A stretch of 62,848 bases of DNA, filler included, from Octopus bimaculoides (Eukaryota), in the NCBI RefSeq assembly GCF_001194135.2. It is 4 parts of 4 records of this genome, joined end to end, with 100 filler letters (N's around TTAATTAATTAA, not from the genome) between each part and the next. Parts side by side here need not be neighbours in the genome. Positions count along the whole stretch, not along the records: positions 1 to 22,699 come from NC_068993.1; 3 more parts are not named here. One strand, written 5' to 3'. The notes under the pieces were generated by a model. The model searched no databases. It was not told where the DNA came from and was given only the letters and a program-made list of their open reading frames with translations. Made by a program: the position numbers and the translations under genes. Each line of letters starts with the position of its first letter. The stretch's first letter is position 1. Shown one piece after another: positions 1 through 62,848 of the stretch.

Positions 1-103
<103 letters not shown>

Positions 104-381
104 GTCTATATGGTTGTGTGTGTGTGCTCAACCTTGTATATATTAATGGACAGGTTTCAATGAATAAATAAATAAGATAAAGAAATCAATATTACATGTC
201 TGTGTGTCTGTATTTGTTTGAGCCTTCTGTAATTTAGAATAAGTATTGGGGTTCTCTTAAAGAAATTTGCCCTTCATGACACTGCCCCAGCATGGCCACT
301 ATCCAATTTTTTGAAGTAAGCAGAAGAAGAAAAGTATATCATCATCATTTAGCGTCCATTGCCCATGCTGGCATGGGTTGT

Positions 382-427
<46 letters not shown>

Positions 428-679
428 AACAGCCCTTCAAATAAGTGGTTAGGCAGATTAGCAACTCTTTCATTAATAAAAGACATCAAACTCTGTAGTA
501 CCTTGGTAATATCTTCGTAACTGATGCCAATATAATATCCCTGAGGATAGAATGATCACATTTTCAATATGAATTAAGGATTAGGGAGTCTTGTCCATCA
601 TCATCAACCCTCTTCATTAAGAATCTGCCTCATCATTATCGTCATTATCTGATTGTTTTTTTTTTTTTCCATTCTAAAG

Positions 680-781
680 GACATGAGGAATTTGAGATTT
701 GCCCACAAACAGGAAAACCATTCTCGCAGACAAGTCTTTGAGAAGATTCAACTATATGCTTTTCCAATTACCAACAAATTT
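680..781 (+). CDS. MTMR2: Myotubularin exon (first visible; end of PH-GRAM region)
   Basis: ttccattctaaAG acceptor, GTGAGT donor, 102 nt, phase 0/0. [34 protein letters not shown] matches MTMR2 [34 protein letters not shown] from memory. Gene continues 5' outside the window. Confidence 0.9.
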
Positions 782-1451
782 GTGAGTAGAGACATATCTT
801 TTCTTTCTTTATTTCATATTGTTGTTTTTGTCATTGTTGTTGTTGTAACTGTCTTCCAAGATGTGTTGACCCTTTAGTATTTAAAGTAGTAATTATATAA
901 TGAAAGAACCATAGACATTCAGTCATAACCCTGGTGANNNNNNNNNNNNNNNNNNNNNNNNNNNNNNNNNNNNNNNNNNNNNNNNNNNNNNNNNNNNNNN
1001 NNNNNNNNNNNNNNNNNNNNNNNNNNNNNNNNNNNNNNNNNNNNNNNNNNNNNNNNNNNNNNNNNNNNNNNNNNNNNNNNNNNNNNNNNNNNNNNNNNNN
1101 NNNNNNNNNNNNNNNNNNNNNNNNNNNNNNNNNNNNNNNNNNNNNNNNNNNNNNNNNNNNNNNNNNNNNNNNNNNNNNNNNNNNNNNNNNNNNNNNNNNN
1201 NNNNNNNNNNNNNNNNNNNNNNNNNNNNNNNNNNNNNNNNNNNNNNNNNNNNNNNNNNNNNNNNNNNNNNNNNNNNNNNNNNNNNNNNNNNNNNNNNNNN
1301 NNNNNNNNNNNNNNNNNNNNNNNNNNNNNNNNNNNNNNNNNNNNNNNNNNNNNNNNNNNNNNNNNNNNNNNNNNNNNNNNNNNNNNNNNNNNNNNNNNNN
1401 NNNNNNNNNNNNNNNNNNNNNNNNNNNNNNNNNNNNNNNNNNNNNNNNNNN

Positions 1452-1510
<59 letters not shown>

Positions 1511-1632
1511 TAAATGTATCTTCGGAGGCGTGGGTTCGTATCCTACCGCTGCCACAATAAAATTTGTCCAACCCATGCCAGCATGGAAAGTGGACGTTAA
1601 ACGATGATGATGTATTTGTGTTTCCTTTACAG

Positions 1633-1704
1633 GGGATACCGAACACTTGGCGAATCAGCCGTGTTAATGAAAACTATGAGCTGTGTGATACATACCCAAG
1701 TTTG
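1633..1704 (+). CDS. MTMR2: Myotubularin exon
   Basis: tttcctttacAG / GTAAGT, 72 nt, GIPNTWRISRVNENYELCDTYPSL. Confidence 0.95.
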
Positions 1705-2101
1705 GTAAGTATGTTGCTTTTATTTCTTTGTCTGTTTCCATTACCTCTCTCTCTCTCGGAACAGGTGGTCCATATGAGCTTGACCTCTATCCTCTGACCT
1801 GTCCAGCACAGGTGGTAGGTCCCTGCCAGGAGCTTTTGCTCTGCTTGCATAATAGGCATAAGAGTCATTGAGGCATACAAACCACCACAGCATGACAGTG
1901 ACTGCACCATGTGGTGGGCAGAAAGGCTTTACACTACAAGTATTTTGATGTCTGAATGATGGCACTCTCTTGTTGAAAAAATGTAATAAAATGAAACAGC
2001 CTTTAGTGGGATTTGAACACCTAATCCCATGAACTCTTCTGTTCAGTATTTTCTCCACCTTTACATTATTTCATCCATCATTGTTGACAATGACCAAGGA
2101 C

Positions 2102-2600
2102 ATCACATGGCAGGGAGACGACAAGGCAGGGTGTGACTGACTGTGGCCAATCACATGGCAGGGAGACGACAAGGCAGGNNNNNNNNNNGCAGGGTGTGAC
2201 TGACTGTGGCCAATCACATGGCAGGGAGACGACAAGGCAGGGTGTGACTGACTGTGGCCAATCAGTGTGGGAGGCTCTGCTGCAGGTTGGGCATTTGTGG
2301 TCCCTTGGGGCTGAAGGCGAGGTGTTGGCTCTGGACTTATTTCATGTCTTCTTTGTGCCCCTGCAATCCTGTTCTATTCATGGCTTCTCTGTTGATGCTG
2401 CTTCACCAGGCAGGGAAGTCTTCTGCTTGCATTTCCCAGGTTTCAGGGTTGATCTCTCTGCTCTTCAGTGTAGCTTGGAGTGTGTCCATGAAGTGCTTCT
2501 TCTGCCTACCTGGCATGCACTTGCCTTCTGCCAGTTTGCTGTGAATCAGGCTCTTGGGGAGTTGCATATCAGGCATTCAACTGAGGTCATTTTATAGTAA
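2102..2600 (-). mobile_element. RTE-clade LINE 3' fragment ending in about three copies of a 48-bp tandem repeat
   Basis: Minus strand reads MPDMQLPKSLIHSKLAEGKCMPGRQKKHFMDTLQATLKSREINPETWE and then, after a frameshift, CPTCSR (C2H2 finger remnant). 48-bp unit atcacatggcagggagacgacaaggcagggtgtgactgactgtggcca. Confidence 0.75.
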
Positions 2601-2956
2601 AGATCATTTGCCAACATAACATGGCAGTCCTGGTTTAGGATGAATGTTGCTGTAATTTAGCCCCAGGAGACATCGTCTCCAGCTGGTTATATGACACGAT
2701 CTGTGTCTTTATATTTTCAAACAAGGGAATCTAGCACCCCGACCCCTCAGCTCAAGACAATATCTGTGTATTGCGATTTCCAGCTTATTTCTCTTCATCA
2801 GCACAGAATAATTGTTCAGACTGCCATGTTATGTTGGCAAACAATCTTTACTACAAAGTACTATTGCTGAATATCTCACGTTGTGAGATTAAAAAAAAAA
2901 TAGTAATTTTCTAGGTCATTTTCTTTCTTCTAGCCATCTCTTTCTTCTTATTTCAG

Positions 2957-3031
2957 CTGGTTGTTCCTAAAACGGCTTCCGATGAGTATTTGCGTCATGT
3001 TGCTGGATTCCGTAGCAGAGGACGTCTTCCA
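2957..3031 (+). CDS. MTMR2: Myotubularin exon
   Basis: ttcttatttcAG / GTAAGT, 75 nt, LVVPKTASDEYLRHVAGFRSRGRLP. Confidence 0.95.
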
Positions 3032-3208
3032 GTAAGTTTTTTTTTTGTATTTCTATTCTGTTTTGTTATTTTGTTTATCGAACGAATCACCATATTTACT
3101 AGAATATGACTTTTTTTTATTTTAATCTTTTTAAAACAAATGTAACCCTACTCTAACCGTCTCAATTCATCATTAGCATACAGAGTACATATCCTGACAC
3201 AGAGCTGC

Positions 3209-3507
3209 TCCTCCTCTTCTTCACCCTCTTCATCTTCCTCCTCTTCATCTTCCTCCTCTTCATCTTCCTCCTCTTCATCTTCCTCCTCTTCATCTTCCTC
3301 CTCTTCATCTTCCTCCTCTTCATCTTCCTCCTCTTCNNNNNNNNNNNNNNNNNNNNNNNNNNNNNNNNNNNNNNNNNNNNNNNNNCCTCCTCTTCATCTT
3401 CCTCCTCTTCATCTTCCTCCTCTTCATCTTCCTCCTCTTCATCTTCCTCCTCTTCATCTTCCTCCTCTTCATCTTCCTCCTCTTCATCTTCCTCCTCTTC
3501 ATCTTCC
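3209..3507. repeat. 15-bp pyrimidine-rich minisatellite (CTTCCTCCTCTTCAT)n with an internal gap
   Basis: Direct inspection; lies in a myotubularin intron. Confidence 0.95.
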
Positions 3508-4322
3508 CCTCTATCCCCCCACTGTCACCATCACCCTTGTCATTGTCTTAACATCTATTTTATTCATGCTTGCATGGATTAGACAAAAGAAAGTCTGGGC
3601 AGACTTCCCTTTCTGCTGCCAACCCCTGCCTATTCCCAAATGAAATAATAACCTCCCACTGTCCATTCAACGACAAACAGCCTGGACATTGCTATGCAGA
3701 GAAACGGAAACAAACCACACCATATGATTGAGCCTTTTGTTTACAAATGTTGCACAATGTGCTGAGGAAGGTCAAGAGCCTGGACACACTTTTGCAGTGG
3801 ACTGCAAGTAAATGGCAAGCAGATGTCTGCGTGAACAGGGAGGCTGTTGTTTAGCACCAGCAAATACACACGAAGACCTGGGAAAATATGAATCTACATA
3901 AATATACAAATGCATACAGACACACACACATGAGTTCACTGTATGGGACTTATTCATTTTGGAAAAAAACACGCCATGGTTTGAAGTCCCCTAGTGCAAA
4001 ACTAATTTTCCGTTTGATTTTTCATGTTATGAAGTAATCATGTGTGTCCCAATGGGTATTTTCAAATAAACGACACCCAAAAACAAAAAAGAAAAGAAAG
4101 AGAAAAAAGGAAGTCAACTATTTTTGTGCATAAAAATAATTTTTAAACACAGATTGTACCATATGTGTGCATAAAATCATTTTAAGTGAAATATATTTGG
4201 GAATAAATTGCAGTAATATAATAGGGTAGATTCTTAGCTCAAAAGGAGTGGATAATTGTCTGAGGTGTGTTGTTAAAATGAGAGTTAGTAGGAGAATGAG
4301 GGACTCTATCTTCTATATTAAG

Positions 4323-4353
<31 letters not shown>

Positions 4354-4407
4354 TACTTCATCGTTTATCCTAACCTATTAGAGTATTTCTGTGTCTGTTT
4401 TTCACAG

Positions 4408-4596
4408 GTGATGTCATGGATCCACCCAGAGTCGCAGGCGACCATCACTCGTTCCAGCCAACCTTTGGTCGGAGTCACTGGCAAGAGGAATAAAGAAGAT
4501 GAACAATACATTCAGATGATTATGGATGCAAATGCCCAGTCGCACAAACTGTTCATCATGGATGCTCGACCCAGTGCAAATGCCATGGCCAACAAG
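4408..4596 (+). CDS. MTMR2: Myotubularin exon
   Basis: ttttcacAG / GTCAGT, 189 nt, [22 protein letters not shown]...[12 protein letters not shown]. Confidence 0.97.
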
Positions 4597-4853
4597 GTCA
4601 GTTACTCTCTTTACACATTCATGCTCGTTCTAGCCTTCTCTCTTTCTCTCTTCCTCTCTTTTAAATGAAATTCTGTGGTTTAGAAGGGTGTGTATATAGC
4701 AATAGATTGTTATCTTACAAGTATACAAATAAAAATAGGAAATAAAAGATAGGAAAAAAAATAAAGTAATATATTTTATTTTTTATATTAGTTTTTTGCC
4801 AGATGGCAAAGAAAACAGAAAGTAGTAATGCTGTCTTTTATGATATTTTTCAG

Positions 4854-4945
4854 GCTAAAGGAGGGGGGTATGAGAACGAGGATGCTTATCACAATGCTGA
4901 GCTGATTTTTTTTGATATTCCTAACATCCATGTGATGAGAGAGAG
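4854..4945 (+). CDS. MTMR2: Myotubularin exon
   Basis: tttttcAG / GTAAAT, 92 nt, phase 0/2, [30 protein letters not shown](S). Confidence 0.97.
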
Positions 4946-5286
4946 GTAAATATGACTTGTTTTTTTTTTACTTTTCATGCGTACACCTATATTCACACAT
5001 TATAACACATAGACACATAGGCAAACACACAGACAGACACACAAGCCCGATAATATACATATTTGCCCTCCTCCCACTTGCTCCAGGTCTTAATACTGTC
5101 TTCCAAACATCAACATGTTTCGGATATCTTGCATAATGACACATAATGGTTTTTTTTACTGTATACGAGTCAAAAAATCGGTCAGTTGACTTCTAAATAA
5201 ACCAAGACAATTTTGGAGGACCAAAAATTCTATGTGAACTACTGCAGGAAAGACAACAATAATGTTTGAATGTTTGCACATGTATC

Positions 5287-5475
5287 AGGACAATTACCCT
5301 TCTAGGACAATTCCCCCTGATGACAACTACCCCCTAGGACAATTATCCCCCTTGGTTAATTACTCCCTCTCCAATATATTAAAAAGTTTTAAATCATCAT
5401 CTGTTGTCCTCAGGGGTAATTGTCCTTGGGGTCGGGGTAGAGGTATTGTCCGTGGGGTGGTGGGGTAAATGTCCT
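5287..5475. mobile_element. Small foldback/MITE-like element of inverted GGACAATT(A/C)CCCC arrays
   Basis: About four direct copies at 5288-5350 and about four inverted copies at 5404-5475. Confidence 0.55.
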
Positions 5476-5689
5476 AGACTCATTTACACAACATATATAC
5501 TATATAATATGTTGGCTTATATGCCATAAAATATATTATACCACAATGTCCACAGTACTGTGTTCAACCATCAACATGTTACAATGGTCAGCTGCTTATG
5601 TCCAGTCATGACATACTCGTTATTGTAATGTCTACAAAACTGATTCCTTGATATGAAGATAAACATTCTGTTTCTCTTTCTTTTTTCAG

Positions 5690-5783
5690 TTTAAGAAAGT
5701 TAAAAGATGTGTGTTTCCCCAACATCAATGAAACTCACTGGTTGTCCAATATTGAGTCGACACGCTGGCTGGACCACATCAAG
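5690..5783 (+). CDS. MTMR2: Myotubularin exon
   Basis: ttttttcAG / GTGAGT, 94 nt, phase 2/0, (S)[31 protein letters not shown]. Confidence 0.96.
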
Positions 5784-6514
5784 GTGAGTGAACAAACAGA
5801 CTCCAAGTTCAAATTTCACCATATGTCATTGTAACAATGTTTTTTTTTTCTTTTGTAATCTCATGTGGAGGTTCATCATAAAAGAAAAAGTAAGATGTAA
5901 GATACAAAGTCAAGCAACTTTATGTGGTTCTCTCATGGACATGGTATCAAGTTTGATTACACCTGGCTAAAGTGGTGTATTGGCCGAGTCACTAAAGTGT
6001 TGGATCGATGACTTGTAGTATTTGTTCTGGATTGCTGTACTCTGAGTTCAATTCCTGCCCAAGTCAAATTTACCTTTCATCCTTTTGAAGGTCAATAAAA
6101 AACGGTACAAATCCAGGACAGTGGATTAAGGAAACTGTCTGAGAGTTGGGTGAGGTACCTTGTGGAATTTGTTCAGGGCCTTTGCATTCTGACAGCAACA
6201 CCTGAAATGACACAAGTGCAAAATGCTATCAGCCTCAGCCAGTGGCATGAAGTGTAGAAACTTACCTGCATAGACCAACTGCTGGTCTTTCTAGAAGTCC
6301 TACATGTTAATTTGATTGAAAAATAAAAAAAGAATTCATATCAATTATCTATAGAGATTGTTGTGCAGCCCTCTGGCTTGTCACTCATCAGTCAAACCCT
6401 CTGACCCATGCCAGCATGGAAAGCGAATGTGAAACGATAATGATGATGATGATGATGATGATTGTTATTCAAATGATCAAATTCCTGTTATTATTTTTTT
6501 CTTCTTGATTACAG

Positions 6515-6613
6515 CAAATCTTAGCTGGTGCTGTTCGTATTGCTGACAAAGTGGAATATTACAAGACTTCTGTATTAGTTCATTGCAGCGATGGTTGGGA
6601 CCGAACTGCTCAG
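6515..6613 (+). CDS. MTMR2: Myotubularin catalytic exon (CX5R P-loop)
   Basis: ttgattacAG / GTAATT, 99 nt, [33 protein letters not shown]; HCSDGWDRT is the signature of active myotubularins. Confidence 0.98.
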
Positions 6614-6794
6614 GTAATTTATAAATAATTATTTATGAATTTATATTTTCAGTTGGTTGTTGTTGTTGTTGTTTTAGCCTAGTCCAGCCCTGACCAAGCA
6701 GACTTATAATCAAAGGTGTTGTTCCCATTACACGCTTGTTCATTTTTGTGATTTTCAGGAATACTATAAGACTACATTATCCAATGTTTTCTTT

Positions 6795-7110
6795 CAGTGA
6801 AGGTGTGTTGCTTCGTGGTCAGGGTATTAGGATCACGGTTTTAAGGTTATGTGTTCAATTCCTGGCAGTGTGTTGTGTCCTTGAGTGAGACACTTTATTT
6901 CATGTCGCTCCAGTTCACACAACTTGCAGAAATGAGTAGTGCTTATATTTCAAAGGGCCAACCTTGTAACATTGTGTGTCACTGAGAACTACATTAAAGG
7001 TACATGTGTCTGTGGAGCGCTCAGCCACTTGTAGGTTAATTTCTTGAGGAGTCTGTTCCATTGATCGGATCAACTGGAAACCTCATCATCCTAACCAATG
7101 GCATGCCAGT
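6795..7110 (+). mobile_element. tRNA-headed SINE, family with GTGTCCTTGAGCAAGACACTT-type core
   Basis: A/B-box-like head plus core. The 3' half is shared with a minus copy at about 36640-37015; another copy is at about 58675-58910. Confidence 0.65.
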
Positions 7111-7381
7111 TAATGCTTTCTTCCTTTTTTTTTCTCTAAGAGAGGAAGATATCATTTAAAAGAGATTTGGTTCTTATGTTTAGCTGATCAAGAAATTAAT
7201 AGAGGTACCTAATGTTGATGTTGATGTTGGGGAGCCCCAATCTTTGACTTGACCTATAGTAGAGATAACCAGTCAAAGCGAGTCCTAGAACTGTGCAAGA
7301 GACAATCATGTTATTTATTTGATTCTTACCATAATATTTCTAATTGTTTGATATTCATGAGATTTTCAATTTAATCCACAG

Positions 7382-7489
7382 CTCACCTCTCTTGCAATGA
7401 TCATGCTGGATCCATATTATCGAACTGTGAAGGGGTTTGAAATCCTAATAGAAAAAGAGTGGCTCAGTTTTGGACATAAGTTCGCTCAA
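7382..7489 (+). CDS. MTMR2: Myotubularin exon
   Basis: aatccacAG / GTAAGT, 108 nt, [36 protein letters not shown]. Confidence 0.97.
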
Positions 7490-8044
7490 GTAAGTAAAGT
7501 GGAGAAAAGATGTTTGATGACATATCAAAATTAACTTTTTTGTTTTCAATTACCAGAAAATATTATTACTGAGGACAACGGTAACTTGAAGTTTGCAGGG
7601 AATTTTAAAATTGAGTCAAATAGTGAAATATTACTCAGACACGTAGATATTTCTATGAAGAAAGTGTCAAGTACTTTGAAGAAAATCAGAGCAAAATCTC
7701 GAACATTTATGAAGCTGTTTCATTGTATTTAGGTCTCAATTCTTACAACTTCCTCGTCAAGTTCAGATTTATATTTGTGTTATTTTATATCAGTCTTGAT
7801 AGTGAACACCTAGTTAAATGGATCTTATCTTCAAACCCATATATCTTGGATTACATTATCAATGTGTTCTTTTCTTTTAACTCAAAAAATTTGGAGCAGT
7901 TTTAGCTGCTATTTCTTGTATGCTGAAAATCACCATTTATGCGTCCTTATTGCATCCCTCTTTAAGCGCTATATAATTGTAGTTGCCTGCGTATAACTTA
8001 AAACAGGTTCATACATAAAATTATAATTGGGTGTTCTAGTTTAA

Positions 8045-8254
8045 CCCTTTAGCACTTAATCCGGCCTAAATATTCAGTCTATTTTATGTTAAAATAGACC
8101 ATATCCAACTTCTCACACCTACCCTACAATGTCATTCTAAAAATAAACAATCACATCATCAAAACCTCAAAGACATAAGATAGTCCCCGATTAATTCCAA
8201 ACAATGTGAATAAATAAGGATTACATTGGACAGAGTAACCTGAATGCAAAAGGG
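8045..8254. mobile_element. piggyBac-like MITE (210 bp)
   Basis: TTAA on both sides (8041-8044, 8255-8258) and CCCTTT(A/T)GCA terminal inverted repeats. A partial copy is at 10273-10388 and an interrupted copy at 55857-56240. Confidence 0.75.
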
Positions 8255-8419
8255 TTAAATATGGCCGATTAGGGAATGGCTTGATTTGTATTATAGAAGC
8301 AGATGTGGTCTCAGATATGTTGTTGTGAAACAATTTAGTCATGTTTAAGATTGAGTTAAAGTTTTAATCAAATACACATCGTTATAGGCTGAAATTCCAA
8401 TTTTCAATTTTTCTTGCAG

Positions 8420-8512
8420 AGAATCGGGCATGGTGAAGACAAACACTCAGATGCGGACCGTTCTCCTGTATTTTTGCAGTTTATTGACTGTGTGTGGCAA
8501 ATGGCCAATCAG
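8420..8512 (+). CDS. MTMR2: Myotubularin exon
   Basis: ttttcttgcAG / GTAATT, 93 nt, [31 protein letters not shown]. Confidence 0.97.
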
Positions 8513-9079
8513 GTAATTAATCTTAAAATCTGGACAATGGACACGAATTAAAATAAGAACAGTAATAAATGAGTGAAGAACGAATATACGGTGCATGTGT
8601 TTATTTGGCAAAAAAAAAAAAAAAATTACCATCCTGAAGTATAACAAAGTCTTAAAATCACTGTTCTTTAATTAATGATATGATGCAAAGAACATTAGAG
8701 TGAAATGGTTATAGATAATCACCTTCACTAATTTGGTTTGTGGGTGATTTGATCATCATATTGTGATTAAAGGGATGATAAAATACTGTACAGATTACAA
8801 GGTTAAATGTATTGAGACTTAAGAGAACTGATTAAAACTGATGTCCTGGGGTTGACTCCTTGTTGCCTTTTTAGTTCTGTGGCAGCAGCAACAGATGATT
8901 ATTTCCTGCTAGCAATATAAACACGAGTGCTTATATGCACCACAAGTCCACTTTAGAGGTTCTCTTATGTTAAATAATGCAGTATTCTGTGTTCCAACTC
9001 AACATCCACTTTTAAGTGGGGATAAAAATTACCTTTTGTATTTAATTGTTATTTTAAATACAAAAAACACATAAAAAGC

Positions 9080-9395
9080 ACCGTTCGAGCATTGCGCCTC
9101 ATGGAGACAGTGACAGGTGACCAAGACCTTTGGTGATACACTGTACATGTGTTGACCTGTCAAGCCAAGTGAGATTGTAATCGTGGCATGTAAAAAGCAC
9201 CAATTACACTCTCAGAGTGGTTGGCATTAGGAAGGGCATCCAGCTGTAGAAACCTTGCCAGATCAAATTGGAACCCAGTGCAGTCCCCCACCCCAGCTTA
9301 CCAGTTTTCAGCCAAACCATCCAACCCATGCTAGCATGGGAACCAGATGTTAAACAACGACGACGACGACGATGATGATGATGATGATGATGATG
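9080..9395 (+). mobile_element. RTE-type 3'-end element (short LINE remnant or RTE-tailed SINE) with (GAT)n tail
   Basis: Recurrent motif gagtggttggcattaggaagggcatccagctgtagaaac...caacccatgccagcatgg...gttaaacgatgatgat. Further copies at about 1510-1612, 6370-6462, 14560-14915, 15750-15900, 22370-22435, 22800-23003, 23440-23760, 24900-25100, 25450-25640, 30440-30605, 55955-56146, 60160-60611 and 61245-61383. Confidence 0.8.
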
Positions 9396-9431
9396 ATTGC
9401 CATTAATACTTCTCTTTTTGTTTGATTTCAG

Positions 9432-9545
9432 TTTCCAATTGCTTTTGAATTCAACGAATACTTTTTGATTACCATCATGGACCATCTGTATTCATGCCTC
9501 TTTGGAACATTCTTGTACAATTCTGAACAACAACGAGTTAAAGAG
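9432..9545 (+). CDS. MTMR2: Myotubularin exon (SID region)
   Basis: tttgatttcAG / GTACAA, 114 nt, [38 protein letters not shown]. Confidence 0.97.
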
Positions 9546-10010
9546 GTACAATATTCAGTTATTATTTCTCCTTGACCTCCCCCACCCTCCAACCTATTTC
9601 TGCTGCTTTCTCATTTTCTTTGTTACTCTCTCATCCCAAACTCCCAGACTTTCGTATCATTCACCTCTCTGCTGTCGCTCTGTCTGCTTTTTATTACGAT
9701 GCCTCTGTTAGAAGTGATGGAAAACCATTCAATCTGTCTGTATTCCATTACTGTTTCTTTATTGCTAGCTATCACTCTTTCTCTCTCTCTCTCTCTCTTC
9801 CTTTCTCTCTCTCCTTTCTCTCTCTCCTTTCTTTCCCTCTGCCTCTATTTCATTNNNNNNNNNNNNNNNNNNNNNNNTCTCTGATTGTTCTCTCTTACTG
9901 ACAGTTTCTGTGGAAATATTCAAAGAACACAAATTTATAGAATTCCATATTTACACTCTCTCCTCACTCGCTGATTCCTTCTAATTTTCTTTTTCTATTA
10001 TTGTATTAAG

Positions 10011-10190
10011 GAACTGAAGACAAAAACCCATTCCCTGTGGGGTTACATCAACAGCAGCGTAGAGGATTATCTTAATCCTCTCTATGCCACTTACCTAGAC
10101 CAACATGTCTTACTACCAGTTGCCAGTATGAGGCAGTTAGAACTTTGGATTGGATATTACTGCCGATGGAACCCATGCCTAAGGCCACAG
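10011..10190 (+). CDS. MTMR2: Myotubularin exon
   Basis: ttgtattaAG / GTACTT, 180 nt, [25 protein letters not shown]...[18 protein letters not shown]. Confidence 0.96.
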
Positions 10191-10394
10191 GTACTTGCTT
10201 TGTTGTTCTTAATATTCTTGTAGTTCTTTTGTAAATTTGTTTACCATATTTTTTTTTGGTGGGGGTATTTAACCCTTTCGCATTTAAACCAACCATGTCT
10301 GGCTCAAATATTCTCTGTTTTATGTTCAAACTGACCAGATCTGGCCTCTCACACCTATCCTACAATGTAATTCTAAAGATAAACAATGAGCTGC

Positions 10395-10718
10395 AGGTGT
10401 GGCTGTGTGGTAAGAAGTTTGCTTCCCAACCACATGGCTCTGGCTTCAGTCACACTGCATGGCACCTTGGGCAAGTGTCTTCAGCTATAGCCTCGAGCTG
10501 ACTGAAGCTTGTGAGTGGATTTGGCAAACGGAAACTGAAAGAAACTTGTCATGTATACATGTGTGTGAGTGTGTGTGTTTGTTAGTTCCCCACCACCACT
10601 TGACAACCGGTGCTGGTGTGTTTATGTCCCTGTAACTTAGTGGCTCGGCAGAAGAGGCCAATAAAATAAGAACCAAACTTAAACAGAAAAAAATGTACTG
10701 AGGTTGATTTATTCAACT
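10395..10718 (+). mobile_element. tRNA-derived composite SINE (GGCTGTGTGGTAAGAAGCTTGCTTCCCAACC family)
   Basis: A/B boxes, central GCACCTTGGGCAAGTGTCTT, internal microsatellite and a second module. Further copies at about 24290-24510, 26085-26240, 43425-43527, 48184-48410, 50905-51270, 51470-51690, 51925-52050, 53325-53480, 53680-53825, 56540-56850 and 59570-59790. Confidence 0.8.
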
Positions 10719-10975
10719 ATCAGTCTCTTTTTGCTGAACCACTAGGTCATAGGGTTGTAAACAAACCAACACCAGTTGTCAGGTGGTAGTGTGGATACAC
10801 ATAATACACACACACACACACACAACACACAATTGGCTTCTTTCAGTTTCCGTCTACCAAATCCACTCATGAGCCTTTGGTCAGCCAGAGGCTATAATAG
10901 AAGACACTTGCTCAAGGTGCCACACAGTGAGACTGAACCTGGAACCATTTGGTTGGGAAGCAAGCTTCTTACCAT
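10719..10975 (-). mobile_element. Inverted copy of the same SINE family
   Basis: Reverse complement aligns with 10405-10662. Confidence 0.8.
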
Positions 10976-11040
10976 ATGGCCAGTTGTGAAAATTATTATT
11001 TTTTTAATCTTTTTCTTTTCCCCCCCCATTTCTCTTTTAG

Positions 11041-11238
11041 GAACCAATCCACCTCCGGAATAATGTGTTGCTGAAGCTGAAGAACCATTTGCAGAAGGAG
11101 TATGAAAGTCTGATGAAAGAACAAGAAAGCAGGAATGCCCGTGGCACAAGCAGTAGCAGCAGCAGCCAGGCTGTGAATTCTACAGCTTCAATGTCTTCAA
11201 GTTCAGCTCAGAGGGTAGCGTCTCCCGTTAGCACCTGA
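11041..11238 (+). CDS. MTMR2: Myotubularin terminal coding exon (coiled coil plus Ser-rich tail)
   Basis: tttctcttttAG acceptor, 198 nt to TGA, EPIHLRNNVLLKLKNHLQKEYESLMKEQESRNARGTSSSSSSQ...RVASPVST*. Confidence 0.93.
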   Translation, partial: EPIHLRNNVLLKLKNHLQKEYESLMKEQESRNARGTSSSSSSQAVNSTASMSSSSAQRVASPVST

Positions 11239-11291
11239 GATTGTCAAAACAGTCTCAAGAAACGATTTTTGAAGAATATAGAAAATGCAAA

Positions 11292-11447
11292 AATAAAACA
11301 AAAAATTATGTGTATTGAGGTATAAAAAAATATTAAAAAAATAAACAATGTGAGCATGCTTGTGTATATGCTTGTATGAGTGGTGATTGTGTGTGTGTAT
11401 AGATAAATGTGTGTGTGTGTGTGTGTGTGAATGAATAAATAAATAAA
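11292..11447 (+). terminator. Cluster of candidate proximal poly(A) signals of the myotubularin gene
   Basis: AATAAA at 11292, 11340, 11434, 11438 and 11442; a distal candidate lies at 13998-14003. Usage cannot be determined from DNA. Confidence 0.35.
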
Positions 11448-11479
11448 TGTATGTATTTTTACCCAATTTTATGTGTAAA

Positions 11480-11578
11480 CATACATTGTTACATACTCAT
11501 ACATGAAGCATAAACACTCATATATGTATATGTGTATACATATGTATGTATGCATGTATATGTATATATGTATATTTG

Positions 11579-11625
<47 letters not shown>

Positions 11626-11645
11626 GTATATATAAATAAAAATGT

Positions 11646-11679
<34 letters not shown>

Positions 11680-12046
11680 ACATGTGTGTGTATATATATG
11701 TGAGTGTATATGTATGTGTGTATATATGTGTATATATATTCATGTATGTGTGTGTATATATATGTATGTGTGTGCATATGTATGTGCGTGTGTGTGTATA
11801 TATGTATGTATATATTTGTATGTATATATATATATGTATGTATATATATATGCATATATATATATATGTATGTATGTTTGCATGTATGTATGCATGTATG
11901 TCTGTATATATGTATGTATGTATATATTTGTATGTATATATATATATATATATGTGTATGTATATGCATATATATATGTATGTATGTTTGCATGTATGTA
12001 TGCATGTATGTATATATATATGTATGTATGTATATATTTATGCATA

Positions 12047-12088
<42 letters not shown>

Positions 12089-12590
12089 GTATATGTATGT
12101 ATACATTTATGTGTGTATGTATATATGTATGTATACATATATGTGTGTATGTATATATGTATGTATACATATATGTATGTACATATATATGTGTGCATGT
12201 ATATATGTGTATGTATGTATATATATATATACATATATATATATATAGTGTTTATGTATATATATATGTATATGTATGTATATATGTAGGTGATTATATG
12301 TATATGTATGTATATATATATAATATATGTATATATATTTATGTATGAACTCCACTCCTGTATGTTTGAAGATCTATTTTGTAAATATTTAAAAAAACAA
12401 AAGCCTTAACAAATAACAATGAAAAGCTGCAAAAAAAAAAAAAAATCAACATCACTTTCTTATTTGCGCTATATATATTAATCCCATACACATACGCACA
12501 TAAACATTTATAGGTCACGCATATACAGACACACACATGTAAATCTATCTGTTTGTCTGTCTGTCTGTCTGTATGTATGTATACACACAT
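11480..12590. repeat. About 1.1-kb compound (TA)n/(TG)n/(TATG)n microsatellite tract
   Basis: Direct inspection; source of the many YI/CV/HT-repeat ORFs. Confidence 0.97.
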
Positions 12591-13094
12591 ATATAATTCA
12601 CTTAATAGCTGGAAATGGCCTTTGTTATGAGATTACAAAACCATAATATGAGTCAGTATTCTTGTCTTTTATAATATAATATTTGTATTTTATTTATTCT
12701 TTTTTGTTTTCTCTAAAAAATTCCTCAATTAAGAATTCTGCCTTTTTTTTTTTTTTTTTTTACTCTGGAATACCCAGCAAGTATGTGGTTTTACCAGTAT
12801 GCATGTGGAATAAATGTCTGTTGATACTTCAAGTGCATCTTGCTTACTCTTCTCCTTCATACGCCATGGCCTGTTAAGGACTCTCTTTCTTTCTCGTAAC
12901 CCACACCAGAACACAGAGGCAAAGCGAATAAAAATTTTAAACTGCACACAACATGAAATCTTTCAAACACTGCACTGATGCACTTGGAACTCTCTGTGAG
13001 AGGTTGTGCTTGCTATGTGCCCTGACTGAGCAGGTAGAGCTAAGGTTCATCATGTAGATTATCATTATCTTAAGTTTGCCTTCATTTATTTAAG

Positions 13095-13139
<45 letters not shown>

Positions 13140-14094
13140 ATTTTTGCATGCATATGAATACATACAAAGTTGAAGACTTGGTAGTATCTTATATACACAT
13201 GTAGAAGAGATGTGTGTGTGTGTGTGTGTGTGTATTCAAGTGCAATGGATGCCATGTAGCAACTGGGATTTCACTGATGGCATTCAATTTCTTTGTAATG
13301 TACGAAATACACACACATGCATGCATACAAATATACCTTCACACATACACACACAGACATTACATGCACACGCTTGTGTTTGAAGTGTTTAGTGTGAGAT
13401 TGGTATGTACATCTATGCATCTCTGAGTATATTCACACGCATACACACATGAACATAGACATATTTTTACATATGCACACACACACACACACACACATTA
13501 CCATCAAATATACATTCACTATATGTATGTATGTGTGTGTGTGTAATGTTTGAAAGAGAGAGAGAAACTAGCTGTTTGTGTGCAAATGAATCTTATCATA
13601 TCTCTCAACTATTATTTTAATTAAAAGCAGTGGATATTTCGAATAAGAACCATGGAGATTAAATGCATTCTGGAATTCATTTCCATTTCTCATGGTTCCA
13701 CATTCAAATTCCATCCAGATGGGGTTGATAGAATAATTAACCCTAAATGCTTAATTGGAATCAATCTAATTTTAACTATTCTTTCATCCCACCAAATACT
13801 TATTGTTCAATAATTACTCTTTTAATTACCATTACAAAAAAAAAAAACCCAAAAAGCAAACAAAGACCCCAAAATTCAGTGCTTCATTTTTTTTTTTAAA
13901 TAATTTTATACAGCATTTTGTGTGCAAGCTTTTGTGTCAACAATAAATATATTTTATCTTAAATTTTACATGTTTAACCTTATTTATTGTAAACAAAAAT
14001 AAATCTATTAGAGATTTAGAAAACATGTTTTTTGAGTTGACACTGTGAACATCTTCATGCGTTTGTGTCACAAGATGAATCTAAGAGGAATAAA

Positions 14095-14520
14095 CATGAG
14101 AGATGCTTTGCCTGTGTGTGAACAGCCATGCTACATGGCAGTAAAACATGGGCTGTGACTGCTGAGGACATACTTAGGCTTGAAAGAAATGAAGCTAGTA
14201 TACTTTGCTGGATGTGCAATGTTGGTGTGCATGTATGATATAAAGTTTTAGCTCTTGAGAGAAAAGTTGGGCAAAAGAGGCATCAAATGTGGTGTGCAAG
14301 AGAGACGACTCCACTGGTACGGTCATGTGATGCATATGGACAAGGACAGCTGTGTAAAGAAGTGCTGAGCTCTAATTGTGGAGGGAACGTGTGGAAGAGA
14401 CAGACCCAGGAAGATGAGGTGGTAAAGCATGGTCTTCAAATGTTGGACCTCACAGAGGTGATAACAAATGGCTGAGACCATTGGTGATATGCTGTGCTTG
14501 AGAAGACCCAGCAAGCCAAC
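14095..14520 (+). mobile_element. RTE-clade LINE, decayed ORF C-terminus
   Basis: Reads ...TAMLHGSKTWAV...LERNEAS...QERRLHWYGHVMHMDKDSCVKKC with stops and frameshifts; same family as 30700-32005. Confidence 0.8.
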
Positions 14521-16508
14521 ACTGCTAATGTCATGTAAATGGCATCCATGAAAACATAATTATGGCCATTGGTGGTAGCATGATCGTTTGAGCATTGGGC
14601 CCCATGGAGGTGATGACAAGTGACTGAGACCTTTGGTGATGTTCTGCTGAGAAGACTTGTCAAACCAGGTGAAATTGCAGTGATAGTCATGACTGTTGCC
14701 AGTGTCACTGTAAATGGCACCCTGCTGGTGTCGTGTAAATAGCACCCGTAAAATCATAGTCATATGGCACCTGTGCTGGTGGCACGTAAAAGCACTCATT
14801 ACAGTCTTGGAGTGGTTGGCTTTAGAAAGAGGTCTGGTGCAACTCCCTGGTTTACCAGTCTCAGTCAAACCGTCCAACACACACCAGCATCCAAAGTGGG
14901 TGTTAAATGATGATTTACCTTGAGCCCCCAAGGCTTTAAGGTTGAGCTTCCATGTCTGGGATTTCCTCTCTAATTCCACTTGAGATTCAGCTACAAGAGA
15001 ACTAGATTGTCCATAACCAATCTTAACTATTCTGAGTTAGTCTGTAGAACTGAGGAAGGGGGCTGAGGACTGAGCCTTGACCATCTACCTTCTCACTGAA
15101 TTTGACACTGAAATCATTTTTTGATACTCATTGCATCTTTGTACATAGCTTTTGATATCTCCCATCTCTCACAGGCCATTTAGTCTTCATCTATGGACTG
15201 CCTTATATTTTATGTTCCTACCTCTCAGCCTCCCTGCAACCATTTCATCTCACTTTCATCTCCTATACTGAACTTTCAACTCACCTTTTCCCCTGTATTC
15301 CTCCTCGTTTTGTCCAAGGCAGCCCTATCCCCATAACCCTTATGTATCTCTTGACTTTGTCCCTGGACTGTGCATCTCTTGCATCCCACCCCCACCTCCT
15401 TAACCCACTCCTATTTCCTCCACCTTTCCCTCCGACCAATATGCACAATTGACCATATCTCCAGTGTTTCCCACTCACTGCATTCCCCTCTATCCCACCT
15501 CTCTTCATCTTCCACTCCTTTCACACTTACCTCTCTAATCCTCTCTATCACTCATATTCACTTCCCCATTAACTTCCTGATACATGTTTTCCAGCAGGGG
15601 TGACCATGTATCTTCACAGTGAGGCCCCCATTTCCCTGTATTTCTCTTACCATTTTCTAACCTCTCATCACCTGGCATAAAACCACCTCCATTAATTCTG
15701 CAGCCCTTCAGTTGTGAGTTACTGCTATTAGTGCCATGGAAAAAGCACCAAGTACACTCTGTAAAATTGTTGCCATTAGGAAGGACATCCAGTTGTAGAA
15801 ACCATGCCAAGCAAGACGTTGGAGCTTGGTGCAATCCTCTGGCTTTGCTATTTCCTCTTAAACATAAAACCCATGTCAGCATAAAAAAATGGACATTAAA
15901 TGGTGTGGTTAACAACATATATCCATCCATCCGTCCATCTTTTCTGTCCATTATTCCCGGGAGAGTTGTGGGGGTAGGGTCCTTAGGCATCTCCTCCATA
16001 GGGTCTAAGAGCTAACCATCATTAAACTTTCCAGCTGGATTTCCAAGCATGACCAGCTGAGACTATTTCCAATCATGTAGTTCTGATCTACCCCTAAATC
16101 TCCTGCTAATAGTTTCAGCTTGAATCTCTCTCCTCAGTGACATTCTACTCATGTCCGTAGCATTAGAACTGTGACCTCTCAAAGCAAAGAAGTAGCTGCT
16201 TAACCTCCAGATTAGTTATGTGCCCCCTTTGACTAATATTCCAGAGACCACATGGAAGGGCCCCATTTCAGTCAGGGTCCCATTTCAGTCATATCCATCC
16301 AGCCAACCAACCAAAATTAACATTGAAGGAAAATCGCTTTACTACCATTTCTCAAGTGAAGAGCTCGAATTCTTTTAATGCTTCTTGGAGGTAACTGGTT
16401 GCTGGGATTGTTATTCGTGTTGAAAGTTAAGTACATGACTGTTTCAGGTTTTTCATTTATCTTGAAAGCTGAGCTGTTTCATATAATTTATCCTGCATTA
16501 CTCTAGGC

Positions 16509-16650
16509 CAGCGGTTCTCAACCAGGGTCCATCTGGCCCTTGGAAGTCCATATAAAATTTTAGAATTTATTTCCAATAAATTGGCTGTACTTCAATACAC
16601 AGAACATTTTTATACAATCCCAAATAGTATTTAATTATTTAAAAAAAACT
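16509..16650 (+). mobile_element. hAT/Charlie-like terminal fragment
   Basis: CAGCGGTTCTCAACC terminus preceded by CTCTAGGC (hAT-Charlie-like target); no partner end found. Confidence 0.5.
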
Positions 16651-17168
16651 ATTTTTTTAATGTGATTTGTCACGTTGCATCTGTGTATTCTGGCAGCATC
16701 AGAACAGTCCACCATATTGGCATTTTTCTTGGTGATTCTTCATTCTTGGTTATCACTAGTGTTTCTTGATTTTTATTTCTGAAACAACTATTTTCATTTA
16801 CATTATACACCCGCTCAGGACTTCTTTTGTATCTTCTGAACATTTCTCACCATACACCGACATAGTGAGCTGCAGCTAACCCTCGCTATAAACACTAAAT
16901 TTTGTCCTTATTCTTTAACAAAATTTTTGGGCCCTTTCTTTCATTAGATCTCCAGACGGTATCACCTTCACTTTATATGCAAAAACTAAACCACTTCAGG
17001 ACATGATCAACTTATTTTTGTCATTGTTTTTGCTTCATTAAAAATACTGTAAGCAAACAATTTTTTCTATTGGAAAGTCATCATTGCTGTATGAATCCCT
17101 TTATTACAGACACACTGCTGTCAAGTTCAATTTCTACCTTTAAAAGGACAATGCCTGGTGTCTGCATT

Positions 17169-17174
17169 TTTATT
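17169..17174 (-). terminator. Candidate poly(A) signal of the His/Cys-rich gene
   Basis: First AATAAA on the minus strand, about 285 nt after the stop codon. Confidence 0.4.
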
Positions 17175-17459
17175 CTTTCACACCAAGGCTGGAACTTTAG
17201 CACATGTTTATAATAAGGAACACCACCGAAAACAAACCCAATTTGGAATGCCTTCGCTGTGTTTAGATTGATGGATTACTGATGGACAAGTTAAGAGAGG
17301 ATTATCTAGGAATTAAAAGAGAAGCAACAAAACGACCAAGAAAAAATAACAGAAAATTGGATTGTGTGTTTTTTTTTTATATCTGTATATTTGTCAATAA
17401 CGAAAAGGGAGTCGAAATTTAGACGGCTGTTCTTCACCAATTCACTGTTCATCTTTACT

Positions 17460-17615
17460 CTACGAACCTTTTTTCGTCACAGTAATAGTGGCCGCTGGGT
17501 TTGGACAATGGTGATCACAACAACCATGACAATTTGCAGCATGACAATTTGAGCAAGGATTGCAGGGGCACGAATGACATACTGGTGTCACGTGGATATG
17601 AGGTTCTGGTGGATT
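17460..17615 (-). CDS. His/Cys-rich repeat protein, terminal coding exon (51 aa + TAG)
   Basis: TACTAAT branch point (17645-17651) and a very long poly-Y tract ending ctcAG. Encodes NPPEPHIHVTPVCHSCPCNPCSNCHAANCHGCCDHHCPNPAATITVTKKGS*, the same Cys/His/Pro bias as exon 1. Confidence 0.82.
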   Translation of the reverse strand, partial: NPPEPHIHVTPVCHSCPCNPCSNCHAANCHGCCDHHCPNPAATITVTKKGS

Positions 17616-17935
17616 CTGAGAAAAAAAAAAAGAAAAAAAAAAGAATTAGTAAATGGTCTTATTAATGAATAGTTTGCGCAACAAAATTTCGTCATTAAAT
17701 AGAACTTTAAAATCAAGGGGAATAACTCTCAGGCAAGGGAGAGAACCCATAAGTATTACGTCACTAATTTTTTTTTTAAATGTGTTTTCTAAGTCGTTAA
17801 GAGCATATAAATTATACCAAAGTAATTCAGTGTCACGTTTAATGTACACTACACAGCTTCAACAGCAAATTTGTTATTCAGATGTATTTTTGATGGGGAA
17901 AAATAGAAATATATAAATTGTGAAACAATAGTTAC

Positions 17936-17973
17936 CTGAGTCACAGTAATTTTCGTTCGTTTTCTTTTTGGAG
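17936..17973 (-). CDS. His/Cys-rich repeat protein, coding exon 2 (38-nt micro-exon, (A)PKRKRTKITVTQ)
   Basis: ttattattattttgcAG acceptor and CAG|GTAACT donor. 38 nt is exactly the length class (3n+2) that joins the phase-1 donor at 20124 to the phase-0 acceptor at 17616. Confidence 0.8.
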
Positions 17974-18046
17974 CTGCAAAATAATAATAAGAATAAATAT
18001 AATACCCAGCAAAATAAGCTGGAAGTTTTCATATACTACTACTACG

Positions 18047-18079
<33 letters not shown>

Positions 18080-18081
18080 GC

Positions 18082-18104
<23 letters not shown>

Positions 18105-18112
<8 letters not shown>

Positions 18113-18545
18113 CCTTTCTACTATAGGCACAATGCCAGCAATTTCAGGGGAGGGAATAAGTCGAGATTTGGAATCAGGATGTAAATAACTGAAATAAATA
18201 CAAGACTTTTTTGATACCCTACCAATTGTGCCAATCCACAATGATAATGCTTTCTGATTAAGGCACAAGGCCAGCATTCAAATCAGCCCCAGCACCTAAC
18301 CAATACTTTTATTTACCCAACAGGGCGCAAAGCAGCCTATTCTTTTCTACTCTCGGCACAAGACTTGAAATGTTTGCGGGGTGGAGGCCAGTCAATTAGA
18401 TCGACCCCAGTACGTAACTGATACTTAATTTATTGACCCCCCCGAAAGGATGAAAGGCAAAGTCGACCTCCGCAGAATTTGAACTCAAAACGCAAAGATA
18501 AGACAAAATACCACTAAGCATTTCGCTTGCGCTCGCCACCTTTGC
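18105..18545 (-). mobile_element. Two SINE copies of the GAGTTCAAATTCCGCCGAGGTCGACTTTGCCTTTCATCC family in the 2.15-kb intron of the His/Cys gene
   Basis: Match to family copies at 37250-37510, 38110-38650, 39840-40600, 48540-49010 and 54960-55630. Confidence 0.7.
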
Positions 18546-20124
18546 AAAGCAGCTTATTGTATGCTGTTGTCCCTAGTATTTGACTGGTACTTTACTTGAT
18601 CAACCCTGGAGATATGAACGAGGCTGGTCAAATGCTGCAAGAGGTCTGCCAATGTTCTATTGCAAGAGCATCAGAACCATTAACTGTCCTGAACTGTCAA
18701 GGGGAATCACACCCCCACTAAGTATGAGAAAAGGATCCAAAACCTTACAAAAGGTTATTGAATATAGAAAATGTGTAAGGTTTAAGAATAATTATCCTTT
18801 CTAGTATCTTTAACCCTTGCGACACACAGGTGTTTTGGTATATGGATCCAAAAAGACCAAAATGTTTTCCAGTTGTGATTTAAATTGATAGGGGCATGTA
18901 GAAAACAAAGGATAAAGTGCCTAAAATTACTTCATTATAAAAACTTCTAAACAGTACAATACTTCTATCACAATAAGAAAACCTAAAACACAATATATGT
19001 AAATAAAAGTATCTTTGTGAAAAAAAAACAAAAAAACAAGCAAAATATCTACTGAGAGACGATCTCTGATTGGCTCTTACACTTCAAAACCAACCATTCA
19101 CAACATTTATTCCATCGGCCTGATCAATTGGCCCAGTTATACCAATAGCGTCTAATGGAGGGAGATGGTCTAGGAAAAGGCCAAAGTGATGGTCTAGGAA
19201 GAGGCTAAAGTGAGGGACCCTGTTATGAAAAAACAATTCAATAAATTAGCTAAAATGCAGTTTGTACATGTGCCAGGTTGGGGTACTACTCATGCTTTCC
19301 AGAATAAGCACTGTCTGGTGGTTGGAGACCTGATGCAAGGTGGCATGATGGAATTGTACTGTAGAGAACCACTAAAACGAAAGGGACAGACTTGAAAGAG
19401 AAATTCGATGTCCAATATAATTAGGAAAGTGGAAAGTCAAAAGTAAAGAGCTTTGCCAAGGTTTTCAAGCATGAGGTATCCCTGGCTGGGGAGGAGTGTA
19501 TGAAATGGAATAATAACTGTATGCTTCTCTCTTAATGATGCCAAAAATACAAATGTATGTGCTATAATGAGGATACTGATCAAGGAGAATAATGCACAGT
19601 GATGGAGGTGGTGGTGGGTCTACTCAAGACAACAAAGGTAAAGAAGGCAGCTGGACTTTCAAGAATGAGCTTTGTGTGTGTGTAAAAGCCACATGTAGTG
19701 TTGCCACATGTAGTGTTGAGGGTTATGTGCCACCAGTGGAGGTGAGAAGTCAAGCATGAGGTACCAGAAGTTAAGGTGGTGGAAGTGACAACACAGTGAT
19801 GCAGGTCTTTCAATCAGCCTCTTTCTTGGATGAGCAGTTTAATTCCTAAAATATGTTGGAACTTGTGGCCCTCTTCCATTATTTTCACCACCGAACTACA
19901 TGAGAAATTTTGTAAACAAATACAAATGAATTTAGAAGTGCAGAAAAGTAATGCATGCATACATACATACAACTGCTCACATATATCGCAAATAGAACGT
20001 ATTATATATAAATCAAACCCCCACCCCCCACCACCACCAGGTCGCAAATATCACAAGTTGAACATATATTAACATATATTAACATTTATTATATATATAT
20101 ATATATATATATATAGTGACTCAC

Positions 20125-20848
20125 CTGGCACTGTTTGAATGGCAAGTTGTGGAGCATTCGGGCAGTGGCATAGTTTCACTGTGGTTGGCTCACACTGTTC
20201 TAAATCAGATGTTGATGCGTCATTCATATCGACTGTGACATTCTCTGGGCATGGGCATGGACAAGGTCCGCAAGGCCCACAAGGTCCGCAGGGCCCACAA
20301 GGCCCGCAGGGTCCGCAGGGTCCGCAGGGTCCGCAGGGTCCGCAGGGTCCGCAAGGTCCGCAAGGCGAGCACTCCTTGGGCGCTACTTCAATTGAGTAAG
20401 TTTCACATGGTTTCGGTATCAGTTGTGATAACATGGTGGCCACCTTTGTTTGTTCCGCTGCTACCACAGCCTGTTGAGTCGCAACTACAGCCTGCTTGGC
20501 AGCTACTTTCGCTTGGTGTTTGGCTATCATAAACTTACAAGGCAGTTTGTGTATGCAGACACAATGGCTGTGACAATGACCATGACCGTGGCAGTGACCA
20601 TGACTGAGACAGTGACCATGACTCAGGCAGTGACCATGAAAATGACAGTGACCATGGCCGTGGCAGTGACCGTGTCCGTGGCAGTGACCATGTCCGTGGT
20701 GGCAATGACCATGTCCGTGGTGGCAATGACCATGTCCGTGGCAGTGACCATAACCGTGACAGTGGCCATGATGTCCATGACAGTGATGATGGCATGGCTT
20801 ATGGGTGTGCATAATAATAGAATCACATGTTACAGAATCACAACTCAT
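20125..20848 (-). CDS. His/Cys-rich repeat protein, coding exon 1 (241 codons + 1 nt)
   Basis: 724-nt open frame. In-frame TGA five codons upstream of the ATG. Upstream branch point ACTAAC (20955-20960), long poly-Y tract and CAGCAG acceptor (exon start 20915 or 20912). Donor CAG|GTGAGT at 20124, phase 1. Repeat units vary at synonymous positions. Confidence 0.85.
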
Positions 20849-21097
20849 GTTTCTGCTAGTTCATGCAAAACGTCAAAATAGATAGTAATTTTCTTCTGCA
20901 AGTTGACACAATCTGCTGGTAAAAAAAAAACAAAAACAAAAATAAAGGAAAAATGTTAGTGTACATACATTGTATACATGCATGTATATATGTATGCATG
21001 TATGCATACACACATAGGTTTATGCAAACCAATCACAAAAATAAATTTCTTTTATATACATCCAAAAAATTCCATATGTGAATGTGTGTGTCTGTGC

Positions 21098-21176
<79 letters not shown>

Positions 21177-21644
21177 TACTTTATATGTGGTTATACCTGC
21201 ACCCAAGTTGAGAAATGTATATTATGTATCCTGTTCATATTAGTTCATATCAGATTTATTATGCAATAACAAATGTTAAGATATAAAGAATGGGGAAGCT
21301 GAAAATAAAAATGCTTTCATATTCCCTTACAAAAGGGACAAAAGATATTCCCACTGCGAGTATTTGCAAGGGATTCGGTAAAAAAAAAAAAAAGCTGTTC
21401 AGGCTCAGCGTTCTCAAACGCCTCAGTGCCATAAGTTGAAAAAGAAAAAAAATGAAGTTTTATTTGTCGACAAATAAGTAATTTCTCATCTCGTTCAGTT
21501 GCAGTGGTAGTAACTCTCCATTCCCACAACTAAACCGTCGCGTCCCATACGAGGCGTCTTGTTTTCTAGTTCAAGTGTAAAGAGAATCCATCGGGTTCCT
21601 ATGTAAAAACGCCTATGTTAGCTTTCTTTCATTTATATACTCAC

Positions 21645-21995
21645 GGGAGGGAATATCGTTTAATGTTACAATGGGGTTGCGTCTCACATGGAGCTTCTGT
21701 TTTAAACCCCAAGGGCAAAGAAAAGATCCACCGGGTTTCTTTCCAATCTGCCCCGGACAAACCCTGAACGGAGCATATTACTTTGCTTAGGACACGTTTA
21801 ATAATTTGTAGCAATTCAGTAGATATAACAATCCCTAAAGACCCCTAAAATGGAAAGGCTTATCCTCTTTACTTCAGCTCCCGATGTAAAGTAATCGATG
21901 TTTGTCACTGATAGAAAAGAGACAACCAACAGTTCAGACAAATTACCCATGGCCACTCCATTCGTAGAGCTTTCCTGATTGGCACTTGTCATTAT

Positions 21996-22071
<76 letters not shown>

Positions 22072-22270
22072 ATGTGTGTGTGGTGTGCGTGTGTAGTATA
22101 TATATACAGAGCCGGTCCTAGGGTAGCTGGCGTCCCGGGTGACTGCTCAAGTTGCCGGTACCTTGAGCCGGCTGAGCCAGCCCAGTAGACACACACTCAC
22201 ACACGTACGTACGTAGTACATACGTGTGTATGTATGTATGTATGTATGTATATGGGGCGGAGGTAAAGAA
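21645..22270 (-). promoter_or_regulatory. Candidate promoter and non-coding 5' exon(s) of the His/Cys-rich gene
   Basis: CpG-rich stretch with GGGGCGGAG (about 22254), TATATATATA (22097-22106) and candidate minus-strand donors GTAATT (21946) and GTGAGTAT (21644). TA runs are common in this genome, so the TATA evidence is weak. Confidence 0.4.
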
Positions 22271-23860
22271 TACGTGCACCACCCTAACACTATCCCCAAC
22301 CATAACTAATCCTAAACACTAGCTGTACGTATTCTTTACTTTCGCCTGTATATTGTGTGGTCCCTGGATTTAGCAGCCTCAGTCAAACCGTCCAGCCATG
22401 CCAGCATGGAAAACGGACATTAAATGATGATGATTATATAGCAATAGTCTTATGTTACAAGACAACATTTGTTTCAGCACGAATTCACATCAAGGGTCTT
22501 GCAAATCAAACACAAAAACGAAATTTTTGTCCCTTATTGAAAAATTTTGTAATAAACTGAGGGATTATTTGTGTAAGATGAAGGCTAAGCAGGCCGAAAG
22601 TTTGAAGTCACTGTCAACATTATTCTTTAAAAGGATATTTTGTACTCTAATACGTTCTTAACGGAATACACTTCAACTAATTTATATATATATATATATN
22701 NNNNNNNNNNNNNNNNNNNNNNNNNNNNNNNNNNNNNNNNNNNTTAATTAATTAANNNNNNNNNNNNNNNNNNNNNNNNNNNNNNNNNNNNNNNNNNNNG
22801 CCGTTTTCGTGCGGGTGACACGTAAAAGCACCCACTACACTCTCTGAGTGGTTGGCGTTAGGAAGGGCATCCAGCTGTAGAAACTCTGCCAAATCAGACT
22901 GGAGCCTGGTGTTGCCATCCAGTTTCACCAGTCCTCAGTCAAATCGTCCAACCCATGCTAGCATGGAAAGCGGACGTTGATGATGATGATGATGATGATG
23001 ATATGAAAATATATATATATATATATATATATGAATATATACTGATAAGGATAAAAATCCAAATTTACAGGTAAAAACTCAACTCAATTCAATTTATCAA
23101 AAATTAAAAATTAAATTAAGTTTCACAGTATATAATATATAAATTTATAATTTAGAGAAAAGAAGCAAAGTTCATGAATTCATCCATGAAAATCCGCTGT
23201 CACATACAGAAAAAATTAATAAGTAAATACACGATAAATAAGTATAATAAAATACAAAGTAAAAATCATAAAATAATAATAATAAAATGACTACACGTGT
23301 TTCATAACCAATTTTTCAAATAGAAAATAAAATATAATCAAATATAGTCAATAGTATAAAGTTTAACATTTTTGTTTAAAACAAAACTTCAATTAGTTTA
23401 GTTTAGTGTTGCATTTATTTCCAATAATATTCTTTACATGCTATTTACATGCCACTAACACGGAAGCCAGACAGCTGCTCTGGAAATGATCACGCTCGGA
23501 CGATGCTGTTAGTGCTCCACTGGCACACGTGCCAGTCATCAAATATGGTTCAATTACGATTTCGATTTCACTTGCCCCAACAGGTCTTCGCAAGCAGAGT
23601 TTAGTGTCCAATGAAGGAGAGATTGGCATGGGCCAGTCGTCAAATTTGGTTCGATTTCGATTTCAATTTCACTTGCCTCAACAGGTCTTCGCAAGCAGGG
23701 TTTAGTGTCCAATGAAGTAAAGATACGAGCTGGCTACACTTCTGGCACGATGATGATGATGATGCATATATGTATGTATATATATATGTATATGTATATA
23801 TTTATGTATATATATATATATGTGTGTATATCTATATATATGCATATATATATTTATATG

Positions 23861-23891
<31 letters not shown>

Positions 23892-24107
23892 GTATATATA
23901 TATTTACATATATGTGTATATATATATATGTATCTCGTGCAGGTCTGTCAGGTCCTTTGGGAGGATATTGAAGAGCTATGGTCCTTTGAAGCCCAGGTTC
24001 TTGCAGTATCTTGTCCTATAACTTGGTGGCAAATTTGGAGCCTTGGCACTATGCAGTGGCACCCAGTTCTCGTATTTGTGTAACTCTAGATGCCAAAGTT
24101 TGGGACA

Positions 24108-24142
<35 letters not shown>

Positions 24143-26419
24143 TATATATATACATATATATATGTATGCACATATACACGCACATATATATACACATATA
24201 CATACAAAAACATATACACATATACATATACACATACATATACATATATATGTGTGTGTGTGCATATATGTGTATATATTTATATATATATCTATGTGTG
24301 TCTCTCTGTGATTGTTTGTCCCCCACCACCCCTGACAACTGATGTCAGCTTCCTTCTAACTTAGTGGTTTGGCAAAGGACACTGATAGAATAAGTACTAG
24401 GCATTAAAGAAAATGTCCTGGGGTTGATTTATTTGACTAAAATCTTTCAAAGTGGTGCCCCAGCATGGCCGCAGTCAAATGACTGAAACAAGTAAAAGAT
24501 AAAAGATTTGTATCATCACCAGAGTTAGCTGTTATGTAGCCCCCCCCCCAATCACCTCCCATTGAATTGATATTATACAGTATGAGGTTAATCAGCTGAA
24601 TGTCTAGCTATGACTAGCTATGACTCACACATCTGAAGCATTACTTGACTAGCCACAATTCCCAACTATTTGTTGTTTCACCTTTCACTACTGTCTTTAA
24701 AATGGAGACTGTAGTCTTGCATAAAACATGTCGGAAAAGAAGATTGAACAGTTATGGCTTGAATGTTGTGCAAACAATAAAAAGCTCGAGGCCAGAGAAA
24801 CCAGTAGCAATTCATCATCATCATCATTGTTTTAATGCCTACTTTTTCATGCTTGCATGAATTAGAGAGAATTCGTCAAGGGGGATTTCATGCTGATGAT
24901 ATCATCATTTAACTTTTCCATGCTGGCATGGGTTGGACAGTTTGACAGGAGCTAGCAAGTCAGAGGACTGTGCCATGCTTAACTCTCTGCTTTGGCATGG
25001 TTTCCTAACACTAACCACTTTACAGAGTAAAGCTGGGTGCTTTGTACATGGTACCAGCAAAATCACCAAGTAACTTGCAAGACAAGACCACTCACCTGAG
25101 GGGTGAGTAGTATTGAGACTGAGGGAGGTGGCTTTGTGCCAAGTGGCATGAGGTTAGAGTGTAAGAGAGGGATGGAAATAGGTATCTTGCAGTAGAAGAG
25201 ATACATGGCTGCCTCAGTTAGAGAGAAAAGAGAGAGAGAGATGGTGAAGATGCATTGAGACATGTCCTCATGTTAGATGAAGGGGTATATAAGTGGTACA
25301 GAGAATCGGTTGGTGGGGGGGGGGGCAAGATTGCAAGAATGCCAAAGGAAAGTTGGTGAATAGGGAAAGGTATGCAGTGAGTTGCTAGCACGAGTAGAGA
25401 GAGGAATGTTAGGAAGATGAGCCAATAGGAAGAGGGGCATATGTACATATGCATCATCATCATCGTTTAATATCTATGCTCCGTACTGGTATGAGTTGGA
25501 GAGTTTGACAGGATCCAATGTGTCCAAGGACTGTATCAGGCTCCAATGTTTGCTTCGACATGGTTTCTACATCTGGATGCCCTTCCTAATGCTAACCACT
25601 TTACAGTGTGGTCTAGGTGCTTTCTTCATACCACCTGGACTATTCAGGTCGCCATGCAGTTTGCAGGACTATAAAGCCTGGGGGAGTTGGGGGTAGTCAG
25701 CTTCAATGCTAGGGGCCAAAAGGGTTATTATGGGAGGTAGGGAGCAGGACAGTTCTTGTAGATGGATGTGCAAGGCTACTCACATTTAGTAGGAGAAAGA
25801 GAAAGTGAAAATAATCAGCAGGAGCTGAAAGAGATAGATAATAGTGATGAGGTGCCCAATGGCCCTACAAGGCAAAATGAGTAGAAGTGAGGGAGGAGGT
25901 GAGTGGTTTGCAAGACTATGGAAAGAAGAATGAGAGGATAGAGCAGACTGCTACACTGGTAAGATTGAAGGGTGGATGAACAAGAACTAGGAACTGAGGA
26001 AGATGGGGCGGGGTTGCAGAAGAGAGTTGGGGGTGGTGAGCAGCAGTAGTAGTAAAGATGATACAGTTGCAATGACAGGTTTCCACATAATTTCCATCTG
26101 CCAAATTCATTCACAAGGTATTGGTCATCTCAGGGCTACAGTAAAAGACATTTTCCTATGGTGCTGCACAGTGGGACTGAACCTGAAATAACATGGTTGT
26201 AAAGCAAGCTTCTTAACCAGCCACAGTCATGCCAGCACCTATAATCACATACAGAATTAAAGAATTGGCATGTTCTTGGGTGTATTACCTCATTTTTCTT
26301 TGGGAAGTTATTTTAAAAACAAATTCTTTGTACACTAAGAACAATGCCTGAACGATTAAAGAAATGGAGGACCGAGTACAAGGTAATAAGCATAAGCCTT
26401 ATTTCAGCCATTGGAAGTA

Positions 26420-26456
<37 letters not shown>

Positions 26457-29400
26457 GCAAGAAGGTATACTTTCCGTTTAGGCCAGTAGAAATAATCATG
26501 GTAGTGATAATAATAGCAATGAAAGTAGAAAAGTAATAGAAAAGAGACTAACAGTAATAACAGAAAAACAAAATCTAGTTATTTGTATGGGAATTTCCTA
26601 AATGTTTGTCGAATAAAAGGCACCTGTCTAGGTATTTTTCATTGATCACAACTCCACTTAAGACAGGAATTCAGGCTATTATTGTTTTAGCCAATATTGA
26701 GCAGAGCTACATTTATGAATTTAATAGAAGGTAGTATGTACTGGAATACAGTTTCTATTCACAGACTACAAACATAAGTATGCCAGCTACATCTGCCAAT
26801 CGTACTTTAACACATAACAATAATACTTACACAATCCATCTGGGCAAAAATGTAAGAACATCTTCAATTGTTTTCTATTATTTCCATTCTCACTGCTCGC
26901 CTGCTGTATTTTCTACTGTTATTGAATTTCTACTATTTCAGGCTTGTGTATAGATCATAAAACCTTACTTAAATGTGTTTATTTTTGACTTTCAAAAGTC
27001 ACTCACAATCTTCTATTAGTGAATTAAAACTGTAATATTGATTGATAGATAGACAGCAAGATAACAGGTTAATGTAGATATATGGCTCACATCCTGCAGA
27101 TAGCTGTCCACCTTATATATATATATATATTTATAATAATACAAATGATATATGAGCATATGCATATATGAACATACCTACATCTACATGTATATATAGA
27201 TACATATCCAGGTACAGGACGTCAAAAAAGGAACGGGAACATAAATAAAGCACAAAAAACCGACTTTTTTTTACAGACAAAAGAATGAACACATAGGAAA
27301 ACAGACGAGTCACTTATGGAACTTTTCCTTCATCAGCTGCCTCTATTCTAAACTAGGCATTTCGACACACATACACTCTTACATCATCTTCATAATCATC
27401 ATTATTATTTTCATGTCCACTTTTCTATGCTTGTATGTGTCCTTTCCAAAACAGTGTCACAACATTTGTTGTGCTTGTTTGTCATCGTTTTTTGTGAGTT
27501 CAACGTCCTGAGATCAGCTTCTACTTCTCTCCATATCTTCCTTGGTTTTCCTTTGCCACAGTTTCATTCCACTTTGATATCCTCACACTTCTTTATTCAA
27601 CTGTTATTTTCAATGAACATTACGTGTCTGTACTGACACGGACTCCATTCTTGCACACTACAACCGATTCCACTTATCTGCATCACACCAACCATGCACA
27701 CAAACATTACACACCCAGTAGAACATAAGTACTTTATTTCTCTCCAACCTTCACACATCCTTTGTGTTCAGTGCTCATGTTCCACTGCCATGCAGCATCA
27801 CACATTTTACACAAGCAATATACAATATAACCTACACTCAAAGAGAGAACCCCCTTCTTGCTAGGAGAGGTAAGGTAATAGTTCTTTGACCTTTTCAAAG
27901 TTAGTCCTTATTCTGGCTACTATGCTTTCACCCTCTTCTACTTAGTGTGCAATCAAATCTGGATGCAGAGTGATACACAAGATGAGCAACTGAAAGATGA
28001 GGGATGTGTGTGTGTGTGTGTGTGTGTGTGTTAAGCAAAGGCTGCTCCCACTGGCTATGTCCATCTAGTTTTAAACAGTATTAGTCAGCCTTGTAAGTAG
28101 CGGCAACATTATGAATTTAATGAGAAGTTCATTGTATGTACTAAGTTACATTCTTCCAGCAGCAAACATCTCATGTAATAAACAAAGAATGGTCAGAGAC
28201 AGACAGTGATGGAAGGAGTCCAGAGAATGATTCCTCCTTCAGAGGTGATGAAGCCCTGGGTGTAGGATTGAAGAAACCAAGATAAATTTATTTCTTAACT
28301 TTTCCAGCACCAGTTCTGTAGATTCTTTTGATAAAATATATAAAAAAATTTTTTTATCAAATTAAGAATTTAACCTGTTATACCACTAATGCTCTGGAGA
28401 AAGGCATGAACATCACAAAGTCACATCCTTTGCACAAATGAATTTGAGGTTTAATGAAAATGTGAACTACTGCTACTAATGAGCAGTAAGAGCAGAACAG
28501 AGACCCAAGACCCCCAAACCTGATTTTGCTTTCCATATGCAGGAATACATTAACTTAATGTTGGGAATTAGTTCCAAGACATGCAACTCAAAATGACGTA
28601 ACATGCAAAAACATTCTAAAGTATTTTTTTAGCTTATATTTATTTTAATGAATAGTTTTGTACATATTTTCATATGTATTTTATCTGATTTTCTACTTTA
28701 GTGTTGGTTTTTAGGTGGTGTTTTAATTTTTGTGCATTTAAAAATGTTTGCTGCGATTGATGCAAAGTCAGATAAATCAACTGAAGTTGAGATGAATTTT
28801 TTAAATCAAATAAACAGCAAAGTTGAAAAAGATGTAACCTGAACTGATGTAAGTTGAGGTATGCCTATATTAATAGGCTGAATTAATCCGCATTGCTAAA
28901 TACTCTTTGGAAAGTCATTAACGCCATTATTTCATGCCACTTCCCCAATAATCTGAGATTTCATGCTTAAATATGAAAGAGAGAGAGAGAGATTGATAGA
29001 AAAATGGAGTGATATTAATTGCCTTAGAGCAATCAATAAAATTATTACTGTACTGGAGCGGTTTCAATCACCAGCATTTCTCACCTACAATATGTGAAAT
29101 CAATGTTAATACATTTGTCTGACAAGAAAAAGAGGTAAAACTCAATGGGGAAGTGGGGATACAGTTGATTAAATCAATTCCAATAATGGTTTGATAAAAA
29201 GTGGTAGTGATGGTCATATCAGTTGAGCATCTGACTGAATGCATTAACTATTTAGCTTCATCAATTTCATTTCTTTTTTTGTTCAAATCCCACCAGACTT
29301 TTCACTGCTTTTCATCCTTCAGAGGGTCAATAAAATAAGTAGCAGTAGTAATATCCCAGCATCGACTTAATTGAATAACACATTCTCTCCAACAAGAAAA

Positions 29401-30611
29401 AGAGAAAAAAAAAATTATACTTGTGCACTGTGAAAAATAATCATTATTTATAACAATACTTTATATTACATAAACATAGTTGATATAATGATCGATGCTA
29501 TACATCTTCTGATCTATTGTGGTTGTCAAGCAGGCCCGTGCTCAAAAGCATTCCAGCTATGGGCATCCAATTTTTTTGAAAACATAGACAACATTATCCA
29601 CTGTGCACTTTTATGAATACAGAGTGTAATTTCAGAAAGATTTGCTTCTTATCACTCGGAAGATCCAAATAGAGCATAAAAAGCTGATTTTCAATCTTTT
29701 GTTCTTTACATCTATAAATTTCAGTCATTTAAAAATATTTATTCAGTGTGTGTGTGTATGCATAGACCAGTCATAGATTTTATTTAAATGAATATATATA
29801 TATATATATATATATNNNNNNNNNNNNNNNNNNNNNNNNNNNNNNNNNNNNNNNNNNNNNNNNNNNNNNNNNNNNNNNNNNNNNNNNNNNNNNNNNNNNN
29901 NNNNNNNNNNNNNNNATATACACACACATATATATATATACATATATATACACACATATATATATTCACATATATATACATATATATATACATATGCTCA
30001 TTTTATTTATATATCTAATAACCACGTTTATTATATATATGTGTGTATATATATCATGAATGTTATCATATATCCAAAAAAGAAGCTCACAATTATATTT
30101 AAATATATATATATTCACGTTTTTGTACTTGGTTTGCAAGATTCTTGATGTGAATTCGTGTGTTGAAGTGTATTTTATTGTGTTTGGAGAGAGTCATTCT
30201 GTTTTAATTAACACACTCACTGGTTCGATTTCCACTCCATTTACCTATTTATTTTTTCTGAAATTTTCATTGCTTCTTGCAACCTCTTAGTCAACAACTA
30301 TTGAAGAGGTTGCAAGAAGGAACAAAAATTTTAGAAAAAAAATATAAGTAAATGAGTGGAAATCAAAGGGTTGAGGGTGTTAATTAATAAGGCATTAAAA
30401 CAGAATGACTCGCCCCATACACAATAGAATATATATGCTCATTTTACCATTCTCAGAGTGGTTGGTGATAGGAAGGGCATCCAGCCATAGAAAACCATGC
30501 CAAATCTGACTGGAGTCTGGTGCAGCCTTCCAGCAAGCCAGCCCAATCAAACCATCCAACCCATGCCAGCATGGACAATGGACGTTAAATGATGATGATG
30601 ATGATAATAAT

Positions 30612-30693
<82 letters not shown>

Positions 30694-30699
30694 CTGCTC

Positions 30700-32005
30700 A
30701 TTGATCTAGAAGTTACTGTGGATGCTTAGAATAGATGAATGGCTAGCAGGATCCTCCAAGCCACGTACAGAGGTGTTGTCAGTAAGGTGAGAGTAATTAG
30801 TATAGCAACAAATTTAATTTGCAAGTGGGTGTGTCACCAGGGCTCAGTTTTCAGTCCCTTCTTAATTATCATAGTCCTCCAGACCATAGAGGAGTTTAAG
30901 ACTGGTTACCCATGGGACCTCCTCTATAGGGATTACCTTGTTCATGCAGCTGAACCTGTAGTAGAATTAGAAAAGAAATACTAGGTATGGAAGCAAAACC
31001 TGGAATCAATGGATTTAAAACTAACTTTGGAGAAGACGAAGATTTTAGTAAGCAAAAAAACAGACAAATCACTAAAAATCTTTGGGAATGGTGAGGCTTG
31101 AAATTCTATACTGTGAGTCAAGCACAAACTATGGACACATAAGAGGTGCCGTGGAATCACAGGAAGATTAACAGAGGAAGTGGACTTTGTGTGTGGCAGA
31201 TGCACAGGAGCAATAAAGATTAAGAACACACAGAAAATAGATTTCATCAAATGCCCAAGAGGTTCTTTAGAAGTAGTAGATAGCTTCTATTGCCTAGATG
31301 ATCAAATTAGCAGTGGAGGAGGTTGTTCTGAAAGTATAGTTGTTAGAATAAGAATAGGATGGAGAAAGTTTAGAATGAAAGGCAGATTGTATAATGCTTG
31401 TCTGTGAATGGCAATGCTATATAAGAATCATATGCTGTGAACATGGGCCCGAAAAGAAGGGGTACACCTCCCAAAATTCTTGTGGGATGCAAAATCAAAA
31501 TACTTTTCTCAGTGTGTAAAAAAAAGTGATCTGATAGCTTGAAGTTAGGTTCTTTCACAAAGAACAAAAATAAATAAACAAAAAAAAACAATAATACCTT
31601 GTTTGTAAAAAAAATTTGTACCTGGGTTTGCACCTCCTAGGCAAATTTTGTTCCCAAGCTTGTGGCTGTGAATGCAGATGATATGTGAAGGCTTGAAAGA
31701 ATCAAACTAGCATGCTCCACCTGGATGTGTAGTATCAGTGTTCATATGCAACAAAGAGAAAATGTGTTGAAAGAAAAATTGAGCATAAAAGGCACCAGAT
31801 GTAGTATGCAAGAGAGAAGATTGTACTGGTATGGTCATGCGATGCATATGGATGAAGACAGCTTCATAAAGAAATGTCAATCACCAAATGTGAATGAAAC
31901 TTATGGAAGAGGATGACCCAGGAAGACATGGGATGAAGGGATGAAAAATGACCTCTAGATGTTGAGATTCATAGATGACAAAGGACTGAGATGACTGGTG
32001 ACTTG
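30700..32005 (+). mobile_element. RTE-clade LINE, 5'-truncated: RT C-terminus, Cys-rich insertion and ORF end
   Basis: HQGSVFSP, PWDLLYRDYLV (degenerate YADD), WTHKRCRGITGRLTEEVDFVCGRC, EVVDSFYCLDDQISSGGGCSESIVVRIRIGWRKF, QERRLYWYGHAMHMDED; many stops and frameshifts. Confidence 0.88.
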
Positions 32006-32516
32006 TGGCACTTGAAAATACCCATTCATCAAAGCAAAGATGAAACACCTAAGACATGTTATATACATCTATGCCCTGCACAAAATCTTTCCCTGACGAA
32101 TCTCACCATCCCCAACAACTCATTTCTCTCCCCTCTATTTCACACTCTCTTTTTGCACTCTTGCAAACTTACCTGCACACTCACTCTGTCCAATCCTTTG
32201 TATCACTTACATTCGCCTGTCCCTTGTACATCTTCACCAGCGTCTCCCTCTCTCTCTCTCTCTAACTGAGGTAGCCATGCATCTCCTCTAGAACAAGACA
32301 TGTTTCTGTCCCACCATATTTTAACTTGTCACCAGGCAAGATACCACCTCTCTCAATACTACTTCCACTCTAAGTTGAGAGGTCTTTGTCTTGCAAGTTA
32401 CTTGGTGACCTTGTTAGTGCTGGAGCCACGTAAAATGCACTCAATGCACTCTGTAGTTGACATTATATATATGTTCATTTACTATGTGCATATACACATA
32501 TTTTTATCAGTAATGA

Positions 32517-32548
<32 letters not shown>

Positions 32549-32614
32549 ATGAAAGAGAGAGATGTAGATAGACAGACATGAAATTATATATATACACACA
32601 CACACACTGTTCAT

Positions 32615-32652
<38 letters not shown>

Positions 32653-34067
32653 NNNNNNNNNNNNNNNNNNNNNNNNNNNNNNNNNNNNNNNNNNNNNNNN
32701 NNNNNNNNNNNNNNNNNNNNNNNNNNNNNNNNNNNNNNNNNNNNNNNNNNNNNNNNNNNNNNNNNNNNNNNNNNNNNNNNNNNNNNNNNNNNNNNNNNNN
32801 NNNNNNNNNNNNNNNNNNNNNNNNNNNNNNNNNNNNNNNNNNNNNNNNNNNNNNNNNNNNNNNNNNNNNNNNNNNNNNNNNNNNNNNNNNNNNNNNNNNN
32901 NNNNNNNNNNNNNNNNNNNNNNNNNNNNNNNNNNNNNNNNNNNNNNNNNNNNNNNNNNNNNNNNNNNNNNNNNNNNNNNNNNNNNNNNNNNNNNNNNNNN
33001 NNNNNNNNNNNNNNNNNNNNNNNNNNNNNNNNNNNNNNNNNNNNNNNNNNNNNNNNNNNNNNNNNNNNNNNNNNNNNNNNNNNNNNNNNNNNNNNNNNNN
33101 NNNNNNNNNNNNNNNNNNNNNNNNNNNNNNNNNNNNNNNNNNNNNNNNNNNNNNNNNNNNNNNNNNNNNNNNNNNNNNNNNNTATATACATACACGTGGC
33201 AAAAGAGAAAAAAAAGGGGGTGATAAATACCGATTCAAAATTGGCTAGATGTGTTTTTTTTTTTCTTGTTTTTTTTTTTAAGTTTCCGATCTTGTTTGAA
33301 TCTCAACTACACATTTTCTAATAAATTGTGTAGGGTAACAAACTGTTTTATGTATGCGTGTATTGTGAGGTGATGTATCAGTGAGACGATAAGAGACGTA
33401 AATAAAAGTCAGTCAGTAGGGATACCACGACCGAATCACCATTCTATCGTGATAAAGCTGTGTGGTGGTGGTGACTAACTCAAAGACACTTGACAGCTGA
33501 CATGCAACTCATATAACACACACAGCACAACAAAGGCTTGGCGACTTTGATAAGCTTGCCTCAGGTTCTAAAACGTTGTCATGTTTTAAATATGTAGTGA
33601 AGGGATATTGAGAAGCGAGAGAAAACCCTAACACATGCATAGTATATGCGAGTGTGTTTGGGCAAGTGATTGCATGAGAATAAATGGTTTGTATGGATGA
33701 GTATAGGATTATATCACAACGGTGTGTGTATATTTTAGCTTTGTGCGTATACACACACACAATGCCAAAACATTATCCAATTTCTAAACATTGTCATTCT
33801 TAACAACGTGTTTTGCTGCATGTATATAATAAACGCTTGCAGTGTAGTAAATGAATACACCTATTTTTATGTTTATTGGAGAGAGAGAGAGAGAGAGAAT
33901 TAGAAAAACGAATTTGCTGCTTTGTCCTTGTATGAGCGTGTTATAAACGCATGTATTTTGGTATATAGCAGTAACTATATTTATGTGTGTGTGTAAATGG
34001 AAGAGAGAGGGAGAAAGATGATATACAACTAAACGAACAAAAACACTACTAGCGTGGTGTGTCCTGT

Positions 34068-34131
<64 letters not shown>

Positions 34132-35368
34132 TATGCGCGTACTCACATTATATGATAAATTTACATATGCATACATATGCACACTGATATAAATTCATTC
34201 ATTCATTCATTGTTGCTAAAGAAAGAAAACAAAAATGAACAGAAAAAAATTCACGCATGATAGATAGATAAATATAGCGAGAATGAGAGAGAAAAAAATG
34301 TGTCTAATTTCACAATTCCTAATATCGAGAGGAAGATAATGGTATGTCCTCTAGTAAACATCGGGTACAGATTTGTGAATTCTTTAGATATATATCTGAG
34401 ACATTCAAAAACTTAATACGCTGTACACAAGCATGCTTGTTCCCACAAAAGACTCTATAAACATGTAAGGGGAAACTTACCTTCTTTGTACGTCCAGTTT
34501 AATCTGACGGAGGTTTATTTAAACATGTATATGTATACACGTACATATGTATATTATGTATACATGTGTATATACACAACGAAAGTGTGTGTGCGTGCGT
34601 GTGTTTGTGTGTGTATTTATGAATCTGTGTGTAACAGTGAAATAAGATTATTTTAGTAATCCAGACAGTGAACAGTTACTTTCGTTTTTCGCTGCGACCA
34701 TCACGTCAGCGGCAGATACGACTGAGTGTTATATGTACACAGACACACCGAGGAACAATGCTCCACTGGTGAACATGAATGTTTTAGTATAGCGTACACG
34801 GGTTAACAGTTCGTGAGAACAATGATTTCATTATCATCTTCATCACCATTATTTTAAATAATAATAATTATTATTATTATTAATATTATTATTATTATTA
34901 TTATTACTACTACTAGTACTAGTCACAGATGCTGCTGAAGGTCACTGTTACAATAAAATATACGGAGCGAAGATGAAAAAAGAAATATACATTATATTTA
35001 AACGAAAAATAAAATATAGCAGGGATTTCATATCGAAAGCAGAATCCTTCAACGACCGACTGCGTTTTTCCGGGAACTATATTGTGACTGGGTGTTAGCG
35101 CCAGTGCGGAAGCAATGCTAACTGCAAGAAGTCTCTCTCAGATAACTGCATCAATATATCTACGCTAATTGTTTTTTGCTTTTTGTTGTTTGTTTCTTTT
35201 ATATATTATTCCATTCCACACCGTCTTTGACAGCAGAAGAAGGAAGGTGATGCTATTCTGTCACAGCACTGTTTTAATTAACAAATTAGTATGCTTAAAA
35301 GCTACCTTAATCTTTGTTGAATTTTTTTTTTATTCTTTTTGTGCAATCACGGACAGTTCAGGTGTTTA

Positions 35369-35429
<61 letters not shown>

Positions 35430-37016
35430 CAAGTTCTGGGGGACATTTGTTTTTCATATAGACTTTTTTGGAGCTTGTTTTGCGGTGAACCGAATCCCTC
35501 TTCATTCTTTGGCTGATTGAAATTGTTTCCTTTTACTTATATTAATAAGTGGGAAGTATTTGCATGTCACATAATCACATTTTTCTTCCCCGCAAATCTG
35601 TTAGTGTACGGCTTAGAAATCGATATATATGCATGGATGTTATAATGGTAATGATGAGTAACATATGCGTAAATCTTCACATTTTTTGAGGAGAAAATGG
35701 GAGGGTGGGCGCGGAATGTGACAATGTGTCTGTTTCTCTTCATTGACGATTTAGGCGAACCGAAATAGGGAATCGAAAGTGGGACAACTATTCGATACAT
35801 CGAGAAAATACTGCCTAATTTTACACTTTTTTTATGTGGGTATAAACACATATGAATGATAGGTTTTGTCGTTCATGCTTTCCTATCATCCTCTTGAAAT
35901 ATCTCAAATTTATTGACGGTGTGGGATGAATGCTTTAGAATGCGAACTCAATTCGCACATAACTGTTTATGTCATTAAGGAAATGTTTCATTGTCGTTTA
36001 AAACGCAACTTATGATAGCTTCAACTACTTAAAACTTTTTTTTTTTTCCTTTTATTGATCCGGTGAGAAAATATAACTGTGTACCGTGAAGACGAAAGGG
36101 TTAAAATCAATTAAACCCCTTTACTAAGGGTAGTAACGAGAAGAAATTTATTGGCTAGCGTTGAAGACACCGGCTCTTGAAGGGGGCTTTATTTTCTAAT
36201 TAAAGAATCAAACATTTAAGATGATTCGTGGTAGGGGCGTGGGGGTTTCAATGAAGCCTTATTTTCTAAGGTGCCGTGAATCATATATGTAGATATTTAA
36301 GAATAATTTAGAACTTTTTTTTTTTTAAAGTTTACTCGGCCGAATGGTTAAGTTCGCTTTGCAATCATAAGGTCCCCAGTTCTACCCCATGGAGTAAGAT
36401 TTTGGACAAGTATCTTTTACCATTCTCATGAATCAACCCAAGTTGTGTGAACGAAAGTGATTGGACAAAAACCATGCGGAAGCCCGTCGGATAGACTGTA
36501 CATGTAATTTAAAGGTGCACCCGTATCACACACACAGTTTCACACTGGTTCTACCTGAGATTTATATTGAGGGTACACCTGTCTGTGGAATACTCAACCA
36601 CTTACACAGTAATTTGTGTAACTCAGTTGATAGAACAACTGAATCTTCATCGTCGAAACAGACGGTGATCCATTTAGTTATGGTCTGATAAGAAATCTGT
36701 TATTTCTTTGCAAAGTTGTGAAACTGTTGAAAGTCAGTTGATCTAATCAACGGAACATCATTCTTGTGAAATTAACGTGCAAGTGGCTGAGCACTCCACA
36801 GACACGTGTACCCTTAACGTAGTTCTCGGGGAGATTCAGCGTGACACAGAGTGCCAAGACTGGCCCTTTGAAATACAGGTACAGCAGAAACAAGAAGAAA
36901 GAGTGAGAAAAAGTTGTGGTGGAGCTTCAGATGTCTTCGCTCAATAAACACTCAAATGCCTGGTCTGGGAATCGAAACCGCGAGTCTGCTGCCCTAACCA
37001 CTGGGCCATTGCGCCT

Positions 37017-37082
<66 letters not shown>

Positions 37083-37536
37083 TGATGTGAATGCATTTAT
37101 TTATTTCAAATCTTTCACTTTTAAGGTAAGAGCTGCAGTGCTCTCTTGAGGAATGAGCCCACTGGATAGTTACCTGGGGACTCCACGAGTTCAGGGACTC
37201 TATGTATATGCACATGTATATGCATTGCTTTGCCCGGCGGTCTATAATTGTTTCTGATTGAGGCACAAGGCTATCAGTTTTAAGGAGAGTAGACTAGTTG
37301 ATACCATACTAGACTGATACTCTATTTTATGGACCCCACAGGGACGAAAAGCAAAGTTGACTTTGGCGAGATTTGAACTCGAACATAAAGAGCCAGAATA
37401 AATAACACACGATTCTTGTTTTGTGTTTTTACCACGACGTTCTAACAATTTTGCCAGCTCGCCGCCTTCGAGTCCCCTATTATGATCCTTTCTATTATAG
37501 ACAGAAGACCTGAAAATTGATGGGAGGGCTCTAGCG

Positions 37537-38104
37537 GGATCTTTTTTAAAACGGAGGCCACATTTTTCATTAACGAAACACTTTGAAACTTGGAACACTG
37601 GTAGAATGTGTCATATAAAACATCTTTTCCTCTTAGTCTTCTTAAAAAAAAAAGAAATCCATAAGTTATTCCATGTTAAAGTTGTCGTATTTCTGTAATT
37701 TCAACCAATCACTGACGTCCATTCAGCCGATATACATTAAGTGCCGACTACATAAACAAACGATTCTGAAACAATTAACCCTAACCCTAACCCTAAGGTT
37801 AGGGTTGGGGTTAAAGCAAATTTAAAATGAAAAAAGCAAATAAAACGAAGGTATGGAGATTAAATACGCTTTACATCGCTTAATCAGCCAAAGGAGTAAA
37901 TGTAAACAACTGAATACTTGTCAGTGATTGGTTGAAATTATCGAAATAAGACAATTTTTTACATGAAATAAATTCGAATACAAAAATATTTTTCTGTTCT
38001 ATAACACAAAATAGATAAGTATACGAAGTTTGAAAGTCTTTCCATACCAAAAACACTACGTAAAACATTAATAAAAAATGTGGCCCCCGTTTAAAAATAG
38101 ATCC
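37537..38104. mobile_element. 568-bp foldback MITE with 8-bp TSD and central telomere-like hairpin
   Basis: TSD CTCTAGCG at 37529-37536 and 38105-38112; TIR about 31 bp with 3 mismatches; internal inverted repeat 37682-37716 / 37920-37954 (32/35). Confidence 0.85.
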
Positions 38105-38112
38105 CTCTAGCG

Positions 38113-38652
38113 GATTATATCAACTCCAGTATTCAACTTGTACGATCTCGAAAGGGCGAAAGGCAAAGTCTACCTCGGCGGAATTTGAACACCGAACGTA
38201 AAAATGGACGAAACAAGGCTAAGCATTTCGTCAGGCGTGCTAACGTTTCTTATTTCTTTATTGCCCACAAGGGCTAAACATAGAGGGGACAAACAAACGG
38301 ATTAAGTCGAACACATCGACCCCAGTGCGTAACTGGTACTTGATTTATCGACCCCGAAAGGATGAAAGGCAAAGTCGACCTCGGCGGAATTTGAACACAG
38401 AACGTAGCGGCAGACGAAATATCTATTTCGTTATTGCCCACAAGGGGCTAAACATAGAGGGAACAAACAAGAACAGACGAACGGATTAAGTCGATTACAT
38501 CGACCCCAGTGCGTAACTGGTACTTAATTTATCGACCCCGAAAGGATGAAAGGCAAAGTCGACCTCGGCGGAATTTGAACTCAGAACGTAACGGCAGACG
38601 AAATATCGATAAGCATTTCGCCCGGCGCGCTAACGTTTCTGCCAGCTAGCCG
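38113..38652 (-). mobile_element. Three nested or tandem copies of the AGTTCAAATTCCGCCGAGG SINE, two with the Tx1-like tail
   Basis: Repeated unit cgaccccgaaaggatgaaaggcaaagtcgacctcggcggaatttgaac at about 38140, 38350 and 38533. Confidence 0.85.
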
Positions 38653-40601
38653 TGAGTCGCCTATAATAAGACGGTTGCAGTTCTTAACAAAAGAATTGTT
38701 TTAAGAAAAACGACACTTTCACTTTTGATATATTTTAAAACACCATTACGTTGGCGAGATACGCTCCATGGAACATAAGGAAGTAAATGTCACTACAATG
38801 GAAAGATATCAACCGTCCCAAAATAAAAGGTTGAAAAAACAAAGGGGTAACAGTTCAGTGAAATGACACAACCAAAAGTTTACTATCAGTCTGTCGAACC
38901 AACCTAACTTCATTTTATGTCAACTCATACTTCCAAATAATGACACTGGGGAATTAACAAATATTCAGTTTTATTTAAGCTCCTTTTTTTTTATTCTTTT
39001 GTGGATTTTTTTTTTTTTTACTGTTAATTTAGTCAAGGATGGAAGGTCAGTCCCTATGACCTCGTCCCCTTTTTTTCTCTCAGGATCTCCGACATTGATC
39101 GAAGGAAGGGAGAAAATTATCCTCAAACAGAAGACCTTGGTCTGAATGGCTGTAATTAAGTGAGCTCTGCTTACTGCAGTTAAAACAGGGCGGTGATTTT
39201 AAACTAGACAACGGATTACGTCAAGCAACCGACGTTTATGTTAACATGCAGGAAGTATTAAAAAGCTTACTATAAAAACTTATGCGATGAGGTGAAGAAT
39301 CAAAAAAAGACAGCAATATTATCAATGACTAACAATATTTTGGTTATTTCCTTAGTACGGAAGACAACTCCAAATATACTTTAATATTTTGACCTCATCA
39401 GCGAAACAGATCTTCCCATAACATTACTGTTTGGCTGTTAACATCGGAAGAAGTGCTTCCGTACGTATGGCCTGAGCTGTAAGGGCTTAAACTAAAATGC
39501 AATACGCAATCAGTCACGAGGTTCCGAATCTACATAGCTAGTCATTCCACTTCTACAAATCATGGTAGTGATTCTTATTTCATCATCTACTAATACAATC
39601 CATTAGCCAGTAAGGGAGCGTCTTCGCGGTCACATGCCCTGCTAAAAATAGCAACCAAATTTCCTTCAAATCACATTATGCTATCTTAAGTTAGAGATGG
39701 AGATATTGTAGTCTTATGTATACAATCCGGACTGAAGGCTAGATGGTCATGGTTTGAACACCTTTAATTTTAGGTCTTTTCGATCAAAGATGAACTGGGG
39801 CTAATTAACAACAACAACAATAATCCTTTCTTCTATAAACACATGGCCTGACGTTTTAGGGGAGGGGGTTAGTCGATTGCTGACTCCAGTGATCAACTGG
39901 TACTTAATTTATCGACCCCGAAAAGATGAAAGGCAGAGTCATCCTTGGTGGCATTTGAACTCAAAACGTAAAGAGCCAGAAGAAATGACGTTGATCATTT
40001 TGTCCGACATGCAAACGATTCTGCCAGCTCACCGTTTTAACTCATGGTTTCAAATTTTGGCATAAAGCCAGCAAGTTTAGGGAAAAGGTTTACTCGATTA
40101 CATCGACCCAATGCTCAACTGATATTTACTTCATCGGCCCTGAAAGGATGAAAGGATGAAAGGCAAAGTCGGTCTCGGTGACGTTTGAACTTAGAACATA
40201 GAGCCGAAAGAAATACCGCAAAGCATTTTTTCGACGCTCTATCGATGCTGCCAATCCACCGCCCTTTAATAATTGCTTTAACAGTGACACACAAGATCAG
40301 AAGTTTAGGGATAGTGGAGTAGACAAATTTGACTGGTATTTTATTTTATCAACCCGAAAGCTGATATCGGCGGCATTTGAACCCAGAATGTTCAGTGCCA
40401 GAACAAATATTATAAAGCGTTTTGCTACGCACTGAAACGATTCTGCGAAAAAAAAAAAAAAAAAAAANNNNNNNNNNAAAAAAAAAAAAAAAAAAAAAAA
40501 CGATTTCTAACATGGGCACAAAGCCAGAAATTTTGAAGAGGAAGAAACTCTTGATTATATCGATCCAGATATTTAACTAGTATTGTATCTTATTAACTAG
40601 G

Positions 40602-41955
40602 TCATAGTTCGTCCGTCGTTGTCGACGATGACCAAAGACATCACATAGTAGAAGACAGGACACAATGTGTCCGGCTGTGATCGATCAGTCCGATGCGTGC
40701 CTGGAAGGCTCTGCCACGGGTTGAGCACTGGTGGTCTGCTGGGACTGAAGACGAGGAGTTGGCTCTGGACTTGCGCAGTTCGCGTTTTCTTTGTGCTCAT
40801 GCAATCCTGTTCTGTTAGTACGGCTTCACCAAACAGGGCGGTCTTGCGTTTGCGTTTCCCAGGTGTCGGGGTTGGAGAGCGCAAGTCAGGTGGGCAGGCC
40901 ACCTTGTTCGAAAGTTTAGCACACGACTCCCCAAGTGACTGTTTTACAGCGAAGTGTCAGAAGGCAAGTGCATGCAAGGTGAACAGAAAAAGCACTTCCA
41001 GCATATAGGGCTTTCCTATAAGTAGGTTATCTCCCTTGGCCAGGCGGCGCTCCATGTAGATAATTAAACTTCCGGAGGCTAACCCACGCCATTGTTATTG
41101 TTTTACGTCTTACCATGGATATAAAGCAGCTTGATGATTCAGCTATCGAAGTACTTACTGTGCCTGAGTTAAAGGAATATTTAAGATTATATGGACAGTA
41201 TGTTACTGGAAGAAAGGCGGACTTGACTGAAAGGTTGAAAGGAATAAAAATTTTGTAGATGAAGAATGTCAACAAAGTAAATTCATCGGACGATAAGCCT
41301 GAAGTATCGGACGATACTTCAGACAGGAATAAGCAGAAGCTTNNNNNNNNNNNNNNNNNNNNNNNNNNNNNNNNNNNNNNNNNNNNNNNNNNNNNNNNNN
41401 NNNNNNNNNNNNNNNNNNNNNNNNNNNNNNNNNNNNNNNNNNNNNNNNNNNNNNNNNNNNNNNNNNNNNNNNNNNNNNNNNNNNNNNNNNNNNNNNNNNN
41501 NNNNNNNNNNNNNNNNNNNNNNNNNNNNNNNNNNNNNNNNNNNNNNNNNNNNNNNNNNNNNNNNNNNNNNNNNNNNNNNNNNNNNNNNNNNNNNNNNNNN
41601 NNNNNNNNNNNNNNNNNNNNNNNNNNNNNNNNNNNNNNNNNNNNNNNNNNNNNGGAGTGGCATATTTTACCACGACAGACACGTACACAGCATCGAATAC
41701 CACGATGTGAGTGAAAGCTGCTCTCACTGTATTGTCCGGTGCCTGGTAATCCCTTCGATACCGACATCAAACCAAAAAAAGAATCCTGACCACAGAGTGT
41801 GGGTAATTATGTTAAATGTCACTGGCAATGTGCATTCAGCTGATTGCAACTGTTAAAGCAAGTCACTGAGCATGCGTACATGTCATACGGGAGAGTTCCA
41901 ATCAGGGGTGGATAACACCTTATAGGAAAGCCCTATACTCAAGGCCTCACTGAAG
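40602..41955 (-). mobile_element. RTE-clade LINE 3' end with inverted 5' segment
   Basis: 40602-40875 on minus reads NPDTWETQTQDRPVW...CSTRGRAFQARIGLIDHSRTH. 40876-41006 plus 41937-41955 on plus reads RAQVRWAGHLVRKFSTRLPK*LFYSEVSEGKCMQGEQKKHFQHILKASLK. Confidence 0.8.
41007..41934 (+). mobile_element. Internally deleted TIR transposon with SAP-domain and SWIM-like remnants (ISL2EU-like)
   Basis: TIR AGGGCTTTCCTATAAG, flanked by AT/AT (or TATA/TATA). Reads MDIKQLDDSAIEVLTVPELKEYLRLYGQYVTGRKADLTERL (SAP-like) and, after the gap, HVHSIEYHDVSESCSHCIVRCLVIPS...PDHRVWVIMLNVTGNVHSADCNC. Confidence 0.7.
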
Positions 41956-43527
41956 ATTGACCAGGTAAGACAAAAGACAAAGTCAACTTTGGCGGGATTT
42001 GATAGGGCTTTTCATTATGGGTTTAATGTCTTATTGAACATCATTGTTGTTTCTTTCCGCTGGCCAAATGTTGCATCTGCGAATGATATTCCCTACGTGT
42101 GTTGTATATGCGGTTGTCTTGTATATGAGCTCTAATGTTGTACGTGTGATATGTTTATGTCGTTGGTTGTGACCAGTGACGAATTTATATACGGACCAAT
42201 ATGAGCCATATCCCAGGGGTCGCACTAGCTCTAAATCTAGTCCTGAGTGTGACTGTTAGTTGCATTTGTTGTTCTTTTGTGTTGCTGGTAAGTCGGGGTT
42301 TTGAGGAGATATAAGGCTTTTCTCCATACTTCTTAAAAAGTCCTATATTTTTTCATGGAACTTGTATACGCAGTTTTAACTTCGGGACTTTTACGAGAGC
42401 AGCTGACGTAAAGTGAAATTAATCTCAACCAGAAATTGAAACTATGTTTCTTTATTTTTGATTGTTCAGATACAACATAATTCTCTGCAGCAGTGTGCGT
42501 TGGCAGGTTACATATTATCACATGCTGTATTATGAACTTTCATCTTTCCGGTATCGATAAAAATGAGTCTCATTACCAGTTGAGTTCTGCACCGATCTTA
42601 ACAACTATACTCCAGCCAACTGCCCTCAAATTTAAGGCCGTGTGCCTATGTTTTAAAATAAGTGTGGTGAAAGAAAGAAAAACATCAAACACTCATCACA
42701 CGATAAAATAATTTGAGGTGTGTCATTTTCATTATTTTATTATTTTGCTTGCTTGGAGTTAGAGGAAATATAGGATGACAGACTAAATAAATTGGAAAGC
42801 CATACTTATTTTTCAGAGATTTGTTTTTATATATATATATATTTAAATCTACATTACGTTTTGATTGGTTTGATCCGCAATCGAAACGTAATACCCCTTT
42901 TAATCCTTTTTGATGTTAAGATTCAAATGATGATCGTATTAGCTACTCATGTCGGAAATTTAATCATTATTTTGTTTGTGTTTTATATTAATTTTAGTTT
43001 TTCTGTTTGTGTTTGCTATTCTAGCTTATAAATAAAGCAGCTCTATTCTTATTAAGTACATTAATCCGTGAGGTATGAGGAGAAACCTGAACAGTGAACA
43101 TTGGCTAGCTAAGTTCGTGACCTAGTTTTCGATTCGTTAGTGAATTTAATTCATGTAACAAATGTTCTTCAGAATATTCATGAACGCCACAGTAGCCAAT
43201 TTTGTTTCCCCCAAAATACATATAATATTGTACTCATGTAAGAAACCATTATTATAAAATGGGTAATTTATTTGCATGAAGTCTGTAAAATTTTGTACCC
43301 ACGAATGCAGTCTTGATTTGTGGTTTTCACTTGAGTTAAATTGCTAATATACTAGAAAAAATTGTCGAACATTATCTGAGATTTTCCTCAACTCTCCACA
43401 GTTATGATCATGTGCTTATGGACACGGTTCCATGGTTGTTAAAAAGCTTGCATTGCAGTCACCTGGTTTCGGGTTCAGTCTCACTACGCGACATCTCGGA
43501 CAGGTGTCTTTTACCAATGCCTTAAAC

Positions 43528-43950
43528 CAGGCGTCGGCAACCTGCGGCCCGCAAGCTCCTCCCGTGCAACCCGCGGGGCCTTGTCTGGATTTCCATTAGG
43601 TGCGGCCCGGGAGACATTTCCTGCGACCCGGTGGAGTTTTTTGAACAGACGGCAAATTTAACAGAGCCAATCAGCGGCCGTCTTCTCCCCAGCCAGAACA
43701 GCGTCCTACTTTCATGATACTGACACTGAATAAACGTAACTTTTGTCCAATACTGTAGTATAGTATCACTGTACGATAAGTTATTTTTCGCTTCTACTCC
43801 AATTGACTTGGTTATAAATATTTTTTCTGCGTTATTTCAGATGGCTGAAGGTACTCAACCTGCGGAGAAAAGGAAGCTGTTGGACGAGAACCGCTCCTTT
43901 AAGATGTGCAACGTGAAGCGTCACTTCACTTCGGTGCACCCCAAGCAAGC
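43528..43950 (+). mobile_element. hAT (Charlie/Buster/SPIN-like) element 5' end with deleted transposase N-terminus
   Basis: CAGGCGTCGGCAACCTGCGGCCCGC terminus. MAEGTQPAEKRKLLDENRSFK joined to NVKRHFTSVHPK resembles the zf-BED-like N-terminus of this group with the middle removed. Runs into a gap. Confidence 0.7.
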
Positions 43951-44050
43951 NNNNNNNNNNNNNNNNNNNNNNNNNNNNNNNNNNNNNNNNNNNNTTAATT
44001 AATTAANNNNNNNNNNNNNNNNNNNNNNNNNNNNNNNNNNNNNNNNNNNN

Positions 44051-45300
44051 CCGTTGTACCTTGTCCCAACCCTACCATCACCAAGCTGGAGTGCATCCTC
44101 TTCCGCTTCTTGTGGAAAGGAAGCGTTCCGATGGTCAGGTGATCCATTTGCTGTCAACACCTGCTAAAAGAAGGGCTGGGCATGCTGTGGTTGATGATGT
44201 GCAGACACGCGCTGAGACTGCGACATCTCCGGCTCTACGTAGATGATGGTGGACAGGTGTGGTCGCCGTTTGTGTGGCGCGCTTTCCCGCAGCTCGTCTC
44301 CATGACTGAACTGCAGTCATGGATCAAGAAGAGGCTGAGGAAGGGCGAATGGCACTGCGAGTGTCGCGTTGCTCTCGAGCAACTATGCTGTCCCTTGTCG
44401 ACCTTGAGCGACTGCATCACCACAAAAGCATTCTATAGGGGATTAGTGGAGGGGAGGTACGACAACGATCTCAGGGCGAACCTGGGTGTCGACGAAGAAT
44501 ACCCGACCTGCCTGTTCAAGATGACTTTCGGTCCGGGACCTATGGGCAACTTCCAGAGATCCCTGGCCTGGCAGTGCTATCAAGAAGTGCTACCCATTCG
44601 GGATGAGCTCTACAGGCATAGCTCAAGAAACACCGGGCCGACCTGCCCAAGATGTGGTCAGAGTGACAAAATCGTTCTGCACGCACTTGTACAGTGTCCA
44701 ACCATTTCCGACCTGTGTGCCTATGTCAAACGACTGCTGTCGTGTGTGGGACAAGTTGGTTTAATAACCGAGTCTATCGTCAATATTGTTGCGCCTCTTT
44801 CCTTCAAATGGGAAGGATGAGCCATTTTTATTGTACTTGTGGCTATGGTGAAAGAATGTGTATGGTGTATGCGTCTGAAAGGCCTAGAGACAAACACTTT
44901 CCTCTCTGGTCAATCTCTCAACTTCTTCAAGTACCACTTGAAAAGGAAGGTGAGAGTAGAGAGGGAAGTTTTGTCTAGCAAATGTTTCAATAAAAGGTGG
45001 GTGAATGCAGCAAGGATGGCAGGTGTGAATGACGGAACCACCTTGAACATAATCCTATGAACCAGAAAAAGAAAGGAAAAAAAGAGAGTCACTTACTGTA
45101 ATGTGTTTTTGTATGACATTATTGCCCGAGGTTACCTAATCTGTTTTTTTTTTTACATTTATGACATTTCTGTGATACATGATCCCTTTTGATCGAAATT
45201 TTATTCTTCTCTTTTTTTAAAAAATATTTTTCAAAAAGAAAAGCTCAACATTGTATTTTGTCCCCTCTGTGTTCGGCCCTGTGTGGCTAATAAAGAAGCT
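44051..45300 (+). mobile_element. L1/Tx1-like LINE ORF2 C-terminus and 3' UTR, copy 1
   Basis: FLWKG...EGLGM motif, C-x2-C-x8-H-x4-C knuckle (CPRCGQSDKIVLHALVQC), in-frame TGA at 44140 and 44818, ORF end at 45060, AATAAA tail. Confidence 0.88.
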
Positions 45301-45574
45301 TATCTATCTATCCGTCTGTCTGTCTGTCTATTTGATTGATTGGCTGTTATCCTTTTCGTCCATGTAAGTCTGAACAATTTCTCGTATTTTTGTGTATTTA
45401 TATTGAATGTTTGTCAACAGTTGGTTAACAACATCAGCTTTCATGTGAATGAGTCACTCTCACAAAAATCACCCTTTGGGGGTGTATTTTCACATTTTAA
45501 ATTTCATTTAAAAAAGATTTTATCAATCTGTCCTGAAAAATGGATAACTCTATCATGGGACACTGGACTGACTG

Positions 45575-47045
45575 ACTGGTTAAATTGCTTGGGGTCTGGT
45601 TCGGTCCAGACCTCCAAATGGAGAAGAACTGGGATGAGATAACAAATAGAGTGGCCACTCTCACCCAGCAATGGGCCGAGGGGAAGCTATCTCTAAAAGG
45701 TCGAGCAGTGGTGGTGAGTGCGTACATCGCATCTGTCATCTACCATCTGACTGTCGTGCCTTTTCCTGACCCTACCATCACAAAACTGGAGTGTATACTC
45801 TTCCGCTTTTTGTAGAAGGGAAGTGTTCCAATGGTCAGGCAATCCATTTGCTGCCAACATCCACTAAATGGAGGGCTGGGCATGCCATGGAGGGCTGGAC
45901 ATGCGCTGAGACTGCAGCATCTCCAGTGTTTCATAGACGACGGTGAACAGGTGTGGTTTCCGTTTGCGAGACCCGCTTTCCTGCAGCTCGTCTTCTTGAC
46001 TGAGCTGCAATCGTGGATCAAACAGAGACCGAGGCTGGGTGAATGGCACCGTGAGTGCTGCCTTGCTCTTGAACAGCTCTGCTGTCTGGGATCAAACTTT
46101 TGTGACTTCAGTTCTATGAAGGCATTCTATAGAGGATTAGCGGAGGGGAGGTGTGACGATGTTCTTGAGGTGACCCTGGCGTCGATGAGGAATACCTGGC
46201 TTGCCTCTTCAGGACCACTTTCAGGCTGGGACTTATGGACCATTTGCAGAGATTCCTGGCAGTGCTACTGGGAAGCATTGCCTGTTCGGGATAAGCTCTA
46301 CAGGCACTGTTCAACAAACACCAGAGTAACTTGCCAGAGTGATGAAACCATTCTGCATGCACTTGTGCAATGTCCAAACATTTCAGACCTGTGGGCTTAT
46401 GTTGAACGGCTGCTGTCACGTGTGGGACAAATACAATTGTCGGCCGAGTATATCGTGAATATTGCCCCGCCACCTTCCTTTAACCAGGAAGGCAATGCAG
46501 TTTTCATTATACTGTTGGCTGTGGTGAAAGAATGTGTGTGGTGGACTCGTGCGAAAGGTTTAGAGACAAACATTTTCCTCTCTGGCCAACTTCTCACCAA
46601 CTTCTTCAAGTATCACTTGAAGAGGAAGGTGAGAATATAGAAGGAAGTTTTGTTTAATGAAAGGTTCAACAAAAGATGGGTGAATGTGGCAAGGATGGTA
46701 CAAATAAATGACGGAACCACCTTGAGCATGATCCTATAAAACAAAGAAAGAAAGAATGCCTTGCTCATGTTAGTGTTTCTCCTTTTTGTTTCCAAGGTTA
46801 CTTGTGGTTCTTTTCCATAGGTTTTTCTTTCCATGGATAAACCTGGTCAATGTTACATTGCCTCCCCGCTTTTGGGAATGCTTATTGTTAACAACTTTCC
46901 TGTTATTTCACTGTTTACATGTCAAAAAAAAAAAAAAAATTTTCNNNNNNNNNNCCCCCCCCATTGATTGATTTCGAAAAAGAAAAATTCTACATTGTAT
47001 TATCCCCTCTGTGTTTGGCCTTGTGTGGCTAATAAAGAAATCTAT
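45575..47045 (+). mobile_element. L1/Tx1-like LINE ORF2 C-terminus and 3' UTR, copy 2
   Basis: LGVWFGPDLQMEKNW...W..GKLSLKGRA...GGLGMP...HALVQCP; ORF end TAA at 46739; collinear with copy 1. Confidence 0.88.
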
Positions 47046-47925
47046 CTCTCTGTCTGTCTGATTGGCTGTTGTTTGTGTCGTCTTATGTAAATTCATATAT
47101 TTCATTGTGTTTGTTTATGTACATCTGTATATATTTTTGTCAGAAAGGTGCCTAATAACATCTGCTTGCCCTTGAGCAAAGCTTGCCCGAAAATTCGCCC
47201 TTTAAGAGTGAATTTTCATATTGCAAAATCTTATCTCATAAATATTTTCATTTGTCTGGAAAACAGACATGGACAGTTCAGCTAACACTGTAAGCGTTCC
47301 TGAGTTCCAGTTAGAAATGGAATTTCTGCCTTTACCATCACCAAACACATTGAAGAAAAAGGAAAACACTGATGCTCTCACACACACACACACATTTGAA
47401 CAACAATGCGCATACTGACGCAAGCTTTCCTTCTGAACAATTGGGAAGGGAAGGTAGAGAGGTGAACAGTGCAACCACCTCTATTACCTCTCCTGTTACT
47501 ACCGCCGTTACAAAAACCACTACCATCAGCAACAATACAGTTGACAAACCGAATAACTTTGCAGCTCTTTTAACACAAAAGAGACAGTATCCTTCTCAAA
47601 AGAAGAACTACTTACAATGCCAAAAATTATTAAACAAAGAAAATAGAAAATAGGCGAGGAGATGAGTTGCTGCTATTTCTATCAGTTGAGCATCCAACAT
47701 TGACAAAACCGAAGGAAGGTCAAAATCACATGATCTGATGGTCTCAGTGTGGGAGATGGCAGGGATTTATCTCCCCACTAGTGATATAAACAAGAATGCC
47801 TTTTGCACCAAAAGCCAATATGAAAGTTTCTCTCATTGTATCTACCATGGTGTAGTTTATTCTAACAGAACATCCATGTTTAAGCGGCAATAAATGTTAC
47901 CTTTTTGATGGAGATGTTTATGTCT

Positions 47926-48245
47926 CACAAGAACAAAATGTTCATTGGATTAGTTGTTTCTATGAAGATGTAGAATAAAGTTCCTCACTTGCAAAAACAG
48001 TTAAGAGTTGGTATCAAGTTGGGCATCCAATCACAGAATGCTGCTTCTTGGGTTGGATGAACAAATCTTGTCCAACCCATGACTGTGCAAAAAACACATA
48101 AGATAATGATGACGATGACAATGGCAGTGACAACCAAGATGATGATGGTCAGGTATGTATATATTTGATAAAAATATGAAATAGGAGTGGCTGTGTGGTA
48201 AGAAGCTTGCTTCCCAACCACATGGTTCTGGGTTCAGTCCCACTG
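47926..48245 (+). repeat. 320-bp near-identical direct duplication (partner 50647-50966)
   Basis: Two mismatches seen over 320 bp, offset 2721 bp. Confidence 0.9.
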
Positions 48246-51200
48246 CATGTTGGTGCGTTTACATCCCCGTCACTTAGTGGTTCGGCAAAAAGTAACTGAT
48301 AGAATAAGTATTAGGCTTACAAAGAATAAGTCCTGGGGTCGATTTGTTTGACCAAAGGTGGTGCTCCAGCATGGCTGCAGTCAAATGACTGAAACAAGTA
48401 AAAGAATTAAAAAAAAAAAAAAAGGGAATAAAGTCTATTTTCAGTAAAGTGTGATTTCAAAATGTTTTTTTCCTTTAGATCCTCATCAGCAGGTTCAAGG
48501 CCAAATGTAAATAGTTATTTTTTTTGTTTTGTAGAAAACTATGTAATATTGGTTTGAAATGGCAGTACAAGGCCAACAATTTGGGGAGAGAGACTAAGTC
48601 AGTTACATCAACCCCAGTGTTCAGCTGGTACTTATTTTTATCGACCCTGAAAGGATGAAAGGTAAAGTGAACCTCAGCAGAATTTGAACTCAGAAAATAC
48701 GAAAAGCCCCTAAGCATTTTGCCTGGTAAGCAGACGATTCTGCCAGTTTGCCACCATAAAACTATGTAATATTAAAAATATAAAAATATGGCAACAAGTT
48801 GGCAGAATCGTTAGCATGGTGGGCAAAGTGCTTATTGGTATTTTGCCTGTCTTTACATTTTGAGTTCAAATTCTGCTGATGTCTGACTTTGCATTTCATC
48901 CTTTCAGGGTCAATAAAATAAGTACCAGTTGAGTACTGGGGTCGATCTAATCGACTTACCTCTTCTCCCGAAATTGCTGGCCTTGCGTCAAAATTTGAAA
49001 CCAATAGTAAAAATAAAAAGGAAAATATTTATACAGCAGAAAAAAAAAAAAGATGCAATAAAAAGTAATTAAAATTATTTAAAAATTTTGCTCAGCTTCC
49101 TTTCATTTTCCTCTTTCATAGTTGCAGACATGACTGTGTGGTTGGAAAATTTGTTTCACAACCATATAGNNNNNNNNNNNNNNNNNNNNNNNNNNNNNNN
49201 NNNNNNNNNNNNNNNNNNNNNNNNNNNNNNNNNNNNNNNNNNNNNNNNNNNNNNNNNNNNNNNNNNNNNNNNNNNNNNNNNNNNNNNNNNNNNNNNNNNN
49301 NNNNNNNNNNNNNNNNNNNNNNNNNNNNNNNNNNNNNNNNNNNNNNNNNNNNNNNNNNNNNNNNNNNNNNNNNNNNNNNNNNNNNNNNNNNNNNNNNNNN
49401 NNNNNNNNNNNNNNNNNNNNNNNNNNNNNNNCCAAGCATGGAAAAGTTGACATTAAATGACGACCGCAATGATGAAGGCAATTGTAACAATTTTAGTTAT
49501 GCCTTGATTGAGCAAACCTATTAATAAAGGCGTTCTGACCGCAAGCCGTCTTCTGCATTTTTCTTTTGCGTTTTTTTTTTAAAAAATTATTTATATTGTC
49601 AGTTTATTTAGGATTACATTATCCACTATACCTTTAACCTTTGCTTTTAAAAGAGTTTGGCCGTCATAAAGACATTTTGCTTCTGTTTTTTTTTAACCAG
49701 CTGAACTACTGTGAAATCCTTATAAATTATGTCGGACAAGGGAAGTAACTCTTTCATTTAACTTATGAAGTTATCTAATCTAATGACCTTACCGAAGGTT
49801 TTGACAGTAAACTTGATATTCCAGAACTTTATACCATAACTAAGCCCTCTTTCAACTTGACTCAGTGTGTACACTAGTCATTGTGTTGTTGTGGGGTGCT
49901 TGTCTATCTAGGACTAAATCATACTGTTTAGTCTTCATCCTTTAAGATGGTAAGACGCAAATTGAAGGCAATTTGACTACAGTTTCTGGAGCAACCACCG
50001 AGAGACTCCCTTATTAGTCTCCATCCTAATCAAAGACATTCCAACTGTAGCCATCCAGCTTTTCAGACAATTTACCTCAAACGACATTTTCTATCCGTCT
50101 CTTATTTTTTAAATGATATTGTGGCATTGAGCTGCTATATCTAGGAGGTCGGAGATATTTCAACTCATCCAAATGTGGACCTACCCACTAACGAAAATAC
50201 TTGAACGACAACAATATTTTCATCCAGATGCAAGCGTAACTGCATCAGGAAGAAGCTTGCTGTTGGGTTCAGTCCCATTGTGCAGCATTTTGGACAAATG
50301 TCTTTCTCTCAGTTTTATTCTTCCAATTACAATTTTACTGGTCATTCAATGGTTAATGTTTACTTTAACACCTGGTCACTAAAAAAAACAAACAAGTGTA
50401 ATAGGTGTAAAAATATGTGTATCGAACGAATATGAAAACAAAAAAATTGCACCAACGAACCTGGGGGTGGGGAGAGGACTTTAGGAAAATTCACAAGATC
50501 CGATCTTTTTCCTTCATAACTTTTAGGAAAATGGATATCTTTTAATGAAATTTTATTTAAAAGCTTTCAAACGGCATATAGAGAAATTTGTGGGGAAATT
50601 TTTTTCTGAGGGGGTGGGGAAAGGACTTTTCTGAAAGTCTTCTCCCCACAAGAACAAAATGTTCATAGGATTAGTTGTTTCTATGAAGATGTAGAATAAA
50701 GTTCCTCACTTGCAAAAACAGTTAAGAGTTGGTATCAAGTTGGGCATCCAATCACAGAATGCTGCTTCTTGGGTTGGATGAACAAATCTTGTCCAACCCA
50801 TGACTGTGCAAAAAACACATAAGATAATGATGACGATGACAATGGCAGTGACAACCAAGATGATGATGGTCAGGTATGTATATATTTGATAAAAATATGG
50901 AATAGGAGTGGCTGTGTGGTAAGAAGCTTGCTTCCCAACCACATGGTTCTGGGTTCAGTCCCACTGTATGGCACCTTGGGCAAGTGTCTTCTACTATAGC
51001 CTCAGGCTGACCAAAGCCTTGTGAGTGGATTTGGTAGATGGAAACTGAAAGAAGCCCATCGTATATATATATATATACATGTATGTATGTGTCCCCCAAC
51101 CATCGCTTGACAACTGATGTTGGTGCATTTGCATCTCCATCACTTAGTGGTTCAGCAAAGAGAGACTGATAGAATAAGTACTAGGCTTACAGAGAATAAG

Positions 51201-51385
51201 TCCTGGGGTTGATTTGTCTGACTAAAGGTGGTGCTCCAGCATGGCCACAGTCAAATGACTGAAACAGGTGGCCAGGTGTTAAAGTAAACATTAACCCATT
51301 CATTTGCTAAAATATTCCATAGCCCCAGGTCAATCAAAGCCTTGTAACTATTTGGTAAATGGAAACTGAAAGAAGCCTGTTGTAA

Positions 51386-51432
<47 letters not shown>

Positions 51433-52251
51433 TATACATTGATACATATATATGTCTGTGTGTGTGTTTGAATTGCATTTGTCCATCCCTCCCCCTACTG
51501 TTGGCAACCAATGTTGGTTTATTTATGTCTCCATAATTTAGTGGTTAGGCAAACAAGACTGAAAAAGTAAATATCAGACTAAGAAAATTGGTATTGGAAT
51601 CGATTTGTTTGATTAAATCCCTTTCAAGGTAGTGCCCCAGCATGGCCACAGTCCAATGATGAAGCAAGTAAAAGATAAAAGGTAAGACATCCATTTTATT
51701 ATTCTTAGCTGTCATGGGTTGGATGAGACTTGTTGAAGTACTATTCTGTGGTTGGATACTCCTCCTGTTAACAACCCTTCATTTCAAGTACGGTACTCGA
51801 TTCCACTGCTCTTTATACATCAAACCACTGAGCTTCTGGACATGTTTGTGGGACACATAAGTGCTACAGCTGTCCTAGAAATGTCAAGCCTCTGTCTACA
51901 TACAACGGGGGCTTCTTTCAGTTTCTGTGTACCAAATCCACTCAAAAGGCTTTGGTCAGCCTGAGACTATAGTAGAAGACACTTGCCTGAGGTGCCATGC
52001 AGTGGGACTGAACCCGGAACCATGTTGTTGGGAAGCAAGTTTCTTACCATGCAGCTATGTATGTATGTATGTATGTATGTATCTATCTATCTATCTATGT
52101 ATATACTCATGTTATTCCTAATCATATGTCTATATATATGAGAAGGGGTGTGTGTGTGTGTGTGTGTGAACAAACAAGGAATGGGTTTATGGCAGACATT
52201 AAAGAAATTGCAGATGACATGAGAAAATGTTTGTGTATGTGTAAGCTTGTC

Positions 52252-52284
<33 letters not shown>

Positions 52285-52505
52285 AGTCCCATGTAAATAT
52301 GTGTGTGTGTATATGCTGGAGTGTGTATGCGTGTGTGAGAGAAAGTAAAGGAAAGGTTAAGAACGGAAGGGTGGGAGAGAGAGAGAGAGATGTTCCATGT
52401 AAATATGTGTATGTATATGCTGAAGTGTGTATGTAAGTTTGAGAGAGAGAGTAATGGAAAGGCTAAGAAAGAAAGAGGGAGAGAATGTAAAGGAAAGGCT
52501 AAGAA

Positions 52506-52536
<31 letters not shown>

Positions 52537-52942
52537 TGACATTTGAACAAACTCCTCATATAACATTTAATTCTCTTCACTGCCAATATAAAAAAGATAA
52601 CAATTGTACAACAAAACAATGGAAAAAAAATAATACAAAATAAAACAGGAAATCAAAAATTAAAAGAAAAAGTGAAAAAAGAATGTGGGAGGAATGGAGT
52701 AAGAGAGGTGGTGGAGAGGTTACGCTTTTACCTAAACGTTTGACTGTTTGAATTAAGATCCCTGTAAAGTCTTTGGTATTTAGTGACAGGCCTTTGAAAG
52801 AGACCTACGATGGGGTTGCTACATTTGTGAAGGGCAAGCTATGGTCCCCTCAAGCAGGATGGAGGAACACCTGGTCAACCAGCCAAGATGACCCAGTCTG
52901 CAAGCTCTAAACAAAATTTCATGCTGAGAACATGCCCATTGT

Positions 52943-53178
52943 TAAGGGGGGTGCACTGTACAGCCCTGCTCCCCCACTATTCAATGATGCACTCCCTCAG
53001 ATATAGAAAATACAGTTTATAAAAATCTTCCTGCAATACATTTCTTGATGTCTGACCACCATACTTGTCGCTAAGGAGGGGCACTGGACAGCACTGGATG
53101 GCACTGACCCCTCACTATTCAATGATGCACCCACAGTTTTAGAAAATACATTTTACAAAAATCTACCTGCAATACAAT
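52943..53178. repeat. Degenerate 138-bp-period tandem duplication
   Basis: cactattcaatgatgcac...agaaaataca...cctgcaataca at 52975 and 53113. Confidence 0.75.
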
Positions 53179-53485
53179 TAGCATCCTCAGGCACCAAAAT
53201 CTGGTGATGGGCCTGGCTGAGAGTGTATCTGTACTTGTATATTTTAATAAGAAATACCGGGGAAAGAAAAGATGACATTAATGTTTAGTAGTAACTATTT
53301 TCAGAAATGAAATGCATTTAGATGCAGGTGTGATCATGTGGTAAAGAAGTTTGCTTCCCAAATGCATGGTTTTGTGGTTCAACTCCACTGCATGTCGCCT
53401 TGGGCAAATGTTTACTACTGCATGCCTAAGCCAACCAAAGCCTTCTGAGTGGATTTGGTCGATGGAAACTGAAAAACTGTTTGTA

Positions 53486-53518
<33 letters not shown>

Positions 53519-53821
53519 CACCATATTTCATTCTATAACTGCCATCTCTGAAGAGTGCAAGATTACATAATCGGGGTGTTATCTAATGCTCTGTTGAACC
53601 TCTAGTGTGAAGCTGATTGGTAAGATCAGCTGTAATGGATTTTTAACACTGTACACTTTGATCAATGTATATATTTGGTGTGGTAAGAAGCTTGCTTCCC
53701 AACCACATGGTTCTGGTTTCAGTCACACTATGTGGCACCTTGGGCAAGTGTCTTCTGCTATAGCTGCAGGCTGACCAAAGTCTTGTGAATAAATTTGATT
53801 GACAGAAACTGAAAGAAGCCT

Positions 53822-53864
<43 letters not shown>

Positions 53865-54399
53865 CTCTGATTTAAAGCGACAATTTTTAAATATGTATAT
53901 ATGTGTGTGCGTGTGTGTGTGTGTGTATTCATATATATATATATATACACACACACATATATACACACACACATACACACACATATATATACATGCATAC
54001 ACATATATATACATACATTATATGTATATATATATGTGTATGTGTGTGTGTGTGTGTGTGTGCACTTGAGTCTGTATGTTCCTATCTCCTTGTCTTGATC
54101 ATGTGATTACTGTTAATGGGTGTCATTCATTGTCAATATTCTGTGAGAATATGTCTAATCATAGGGAAATATTACCTTGCCTGGAGACAAGTGAGGGTTG
54201 GTGACAAGAAAGGGCATCAGGCTGTAAAATCTTTCTCAACAAATTACACCTGATCCATGCAAGCATGGAAAAGTGAACATTAAATGATTATATTAATTGT
54301 AATACGTTACCAACAATGCTGGGAAGAATTAGGCCACTCTGCAACTTTTTTTTGATTACTTTTGAAATTTGAATAAATTTTACGTCCACTTTATGGACT

Positions 54400-54960
54400 T
54401 ATGATGATGGAAGCATTTTTGTCACCTGCTTCTCTTTTGCTTTCAGTTAAACTTCCAAAACTCAAGACATTTATGTTGTGTGTGGAGAAGCTCTGACAGA
54501 CTGTCCATGTTCCAACTGACGTGTTCAGTTCAATTGAGGATCAATTGAACGAACTCATCTACGGGGGTTCACACTAATCCACCTGGGAATTAGCCAAGTG
54601 GTTGGGATGCTCTCATGATACTATCAGCCATCACCTTCACTCAATGGGCAATCCACCTGAAATGACCCAATTAGTGACATGGTATGCTTCTGCAGCACAA
54701 TAATGTTTGCTTCCATCTTGCTAATTTGATCAAAAATGCTATTCAAGAGCTCAGGTGGGAAGTTCTACTGCTCCTACCAAATTCTCCTAATATAGTGCCT
54801 TCAGATTATTACCTTTCTTTGGTTGCTCTTGAACAGTTTGCAAAACATTTGTCCAACATGGAGTGGAAAACATGACTTAATGAATTCTTTGAGTTGACAT
54901 CCAAAGATTGACAAGCGAGTGGAATATTGGCAAGACATCGTGAACAATGAAGGAAAATAT
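54400..54960 (+). mobile_element. Decayed mariner transposase remnant
   Basis: STWELAKWLGCSHDTISHHLHSMG, LLQHNNVCFHLANLIKNAIQELRWEVL..PNSPNIVPSDYYL (HDNA / YSPDLAPSDY remnants), WQDIVNNEGKY. Confidence 0.75.
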
Positions 54961-55364
54961 ACTGGTTTCAAATTTTGGCACAAGGCCAGCAATTTCCAGG
55001 GGAGGGGCTAATGTAGATTACATCCACCTCAATGCTTAACAAATACATATTTTATCTTCCCGAAAAGGATGAAAGGCAGAGTTGACCCCAGTGACATTTG
55101 AACTCAGAATATTAAAATGGATGAAATGCCACCAGGCATCTTGCCCAGCATGCTAATGATTCTATGAGCTCATCAATCTATGATGTCTTAATATTGGCTT
55201 CAAATTTCTGCACAAGGTGAGCAAGTTTGAGGAAGGGGTAACTGGCCCTTTTTTTATTGACCCTGGAAAGATGAAAGGCAAAATCAACCTCAGCAGGATT
55301 TGAACTCAGGACATAAAGATGGATGGACTGTTGCTAGGCATTTTACTAGTGTACTAATAATTCT

Positions 55365-55606
55365 TATTTCTTTATTACCCACAAGGGGCTAAACATAGAG
55401 GGGATAAACAAGGACAGTCAAAGGGATTAAGTCGATTATATCGACCCCAGTGCGTAACTGGTACTTATTTAATTGACCCCGAAAGGATGAAAGGCAAAGT
55501 TGACCTTGGCGGAGTTTGAACTCAGAATGTAACGGTAGATGAAATACCACTAAGCATTTCGCCCGGCGTGCTAACGATTCTGCCAACTCGCCGTCTTCTA
55601 ATAATT
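55365..55606 (-). mobile_element. Young full-length SINE with Tx1-like tail, inserted in an older copy of its own family
   Basis: Flanked by the 16-bp direct repeat GTGTACTAATAATTCT (55349-55364, 55607-55622). Confidence 0.85.
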
Positions 55607-55856
55607 GTGTACTAATAATTCTGCCAGCCTTAACGAAGGGGAATATTTCATTGATTGATTTATTAAAATTATTATTCATGAAAAACAAGGATTCAAATAA
55701 ATGGTACAATTCAAATGAATTTATCTGACAACCCAATAATTCCAGGTCAAAAATACTGTTCCATTGGAACCATGATTATTTGTCATAGATTCCTTTATCA
55801 GGTTTCATGTTTGCGTTAAACAAAGGTCCCTAGCAGATAATTAGTTCTACCATTAA

Positions 55857-56240
55857 TTCTTTAGCATTGAAACTGGCTGTGTCCAGCCTAAATATTCTAC
55901 TTGTTTTATGTTCAAACCAGTCAGATACAGCCTCACACACCCTACCTGTAATGTCGCATGTTAAAAGCAGCACCCAGCACATATTGCAAAGTGGTTGGCA
56001 TTAGGAAGGGCATCCAACTGTAGAAACCAAACCAAATTAGACTGGAACCTGGTGCAGCTTGCCAGCTCTGGTCAAGCTGTCCAACCCATGCCAGCATGGA
56101 AAACAGACGTTAAAGGATGGTGATGATCATGGTGATGATGATGATGAAAATCTCAGAGCTGCAAGATAATGCATGATTAATTGAATCCTATGTGAATAAA
56201 TAAGCATTACGCTTGACAGAGAAATCTGAATGCTAAAGGG
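55857..56240. mobile_element. piggyBac-like MITE interrupted by an RTE-type 3' element
   Basis: TTAA at 55853-55856 and 56241-56244; the halves match 8045-8254; insert at about 55955-56146. Confidence 0.7.
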
Positions 56241-56440
56241 TTAAGCTACTTACATAACGGTTACATGTAGGAATGGTATTGAGCGATTCTTAGTCATATG
56301 ACTCATGGTTGTGCTTCTTTAAACCTCTCTACATATTCTAAGCTTTGGTTAGAATTCTACATCAGTTACCAAGGATATAAGCACAATCAATAACCAATAA
56401 CTGCACTGATGTCATGTCATGTCCTATCTCTGTATATGTA

Positions 56441-56498
<58 letters not shown>

Positions 56499-56853
56499 CA
56501 TATATATGTGTGTATGTATATACACACACACACGCACATACAGAAGCTTGCTTCCCAACCACATGGTTCTGGGTTCAGTCCCACTGTGTGACACCTTAGG
56601 CAAATGTCTTCTACTATAGCCTCGGGCCAACCAAAGCCTTGTGAGTGGAGTTGGTAGATGGAAACTGAAAGAAGCCTGTCGTATATATATATATATATAT
56701 ATACATGTGTGTGTGTGTGTATTTGTCCTTCCACCATTGCTTAACAACCAATGCTGGTGTGTTTATGTCCCCATATCTTAGCAGTTCAGCAAAATAGAAT
56801 AAGTACTAGGCCTACAAAGAATAAGTCCTGAAACAATTAAAGAATAAAAAGAA

Positions 56854-56891
<38 letters not shown>

Positions 56892-58224
56892 AAAGAAATA
56901 ATTGAGATTGAGTTGAAGCACCAAGTCAGTCCGGTATTATCCGCACTGCTCGAAGTAAGGTGAATAAAATCAAAATAAGCAACAGGATATCAAGTAGTGA
57001 TGCAGTATGACCGTTTGAAGCGACTCCATTTAATTGAACAATGCAAACATTACATTAATTTAAATATAGTGCTATCTTCAGCTGCACAAATGAATAAATA
57101 GAAGTTTAATCAGTTGGACACATTAATATAATTTTACTTAAATATTTTAAAAGCACATGAAGATGGAAAAAATCCATGTTGTCGCTATTGTACCTAAGAA
57201 TAGACTACACTTCCAAGAAATGAAGCAATCGTACTGCAATAGAGAGAGAGAGAAACTATGGTGGTGGAGAAAGAGGTAATTTGGTGGCTCATGGGGCAAT
57301 CACTGTAAAATGTGGCTGGAGAGGACAGTATAAAGATGAAAGATTGATAACAAGTGGAATGGTTTGAGTGTTGAGAAAAGTTTGTTGTATCAAAGAAAAG
57401 CTGCAACTAGAGAAGTTATGTGAGTGTGTCTTGAGGGATTAATTGGGAAAAAAAAGCAGTTAAAAAATGAAGCCCTGAGGACACTATAAGGTGATGCACA
57501 AGCACTCAGCCCTGAGTACATGGCATTTGATCATAGTTCTGAGCTAATGCATTATTTCCTGTTCTTTTGTCATTCACTTAATTTCATATATATATGTATA
57601 TATTTATATGTATATATATATATGTATATATATATATGTATATAAATACTGTTATGTTTTGTTTTTTTTTCCCTTTATTTATATGTATATATATATATAT
57701 ATATAGGGAGAATTCACAAAAAAACAAAAGACGAAGACAGGTGGTGTAGAAAACAAACAGATGTATTAGTATAACGCTCGGGGATTGAAAATGTCTTTAA
57801 TGTTTCGAGAAATGTTTCTTTAATGTTCCACAGAAAGGAACACAGAAAGAAACAAGGAGAGAAAATAAAGAATGTGTAGTGGCACTTCAGATTTATGAAC
57901 TAAACAGAACAGGATGAGACACATGGGAGGAGAGTAGCTGAAGAGGTCACAGGAAGTGTGGTGAAAGATTTCCAGACATAGGAGATGAAATAAGAACAAA
58001 AATAAAATAAATCTGAAGTGAAGATTATGTACTGTGTGTTTATTTGGCAAAAAAAAAAAAAAAAAAANNNNNNNNNNNNNNNNNNNNNNNNNNNNNNNNN
58101 NNNNNNNNNNNNNNNNNNNNNNNNNNNNNNNNNNNNNNNNNNNNNNNNNNNNNNNNNNNNNNNNNNNGCAGTCAAATGACTGAAACAAGTAAAAGAGTAA
58201 AGAGTAAAGAGTATCTGCCTAATT

Positions 58225-58540
58225 ATGGCTGGGAAATAACAGTTTACTCAAAGGAGCCACTCTCAGTTTCCACCTCGACTTCAAGATGGCTTTGGAACAA
58301 GGTGTGGACATTCCTCACTGTGTCCTTGAGAAGATCTTCATACACTTCTTTGATTTTGGCCACCAGCTGAACCTTGGTGTTGCAGACACATAATAATTGG
58401 GGAAATTACAAGACAGGAATTGGGGCTGATGAAGACATAGAAATTCTCTGACAACCACTTGTGACTATTTTCTGGAGCTATGGTAAGAAGTTGAATCCAG
58501 CTGTCACACATATGGCCTTCCAGCAGCAAACCACTCCAGC
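58225..58540 (-). mobile_element. Tc1/mariner-superfamily (maT/DD37D-like) transposase C-terminal remnant
   Basis: AAGRPYV*QLDS...KWLSENFY...QLVAKIKEVYEDLLKDTVRNVHTLFQSHLEVEVETESGSFE*. Confidence 0.65.
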
Positions 58541-59316
58541 AGCCCTGTTCAACAGTTGTTGAATGAATTCTGGGGTGCAGGAAGCGGACGTTAAACGATG
58601 ATGTATGTATGCATGCATGTTTTCTGTCTATATGTATATGTGTGTGTATGTGTGTGTATATATGTATGCAAAAGTGGAGGCATGTGGCTTAGTGGTTAGG
58701 GTAGTGGACTCATGATCATAAGATTGTGGTTTCAATTCCTGGGCGGGGTGACATGTTCTTGAGCAAAACACTTAATTTCACATTGCTCCAGTCCACTCAG
58801 CTGGCAAAAATGAATAATCCTATGATGGACTGGTGTCCCATCCAGGTGGGGAATGTATACACCACAGAAACTGGAAAATCAGCCCTATGAGTCTATATGA
58901 CTTGGGAAGGTTGTATATATATGTATATATATGTATGTAGTGTTATGAAAGTCTCAAGTTGCCATAATTGATGGAAATCTGTCCTTTTCCTCCCCCCCCT
59001 GTTCTTATACCTTCATTATGCTGCCACATCAGAGGCAATGACTGTACAAGGATTAATCAACAGCGACAGTCCTGACTGTAGTCACAACACATACAGACTG
59101 AGTCATCAGGTCGATTTGTTACCCTCTACCTTTCTGTCTTACTCTATGTCACATGTGTGTGTGTGTGTGTGTGTGTGTTTCGAAAAATGAATAGAAATGG
59201 CTTTTCTGATAATCTATCACTTTATTAAAGTGAAAAATTTATCAGAAAAGTCATTTCTATTCATTTTTAAAAACTATATAATACTGTACAAAGGACTTCT
59301 ATTTCTTATTCGACTG

Positions 59317-59356
<40 letters not shown>

Positions 59357-59837
59357 ACACATATCTATATGTGTGTATGTGTGTGAATGTATGTATAGTG
59401 ACTTGATCAATTCCTAGGGATAACTGATGAAGGAATTTTTATATTCCGAAATATCTCATCAGACGATGGAGGATTCAATTACATCAGTTATTACAGTCCA
59501 TTGTTGTTATTAAGGTGTATTGTTGTGCCATTCAAGACACATTATTATTATTTATTATATTTTTTTATCGTTTACTTGTTTTAGTCATTAGACTGTGGCC
59601 ATGTTGGAGCACCTCCTTGAAAGGTTTGAGTTGAACAAATTAATTCCAACACTTATTTTTAAGGTCTGGTACCTATTCTATTGTCTCTGTTGCCAAACTG
59701 CAAAATTTTGGGGAGATAAACAAAATAATACTGCTCATCTTGCCTGTCAAGCAGTGAGGGGGTGGGACAGGTAGACACATATACATACACACACACACTC
59801 ATACGCATATGTATATGTGTGTGTGTGTGTGTGTGTG

Positions 59838-59938
59838 TATATATGGTGCAACCCCTCAGCTTACCAGCCCAGGTCAAACCGTCCAACCCCTGTCAGTATG
59901 GACAATAGACACTAAATGATGATGATGATGATGATATA

Positions 59939-59979
<41 letters not shown>

Positions 59980-60100
59980 GGTGCAGCCCCTCAGCTTACC
60001 AGCCCAGGTCAAACCATCCAACCCCTGTCAGTATGAACAACAGACACTAAATGATGATGATGATGATGATGATGATGATATGTGTGTGTGTGTGTGTGTA
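59838..60100 (+). repeat. Tandem duplication (about 132 bp) of an RTE-type tail between microsatellites
   Basis: tatggtgca.cccctcagcttaccagcccaggtcaaacc...(gat)n repeated twice with few differences. Confidence 0.85.
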
Positions 60101-61483
60101 TGTGCGTGCATATATAAATAATATAAGAGGCTAATTTGTAATTTTACACCCTCAGATCCGATGACTGGCACCCGTGCCAGTGGAGCGCTAACAGCACCAT
60201 CCGAGTGGGATCACTGCCAGAGCAGTGATCTTGCTTCCATGCCAGTGGCATGTAAAAAGGACCATTTGAGCGCGATCATTTCCAGCTTCGCCTTACTGGC
60301 ACTTGTGCCGGTGGTATGTGAACAAAACATTCGACTGACTCCTGTGCAGGTGGCATGTAAAAAACACCATTTAAGCGTGGCCGTTGCCAGTACCACTGGA
60401 CTGGCCCTCGTGCCGGTGGCACGTAAAAAGCACCTACTACACTCTTGGAGTGGTTGGCATTAGGAAGGACATCCGGCTATAGAAACTCTGCCAGATGAGA
60501 TTGGAGTCTGGTGTAGCCATCTGGTTCGCTAGTCCCCAGTCAAATCATCCAACCCATGCTAGCATGGAAAGTGGACGTTAAATGTTGATGATGATGATAA
60601 TGATGATGATGAAAGGCACTAATATATACATCACTAAAGTGACAAAGGGCACTAATGAGCACCAGTATTGCTAGAAATAAGAGTCAAAGCAACTCAATAG
60701 CCACAACAAGCATTAACTTAATGACTGACAAGGGAGGCAAGCTCCCTTTGGCAACAGATATAGCCAGAGCATCAATGGTTTTGCATTTTGATGCTCTGGC
60801 ATCTTAATGCTCATTAGTGGCTCTCACTACGCCTAGGGTTAAACTCAGCTCACCTTGTCAGCTTATAAGACTTCTGTTGAAATCATACACTGATTTCATA
60901 AACGGTAAAAGTGAAAAATAATACAGGTAGCTAATTTGCAATTTTACAACCTATAGGCAGAAATATATATGTCACTATATATAATTGCATACATATAAGA
61001 GGAATGACCACTAGGTGGATTCCTAATATGCTAAAGGTAGATGCCATATGGTCTGACCACTAAGAAAAATTGTTCTCAAGAAAATTCAGCAAACGCCAGA
61101 ACGTAAAGCGAGCAAGACAAATGAAAAGATACAAAATATAGTGATTAGTCACATTCCATGGTTTCATTGTTACCATTTACATAACGTAAATGTCTGCAAA
61201 TCGTCAGTGTGACCGTCACAGAAAATATGTCACTATATGTATCATCATCATCATCATCATCGTTTAATGTCCGCTTTCCATGCTAGCATGGGTTGGACGA
61301 TTTGACTGAGGACTGGTGCAACCGGATGGCTACACCAGGCTCCAATCTAATTTGGCAGAGTTTCTACAGCTGGATGCCCTTCCNNNNNNNNNNNNNNNNN
61401 NNNNNNNNNNNNNNNNNNNNNNNNNNNTTAATTAATTAANNNNNNNNNNNNNNNNNNNNNNNNNNNNNNNNNNNNNNNNNNNN

Positions 61484-61538
<55 letters not shown>

Positions 61539-61544
<6 letters not shown>

Positions 61545-61967
61545 GCAATGGATAAATTGTCACCATTTTATATTTTTAATTTCATCTATTCGCATTGTTT
61601 GTTTTTGATCTTGTCAACTACACAGTATAGTAGAGTCAGTTGGGTACCCCCTTGATTATCATGTGTGGGGTGCAGTTGAGTGAGAGACTAATAAAACTCA
61701 TTGTAACACCAAAGATGAACTTAAGGCAAGGATTATGGCAGTCTTCACAAACTTAAACAAGGAGACTGTCCAGAAGAGTTGCAGAAGATTCCAAAGTCCT
61801 CTGGAGGCCATGGTAGAAGACAATAGCAATTTTATTGAATAAATTTATTCTTTAGTATTTCAAGATAGTTTTATGTAATTTTGGTAAATATGCATCCATT
61901 AAAATGATATATCAGTGTTATTTTCATTTTTGCATAATTTAGACAACAGTTTATTCAATGCACCCTG
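61539..61967 (+). mobile_element. Internally deleted maT/DD37D-like element
   Basis: Degenerate TIR (C/G)AGGGTGCA(T/A)TG(A/G)ATAAA with TA on the right. 61648-61842 reads PLDYHVWGAVE*ETNKTHCNTKDELKARIMAVFTNLNKETVQKSCRRFQSPLEAMVEDNSNFIE*; PLDY implies Asp as third catalytic residue. Confidence 0.75.
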
Positions 61968-62129
61968 TATATATATATATATATATATACATACATACAT
62001 ATATATATATGTATATATATACAGGGGCATAGCTAGGGTGGGGCAAGCAGGGCACATGCCCAGTGTACCACTTTAGTGGTGGGGCACAACTTTGATGCTT
62101 GCCTTGGGTGCCATATATATATATGTCAT

Positions 62130-62445
62130 CCTTAAACCTTTTTTTAGGCTTATGCCAGTAGCGTTTCCCCTCTGCAAGCTCACCATAAAACAGCTGTTTC
62201 AGCATGCGTTCATCTGCCATTCGACAATATGGCCACACCATCTCAATTGGCTCCTCAAAATCATAGCTTTAATTGAGGGGATGCCTGCAGATGTAAGGAT
62301 ATCTGTGCTTGGAGTAAAAGAATTCCATTTAATTTTTAAAATATGACAAAGGCATGTTTGGTGGAATTGTTCTAACAGTTTAAAATGCCTTTCATAACAA
62401 GTCCAAGTTTCACAGGAATACAATAGGGATGGTAAGACAAATGAT
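62130..62445 (-). mobile_element. RTE-clade LINE ORF fragment
   Basis: LYSCETWTCYERHFKLLEQFHQTCLCHILKIKW...QLRWCGHIV, frameshift, RMADERMLKQLFYGELAEGKR..KPKKRFKD. Confidence 0.85.
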
Positions 62446-62848
62446 TAATAAAGAGCCAGCTTTGTATTGTTATTTATATGTCACTGGCGCCAGATGTGTG
62501 ATTCCAAGCCACCAAATGCTTTTGCTGCCCTTTGAATTCGCAGGTGTATTTCCGTATCAAAATTTCCATAATCTTGAACAGATATATATATATATATATA
62601 TATGTGTGAGAAAGTTGGTATGTGAAAGCACGTGGTTGGATGTATAAAAGATAATAAGAGTGAAAAAACTACAGAAGGCTTGTGTTACATGGTTAAAGTA
62701 TATATTTAAATTATGTCAGAAAAATGTAAGAAAAATGTTAGAAAAATGTTATAAAATCTTTTTGGTATATAAACATTGTATTTTGAGAAATAACCGGTTT
62801 CGTGTTGTCTTTTCAAATTTCTCTACTTCATTGTGTCGTGTTCGTTCC

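Follow-up and report, generated by a model that had tools for sequence, protein, structure and literature searches.

A spliced orphan gene of Octopus bimaculoides encoding a His/Cys-repeat protein, a possible component of sperm accessory fibres

Gene structure and transcripts at the locus

The window, i.e. the whole stretch of 62,848 nucleotides (filler included) of Octopus bimaculoides DNA that was analysed, holds on its minus strand a gene for a His- and Cys-rich protein, called here the His/Cys gene, with an MTMR2-like gene as neighbour (Table 1). This His/Cys locus is a genuine spliced protein-coding gene. The preliminary description, made from the sequence by itself, had joined three segments into one 918-nt CDS with matching phases and canonical donors; recomputation returned the same model, that is 305 codons followed by TAG, intron phases of 1 then 0, the donors GTGAGT and GTAACT, and acceptors of the coding introns ending in ...TTATTATTATTTTGCAG and ...TTTTTTTTTTTCTCAG. 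The in-frame stop reported five codons 5' of the ATG is indeed present, as a TGA within the same exon. Regarding the mapping of RNA onto the predicted junctions, which had been put forward as a check, both were found in RNA contigs of three species labels (organisms A, B and C), the 17973/20125 junction being present in contigs of X1, X4, X6, X8, X10 and X12, and single RNA contigs span all three coding exons.

While the three coding segments stand, the designation of a three-exon gene does not hold for the transcript as a whole, which also has a minor cassette exon and, beyond the window, a non-coding 5' exon. All mRNA contigs of X1, X2, X4, X6 and X27 match the window to position 20915 and then share one further 5' sequence; one contig carries at least 292 nt of this non-coding exon, and its 30-nt start was sought in the window and not found there. 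Since one or more non-coding 5' exons, lying beyond the window, come before the first coding exon, the gene comprises at least four exons. The part of the 5' UTR lying on the first coding exon includes a two-codon uORF (ATG AAC TAG, 20864-20856). As for the cassette, its two joints in X4 (17973/19765 at a contig depth of 1632 and 19895/20125 at 1490) compare with a depth of 25327 for the main junction; on translation, including the cassette causes a frameshift, the product then being 244 aa long, ending in ...QTVPVRW and a stop codon, and devoid of the basic motif and of the C-terminal Cys/His cluster described below. At the other end, AGTAAA directly follows the stop codon and, in X4, a sequencing adaptor adjoins position 17407; the mRNA ends at about 17391-17407. 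The 2151-nt intron contains microsatellites and a multi-copy expressed repeat, and scanning the locus against Rfam and for tRNAs gave only sub-threshold mir-297-type matches on TG/CA repeats.

Table 1. Features of the His/Cys gene and of its predicted product, in positions of the window
Feature	Position	Strand	Basis or remark
5' UTR part of first coding exon	20849..20915	-	acceptor ...ttttaccag/CAGATTG at 20915
Coding part of first coding exon	20125..20848	-	aa 1-241 plus one base, then donor GTGAGT
First intron between coding exons, 2151 nt, GT..AG	17974..20124	-	RNA contig joint skipping 2151
Minor cassette exon, 131 nt, canonical AG/GT sites	19765..19895	-	contig joints in X4, contig in X18
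38-nt coding exon, encodes (P)APKRKRTKITVTQ	17936..17973	-	both flanking junctions in RNA contigs
Intron, 320 nt, GTAACT ... CTCAG	17616..17935	-	joint skipping 320 in X1, X4, X6, X8, X10, X12
Last coding segment, aa 255-305 and TAG	17460..17615	-	sequence read
Short 3' UTR	17391..17459	-	contig ends at 17391-17417
His/Cys/Gly repeat, aa 18-97	20558..20797	-	about 12 C-H-G-H-G-H-type units; 18-nt repeat x10.5 at 20577-20771
Helix, aa 104-141, five Ala/Val/Gln heptads	20426..20539	-	AlphaFold2 single-sequence model
(CGP)11 then CPCPCP, aa 161-199	20252..20368	-	9-nt repeat x10.9 at 20265-20362
Second Cys/His cluster CHSCPCNPCSNCHAANCHGCCDHHC, aa 267-291	17505-17579	-	sequence parsing
ITVTQNPPEPHIHVTPV			peptide of the predicted 305-aa product

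Modules of the predicted protein and search for relatives

The 305-aa product (32 kDa) is made up for one-third of His and Cys, with 50 His (16%), 46 Cys (15%), 33 Pro, 32 Gly and no Trp; the counts given beforehand for His, Cys and Trp proved exact. Five modules follow one another, namely about 12 CHGHGH units, a five-heptad helix, (CGP)11, an acidic linker then KRKR, and a second Cys/His cluster, an order already proposed and borne out by repeat parsing, as well as by an AlphaFold2 single-sequence model for the helix. With 38 His, 14 Cys and 19 Gly in 80 residues, the first module is a putative multivalent ligand array for Zn, Cu or Ni. The helix is the only confident element of the model (pLDDT 70-83 against a mean of 42.6), in which no folded domain was seen, and it would likely serve for oligomerisation, the protein being otherwise largely disordered. 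The 11 CGP units run in uninterrupted tandem from aa 163 to 195, and the KRKR-type basic motif (PKRKRTK), for which a separate 38-nt exon codes, resembles a classical nuclear localisation signal. Kyte-Doolittle hydropathy agrees with the earlier claim that a signal peptide is missing: no hydrophobic N-terminal stretch was found, the top 15-residue mean (1.0) being internal, at residues 94-116, and the predicted protein is accordingly taken to be without any signal-peptide-like segment.

Against 5.8 billion proteins, the whole protein gave only low-complexity matches covering 4-33% of the query, on which ground the collagen-like and the His-rich bacterial or metagenomic sequences among them were ruled out as homologues. 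The 177 non-repetitive residues had no match in the same 5.8 billion proteins by word-indexed search nor in 1.84 billion representatives by exhaustive phmmer, both sets holding few cephalopod proteins, and exact look-up retrieved neither the 305-aa product nor the 259-aa read-through ORF from the protein collection. In Pfam-A, hmmscan at E<=10 returned nothing but a Collagen triple-helix repeat on the CGP array, which was rejected, as it scored 16.5 bits against a cut-off of 27.2 over 31 residues only. In the PDB, only collagen-like peptides were matched, on the low-complexity CGP stretch, and full-text literature searches on the CGP repeat and on proteins of octopus sperm or testis yielded no description of the His/Cys protein. 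By comparison, the best match of the MTMR2-like neighbour was P0065 (UniRef, O. bimaculoides), and one octopus protein stood among the best 120 of its 677 matches. The view that the architecture belongs to no described family was thus upheld in these searches, while its restriction to a lineage agrees with the missing matches only within databases very poor in cephalopod proteins; because the collections appear to hold almost none, missing homologues do not establish absence in other cephalopods. At the level of sequence comparison, the gene is an orphan with no detectable homologue, orthologues having been seen in two very close relatives only, at about 1.4% coding divergence.

Conservation and expression between close species

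Compared with the CDS of organism B, the window shows 12 synonymous changes, one non-synonymous change and one in-frame indel of 18 nt, the coding divergence being about 1.4% in the MTMR2-like neighbour as well as in the His/Cys gene. Twelve of the 13 substitutions fall at third codon positions of the predicted frame (binomial probability about 2e-5), the indel is a deletion at 20304 found in all contigs of organisms B and C, which makes the CGP array two units shorter, and the splice sites and whole exon structure are kept between species. The frame is thereby conserved, as the check proposed at the outset called for. The synonymous excess and the in-frame indel, together with a dN/dS of about 0.02 over the CDS for two close species, therefore indicate that the CDS is translated and constrained; judged from these substitutions, the gene is under strong purifying selection.

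Expression was read from contig k-mer depth, a poor measure of expression, and by this yardstick X4, from a 2015 study, reached 100,000-270,000, i.e. about 2,000-4,000 times the MTMR2-like gene. In other runs of that study, depth was 0 in X29 and X30, 3-8 in X27 and X28 and 0-9 in X5, and X19 held none of the sampled words of the His/Cys gene; X4 exceeds six other runs of its study more than 10,000-fold on this same scale (0-9 there). The mRNA of the MTMR2-like neighbour, to which this comparison was normalised, was constant, with depths of 63 in X4, 65 in X27 and 58 in X1. For the organism B orthologue, depth was 12,790 in X6, where MTMR stood at 7.2, and X7 gave 7,700-20,000 in its main contigs, the strongest signal of this organism being in 2018 runs. 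Seven further libraries (X1, X2, X3 and X15-18) express the gene at low depth (10-43) and in spliced form, for X3 by k-mer share only. In short, the His/Cys mRNA ranks with the most abundant ones of a few libraries, the others being nearly free of it. The organism B RNA studies are small libraries dated 2018, 2019, 2021 and 2022, and MiSeq studies of O. maya cover testis (2018), white body and oviducal gland with stored sperm (PMC6341066, PMC6522055, PMC8976471); at a guess, the pattern of the former resembles that of the latter, a circumstantial pointer to testis.

That such an abundant transcript would merely carry an untranslated or functionless repeat-rich ORF, as a young low-complexity gene or as transcriptional noise, is very hard to credit. 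The failure to find homologues and the simple tandem repeats occupying more than half of the ORF would suit it, but the synonymous bias in frame, the phase of the sole indel, the splice sites and exon structure kept between species and the extreme mRNA level all speak against it.

A candidate sperm accessory-fibre protein and its alternatives

With a confidence a little under even, we propose that the His/Cys gene encodes a structural protein that is expressed in spermatids, belongs to keratin-like accessory structures in the tail or neck of octopus sperm and is hardened by Zn and disulfides. This reading is based on the CGP repeats, the Cys/Pro richness, the lack of a signal peptide, the heptad helix and the huge, library-restricted mRNA. 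Candidate sites are the outer dense fibres, the fibrous sheath or the connecting piece. There, the heptad helix would drive self-association while the His/Cys array would bind Zn2+, hold thiols reduced and bridge chains during assembly, and disulfides between molecules, formed later by the cysteines of the CGP array and of the C-terminus, would stiffen the fibre. The scheme parallels the Zn-then-disulfide maturation of mammalian outer dense fibres, where Zn2+ bound to the thiols in the course of spermatogenesis shields them up to the oxidation by which the fibres stiffen (PMC7589359). Octopus sperm possess a fibrous sheath as well as nine outer dense fibres of very high electron density (PMC11753710).

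Among the closest likenesses are those to sperm-tail proteins of fly and mammal. In Drosophila, the Mst(3)CGP genes encode tandem Cys-Gly-Pro and are male-germline specific, and normal assembly of axoneme and sperm tail depends on them (PMC10645079). Their products (Mst84Da-d, Mst87F) share with the octopus protein the tandem CGP, the lack of a signal peptide and a very abundant, restricted mRNA, whereas the latter is much larger and adds the CHGHGH array, the heptad helix, the basic motif and the second Cys/His cluster; no model of Mst(3)CGP or of another sperm-protein family was matched in Pfam-A (hmmscan, E<=10). ODF1 (HSPB10) carries C-X-P/CGP-type repeats. Rich in Cys and Pro and disulfide-forming, it is the main protein of outer dense fibres (PMC8471410). 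While the octopus protein is likewise rich in Cys and Pro, its CGP array is central instead of C-terminal, its His content is 16%, and it has no Pfam-A match to the alpha-crystallin/HSP20 domain of the latter. The likeness to Mst(3)CGP and ODF1 is one of repeat motif and not of homology; a three-residue repeat can arise convergently.

Two observations go against the sperm-tail proposal. Low expression in seven further libraries is left unexplained by strictly testicular expression, and the KRKR motif would be more expected in a nuclear than in a flagellar protein. The motif opens an alternative, to which we give a low probability, in which a spermatid nuclear or perinuclear protein imported via PKRKRTK would help, by Zn bridges and disulfides, in the compaction or encasement of the sperm nucleus, very elongated in octopus, in the manner of the Zn-binding His/Cys of mammalian protamine 2 or of perinuclear-theca proteins. 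A classical-looking basic motif on an exon of its own, its loss in the minor cassette isoform and the high His/Cys content are consistent with such a protein, and the expression pattern fits it as it does a sperm-fibre protein. However, the nuclear localisation signal is a pattern match only, and with 2 Arg, 15 Lys and a calculated pI of 7.8 over 305 aa this is not a DNA-condensing basic protein; on the same figures, a protamine-type sperm nuclear basic protein was rejected.

Dense metal ligands also invite comparison with metallothioneins and Helicobacter Hpn, which have in common with the octopus protein numerous Cys and/or His, a cytoplasmic location and a largely unstructured chain. Metallothioneins are small (<10 kDa), Cys-dominated and poor in His and aromatic residues, Hpn is bacterial, and the digestive gland of cephalopods is a site of Cu, Zn and Cd accumulation. 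An intracellular protein that buffers or stores Zn, Cu or Cd in a somatic tissue rich in metals, for instance this gland, and is a high-capacity metallothionein- or Hpn-like sink and not a structural protein, is as improbable in our view as the nuclear protein. It would account for the ligand density of the His/Cys/Gly repeat and the second Cys/His cluster, for the missing signal-peptide-like segment and for an mRNA both very abundant and library-restricted. Against it, no metallothionein or other metal-protein family was matched in Pfam-A, the length of 305 aa and the His content are unlike those of metallothioneins, the regular hexapeptide units set it apart from both families, and a soluble buffer would have no obvious use for the heptad helix and 11-unit CGP array, which are typical of cross-linked fibrous proteins.

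A further comparison is with Nvjp-1 of the Nereis jaw and the His-rich proteins of squid beak, which have Gly/His-rich low-complexity repeats. The octopus protein has such repeats as well, which could be metal cross-linked, but differs by its 15% Cys, its CGP repeats and the lack of a signal-peptide-like segment, those being secreted matrix proteins; no sequence similarity to them was found in the protein-collection searches. The composition resembles both His/Gly-rich hardening proteins and Cys-rich keratin-associated proteins, and one library dominates expression, so that a somatic structural or hardening protein could be envisaged, forming a keratin-associated-protein-like intracellular matrix in beak-, radula-, sucker lining- or skin-forming cells. 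The known His-rich hardening proteins of cephalopods and annelids are secreted, whereas here the 305-aa protein has no signal-peptide-like segment, and no intracellular keratin-like hard tissue is known in octopus. Besides, several small libraries of organism B, independent of one another, all show high expression, which a commonly sampled organ such as gonad explains more easily. This somatic role appears less probable still than metal storage.

Returning to the sperm accessory fibres, octopods may have built outer dense fibres or fibrous sheath independently of vertebrates and insects, from a taxon-restricted protein combining a His/Cys-Zn array, like that of extracellular jaw and beak materials, with a CGP disulfide array, like that of fly and mammalian sperm tails, a short coiled coil organising the chains. 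We regard this as possible but rather doubtful; if true, the protein would be a convergent and genetically tractable 'intracellular biomaterial'.

Outer dense fibres are found in cephalopods, mammals and insects with internal fertilisation. Should the His/Cys protein be the main matrix protein of the octopus accessory fibres, a structure that evolved convergently would become accessible at the molecular level, and one could test directly whether the 'zinc first, disulfide later' scheme of maturation is general; the CHGHGH array is of interest for metal-coordination biomaterials. Should it be a somatic metal-storage protein instead, it would bear on the known accumulation of metals by cephalopods. 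The gene itself, very abundantly transcribed, conserved and missing from the protein collections searched, belongs in octopus gene sets and would make a strong tissue marker.

Gene model and transcript structure

Reading of the minus strand over 17300-21100 gave a 918-nt ORF for the His/Cys gene, i.e. 305 aa followed by a TAG stop, with intron phases of 1 and then 0, donors GTGAGT and GTAACT, and pyrimidine-rich AG acceptors. The splice joins, phases, donors and acceptors of the preliminary description were thereby reproduced on joining the segments, and its hand counts of 50 His and 46 Cys with no Trp proved exact on recount. The two junctions, 17615|17936 and 17973|20125, are both found as minus-strand GT..AG joints in public RNA contigs, namely from runs X1 and X4 of organism A (spliced contigs also occurring in X15-18) and X6, X8, X10 and X12 of organisms B and C, these letters being coded species labels; all three coding exons are crossed by single contigs. 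The RNA check proposed earlier for these junctions thus came out in favour of the gene in all three organisms.

The description as a three-exon gene stands for the coding part but has to be extended by at least one non-coding 5' exon. The genome match of every mRNA contig ends at 20915, directly after ...ttttaccag, beyond which the contigs of organisms A and B extend for 141-292 nt into one identical sequence. Since this shared extension was searched for in the window and not found there, the promoter lies beyond 22699, as does a non-coding 5' exon or more than one. The in-frame TGA reported five codons 5' of the ATG is present, and because it lies on the same exon as the ATG, the N-terminus of the protein holds despite the additional exon. 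Contigs terminate at 17391-17417, which gives a short 3' UTR. Besides, the junctions of a minor cassette exon reach ~6% of the depth of the main one in X4; its inclusion shifts the frame and ends the product at residue 244, so that the C-terminal Cys/His cluster is lost along with the basic motif. Such inclusion could be regulated or splicing noise.

Regarding the 5' UTR, it carries a two-codon uORF (ATG AAC TAG), out of frame and 8 nt before the main ATG. Sub-threshold matches to mir-297 and mir-3149 on both strands (30-34 bits vs. gathering scores of 90-100) were judged a low-complexity artefact of a repeat rich in TG/CA that lies shortly before the first coding exon.

Features of the window, with the evidence for each
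Feature	Positions	Strand	Evidence
MTM1/MTMR2-type myotubularin phosphatase gene	4408-11235	+	RNA contigs, ORF inspection, protein match
MTMR exons, RNA-confirmed	4408-4594, 4852-4943, 5688-5781, 6513-6610, 7379-7489, 8420-8512	+	Spliced RNA contigs
MTMR further exons	~9426-9572, 10076-10231, 11041-11235	+	ORF inspection only
MTMR intron repeats	6340-6480, 6760-7180, 8020-8300		RNA k-mer depth
His/Cys gene CDS	20848-20125, 17973-17936, 17615-17460	-	ORF reading, RNA contigs
Minor cassette exon, 131 nt	19765-19895	-	Canonical sites; RNA contigs in X4, also X18
His/Cys gene intron repeat	18034-18130, 18380-18590		RNA k-mer depth
18-nt unit x10.5, His/Cys array	20577-20771		Tandem Repeats Finder
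9-nt unit x10.9, (CGP)11	20265-20362		Tandem Repeats Finder
CGP array	20252-20368		
uORF	20856-20864	-	
mir-297/mir-3149 matches, rejected	20959-21030	both	Sub-threshold scores
TA/CA-type low-complexity tract, >1 kb	11200-12600		
Assembly gaps (N runs)	938-1451, 2179-2188, 3337-3385, 9855-9877		

The MTMR2-like gene converges tail to tail with the His/Cys gene; its best match is an Octopus bimaculoides UniRef entry (P0065; E 3e-212), which identifies the window as this species or one very closely related to it. Long ORFs in all frames of the low-complexity tract, giving Y/I/H/T- and C/V/Y/M-rich "proteins", were rejected as artefacts. The MTMR introns hold multi-copy expressed repeats (depth 1,000-10,000 vs. 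~60 on exons), with many loose ends sharing a consensus near 8103-8111. In each run from the three organisms, the His/Cys gene intron repeat has an RNA k-mer depth of 1e4-2e5, along with numerous contig variants, loose ends and rearranged joints; it looks like a further multi-copy transcribed interspersed repeat, beside (TAC)n/(TAA)n microsatellites, and matched no tRNA or Rfam family.

Coding constraint and expression

Between the window CDS and the orthologous mRNA of organisms B and C there are 13 differences, 12 of them synonymous changes at third positions and the other T222A (binomial P of at least 12 of 13 changes on third positions, ~2e-5). Over ~197 synonymous and ~718 non-synonymous sites, dS is ~0.061 and dN ~0.0014, so that dN/dS, whose computation had been suggested earlier, is ~0.02 between these close species. 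The sole indel, an in-frame 18-nt deletion at 20304, removes two CGP units, leaving 9 in organisms B and C vs. 11 in the window; the repeat number thus evolves while the frame is kept. Since the MTMR2-like neighbour has diverged to the same overall extent (7 differences over 509 bases of exon), the low dN reflects constraint and not simply recency. The His/Cys gene is therefore conserved in two very close relatives, and this substitution pattern contradicts an untranslated or functionless transcript, which is highly improbable.

Expression was followed as contig k-mer depth, a crude measure applied to very large contrasts, in libraries known by run code and not by tissue. Within the 2015 study of organism A, depth over the coding exon is 100,000-270,000 in X4, compared with 3-5 in X27, 3-8 in X28 (fragments only), 0-9 in X5 and 0 in X29 and X30, and none of the sampled words is present in X19. 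Relative to the neighbouring MTMR2-like mRNA, taken as internal reference (depth 63 in X4, 65 in X27, 58 in X1 and 7.2 in X6), the gene is up ~2,000-4,000-fold in X4 and ~1,800-fold in X6 but stands at 0.06-fold in X27 and 0.2-fold in X1. Depths in organism B are 12,790 (X6), 7,700-20,000 (X7, main contigs) and ~5,000 (X9), with lower values of 382 (X11), 330 (X10), 192 (X13) and 14.5 (X12), and 130 was recorded in organism C (X8); the raw reads of the 2026 run X20 contained none. The His/Cys mRNA is among the most abundant of one tissue and near-silent elsewhere.

Protein architecture and relatives

Split at each Cys, the N-terminal array comprises ~12 units, mostly CHGHGH, and its 80 residues include 38 His and 14 Cys. 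AlphaFold2 run without alignment predicts a disordered chain (mean pLDDT 42.6), in which the only confident element is a helix at 104-141 made of five near-perfect heptads (35 residues). A cytoplasmic metal buffer in a metal-accumulating somatic organ would leave this helix and the CGP array unexplained and is unlikely. The basic motif PKRKRTK, encoded on its own exon, would suit a spermatid nuclear or perinuclear protein, but the protein is not basic, and this reading is judged equally unlikely. No hydrophobic segment resembling a signal peptide or membrane span was found in the 305 aa; the absence of a signal peptide, also stated in the preliminary description, speaks against a somatic hardening or matrix protein, a still less probable alternative.

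In Pfam, the only match was a sub-threshold one to Collagen on the CGP array, and in PDB only collagen-like peptides matched; full-protein matches were bacterial or metagenomic proteins similar in composition only, and were discarded. The 177 non-repetitive residues had no match in a word-indexed set of 5.8 billion proteins nor by exhaustive phmmer against 1.84 billion representatives, and the exact product was absent from the protein collection searched. As there is one cephalopod among the best 120 of 677 MTMR matches, these databases say little about other cephalopods. Judged from these searches, the gene is an orphan that fits none of the described families, in line with the preliminary description, which did not recognise its architecture as a described one. 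The protein lacks a match to the Mst(3)CGP family model and the HSP20 domain of ODF1, and likewise differs from metallothionein, secreted His-rich hardening proteins, collagen and protamines in their testable features. The searches returned no described protein in which one chain carries both a regular CHGHGH array and a CGP array, nor is one known to us. We class it with those structural or metal-binding proteins that are rich in Cys, built from repeats and cross-linked, and that taxon-restricted genes encode. Lineage-specific genes of low complexity and high Cys content are themselves common in gonads.

A candidate sperm accessory-fibre protein

Spermatids typically carry massive, tissue-restricted mRNAs for sperm-tail proteins of the kinds named below. 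Tandem CGP marks out the Mst(3)CGP genes of the Drosophila male germline, which are required for axoneme and sperm-tail integrity (PMC10645079), and ODF1, a Cys/Pro-rich, disulfide-forming protein, is the major protein of mammalian outer dense fibres (PMC8471410), where Zn2+ on the thiols blocks premature oxidation during spermatogenesis and its later loss permits disulfide stiffening (PMC7589359). In octopuses, the sperm carry nine outer fibres of very high electron density together with a fibrous sheath (PMC11753710).

The His/Cys ligand array, short heptad helix, CGP array and second Cys/His cluster would together make a self-associating, cross-linkable fibrous protein, with which the lack of a secretion signal fits, and whose closest parallels in the way it works would be sperm-tail proteins rich in CGP or Cys. 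In view of these modules, the CGP, ODF1 and Zn parallels, the octopus fibres and the massive restricted mRNA, the function ranked most likely, at slightly less than an even chance, is that of a sperm accessory-fibre protein held first by Zn-His/Cys coordination and afterwards by disulfide bonding; the structural or metal-handling role, possibly in sperm, put forward in the preliminary description is a plausible one by analogy.

Organism B, at ~1.4% coding divergence from the window, is represented by small-library RNA studies dated 2018, 2019, 2021 and 2022, the 2018 runs giving its strongest signal. O. maya, for which a close relationship to O. bimaculoides has been described, was the subject of MiSeq studies of testis (2018 accessions), white body, where sperm-flagellum transcripts were male-exclusive, and oviducal gland with stored sperm (PMC6341066, PMC6522055, PMC8976471). 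That the coded studies are these is a circumstantial guess, given little weight here. The gene itself is a striking, very abundant and constrained orphan with unusual chemistry.

Follow-up and report, generated by a model that had tools for sequence, protein, structure and literature searches.

Among the closest described systems are structural proteins of the sperm tail. ODF1 (HSPB10) combines a zipper at its N-terminus with PCX repeats at its C-terminus (PMC6906709). In Drosophila, the Mst(3)CGP family, of which Mst84D and Mst87F are members, is restricted to the testis (PMC3439415), and Mst87F and Mst98C are similar to the ODF proteins of mammals (PMC12584897). In mammalian sperm, zinc bound to the thiols of the outer dense fibres protects them, and removal of the zinc permits stiffening through disulfides (PMC6321397). 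Octopus sperm likewise contain nine outer dense fibres and a fibrous sheath (PMC11753710). In the literature that we searched, we found no description of the proteins of these octopus fibres.

Other His- and Cys-rich proteins provide further points of comparison. The secreted Gly-His-rich proteins of hard tissues are built of low-complexity repeats, and metal or covalent cross-linking hardens the material; the squid-beak His-rich proteins, Nvjp-1 of the Nereis jaw and the suckerins are secreted proteins with abundant Tyr and Ala and practically no Cys. Low-complexity segments rich in CGP and in His emerge repeatedly and independently. The His-loop of ZnT7 binds two zinc ions with a Kd of about 10 µM in a His-dependent manner (PMC10409766). 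Hpn is a His/Cys-rich, multimeric protein that sequesters nickel and in vitro also binds zinc, copper and bismuth (PMC4671568). Metallothioneins, finally, are proteins of about 6-8 kDa with about 30% Cys and almost no His (PMC4101491).

We analyzed a stretch of 62,848 nucleotides from Octopus bimaculoides (GCF_001194135.2), referred to below as the window, in which a C-H-x-H-G-H array lies within the part taken from NC_068993.1 (positions 1 to 22,699). This array is one third of a larger repeat protein and the first of three in-frame modules. The exon that carries it is probably the first coding exon of an unannotated, lineage-restricted animal gene, with the following features.

20849..20959, minus strand: probable 3' splice region and 5' UTR, read from the sequence, with putative function
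20125..20848, minus strand: coding part of the exon, an open frame from the ATG at 20848-20846 to residue 241 plus the first base of codon 242
Residues 1-18: N-terminal segment
20564..20794, minus strand: Cys/His repeat array, residues 19-95, defined by translation, counts, Tandem Repeats Finder (TRF) and codon-position bias
Residues 96-103: CVCIHKLP
20420-20539, minus strand: predicted helix with heptads, residues 104-143 (AlphaFold2)
20432..20515, minus strand: core of this helix, four Q-A-x-V-A-x-x heptads of 21 nt / 7 aa each, residues 112-139
Residues 144-162: linker
20264-20362, minus strand: (CGP)11, residues 163-195 (TRF period 9, 10.9 copies)
20246..20362, minus strand: (CGP)11 together with CPCPCP, the latter being residues 196-201
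Residues 202-241: acidic, Cys-containing tail
20119..20124, minus strand: splice donor GTGAGT, a full match to the MAG/GTRAGT consensus, phase 1
17460..17615, minus strand: candidate downstream exon, the sole other Cys/His-rich open segment in the window (six-frame scan)

Translation of the reverse complement placed the array within the ORF 20848..20069 at exactly the coordinates given in the original prediction. Its 77 residues comprise 38 His, 19 Gly, 13 Cys, 3 Ser, 2 Leu, 1 Tyr and 1 Phe, which agrees with the predicted number of Cys and is one His short of the approximately 39 predicted. We counted 13 units, every one of them initiated by Cys and following C-H-x-H-G-H or a variant of it, CHGHGH among them; 11 are full units of 6-7 aa and two are short, the last being the short CHSH. 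TRF reported the array at 20577-20771 with a period of 18, 10.5 copies and 82% matches. Because the DNA units measure 12, 18 or 21 nt, all changes in length amount to whole codons, as had been proposed. By calculation, the array carries a net charge of about +3 at pH 7, +19 at pH 6 and +35 at pH 5. The proposal that it forms a poly-metal array appears plausible, since its composition and spacing resemble those of known Zn- and Ni-binding His-rich segments. The strand, the heptad helix, (CGP)11, the splice sites and the probable further Cys/His-rich exon did not figure in the original prediction.

The exon encodes a product of 25.4 kDa, in which 43 of the 241 residues are His and 37 are Cys. 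In a single-sequence AlphaFold2 prediction, which is informative for the helix only (mean pLDDT of the model 47.6), residues 104-143 form a helix with pLDDT values of 84-91, while the rest of the chain scores below 50, and more than 65% of the chain is predicted to be disordered. The heptad periodicity can also be read directly from the sequence. We detected no signal peptide or membrane segment in the 241 aa, the hydropathy of which is too low for either (Kyte-Doolittle maxima of 1.31 in a 9-aa window and of 0.86 in a 19-aa window, the latter within the Ala/Val helix), suggesting that the product is intracellular. The earlier statement that the protein is not secreted thus gains support, as the N-terminus lacks a hydrophobic core and the ATG is preceded, at a distance of 15 nt, by an in-frame TGA.

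The third module contains 11 overlapping C-G-P-C motifs, C-G-P-C being the active-site tetrapeptide of thioredoxin. Read as G-P-C, the 11 repeats formally correspond to Gly-X-Y and begin 20 residues after the heptad helix, which may nucleate a collagen-type triple helix. The array nevertheless scores below the Pfam threshold for collagen (16.8 bits against a cut-off of 27.2), and the protein has no signal peptide, whereas long uninterrupted Gly-X-Y arrays usually occur in secreted proteins.

The edges of the exon carry recognizable signals. Upstream of the ATG, a branch-like CTAAC at 20959-20955 is followed by a long T-rich tract and by AG acceptors that would start the exon at 20915, 20912 or 20895. 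A two-codon mini-uORF, ATGAACTAG, occupies 20864-20856, and because the in-frame TGA (20863-20861) precedes the ATG, MSCDSV... is the likely N-terminus. At the other end, the junction GTGCCAG/GTGAGT (20125/20124) coincides with a switch from protein-like sequence to a (TA)n microsatellite. It is also possible that the transcript is left unspliced here, in which case the ORF would end at the stop codon at 20071-20069, with an AATAAA at 20090.

The candidate downstream exon lies 2.5 kb further on, on the same strand as the array exon, and plausibly belongs to the same gene. It is preceded by TACTAAT, about 30 T and two AGs, which place its start at 17615 or 17605, and it reads (E)PHIHVTPVCHSCPCNPCSNCHAANCHGCCDHHCPNPAATITVTKKGS, followed either by TAG at 17462-17460 or by a GT donor after 17468. 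Only the second AG (start 17605) joins it in frame to the donor of the first exon, giving a product of 289 aa and 30.4 kDa with 50 His and 46 Cys; with the donor after 17468, this exon (17605..17468) is 138 nt long and of phase 1-1. Splicing through the first AG leads into a different frame that ends after 33 codons. Beyond the candidate exon, AATAAA occurs at 17174 and 17105. The product would thus be no shorter than 241 aa, and probably measures about 289 aa through inclusion of the further Cys/His-rich exon.

These features relate the octopus protein to several of the systems described above, each time with clear differences. Like ODF1 and Mst(3)CGP proteins, it is Cys-rich and apparently intracellular and contains a tandem CGP (PCX) array, and its helix precedes (CGP)11 just as the zipper-type helix of ODF1 lies N-terminal to the repeats. 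However, it has neither the HSP20/alpha-crystallin domain of ODF1 nor any Pfam match, and the likeness to ODF1 and Mst(3)CGP is confined to the tripeptide repeat, with no demonstrable homology outside it. The His-rich array is present in the octopus protein and absent from ODF1 and Mst(3)CGP, and an excess of His over Cys is unusual among known sperm-tail or keratin-associated proteins.

The array itself shares runs of the H-G-H-x-H type with the cytosolic loops of ZnT7 (SLC30A7) and the ZIP transporters, in which such runs are disordered and bind Zn2+ (PMC10409766). Those loops have about 20 His and neither a periodic Cys nor a strict six-residue period, and they lie within membrane transporters, whereas the octopus protein has no multi-pass membrane domain and no transporter Pfam match. 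Hpn, Hpn-2 and the C-terminus of HspA from Helicobacter pylori are likewise cytosolic and extremely His-rich and contain Cys, although only a few; they are small, form multimers and sequester Ni. They are, however, bacterial and unrelated in sequence, with His homopolymer runs and CC pairs and without the C-H-x-H-G-H period, a helix or a CGP module. With metallothioneins the octopus protein shares a Cys-rich, intracellular character, a chain that would be unstructured when metal-free, and motifs of the CxxC/CxC type, which recur in the CGP array, the tail and the candidate exon. It differs from them in size (25.4 kDa, or 30.4 kDa with the candidate exon) and in composition (15% Cys, 18% His), metallothioneins being below 10 kDa and nearly free of aromatic residues as well as of His, and it has no match to the family. 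A distinction from squid-beak proteins had already been drawn in the original prediction and is borne out, since the product has no signal peptide and is almost free of Tyr (one in the array). The same holds with respect to Nvjp-1 and the suckerins, from which it is set apart by only 2 Tyr in 241 aa and a Cys every 6-7 residues.

Based on these comparisons, we propose that the gene encodes an intracellular, mostly disordered, self-associating protein that would bind many Zn-type ions through Cys and His and could be hardened by disulfides, resembling Zn-loaded outer dense fibre proteins and the CGP-repeat proteins of the sperm tail. We assign this reading a probability of roughly 45%. The occurrence of the heptad helix and (CGP)11 in the same exon moves the best analogy away from a free metal buffer and toward structural sperm-tail proteins that are loaded with Zn and can be cross-linked. 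The most specific guess is an accessory-fibre protein of the sperm flagellum, and the product may belong to the sperm tail, because the other proteins known to contain CGP repeats are ODF1 and the Mst(3)CGP proteins of the Drosophila sperm tail.

We infer metal binding, oligomerisation, cross-linking and tissue for the octopus protein, and the mechanism could proceed as follows. The heptad helix would bring chains together. In the reducing cytosol, Cys thiolates and His imidazoles would bind numerous ions of the Zn2+ type. Each unit, with its one Cys and its three His at alternate positions, would offer four soft or borderline ligands, allowing a capacity of up to about a dozen ions. The bound metal would shield the 37-46 thiols from oxidation. 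Upon removal of the metal, or in oxidising surroundings, the Cys of the CGPC type would form disulfides and the material would harden.

An alternative is that the protein acts as a soluble, cytosolic metal store comparable to metallothionein or Hpn, in which the Cys/His and CGPC arrays sequester zinc, copper, cadmium or nickel without any structural or cross-linking role; such a store could operate, for example, in the digestive gland or in haemocyanin-producing cells. Ligands as dense and as regularly spaced as these would suit this function, and Hpn provides a precedent as a His/Cys-rich multimeric sequesterer (PMC4671568). In addition, part of the metal in the octopus digestive gland is bound to ligands other than classic metallothioneins (PMC4101491). 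Nevertheless, a protein of 25-30 kDa that is 18% His and 15% Cys and includes a coiled-coil-like helix fits the definition of a metallothionein poorly, the metallothionein families of Pfam gave no match, and CGP arrays are known from structural sperm proteins and not from metal buffers. We therefore consider a pure metal store unlikely, and prefer the cross-linkable structural protein.

A more radical alternative is that there is no gene at all, and that one frame stays open by coincidence across three adjacent minisatellites of non-coding DNA, with periods of 18, 21 and 9 nt. Repeat arrays that are free of stop codons can open several frames at once and so give long ORFs in more than one of them; an open frame alone is accordingly weak proof. 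A 15-nt minisatellite in an intron (3208-3512) provides an example of a non-coding repeat whose period is divisible by three, which makes such a period weak proof of coding as well. Moreover, the best database match of the array is itself a non-coding minisatellite, and neither an orthologue nor a transcript was found in protein databases, by exact look-up or in a metagenome scan.

The distribution of differences among the repeat units argues against this explanation. Pairwise comparison of the eight 18-nt units of the array yielded 24, 19 and 64 differences at codon positions 1, 2 and 3, and in the Cys-His frame 47 of the differing codon pairs were synonymous and 36 non-synonymous, compared with 0-25 synonymous differing pairs in the five other frames. 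The units of (CGP)11 differ solely at third positions, and always synonymously (TGC/TGT, GGA/GGG, CCT/CCC). Similarly, the four heptads maintain Gln1, Val4 and Ala5 with synonymous codons (CAA/CAG for Gln; GTA/GTT/GTA/GTG for Val; GCT/GCG/GCA/GCC for Ala). A look-alike minisatellite that served as a control (locus L003) showed 858, 656 and 648 differences at the three codon positions and 88 synonymous against 1058 non-synonymous changes, with a drifting frame. That selection acts on the protein and not on the DNA repeat, as first suggested, is thus corroborated by a synonymous bias in the array that the look-alike minisatellite lacks. One frame of the octopus exon therefore contains three independent arrays that all show this bias.

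The remainder of the exon points in the same direction. The 241 codons of the coding frame contain no stop, whereas the five other frames contain 6-25, and the 125 codons outside the repeats are open as well, for which p is about 0.0016 at the stop-triplet frequency of the window (0.050). The exon also forms a GC island, with a GC content of 0.50 compared with 0.376 in the window and 0.21-0.33 in the flanks. The synonymous-site differences fall in the single open frame, and a consensus donor, a branch site, an acceptor and a start context lie at the edges of the ORF. The database negatives count for little against this evidence, since a conserved MTMR2 exon within the window drew only exon-sized fragments at no more than 90% identity. 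We conclude that the array very probably lies in a real coding exon that is translated and under amino-acid constraint, given the synonymous-site bias in all three arrays, the sole stop-free frame and the failure of the look-alike minisatellite in the same test; the chance origin of the frame is correspondingly improbable.

Least probable is a condensate former switched by pH or redox, comparable in principle to the charge-driven assembly of His-rich cephalopod proteins, in which the 38 His would titrate near pH 6 and turn a nearly neutral disordered chain into a strongly cationic one that assembles or dissolves: the rise in array charge from +3 through +19 to +35 and the predominantly disordered chain would permit it, but the basis is purely compositional, a reflectin-type motif and a family match are both absent, cytosolic pH is seldom in the required range, and a charge switch alone leaves the strict periodicity of Cys unexplained.

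To place the protein among known families, we searched several sequence collections. A Pfam scan at E values up to 10 returned only the subthreshold collagen match, the N- and C-terminal parts being without any family match. A sequence search of the PDB aligned BclA and collagen peptides to residues of about 157-196, a compositional similarity, and the sole alignment to the array was a weak one to the ZnT7 His-loop (8j7t, E=2.8). With the whole exon as query, a word-indexed search of about 5.8 billion proteins gave 85 matches, all of them to CGP- or GP-rich segments of unrelated proteins. HMMER, run exhaustively against 1.84 billion representatives, gave 3417 matches and no relative; among the best 150, all those with a reported match were centred on residues of about 160-196, and none had E <1e-30.

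When the N-terminal 161 aa were compared with the same approximately 5.8 billion proteins, 9 weak matches to short HGH runs were obtained. Matches to the array consisted of short HGHGH or HCHGH runs in transporter-like or trypanosome proteins, and no protein among those searched contained more than one or two units. Exact look-up of the ORF retrieved no record, and back-translated peptides, used to scan JGI metagenomes, gave 140 matching stretches without a relative among them. As a control for coverage, we examined the conserved MTMR2 exon, for which no annotated cephalopod protein was recovered; the databases therefore cover the source taxon poorly, and the absence of an orthologue is weak evidence. 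The literature search found nothing specific on the motif or on a Cys/His-rich sperm or metal protein of cephalopods.

Thus, while His-rich metal-binding segments and CGP-repeat structural proteins are known kinds, the combination of a strict Cys1-His3 hexapeptide period, a heptad helix and a CGP array in one exon was not found in the proteins and literature searched. One candidate relative, P0232, which gave the best of the nine N-terminal matches and shares DSVT-D-I..H at its start, was rejected, as its locus (L003) is a degenerate, frame-drifting 12-nt minisatellite beside the tail of a retroelement.

These observations raise the question of whether the protein represents a new intracellular poly-metal class, in which a metal-gated, disulfide-setting cephalopod material would arise from the joint action of a strictly periodic Cys1-His3 array, a helix for self-association and a (CGPC)n redox array, the first of these offering roughly one tetrahedral site for Zn or Cu in every six residues. 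We regard this as rather doubtful. If it is true, the array would be the densest regular natural array of Cys/His ligands found in our searches and could serve as a template for metal-binding or metal-cured peptide materials. The gene would then also be one built almost wholly from three codon-periodic minisatellites and yet constrained at the amino-acid level. As a candidate for the accessory-fibre matrix of octopus sperm, the protein would make it possible to ask whether hardening through Zn-protected thiols arose twice in evolution; if it does form the matrix of the outer dense fibres, octopuses would have independently invented the Zn/thiol hardening chemistry of mammalian sperm. If the gene is not expressed, it is merely a curious ORF.

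Finally, we examined the genomic neighbourhood of the exon. The plus strand carries a gene for myotubularin-related protein 2 (MTMR2), with eight exons between 4408 and 11235; the joined exons match PDB 1lw3 (E = 5e-163), and the first exon matches PF06602 proteins. MTMR orthologue exons with 72-79% DNA identity were present at two loci (L001 and L002). The His/Cys ORF was not found in the 10-kb flanks at these loci, and the corresponding region downstream of MTMR lies beyond those flanks. In the octopus, the Cys/His gene is a separate unit that stands tail-to-tail with MTMR2 in convergent orientation at a distance of about 6 kb, and the interval between the two genes is occupied by retroelement debris and by a compound (TA/TATG)n tract some 830 bp in length.

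The array of eleven overlapping C-G-P-C motifs that makes up (CGP)11, the Cys-Gly-Pro stretch of the Cys/His gene product, is encoded at window 20264-20362 on the minus strand. C-G-P-C is the active-site tetrapeptide of thioredoxin. Read in the G-P-C register, (CGP)11 formally follows the Gly-X-Y pattern. It lies 20 residues C-terminal of the protein's heptad helix, and this order is reminiscent of coiled-coil-nucleated collagen-like trimers; when compared with the Pfam Collagen model, the array scored under threshold.

Database matches to His/Gly/Cys repeats call for caution, as the case of P0232 warns. In ENA ERZ26695388 (contig ctg134298, our locus L003, 560-890), a degenerate 12-nt minisatellite of the GTCACGGACAYN type adjoins a retroelement ORF at that ORF's 3' end. 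One frame of this minisatellite reads CHGQGQCYGLGH..., which gave rise to the gene caller's 225-aa "protein" P0232.

The convergent gene encodes a myotubularin-related-protein-2-like phosphatase (MTMR; 4408-11235, plus strand), the joined exons of which matched PDB 1lw3 (E=5e-163).

MTMR exons (approximate, plus strand)
4408-4600
4855-4945
6520-6613, encoding the catalytic segment
7380-7490
8400-8500
9426-9545
10000-10200
11041-11235

An MTMR intron contains two blocks of a 15-nt minisatellite (unit CTCCTCTTCATCTTC; 3208-3336 and 3386-3512), each of about 8.5 copies that are 94-99% identical, with an assembly gap between them. A period divisible by three therefore does arise in non-coding DNA here. 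None of the N runs listed next lies nearer than 7 kb to the Cys/His gene.

N runs (assembly gaps)
about 934-1450
2178-2189
about 3337-3385
about 9855-9880

Dispersed SINE-like repeat copies and reverse-transcriptase-like ORF fragments, located between and within the MTMR and Cys/His genes, look like retroelement debris.

SINE-like copies and reverse-transcriptase-like fragments
9082-9137, 14433-14488, 14585-14640
6376-6477 and 9296-9397
10381-10507, inverted with 10875-11001
14036-14472, plus strand

Microsatellites were also present, the compound one (about 830 bp) lying directly 3' of the last MTMR exon.

Microsatellites
11520-12347, compound (TA)n/(TATG)n
1-111, 20090-20115 and 21099-21176, similar (TA)n tracts
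21999-22094, (TG)n tract
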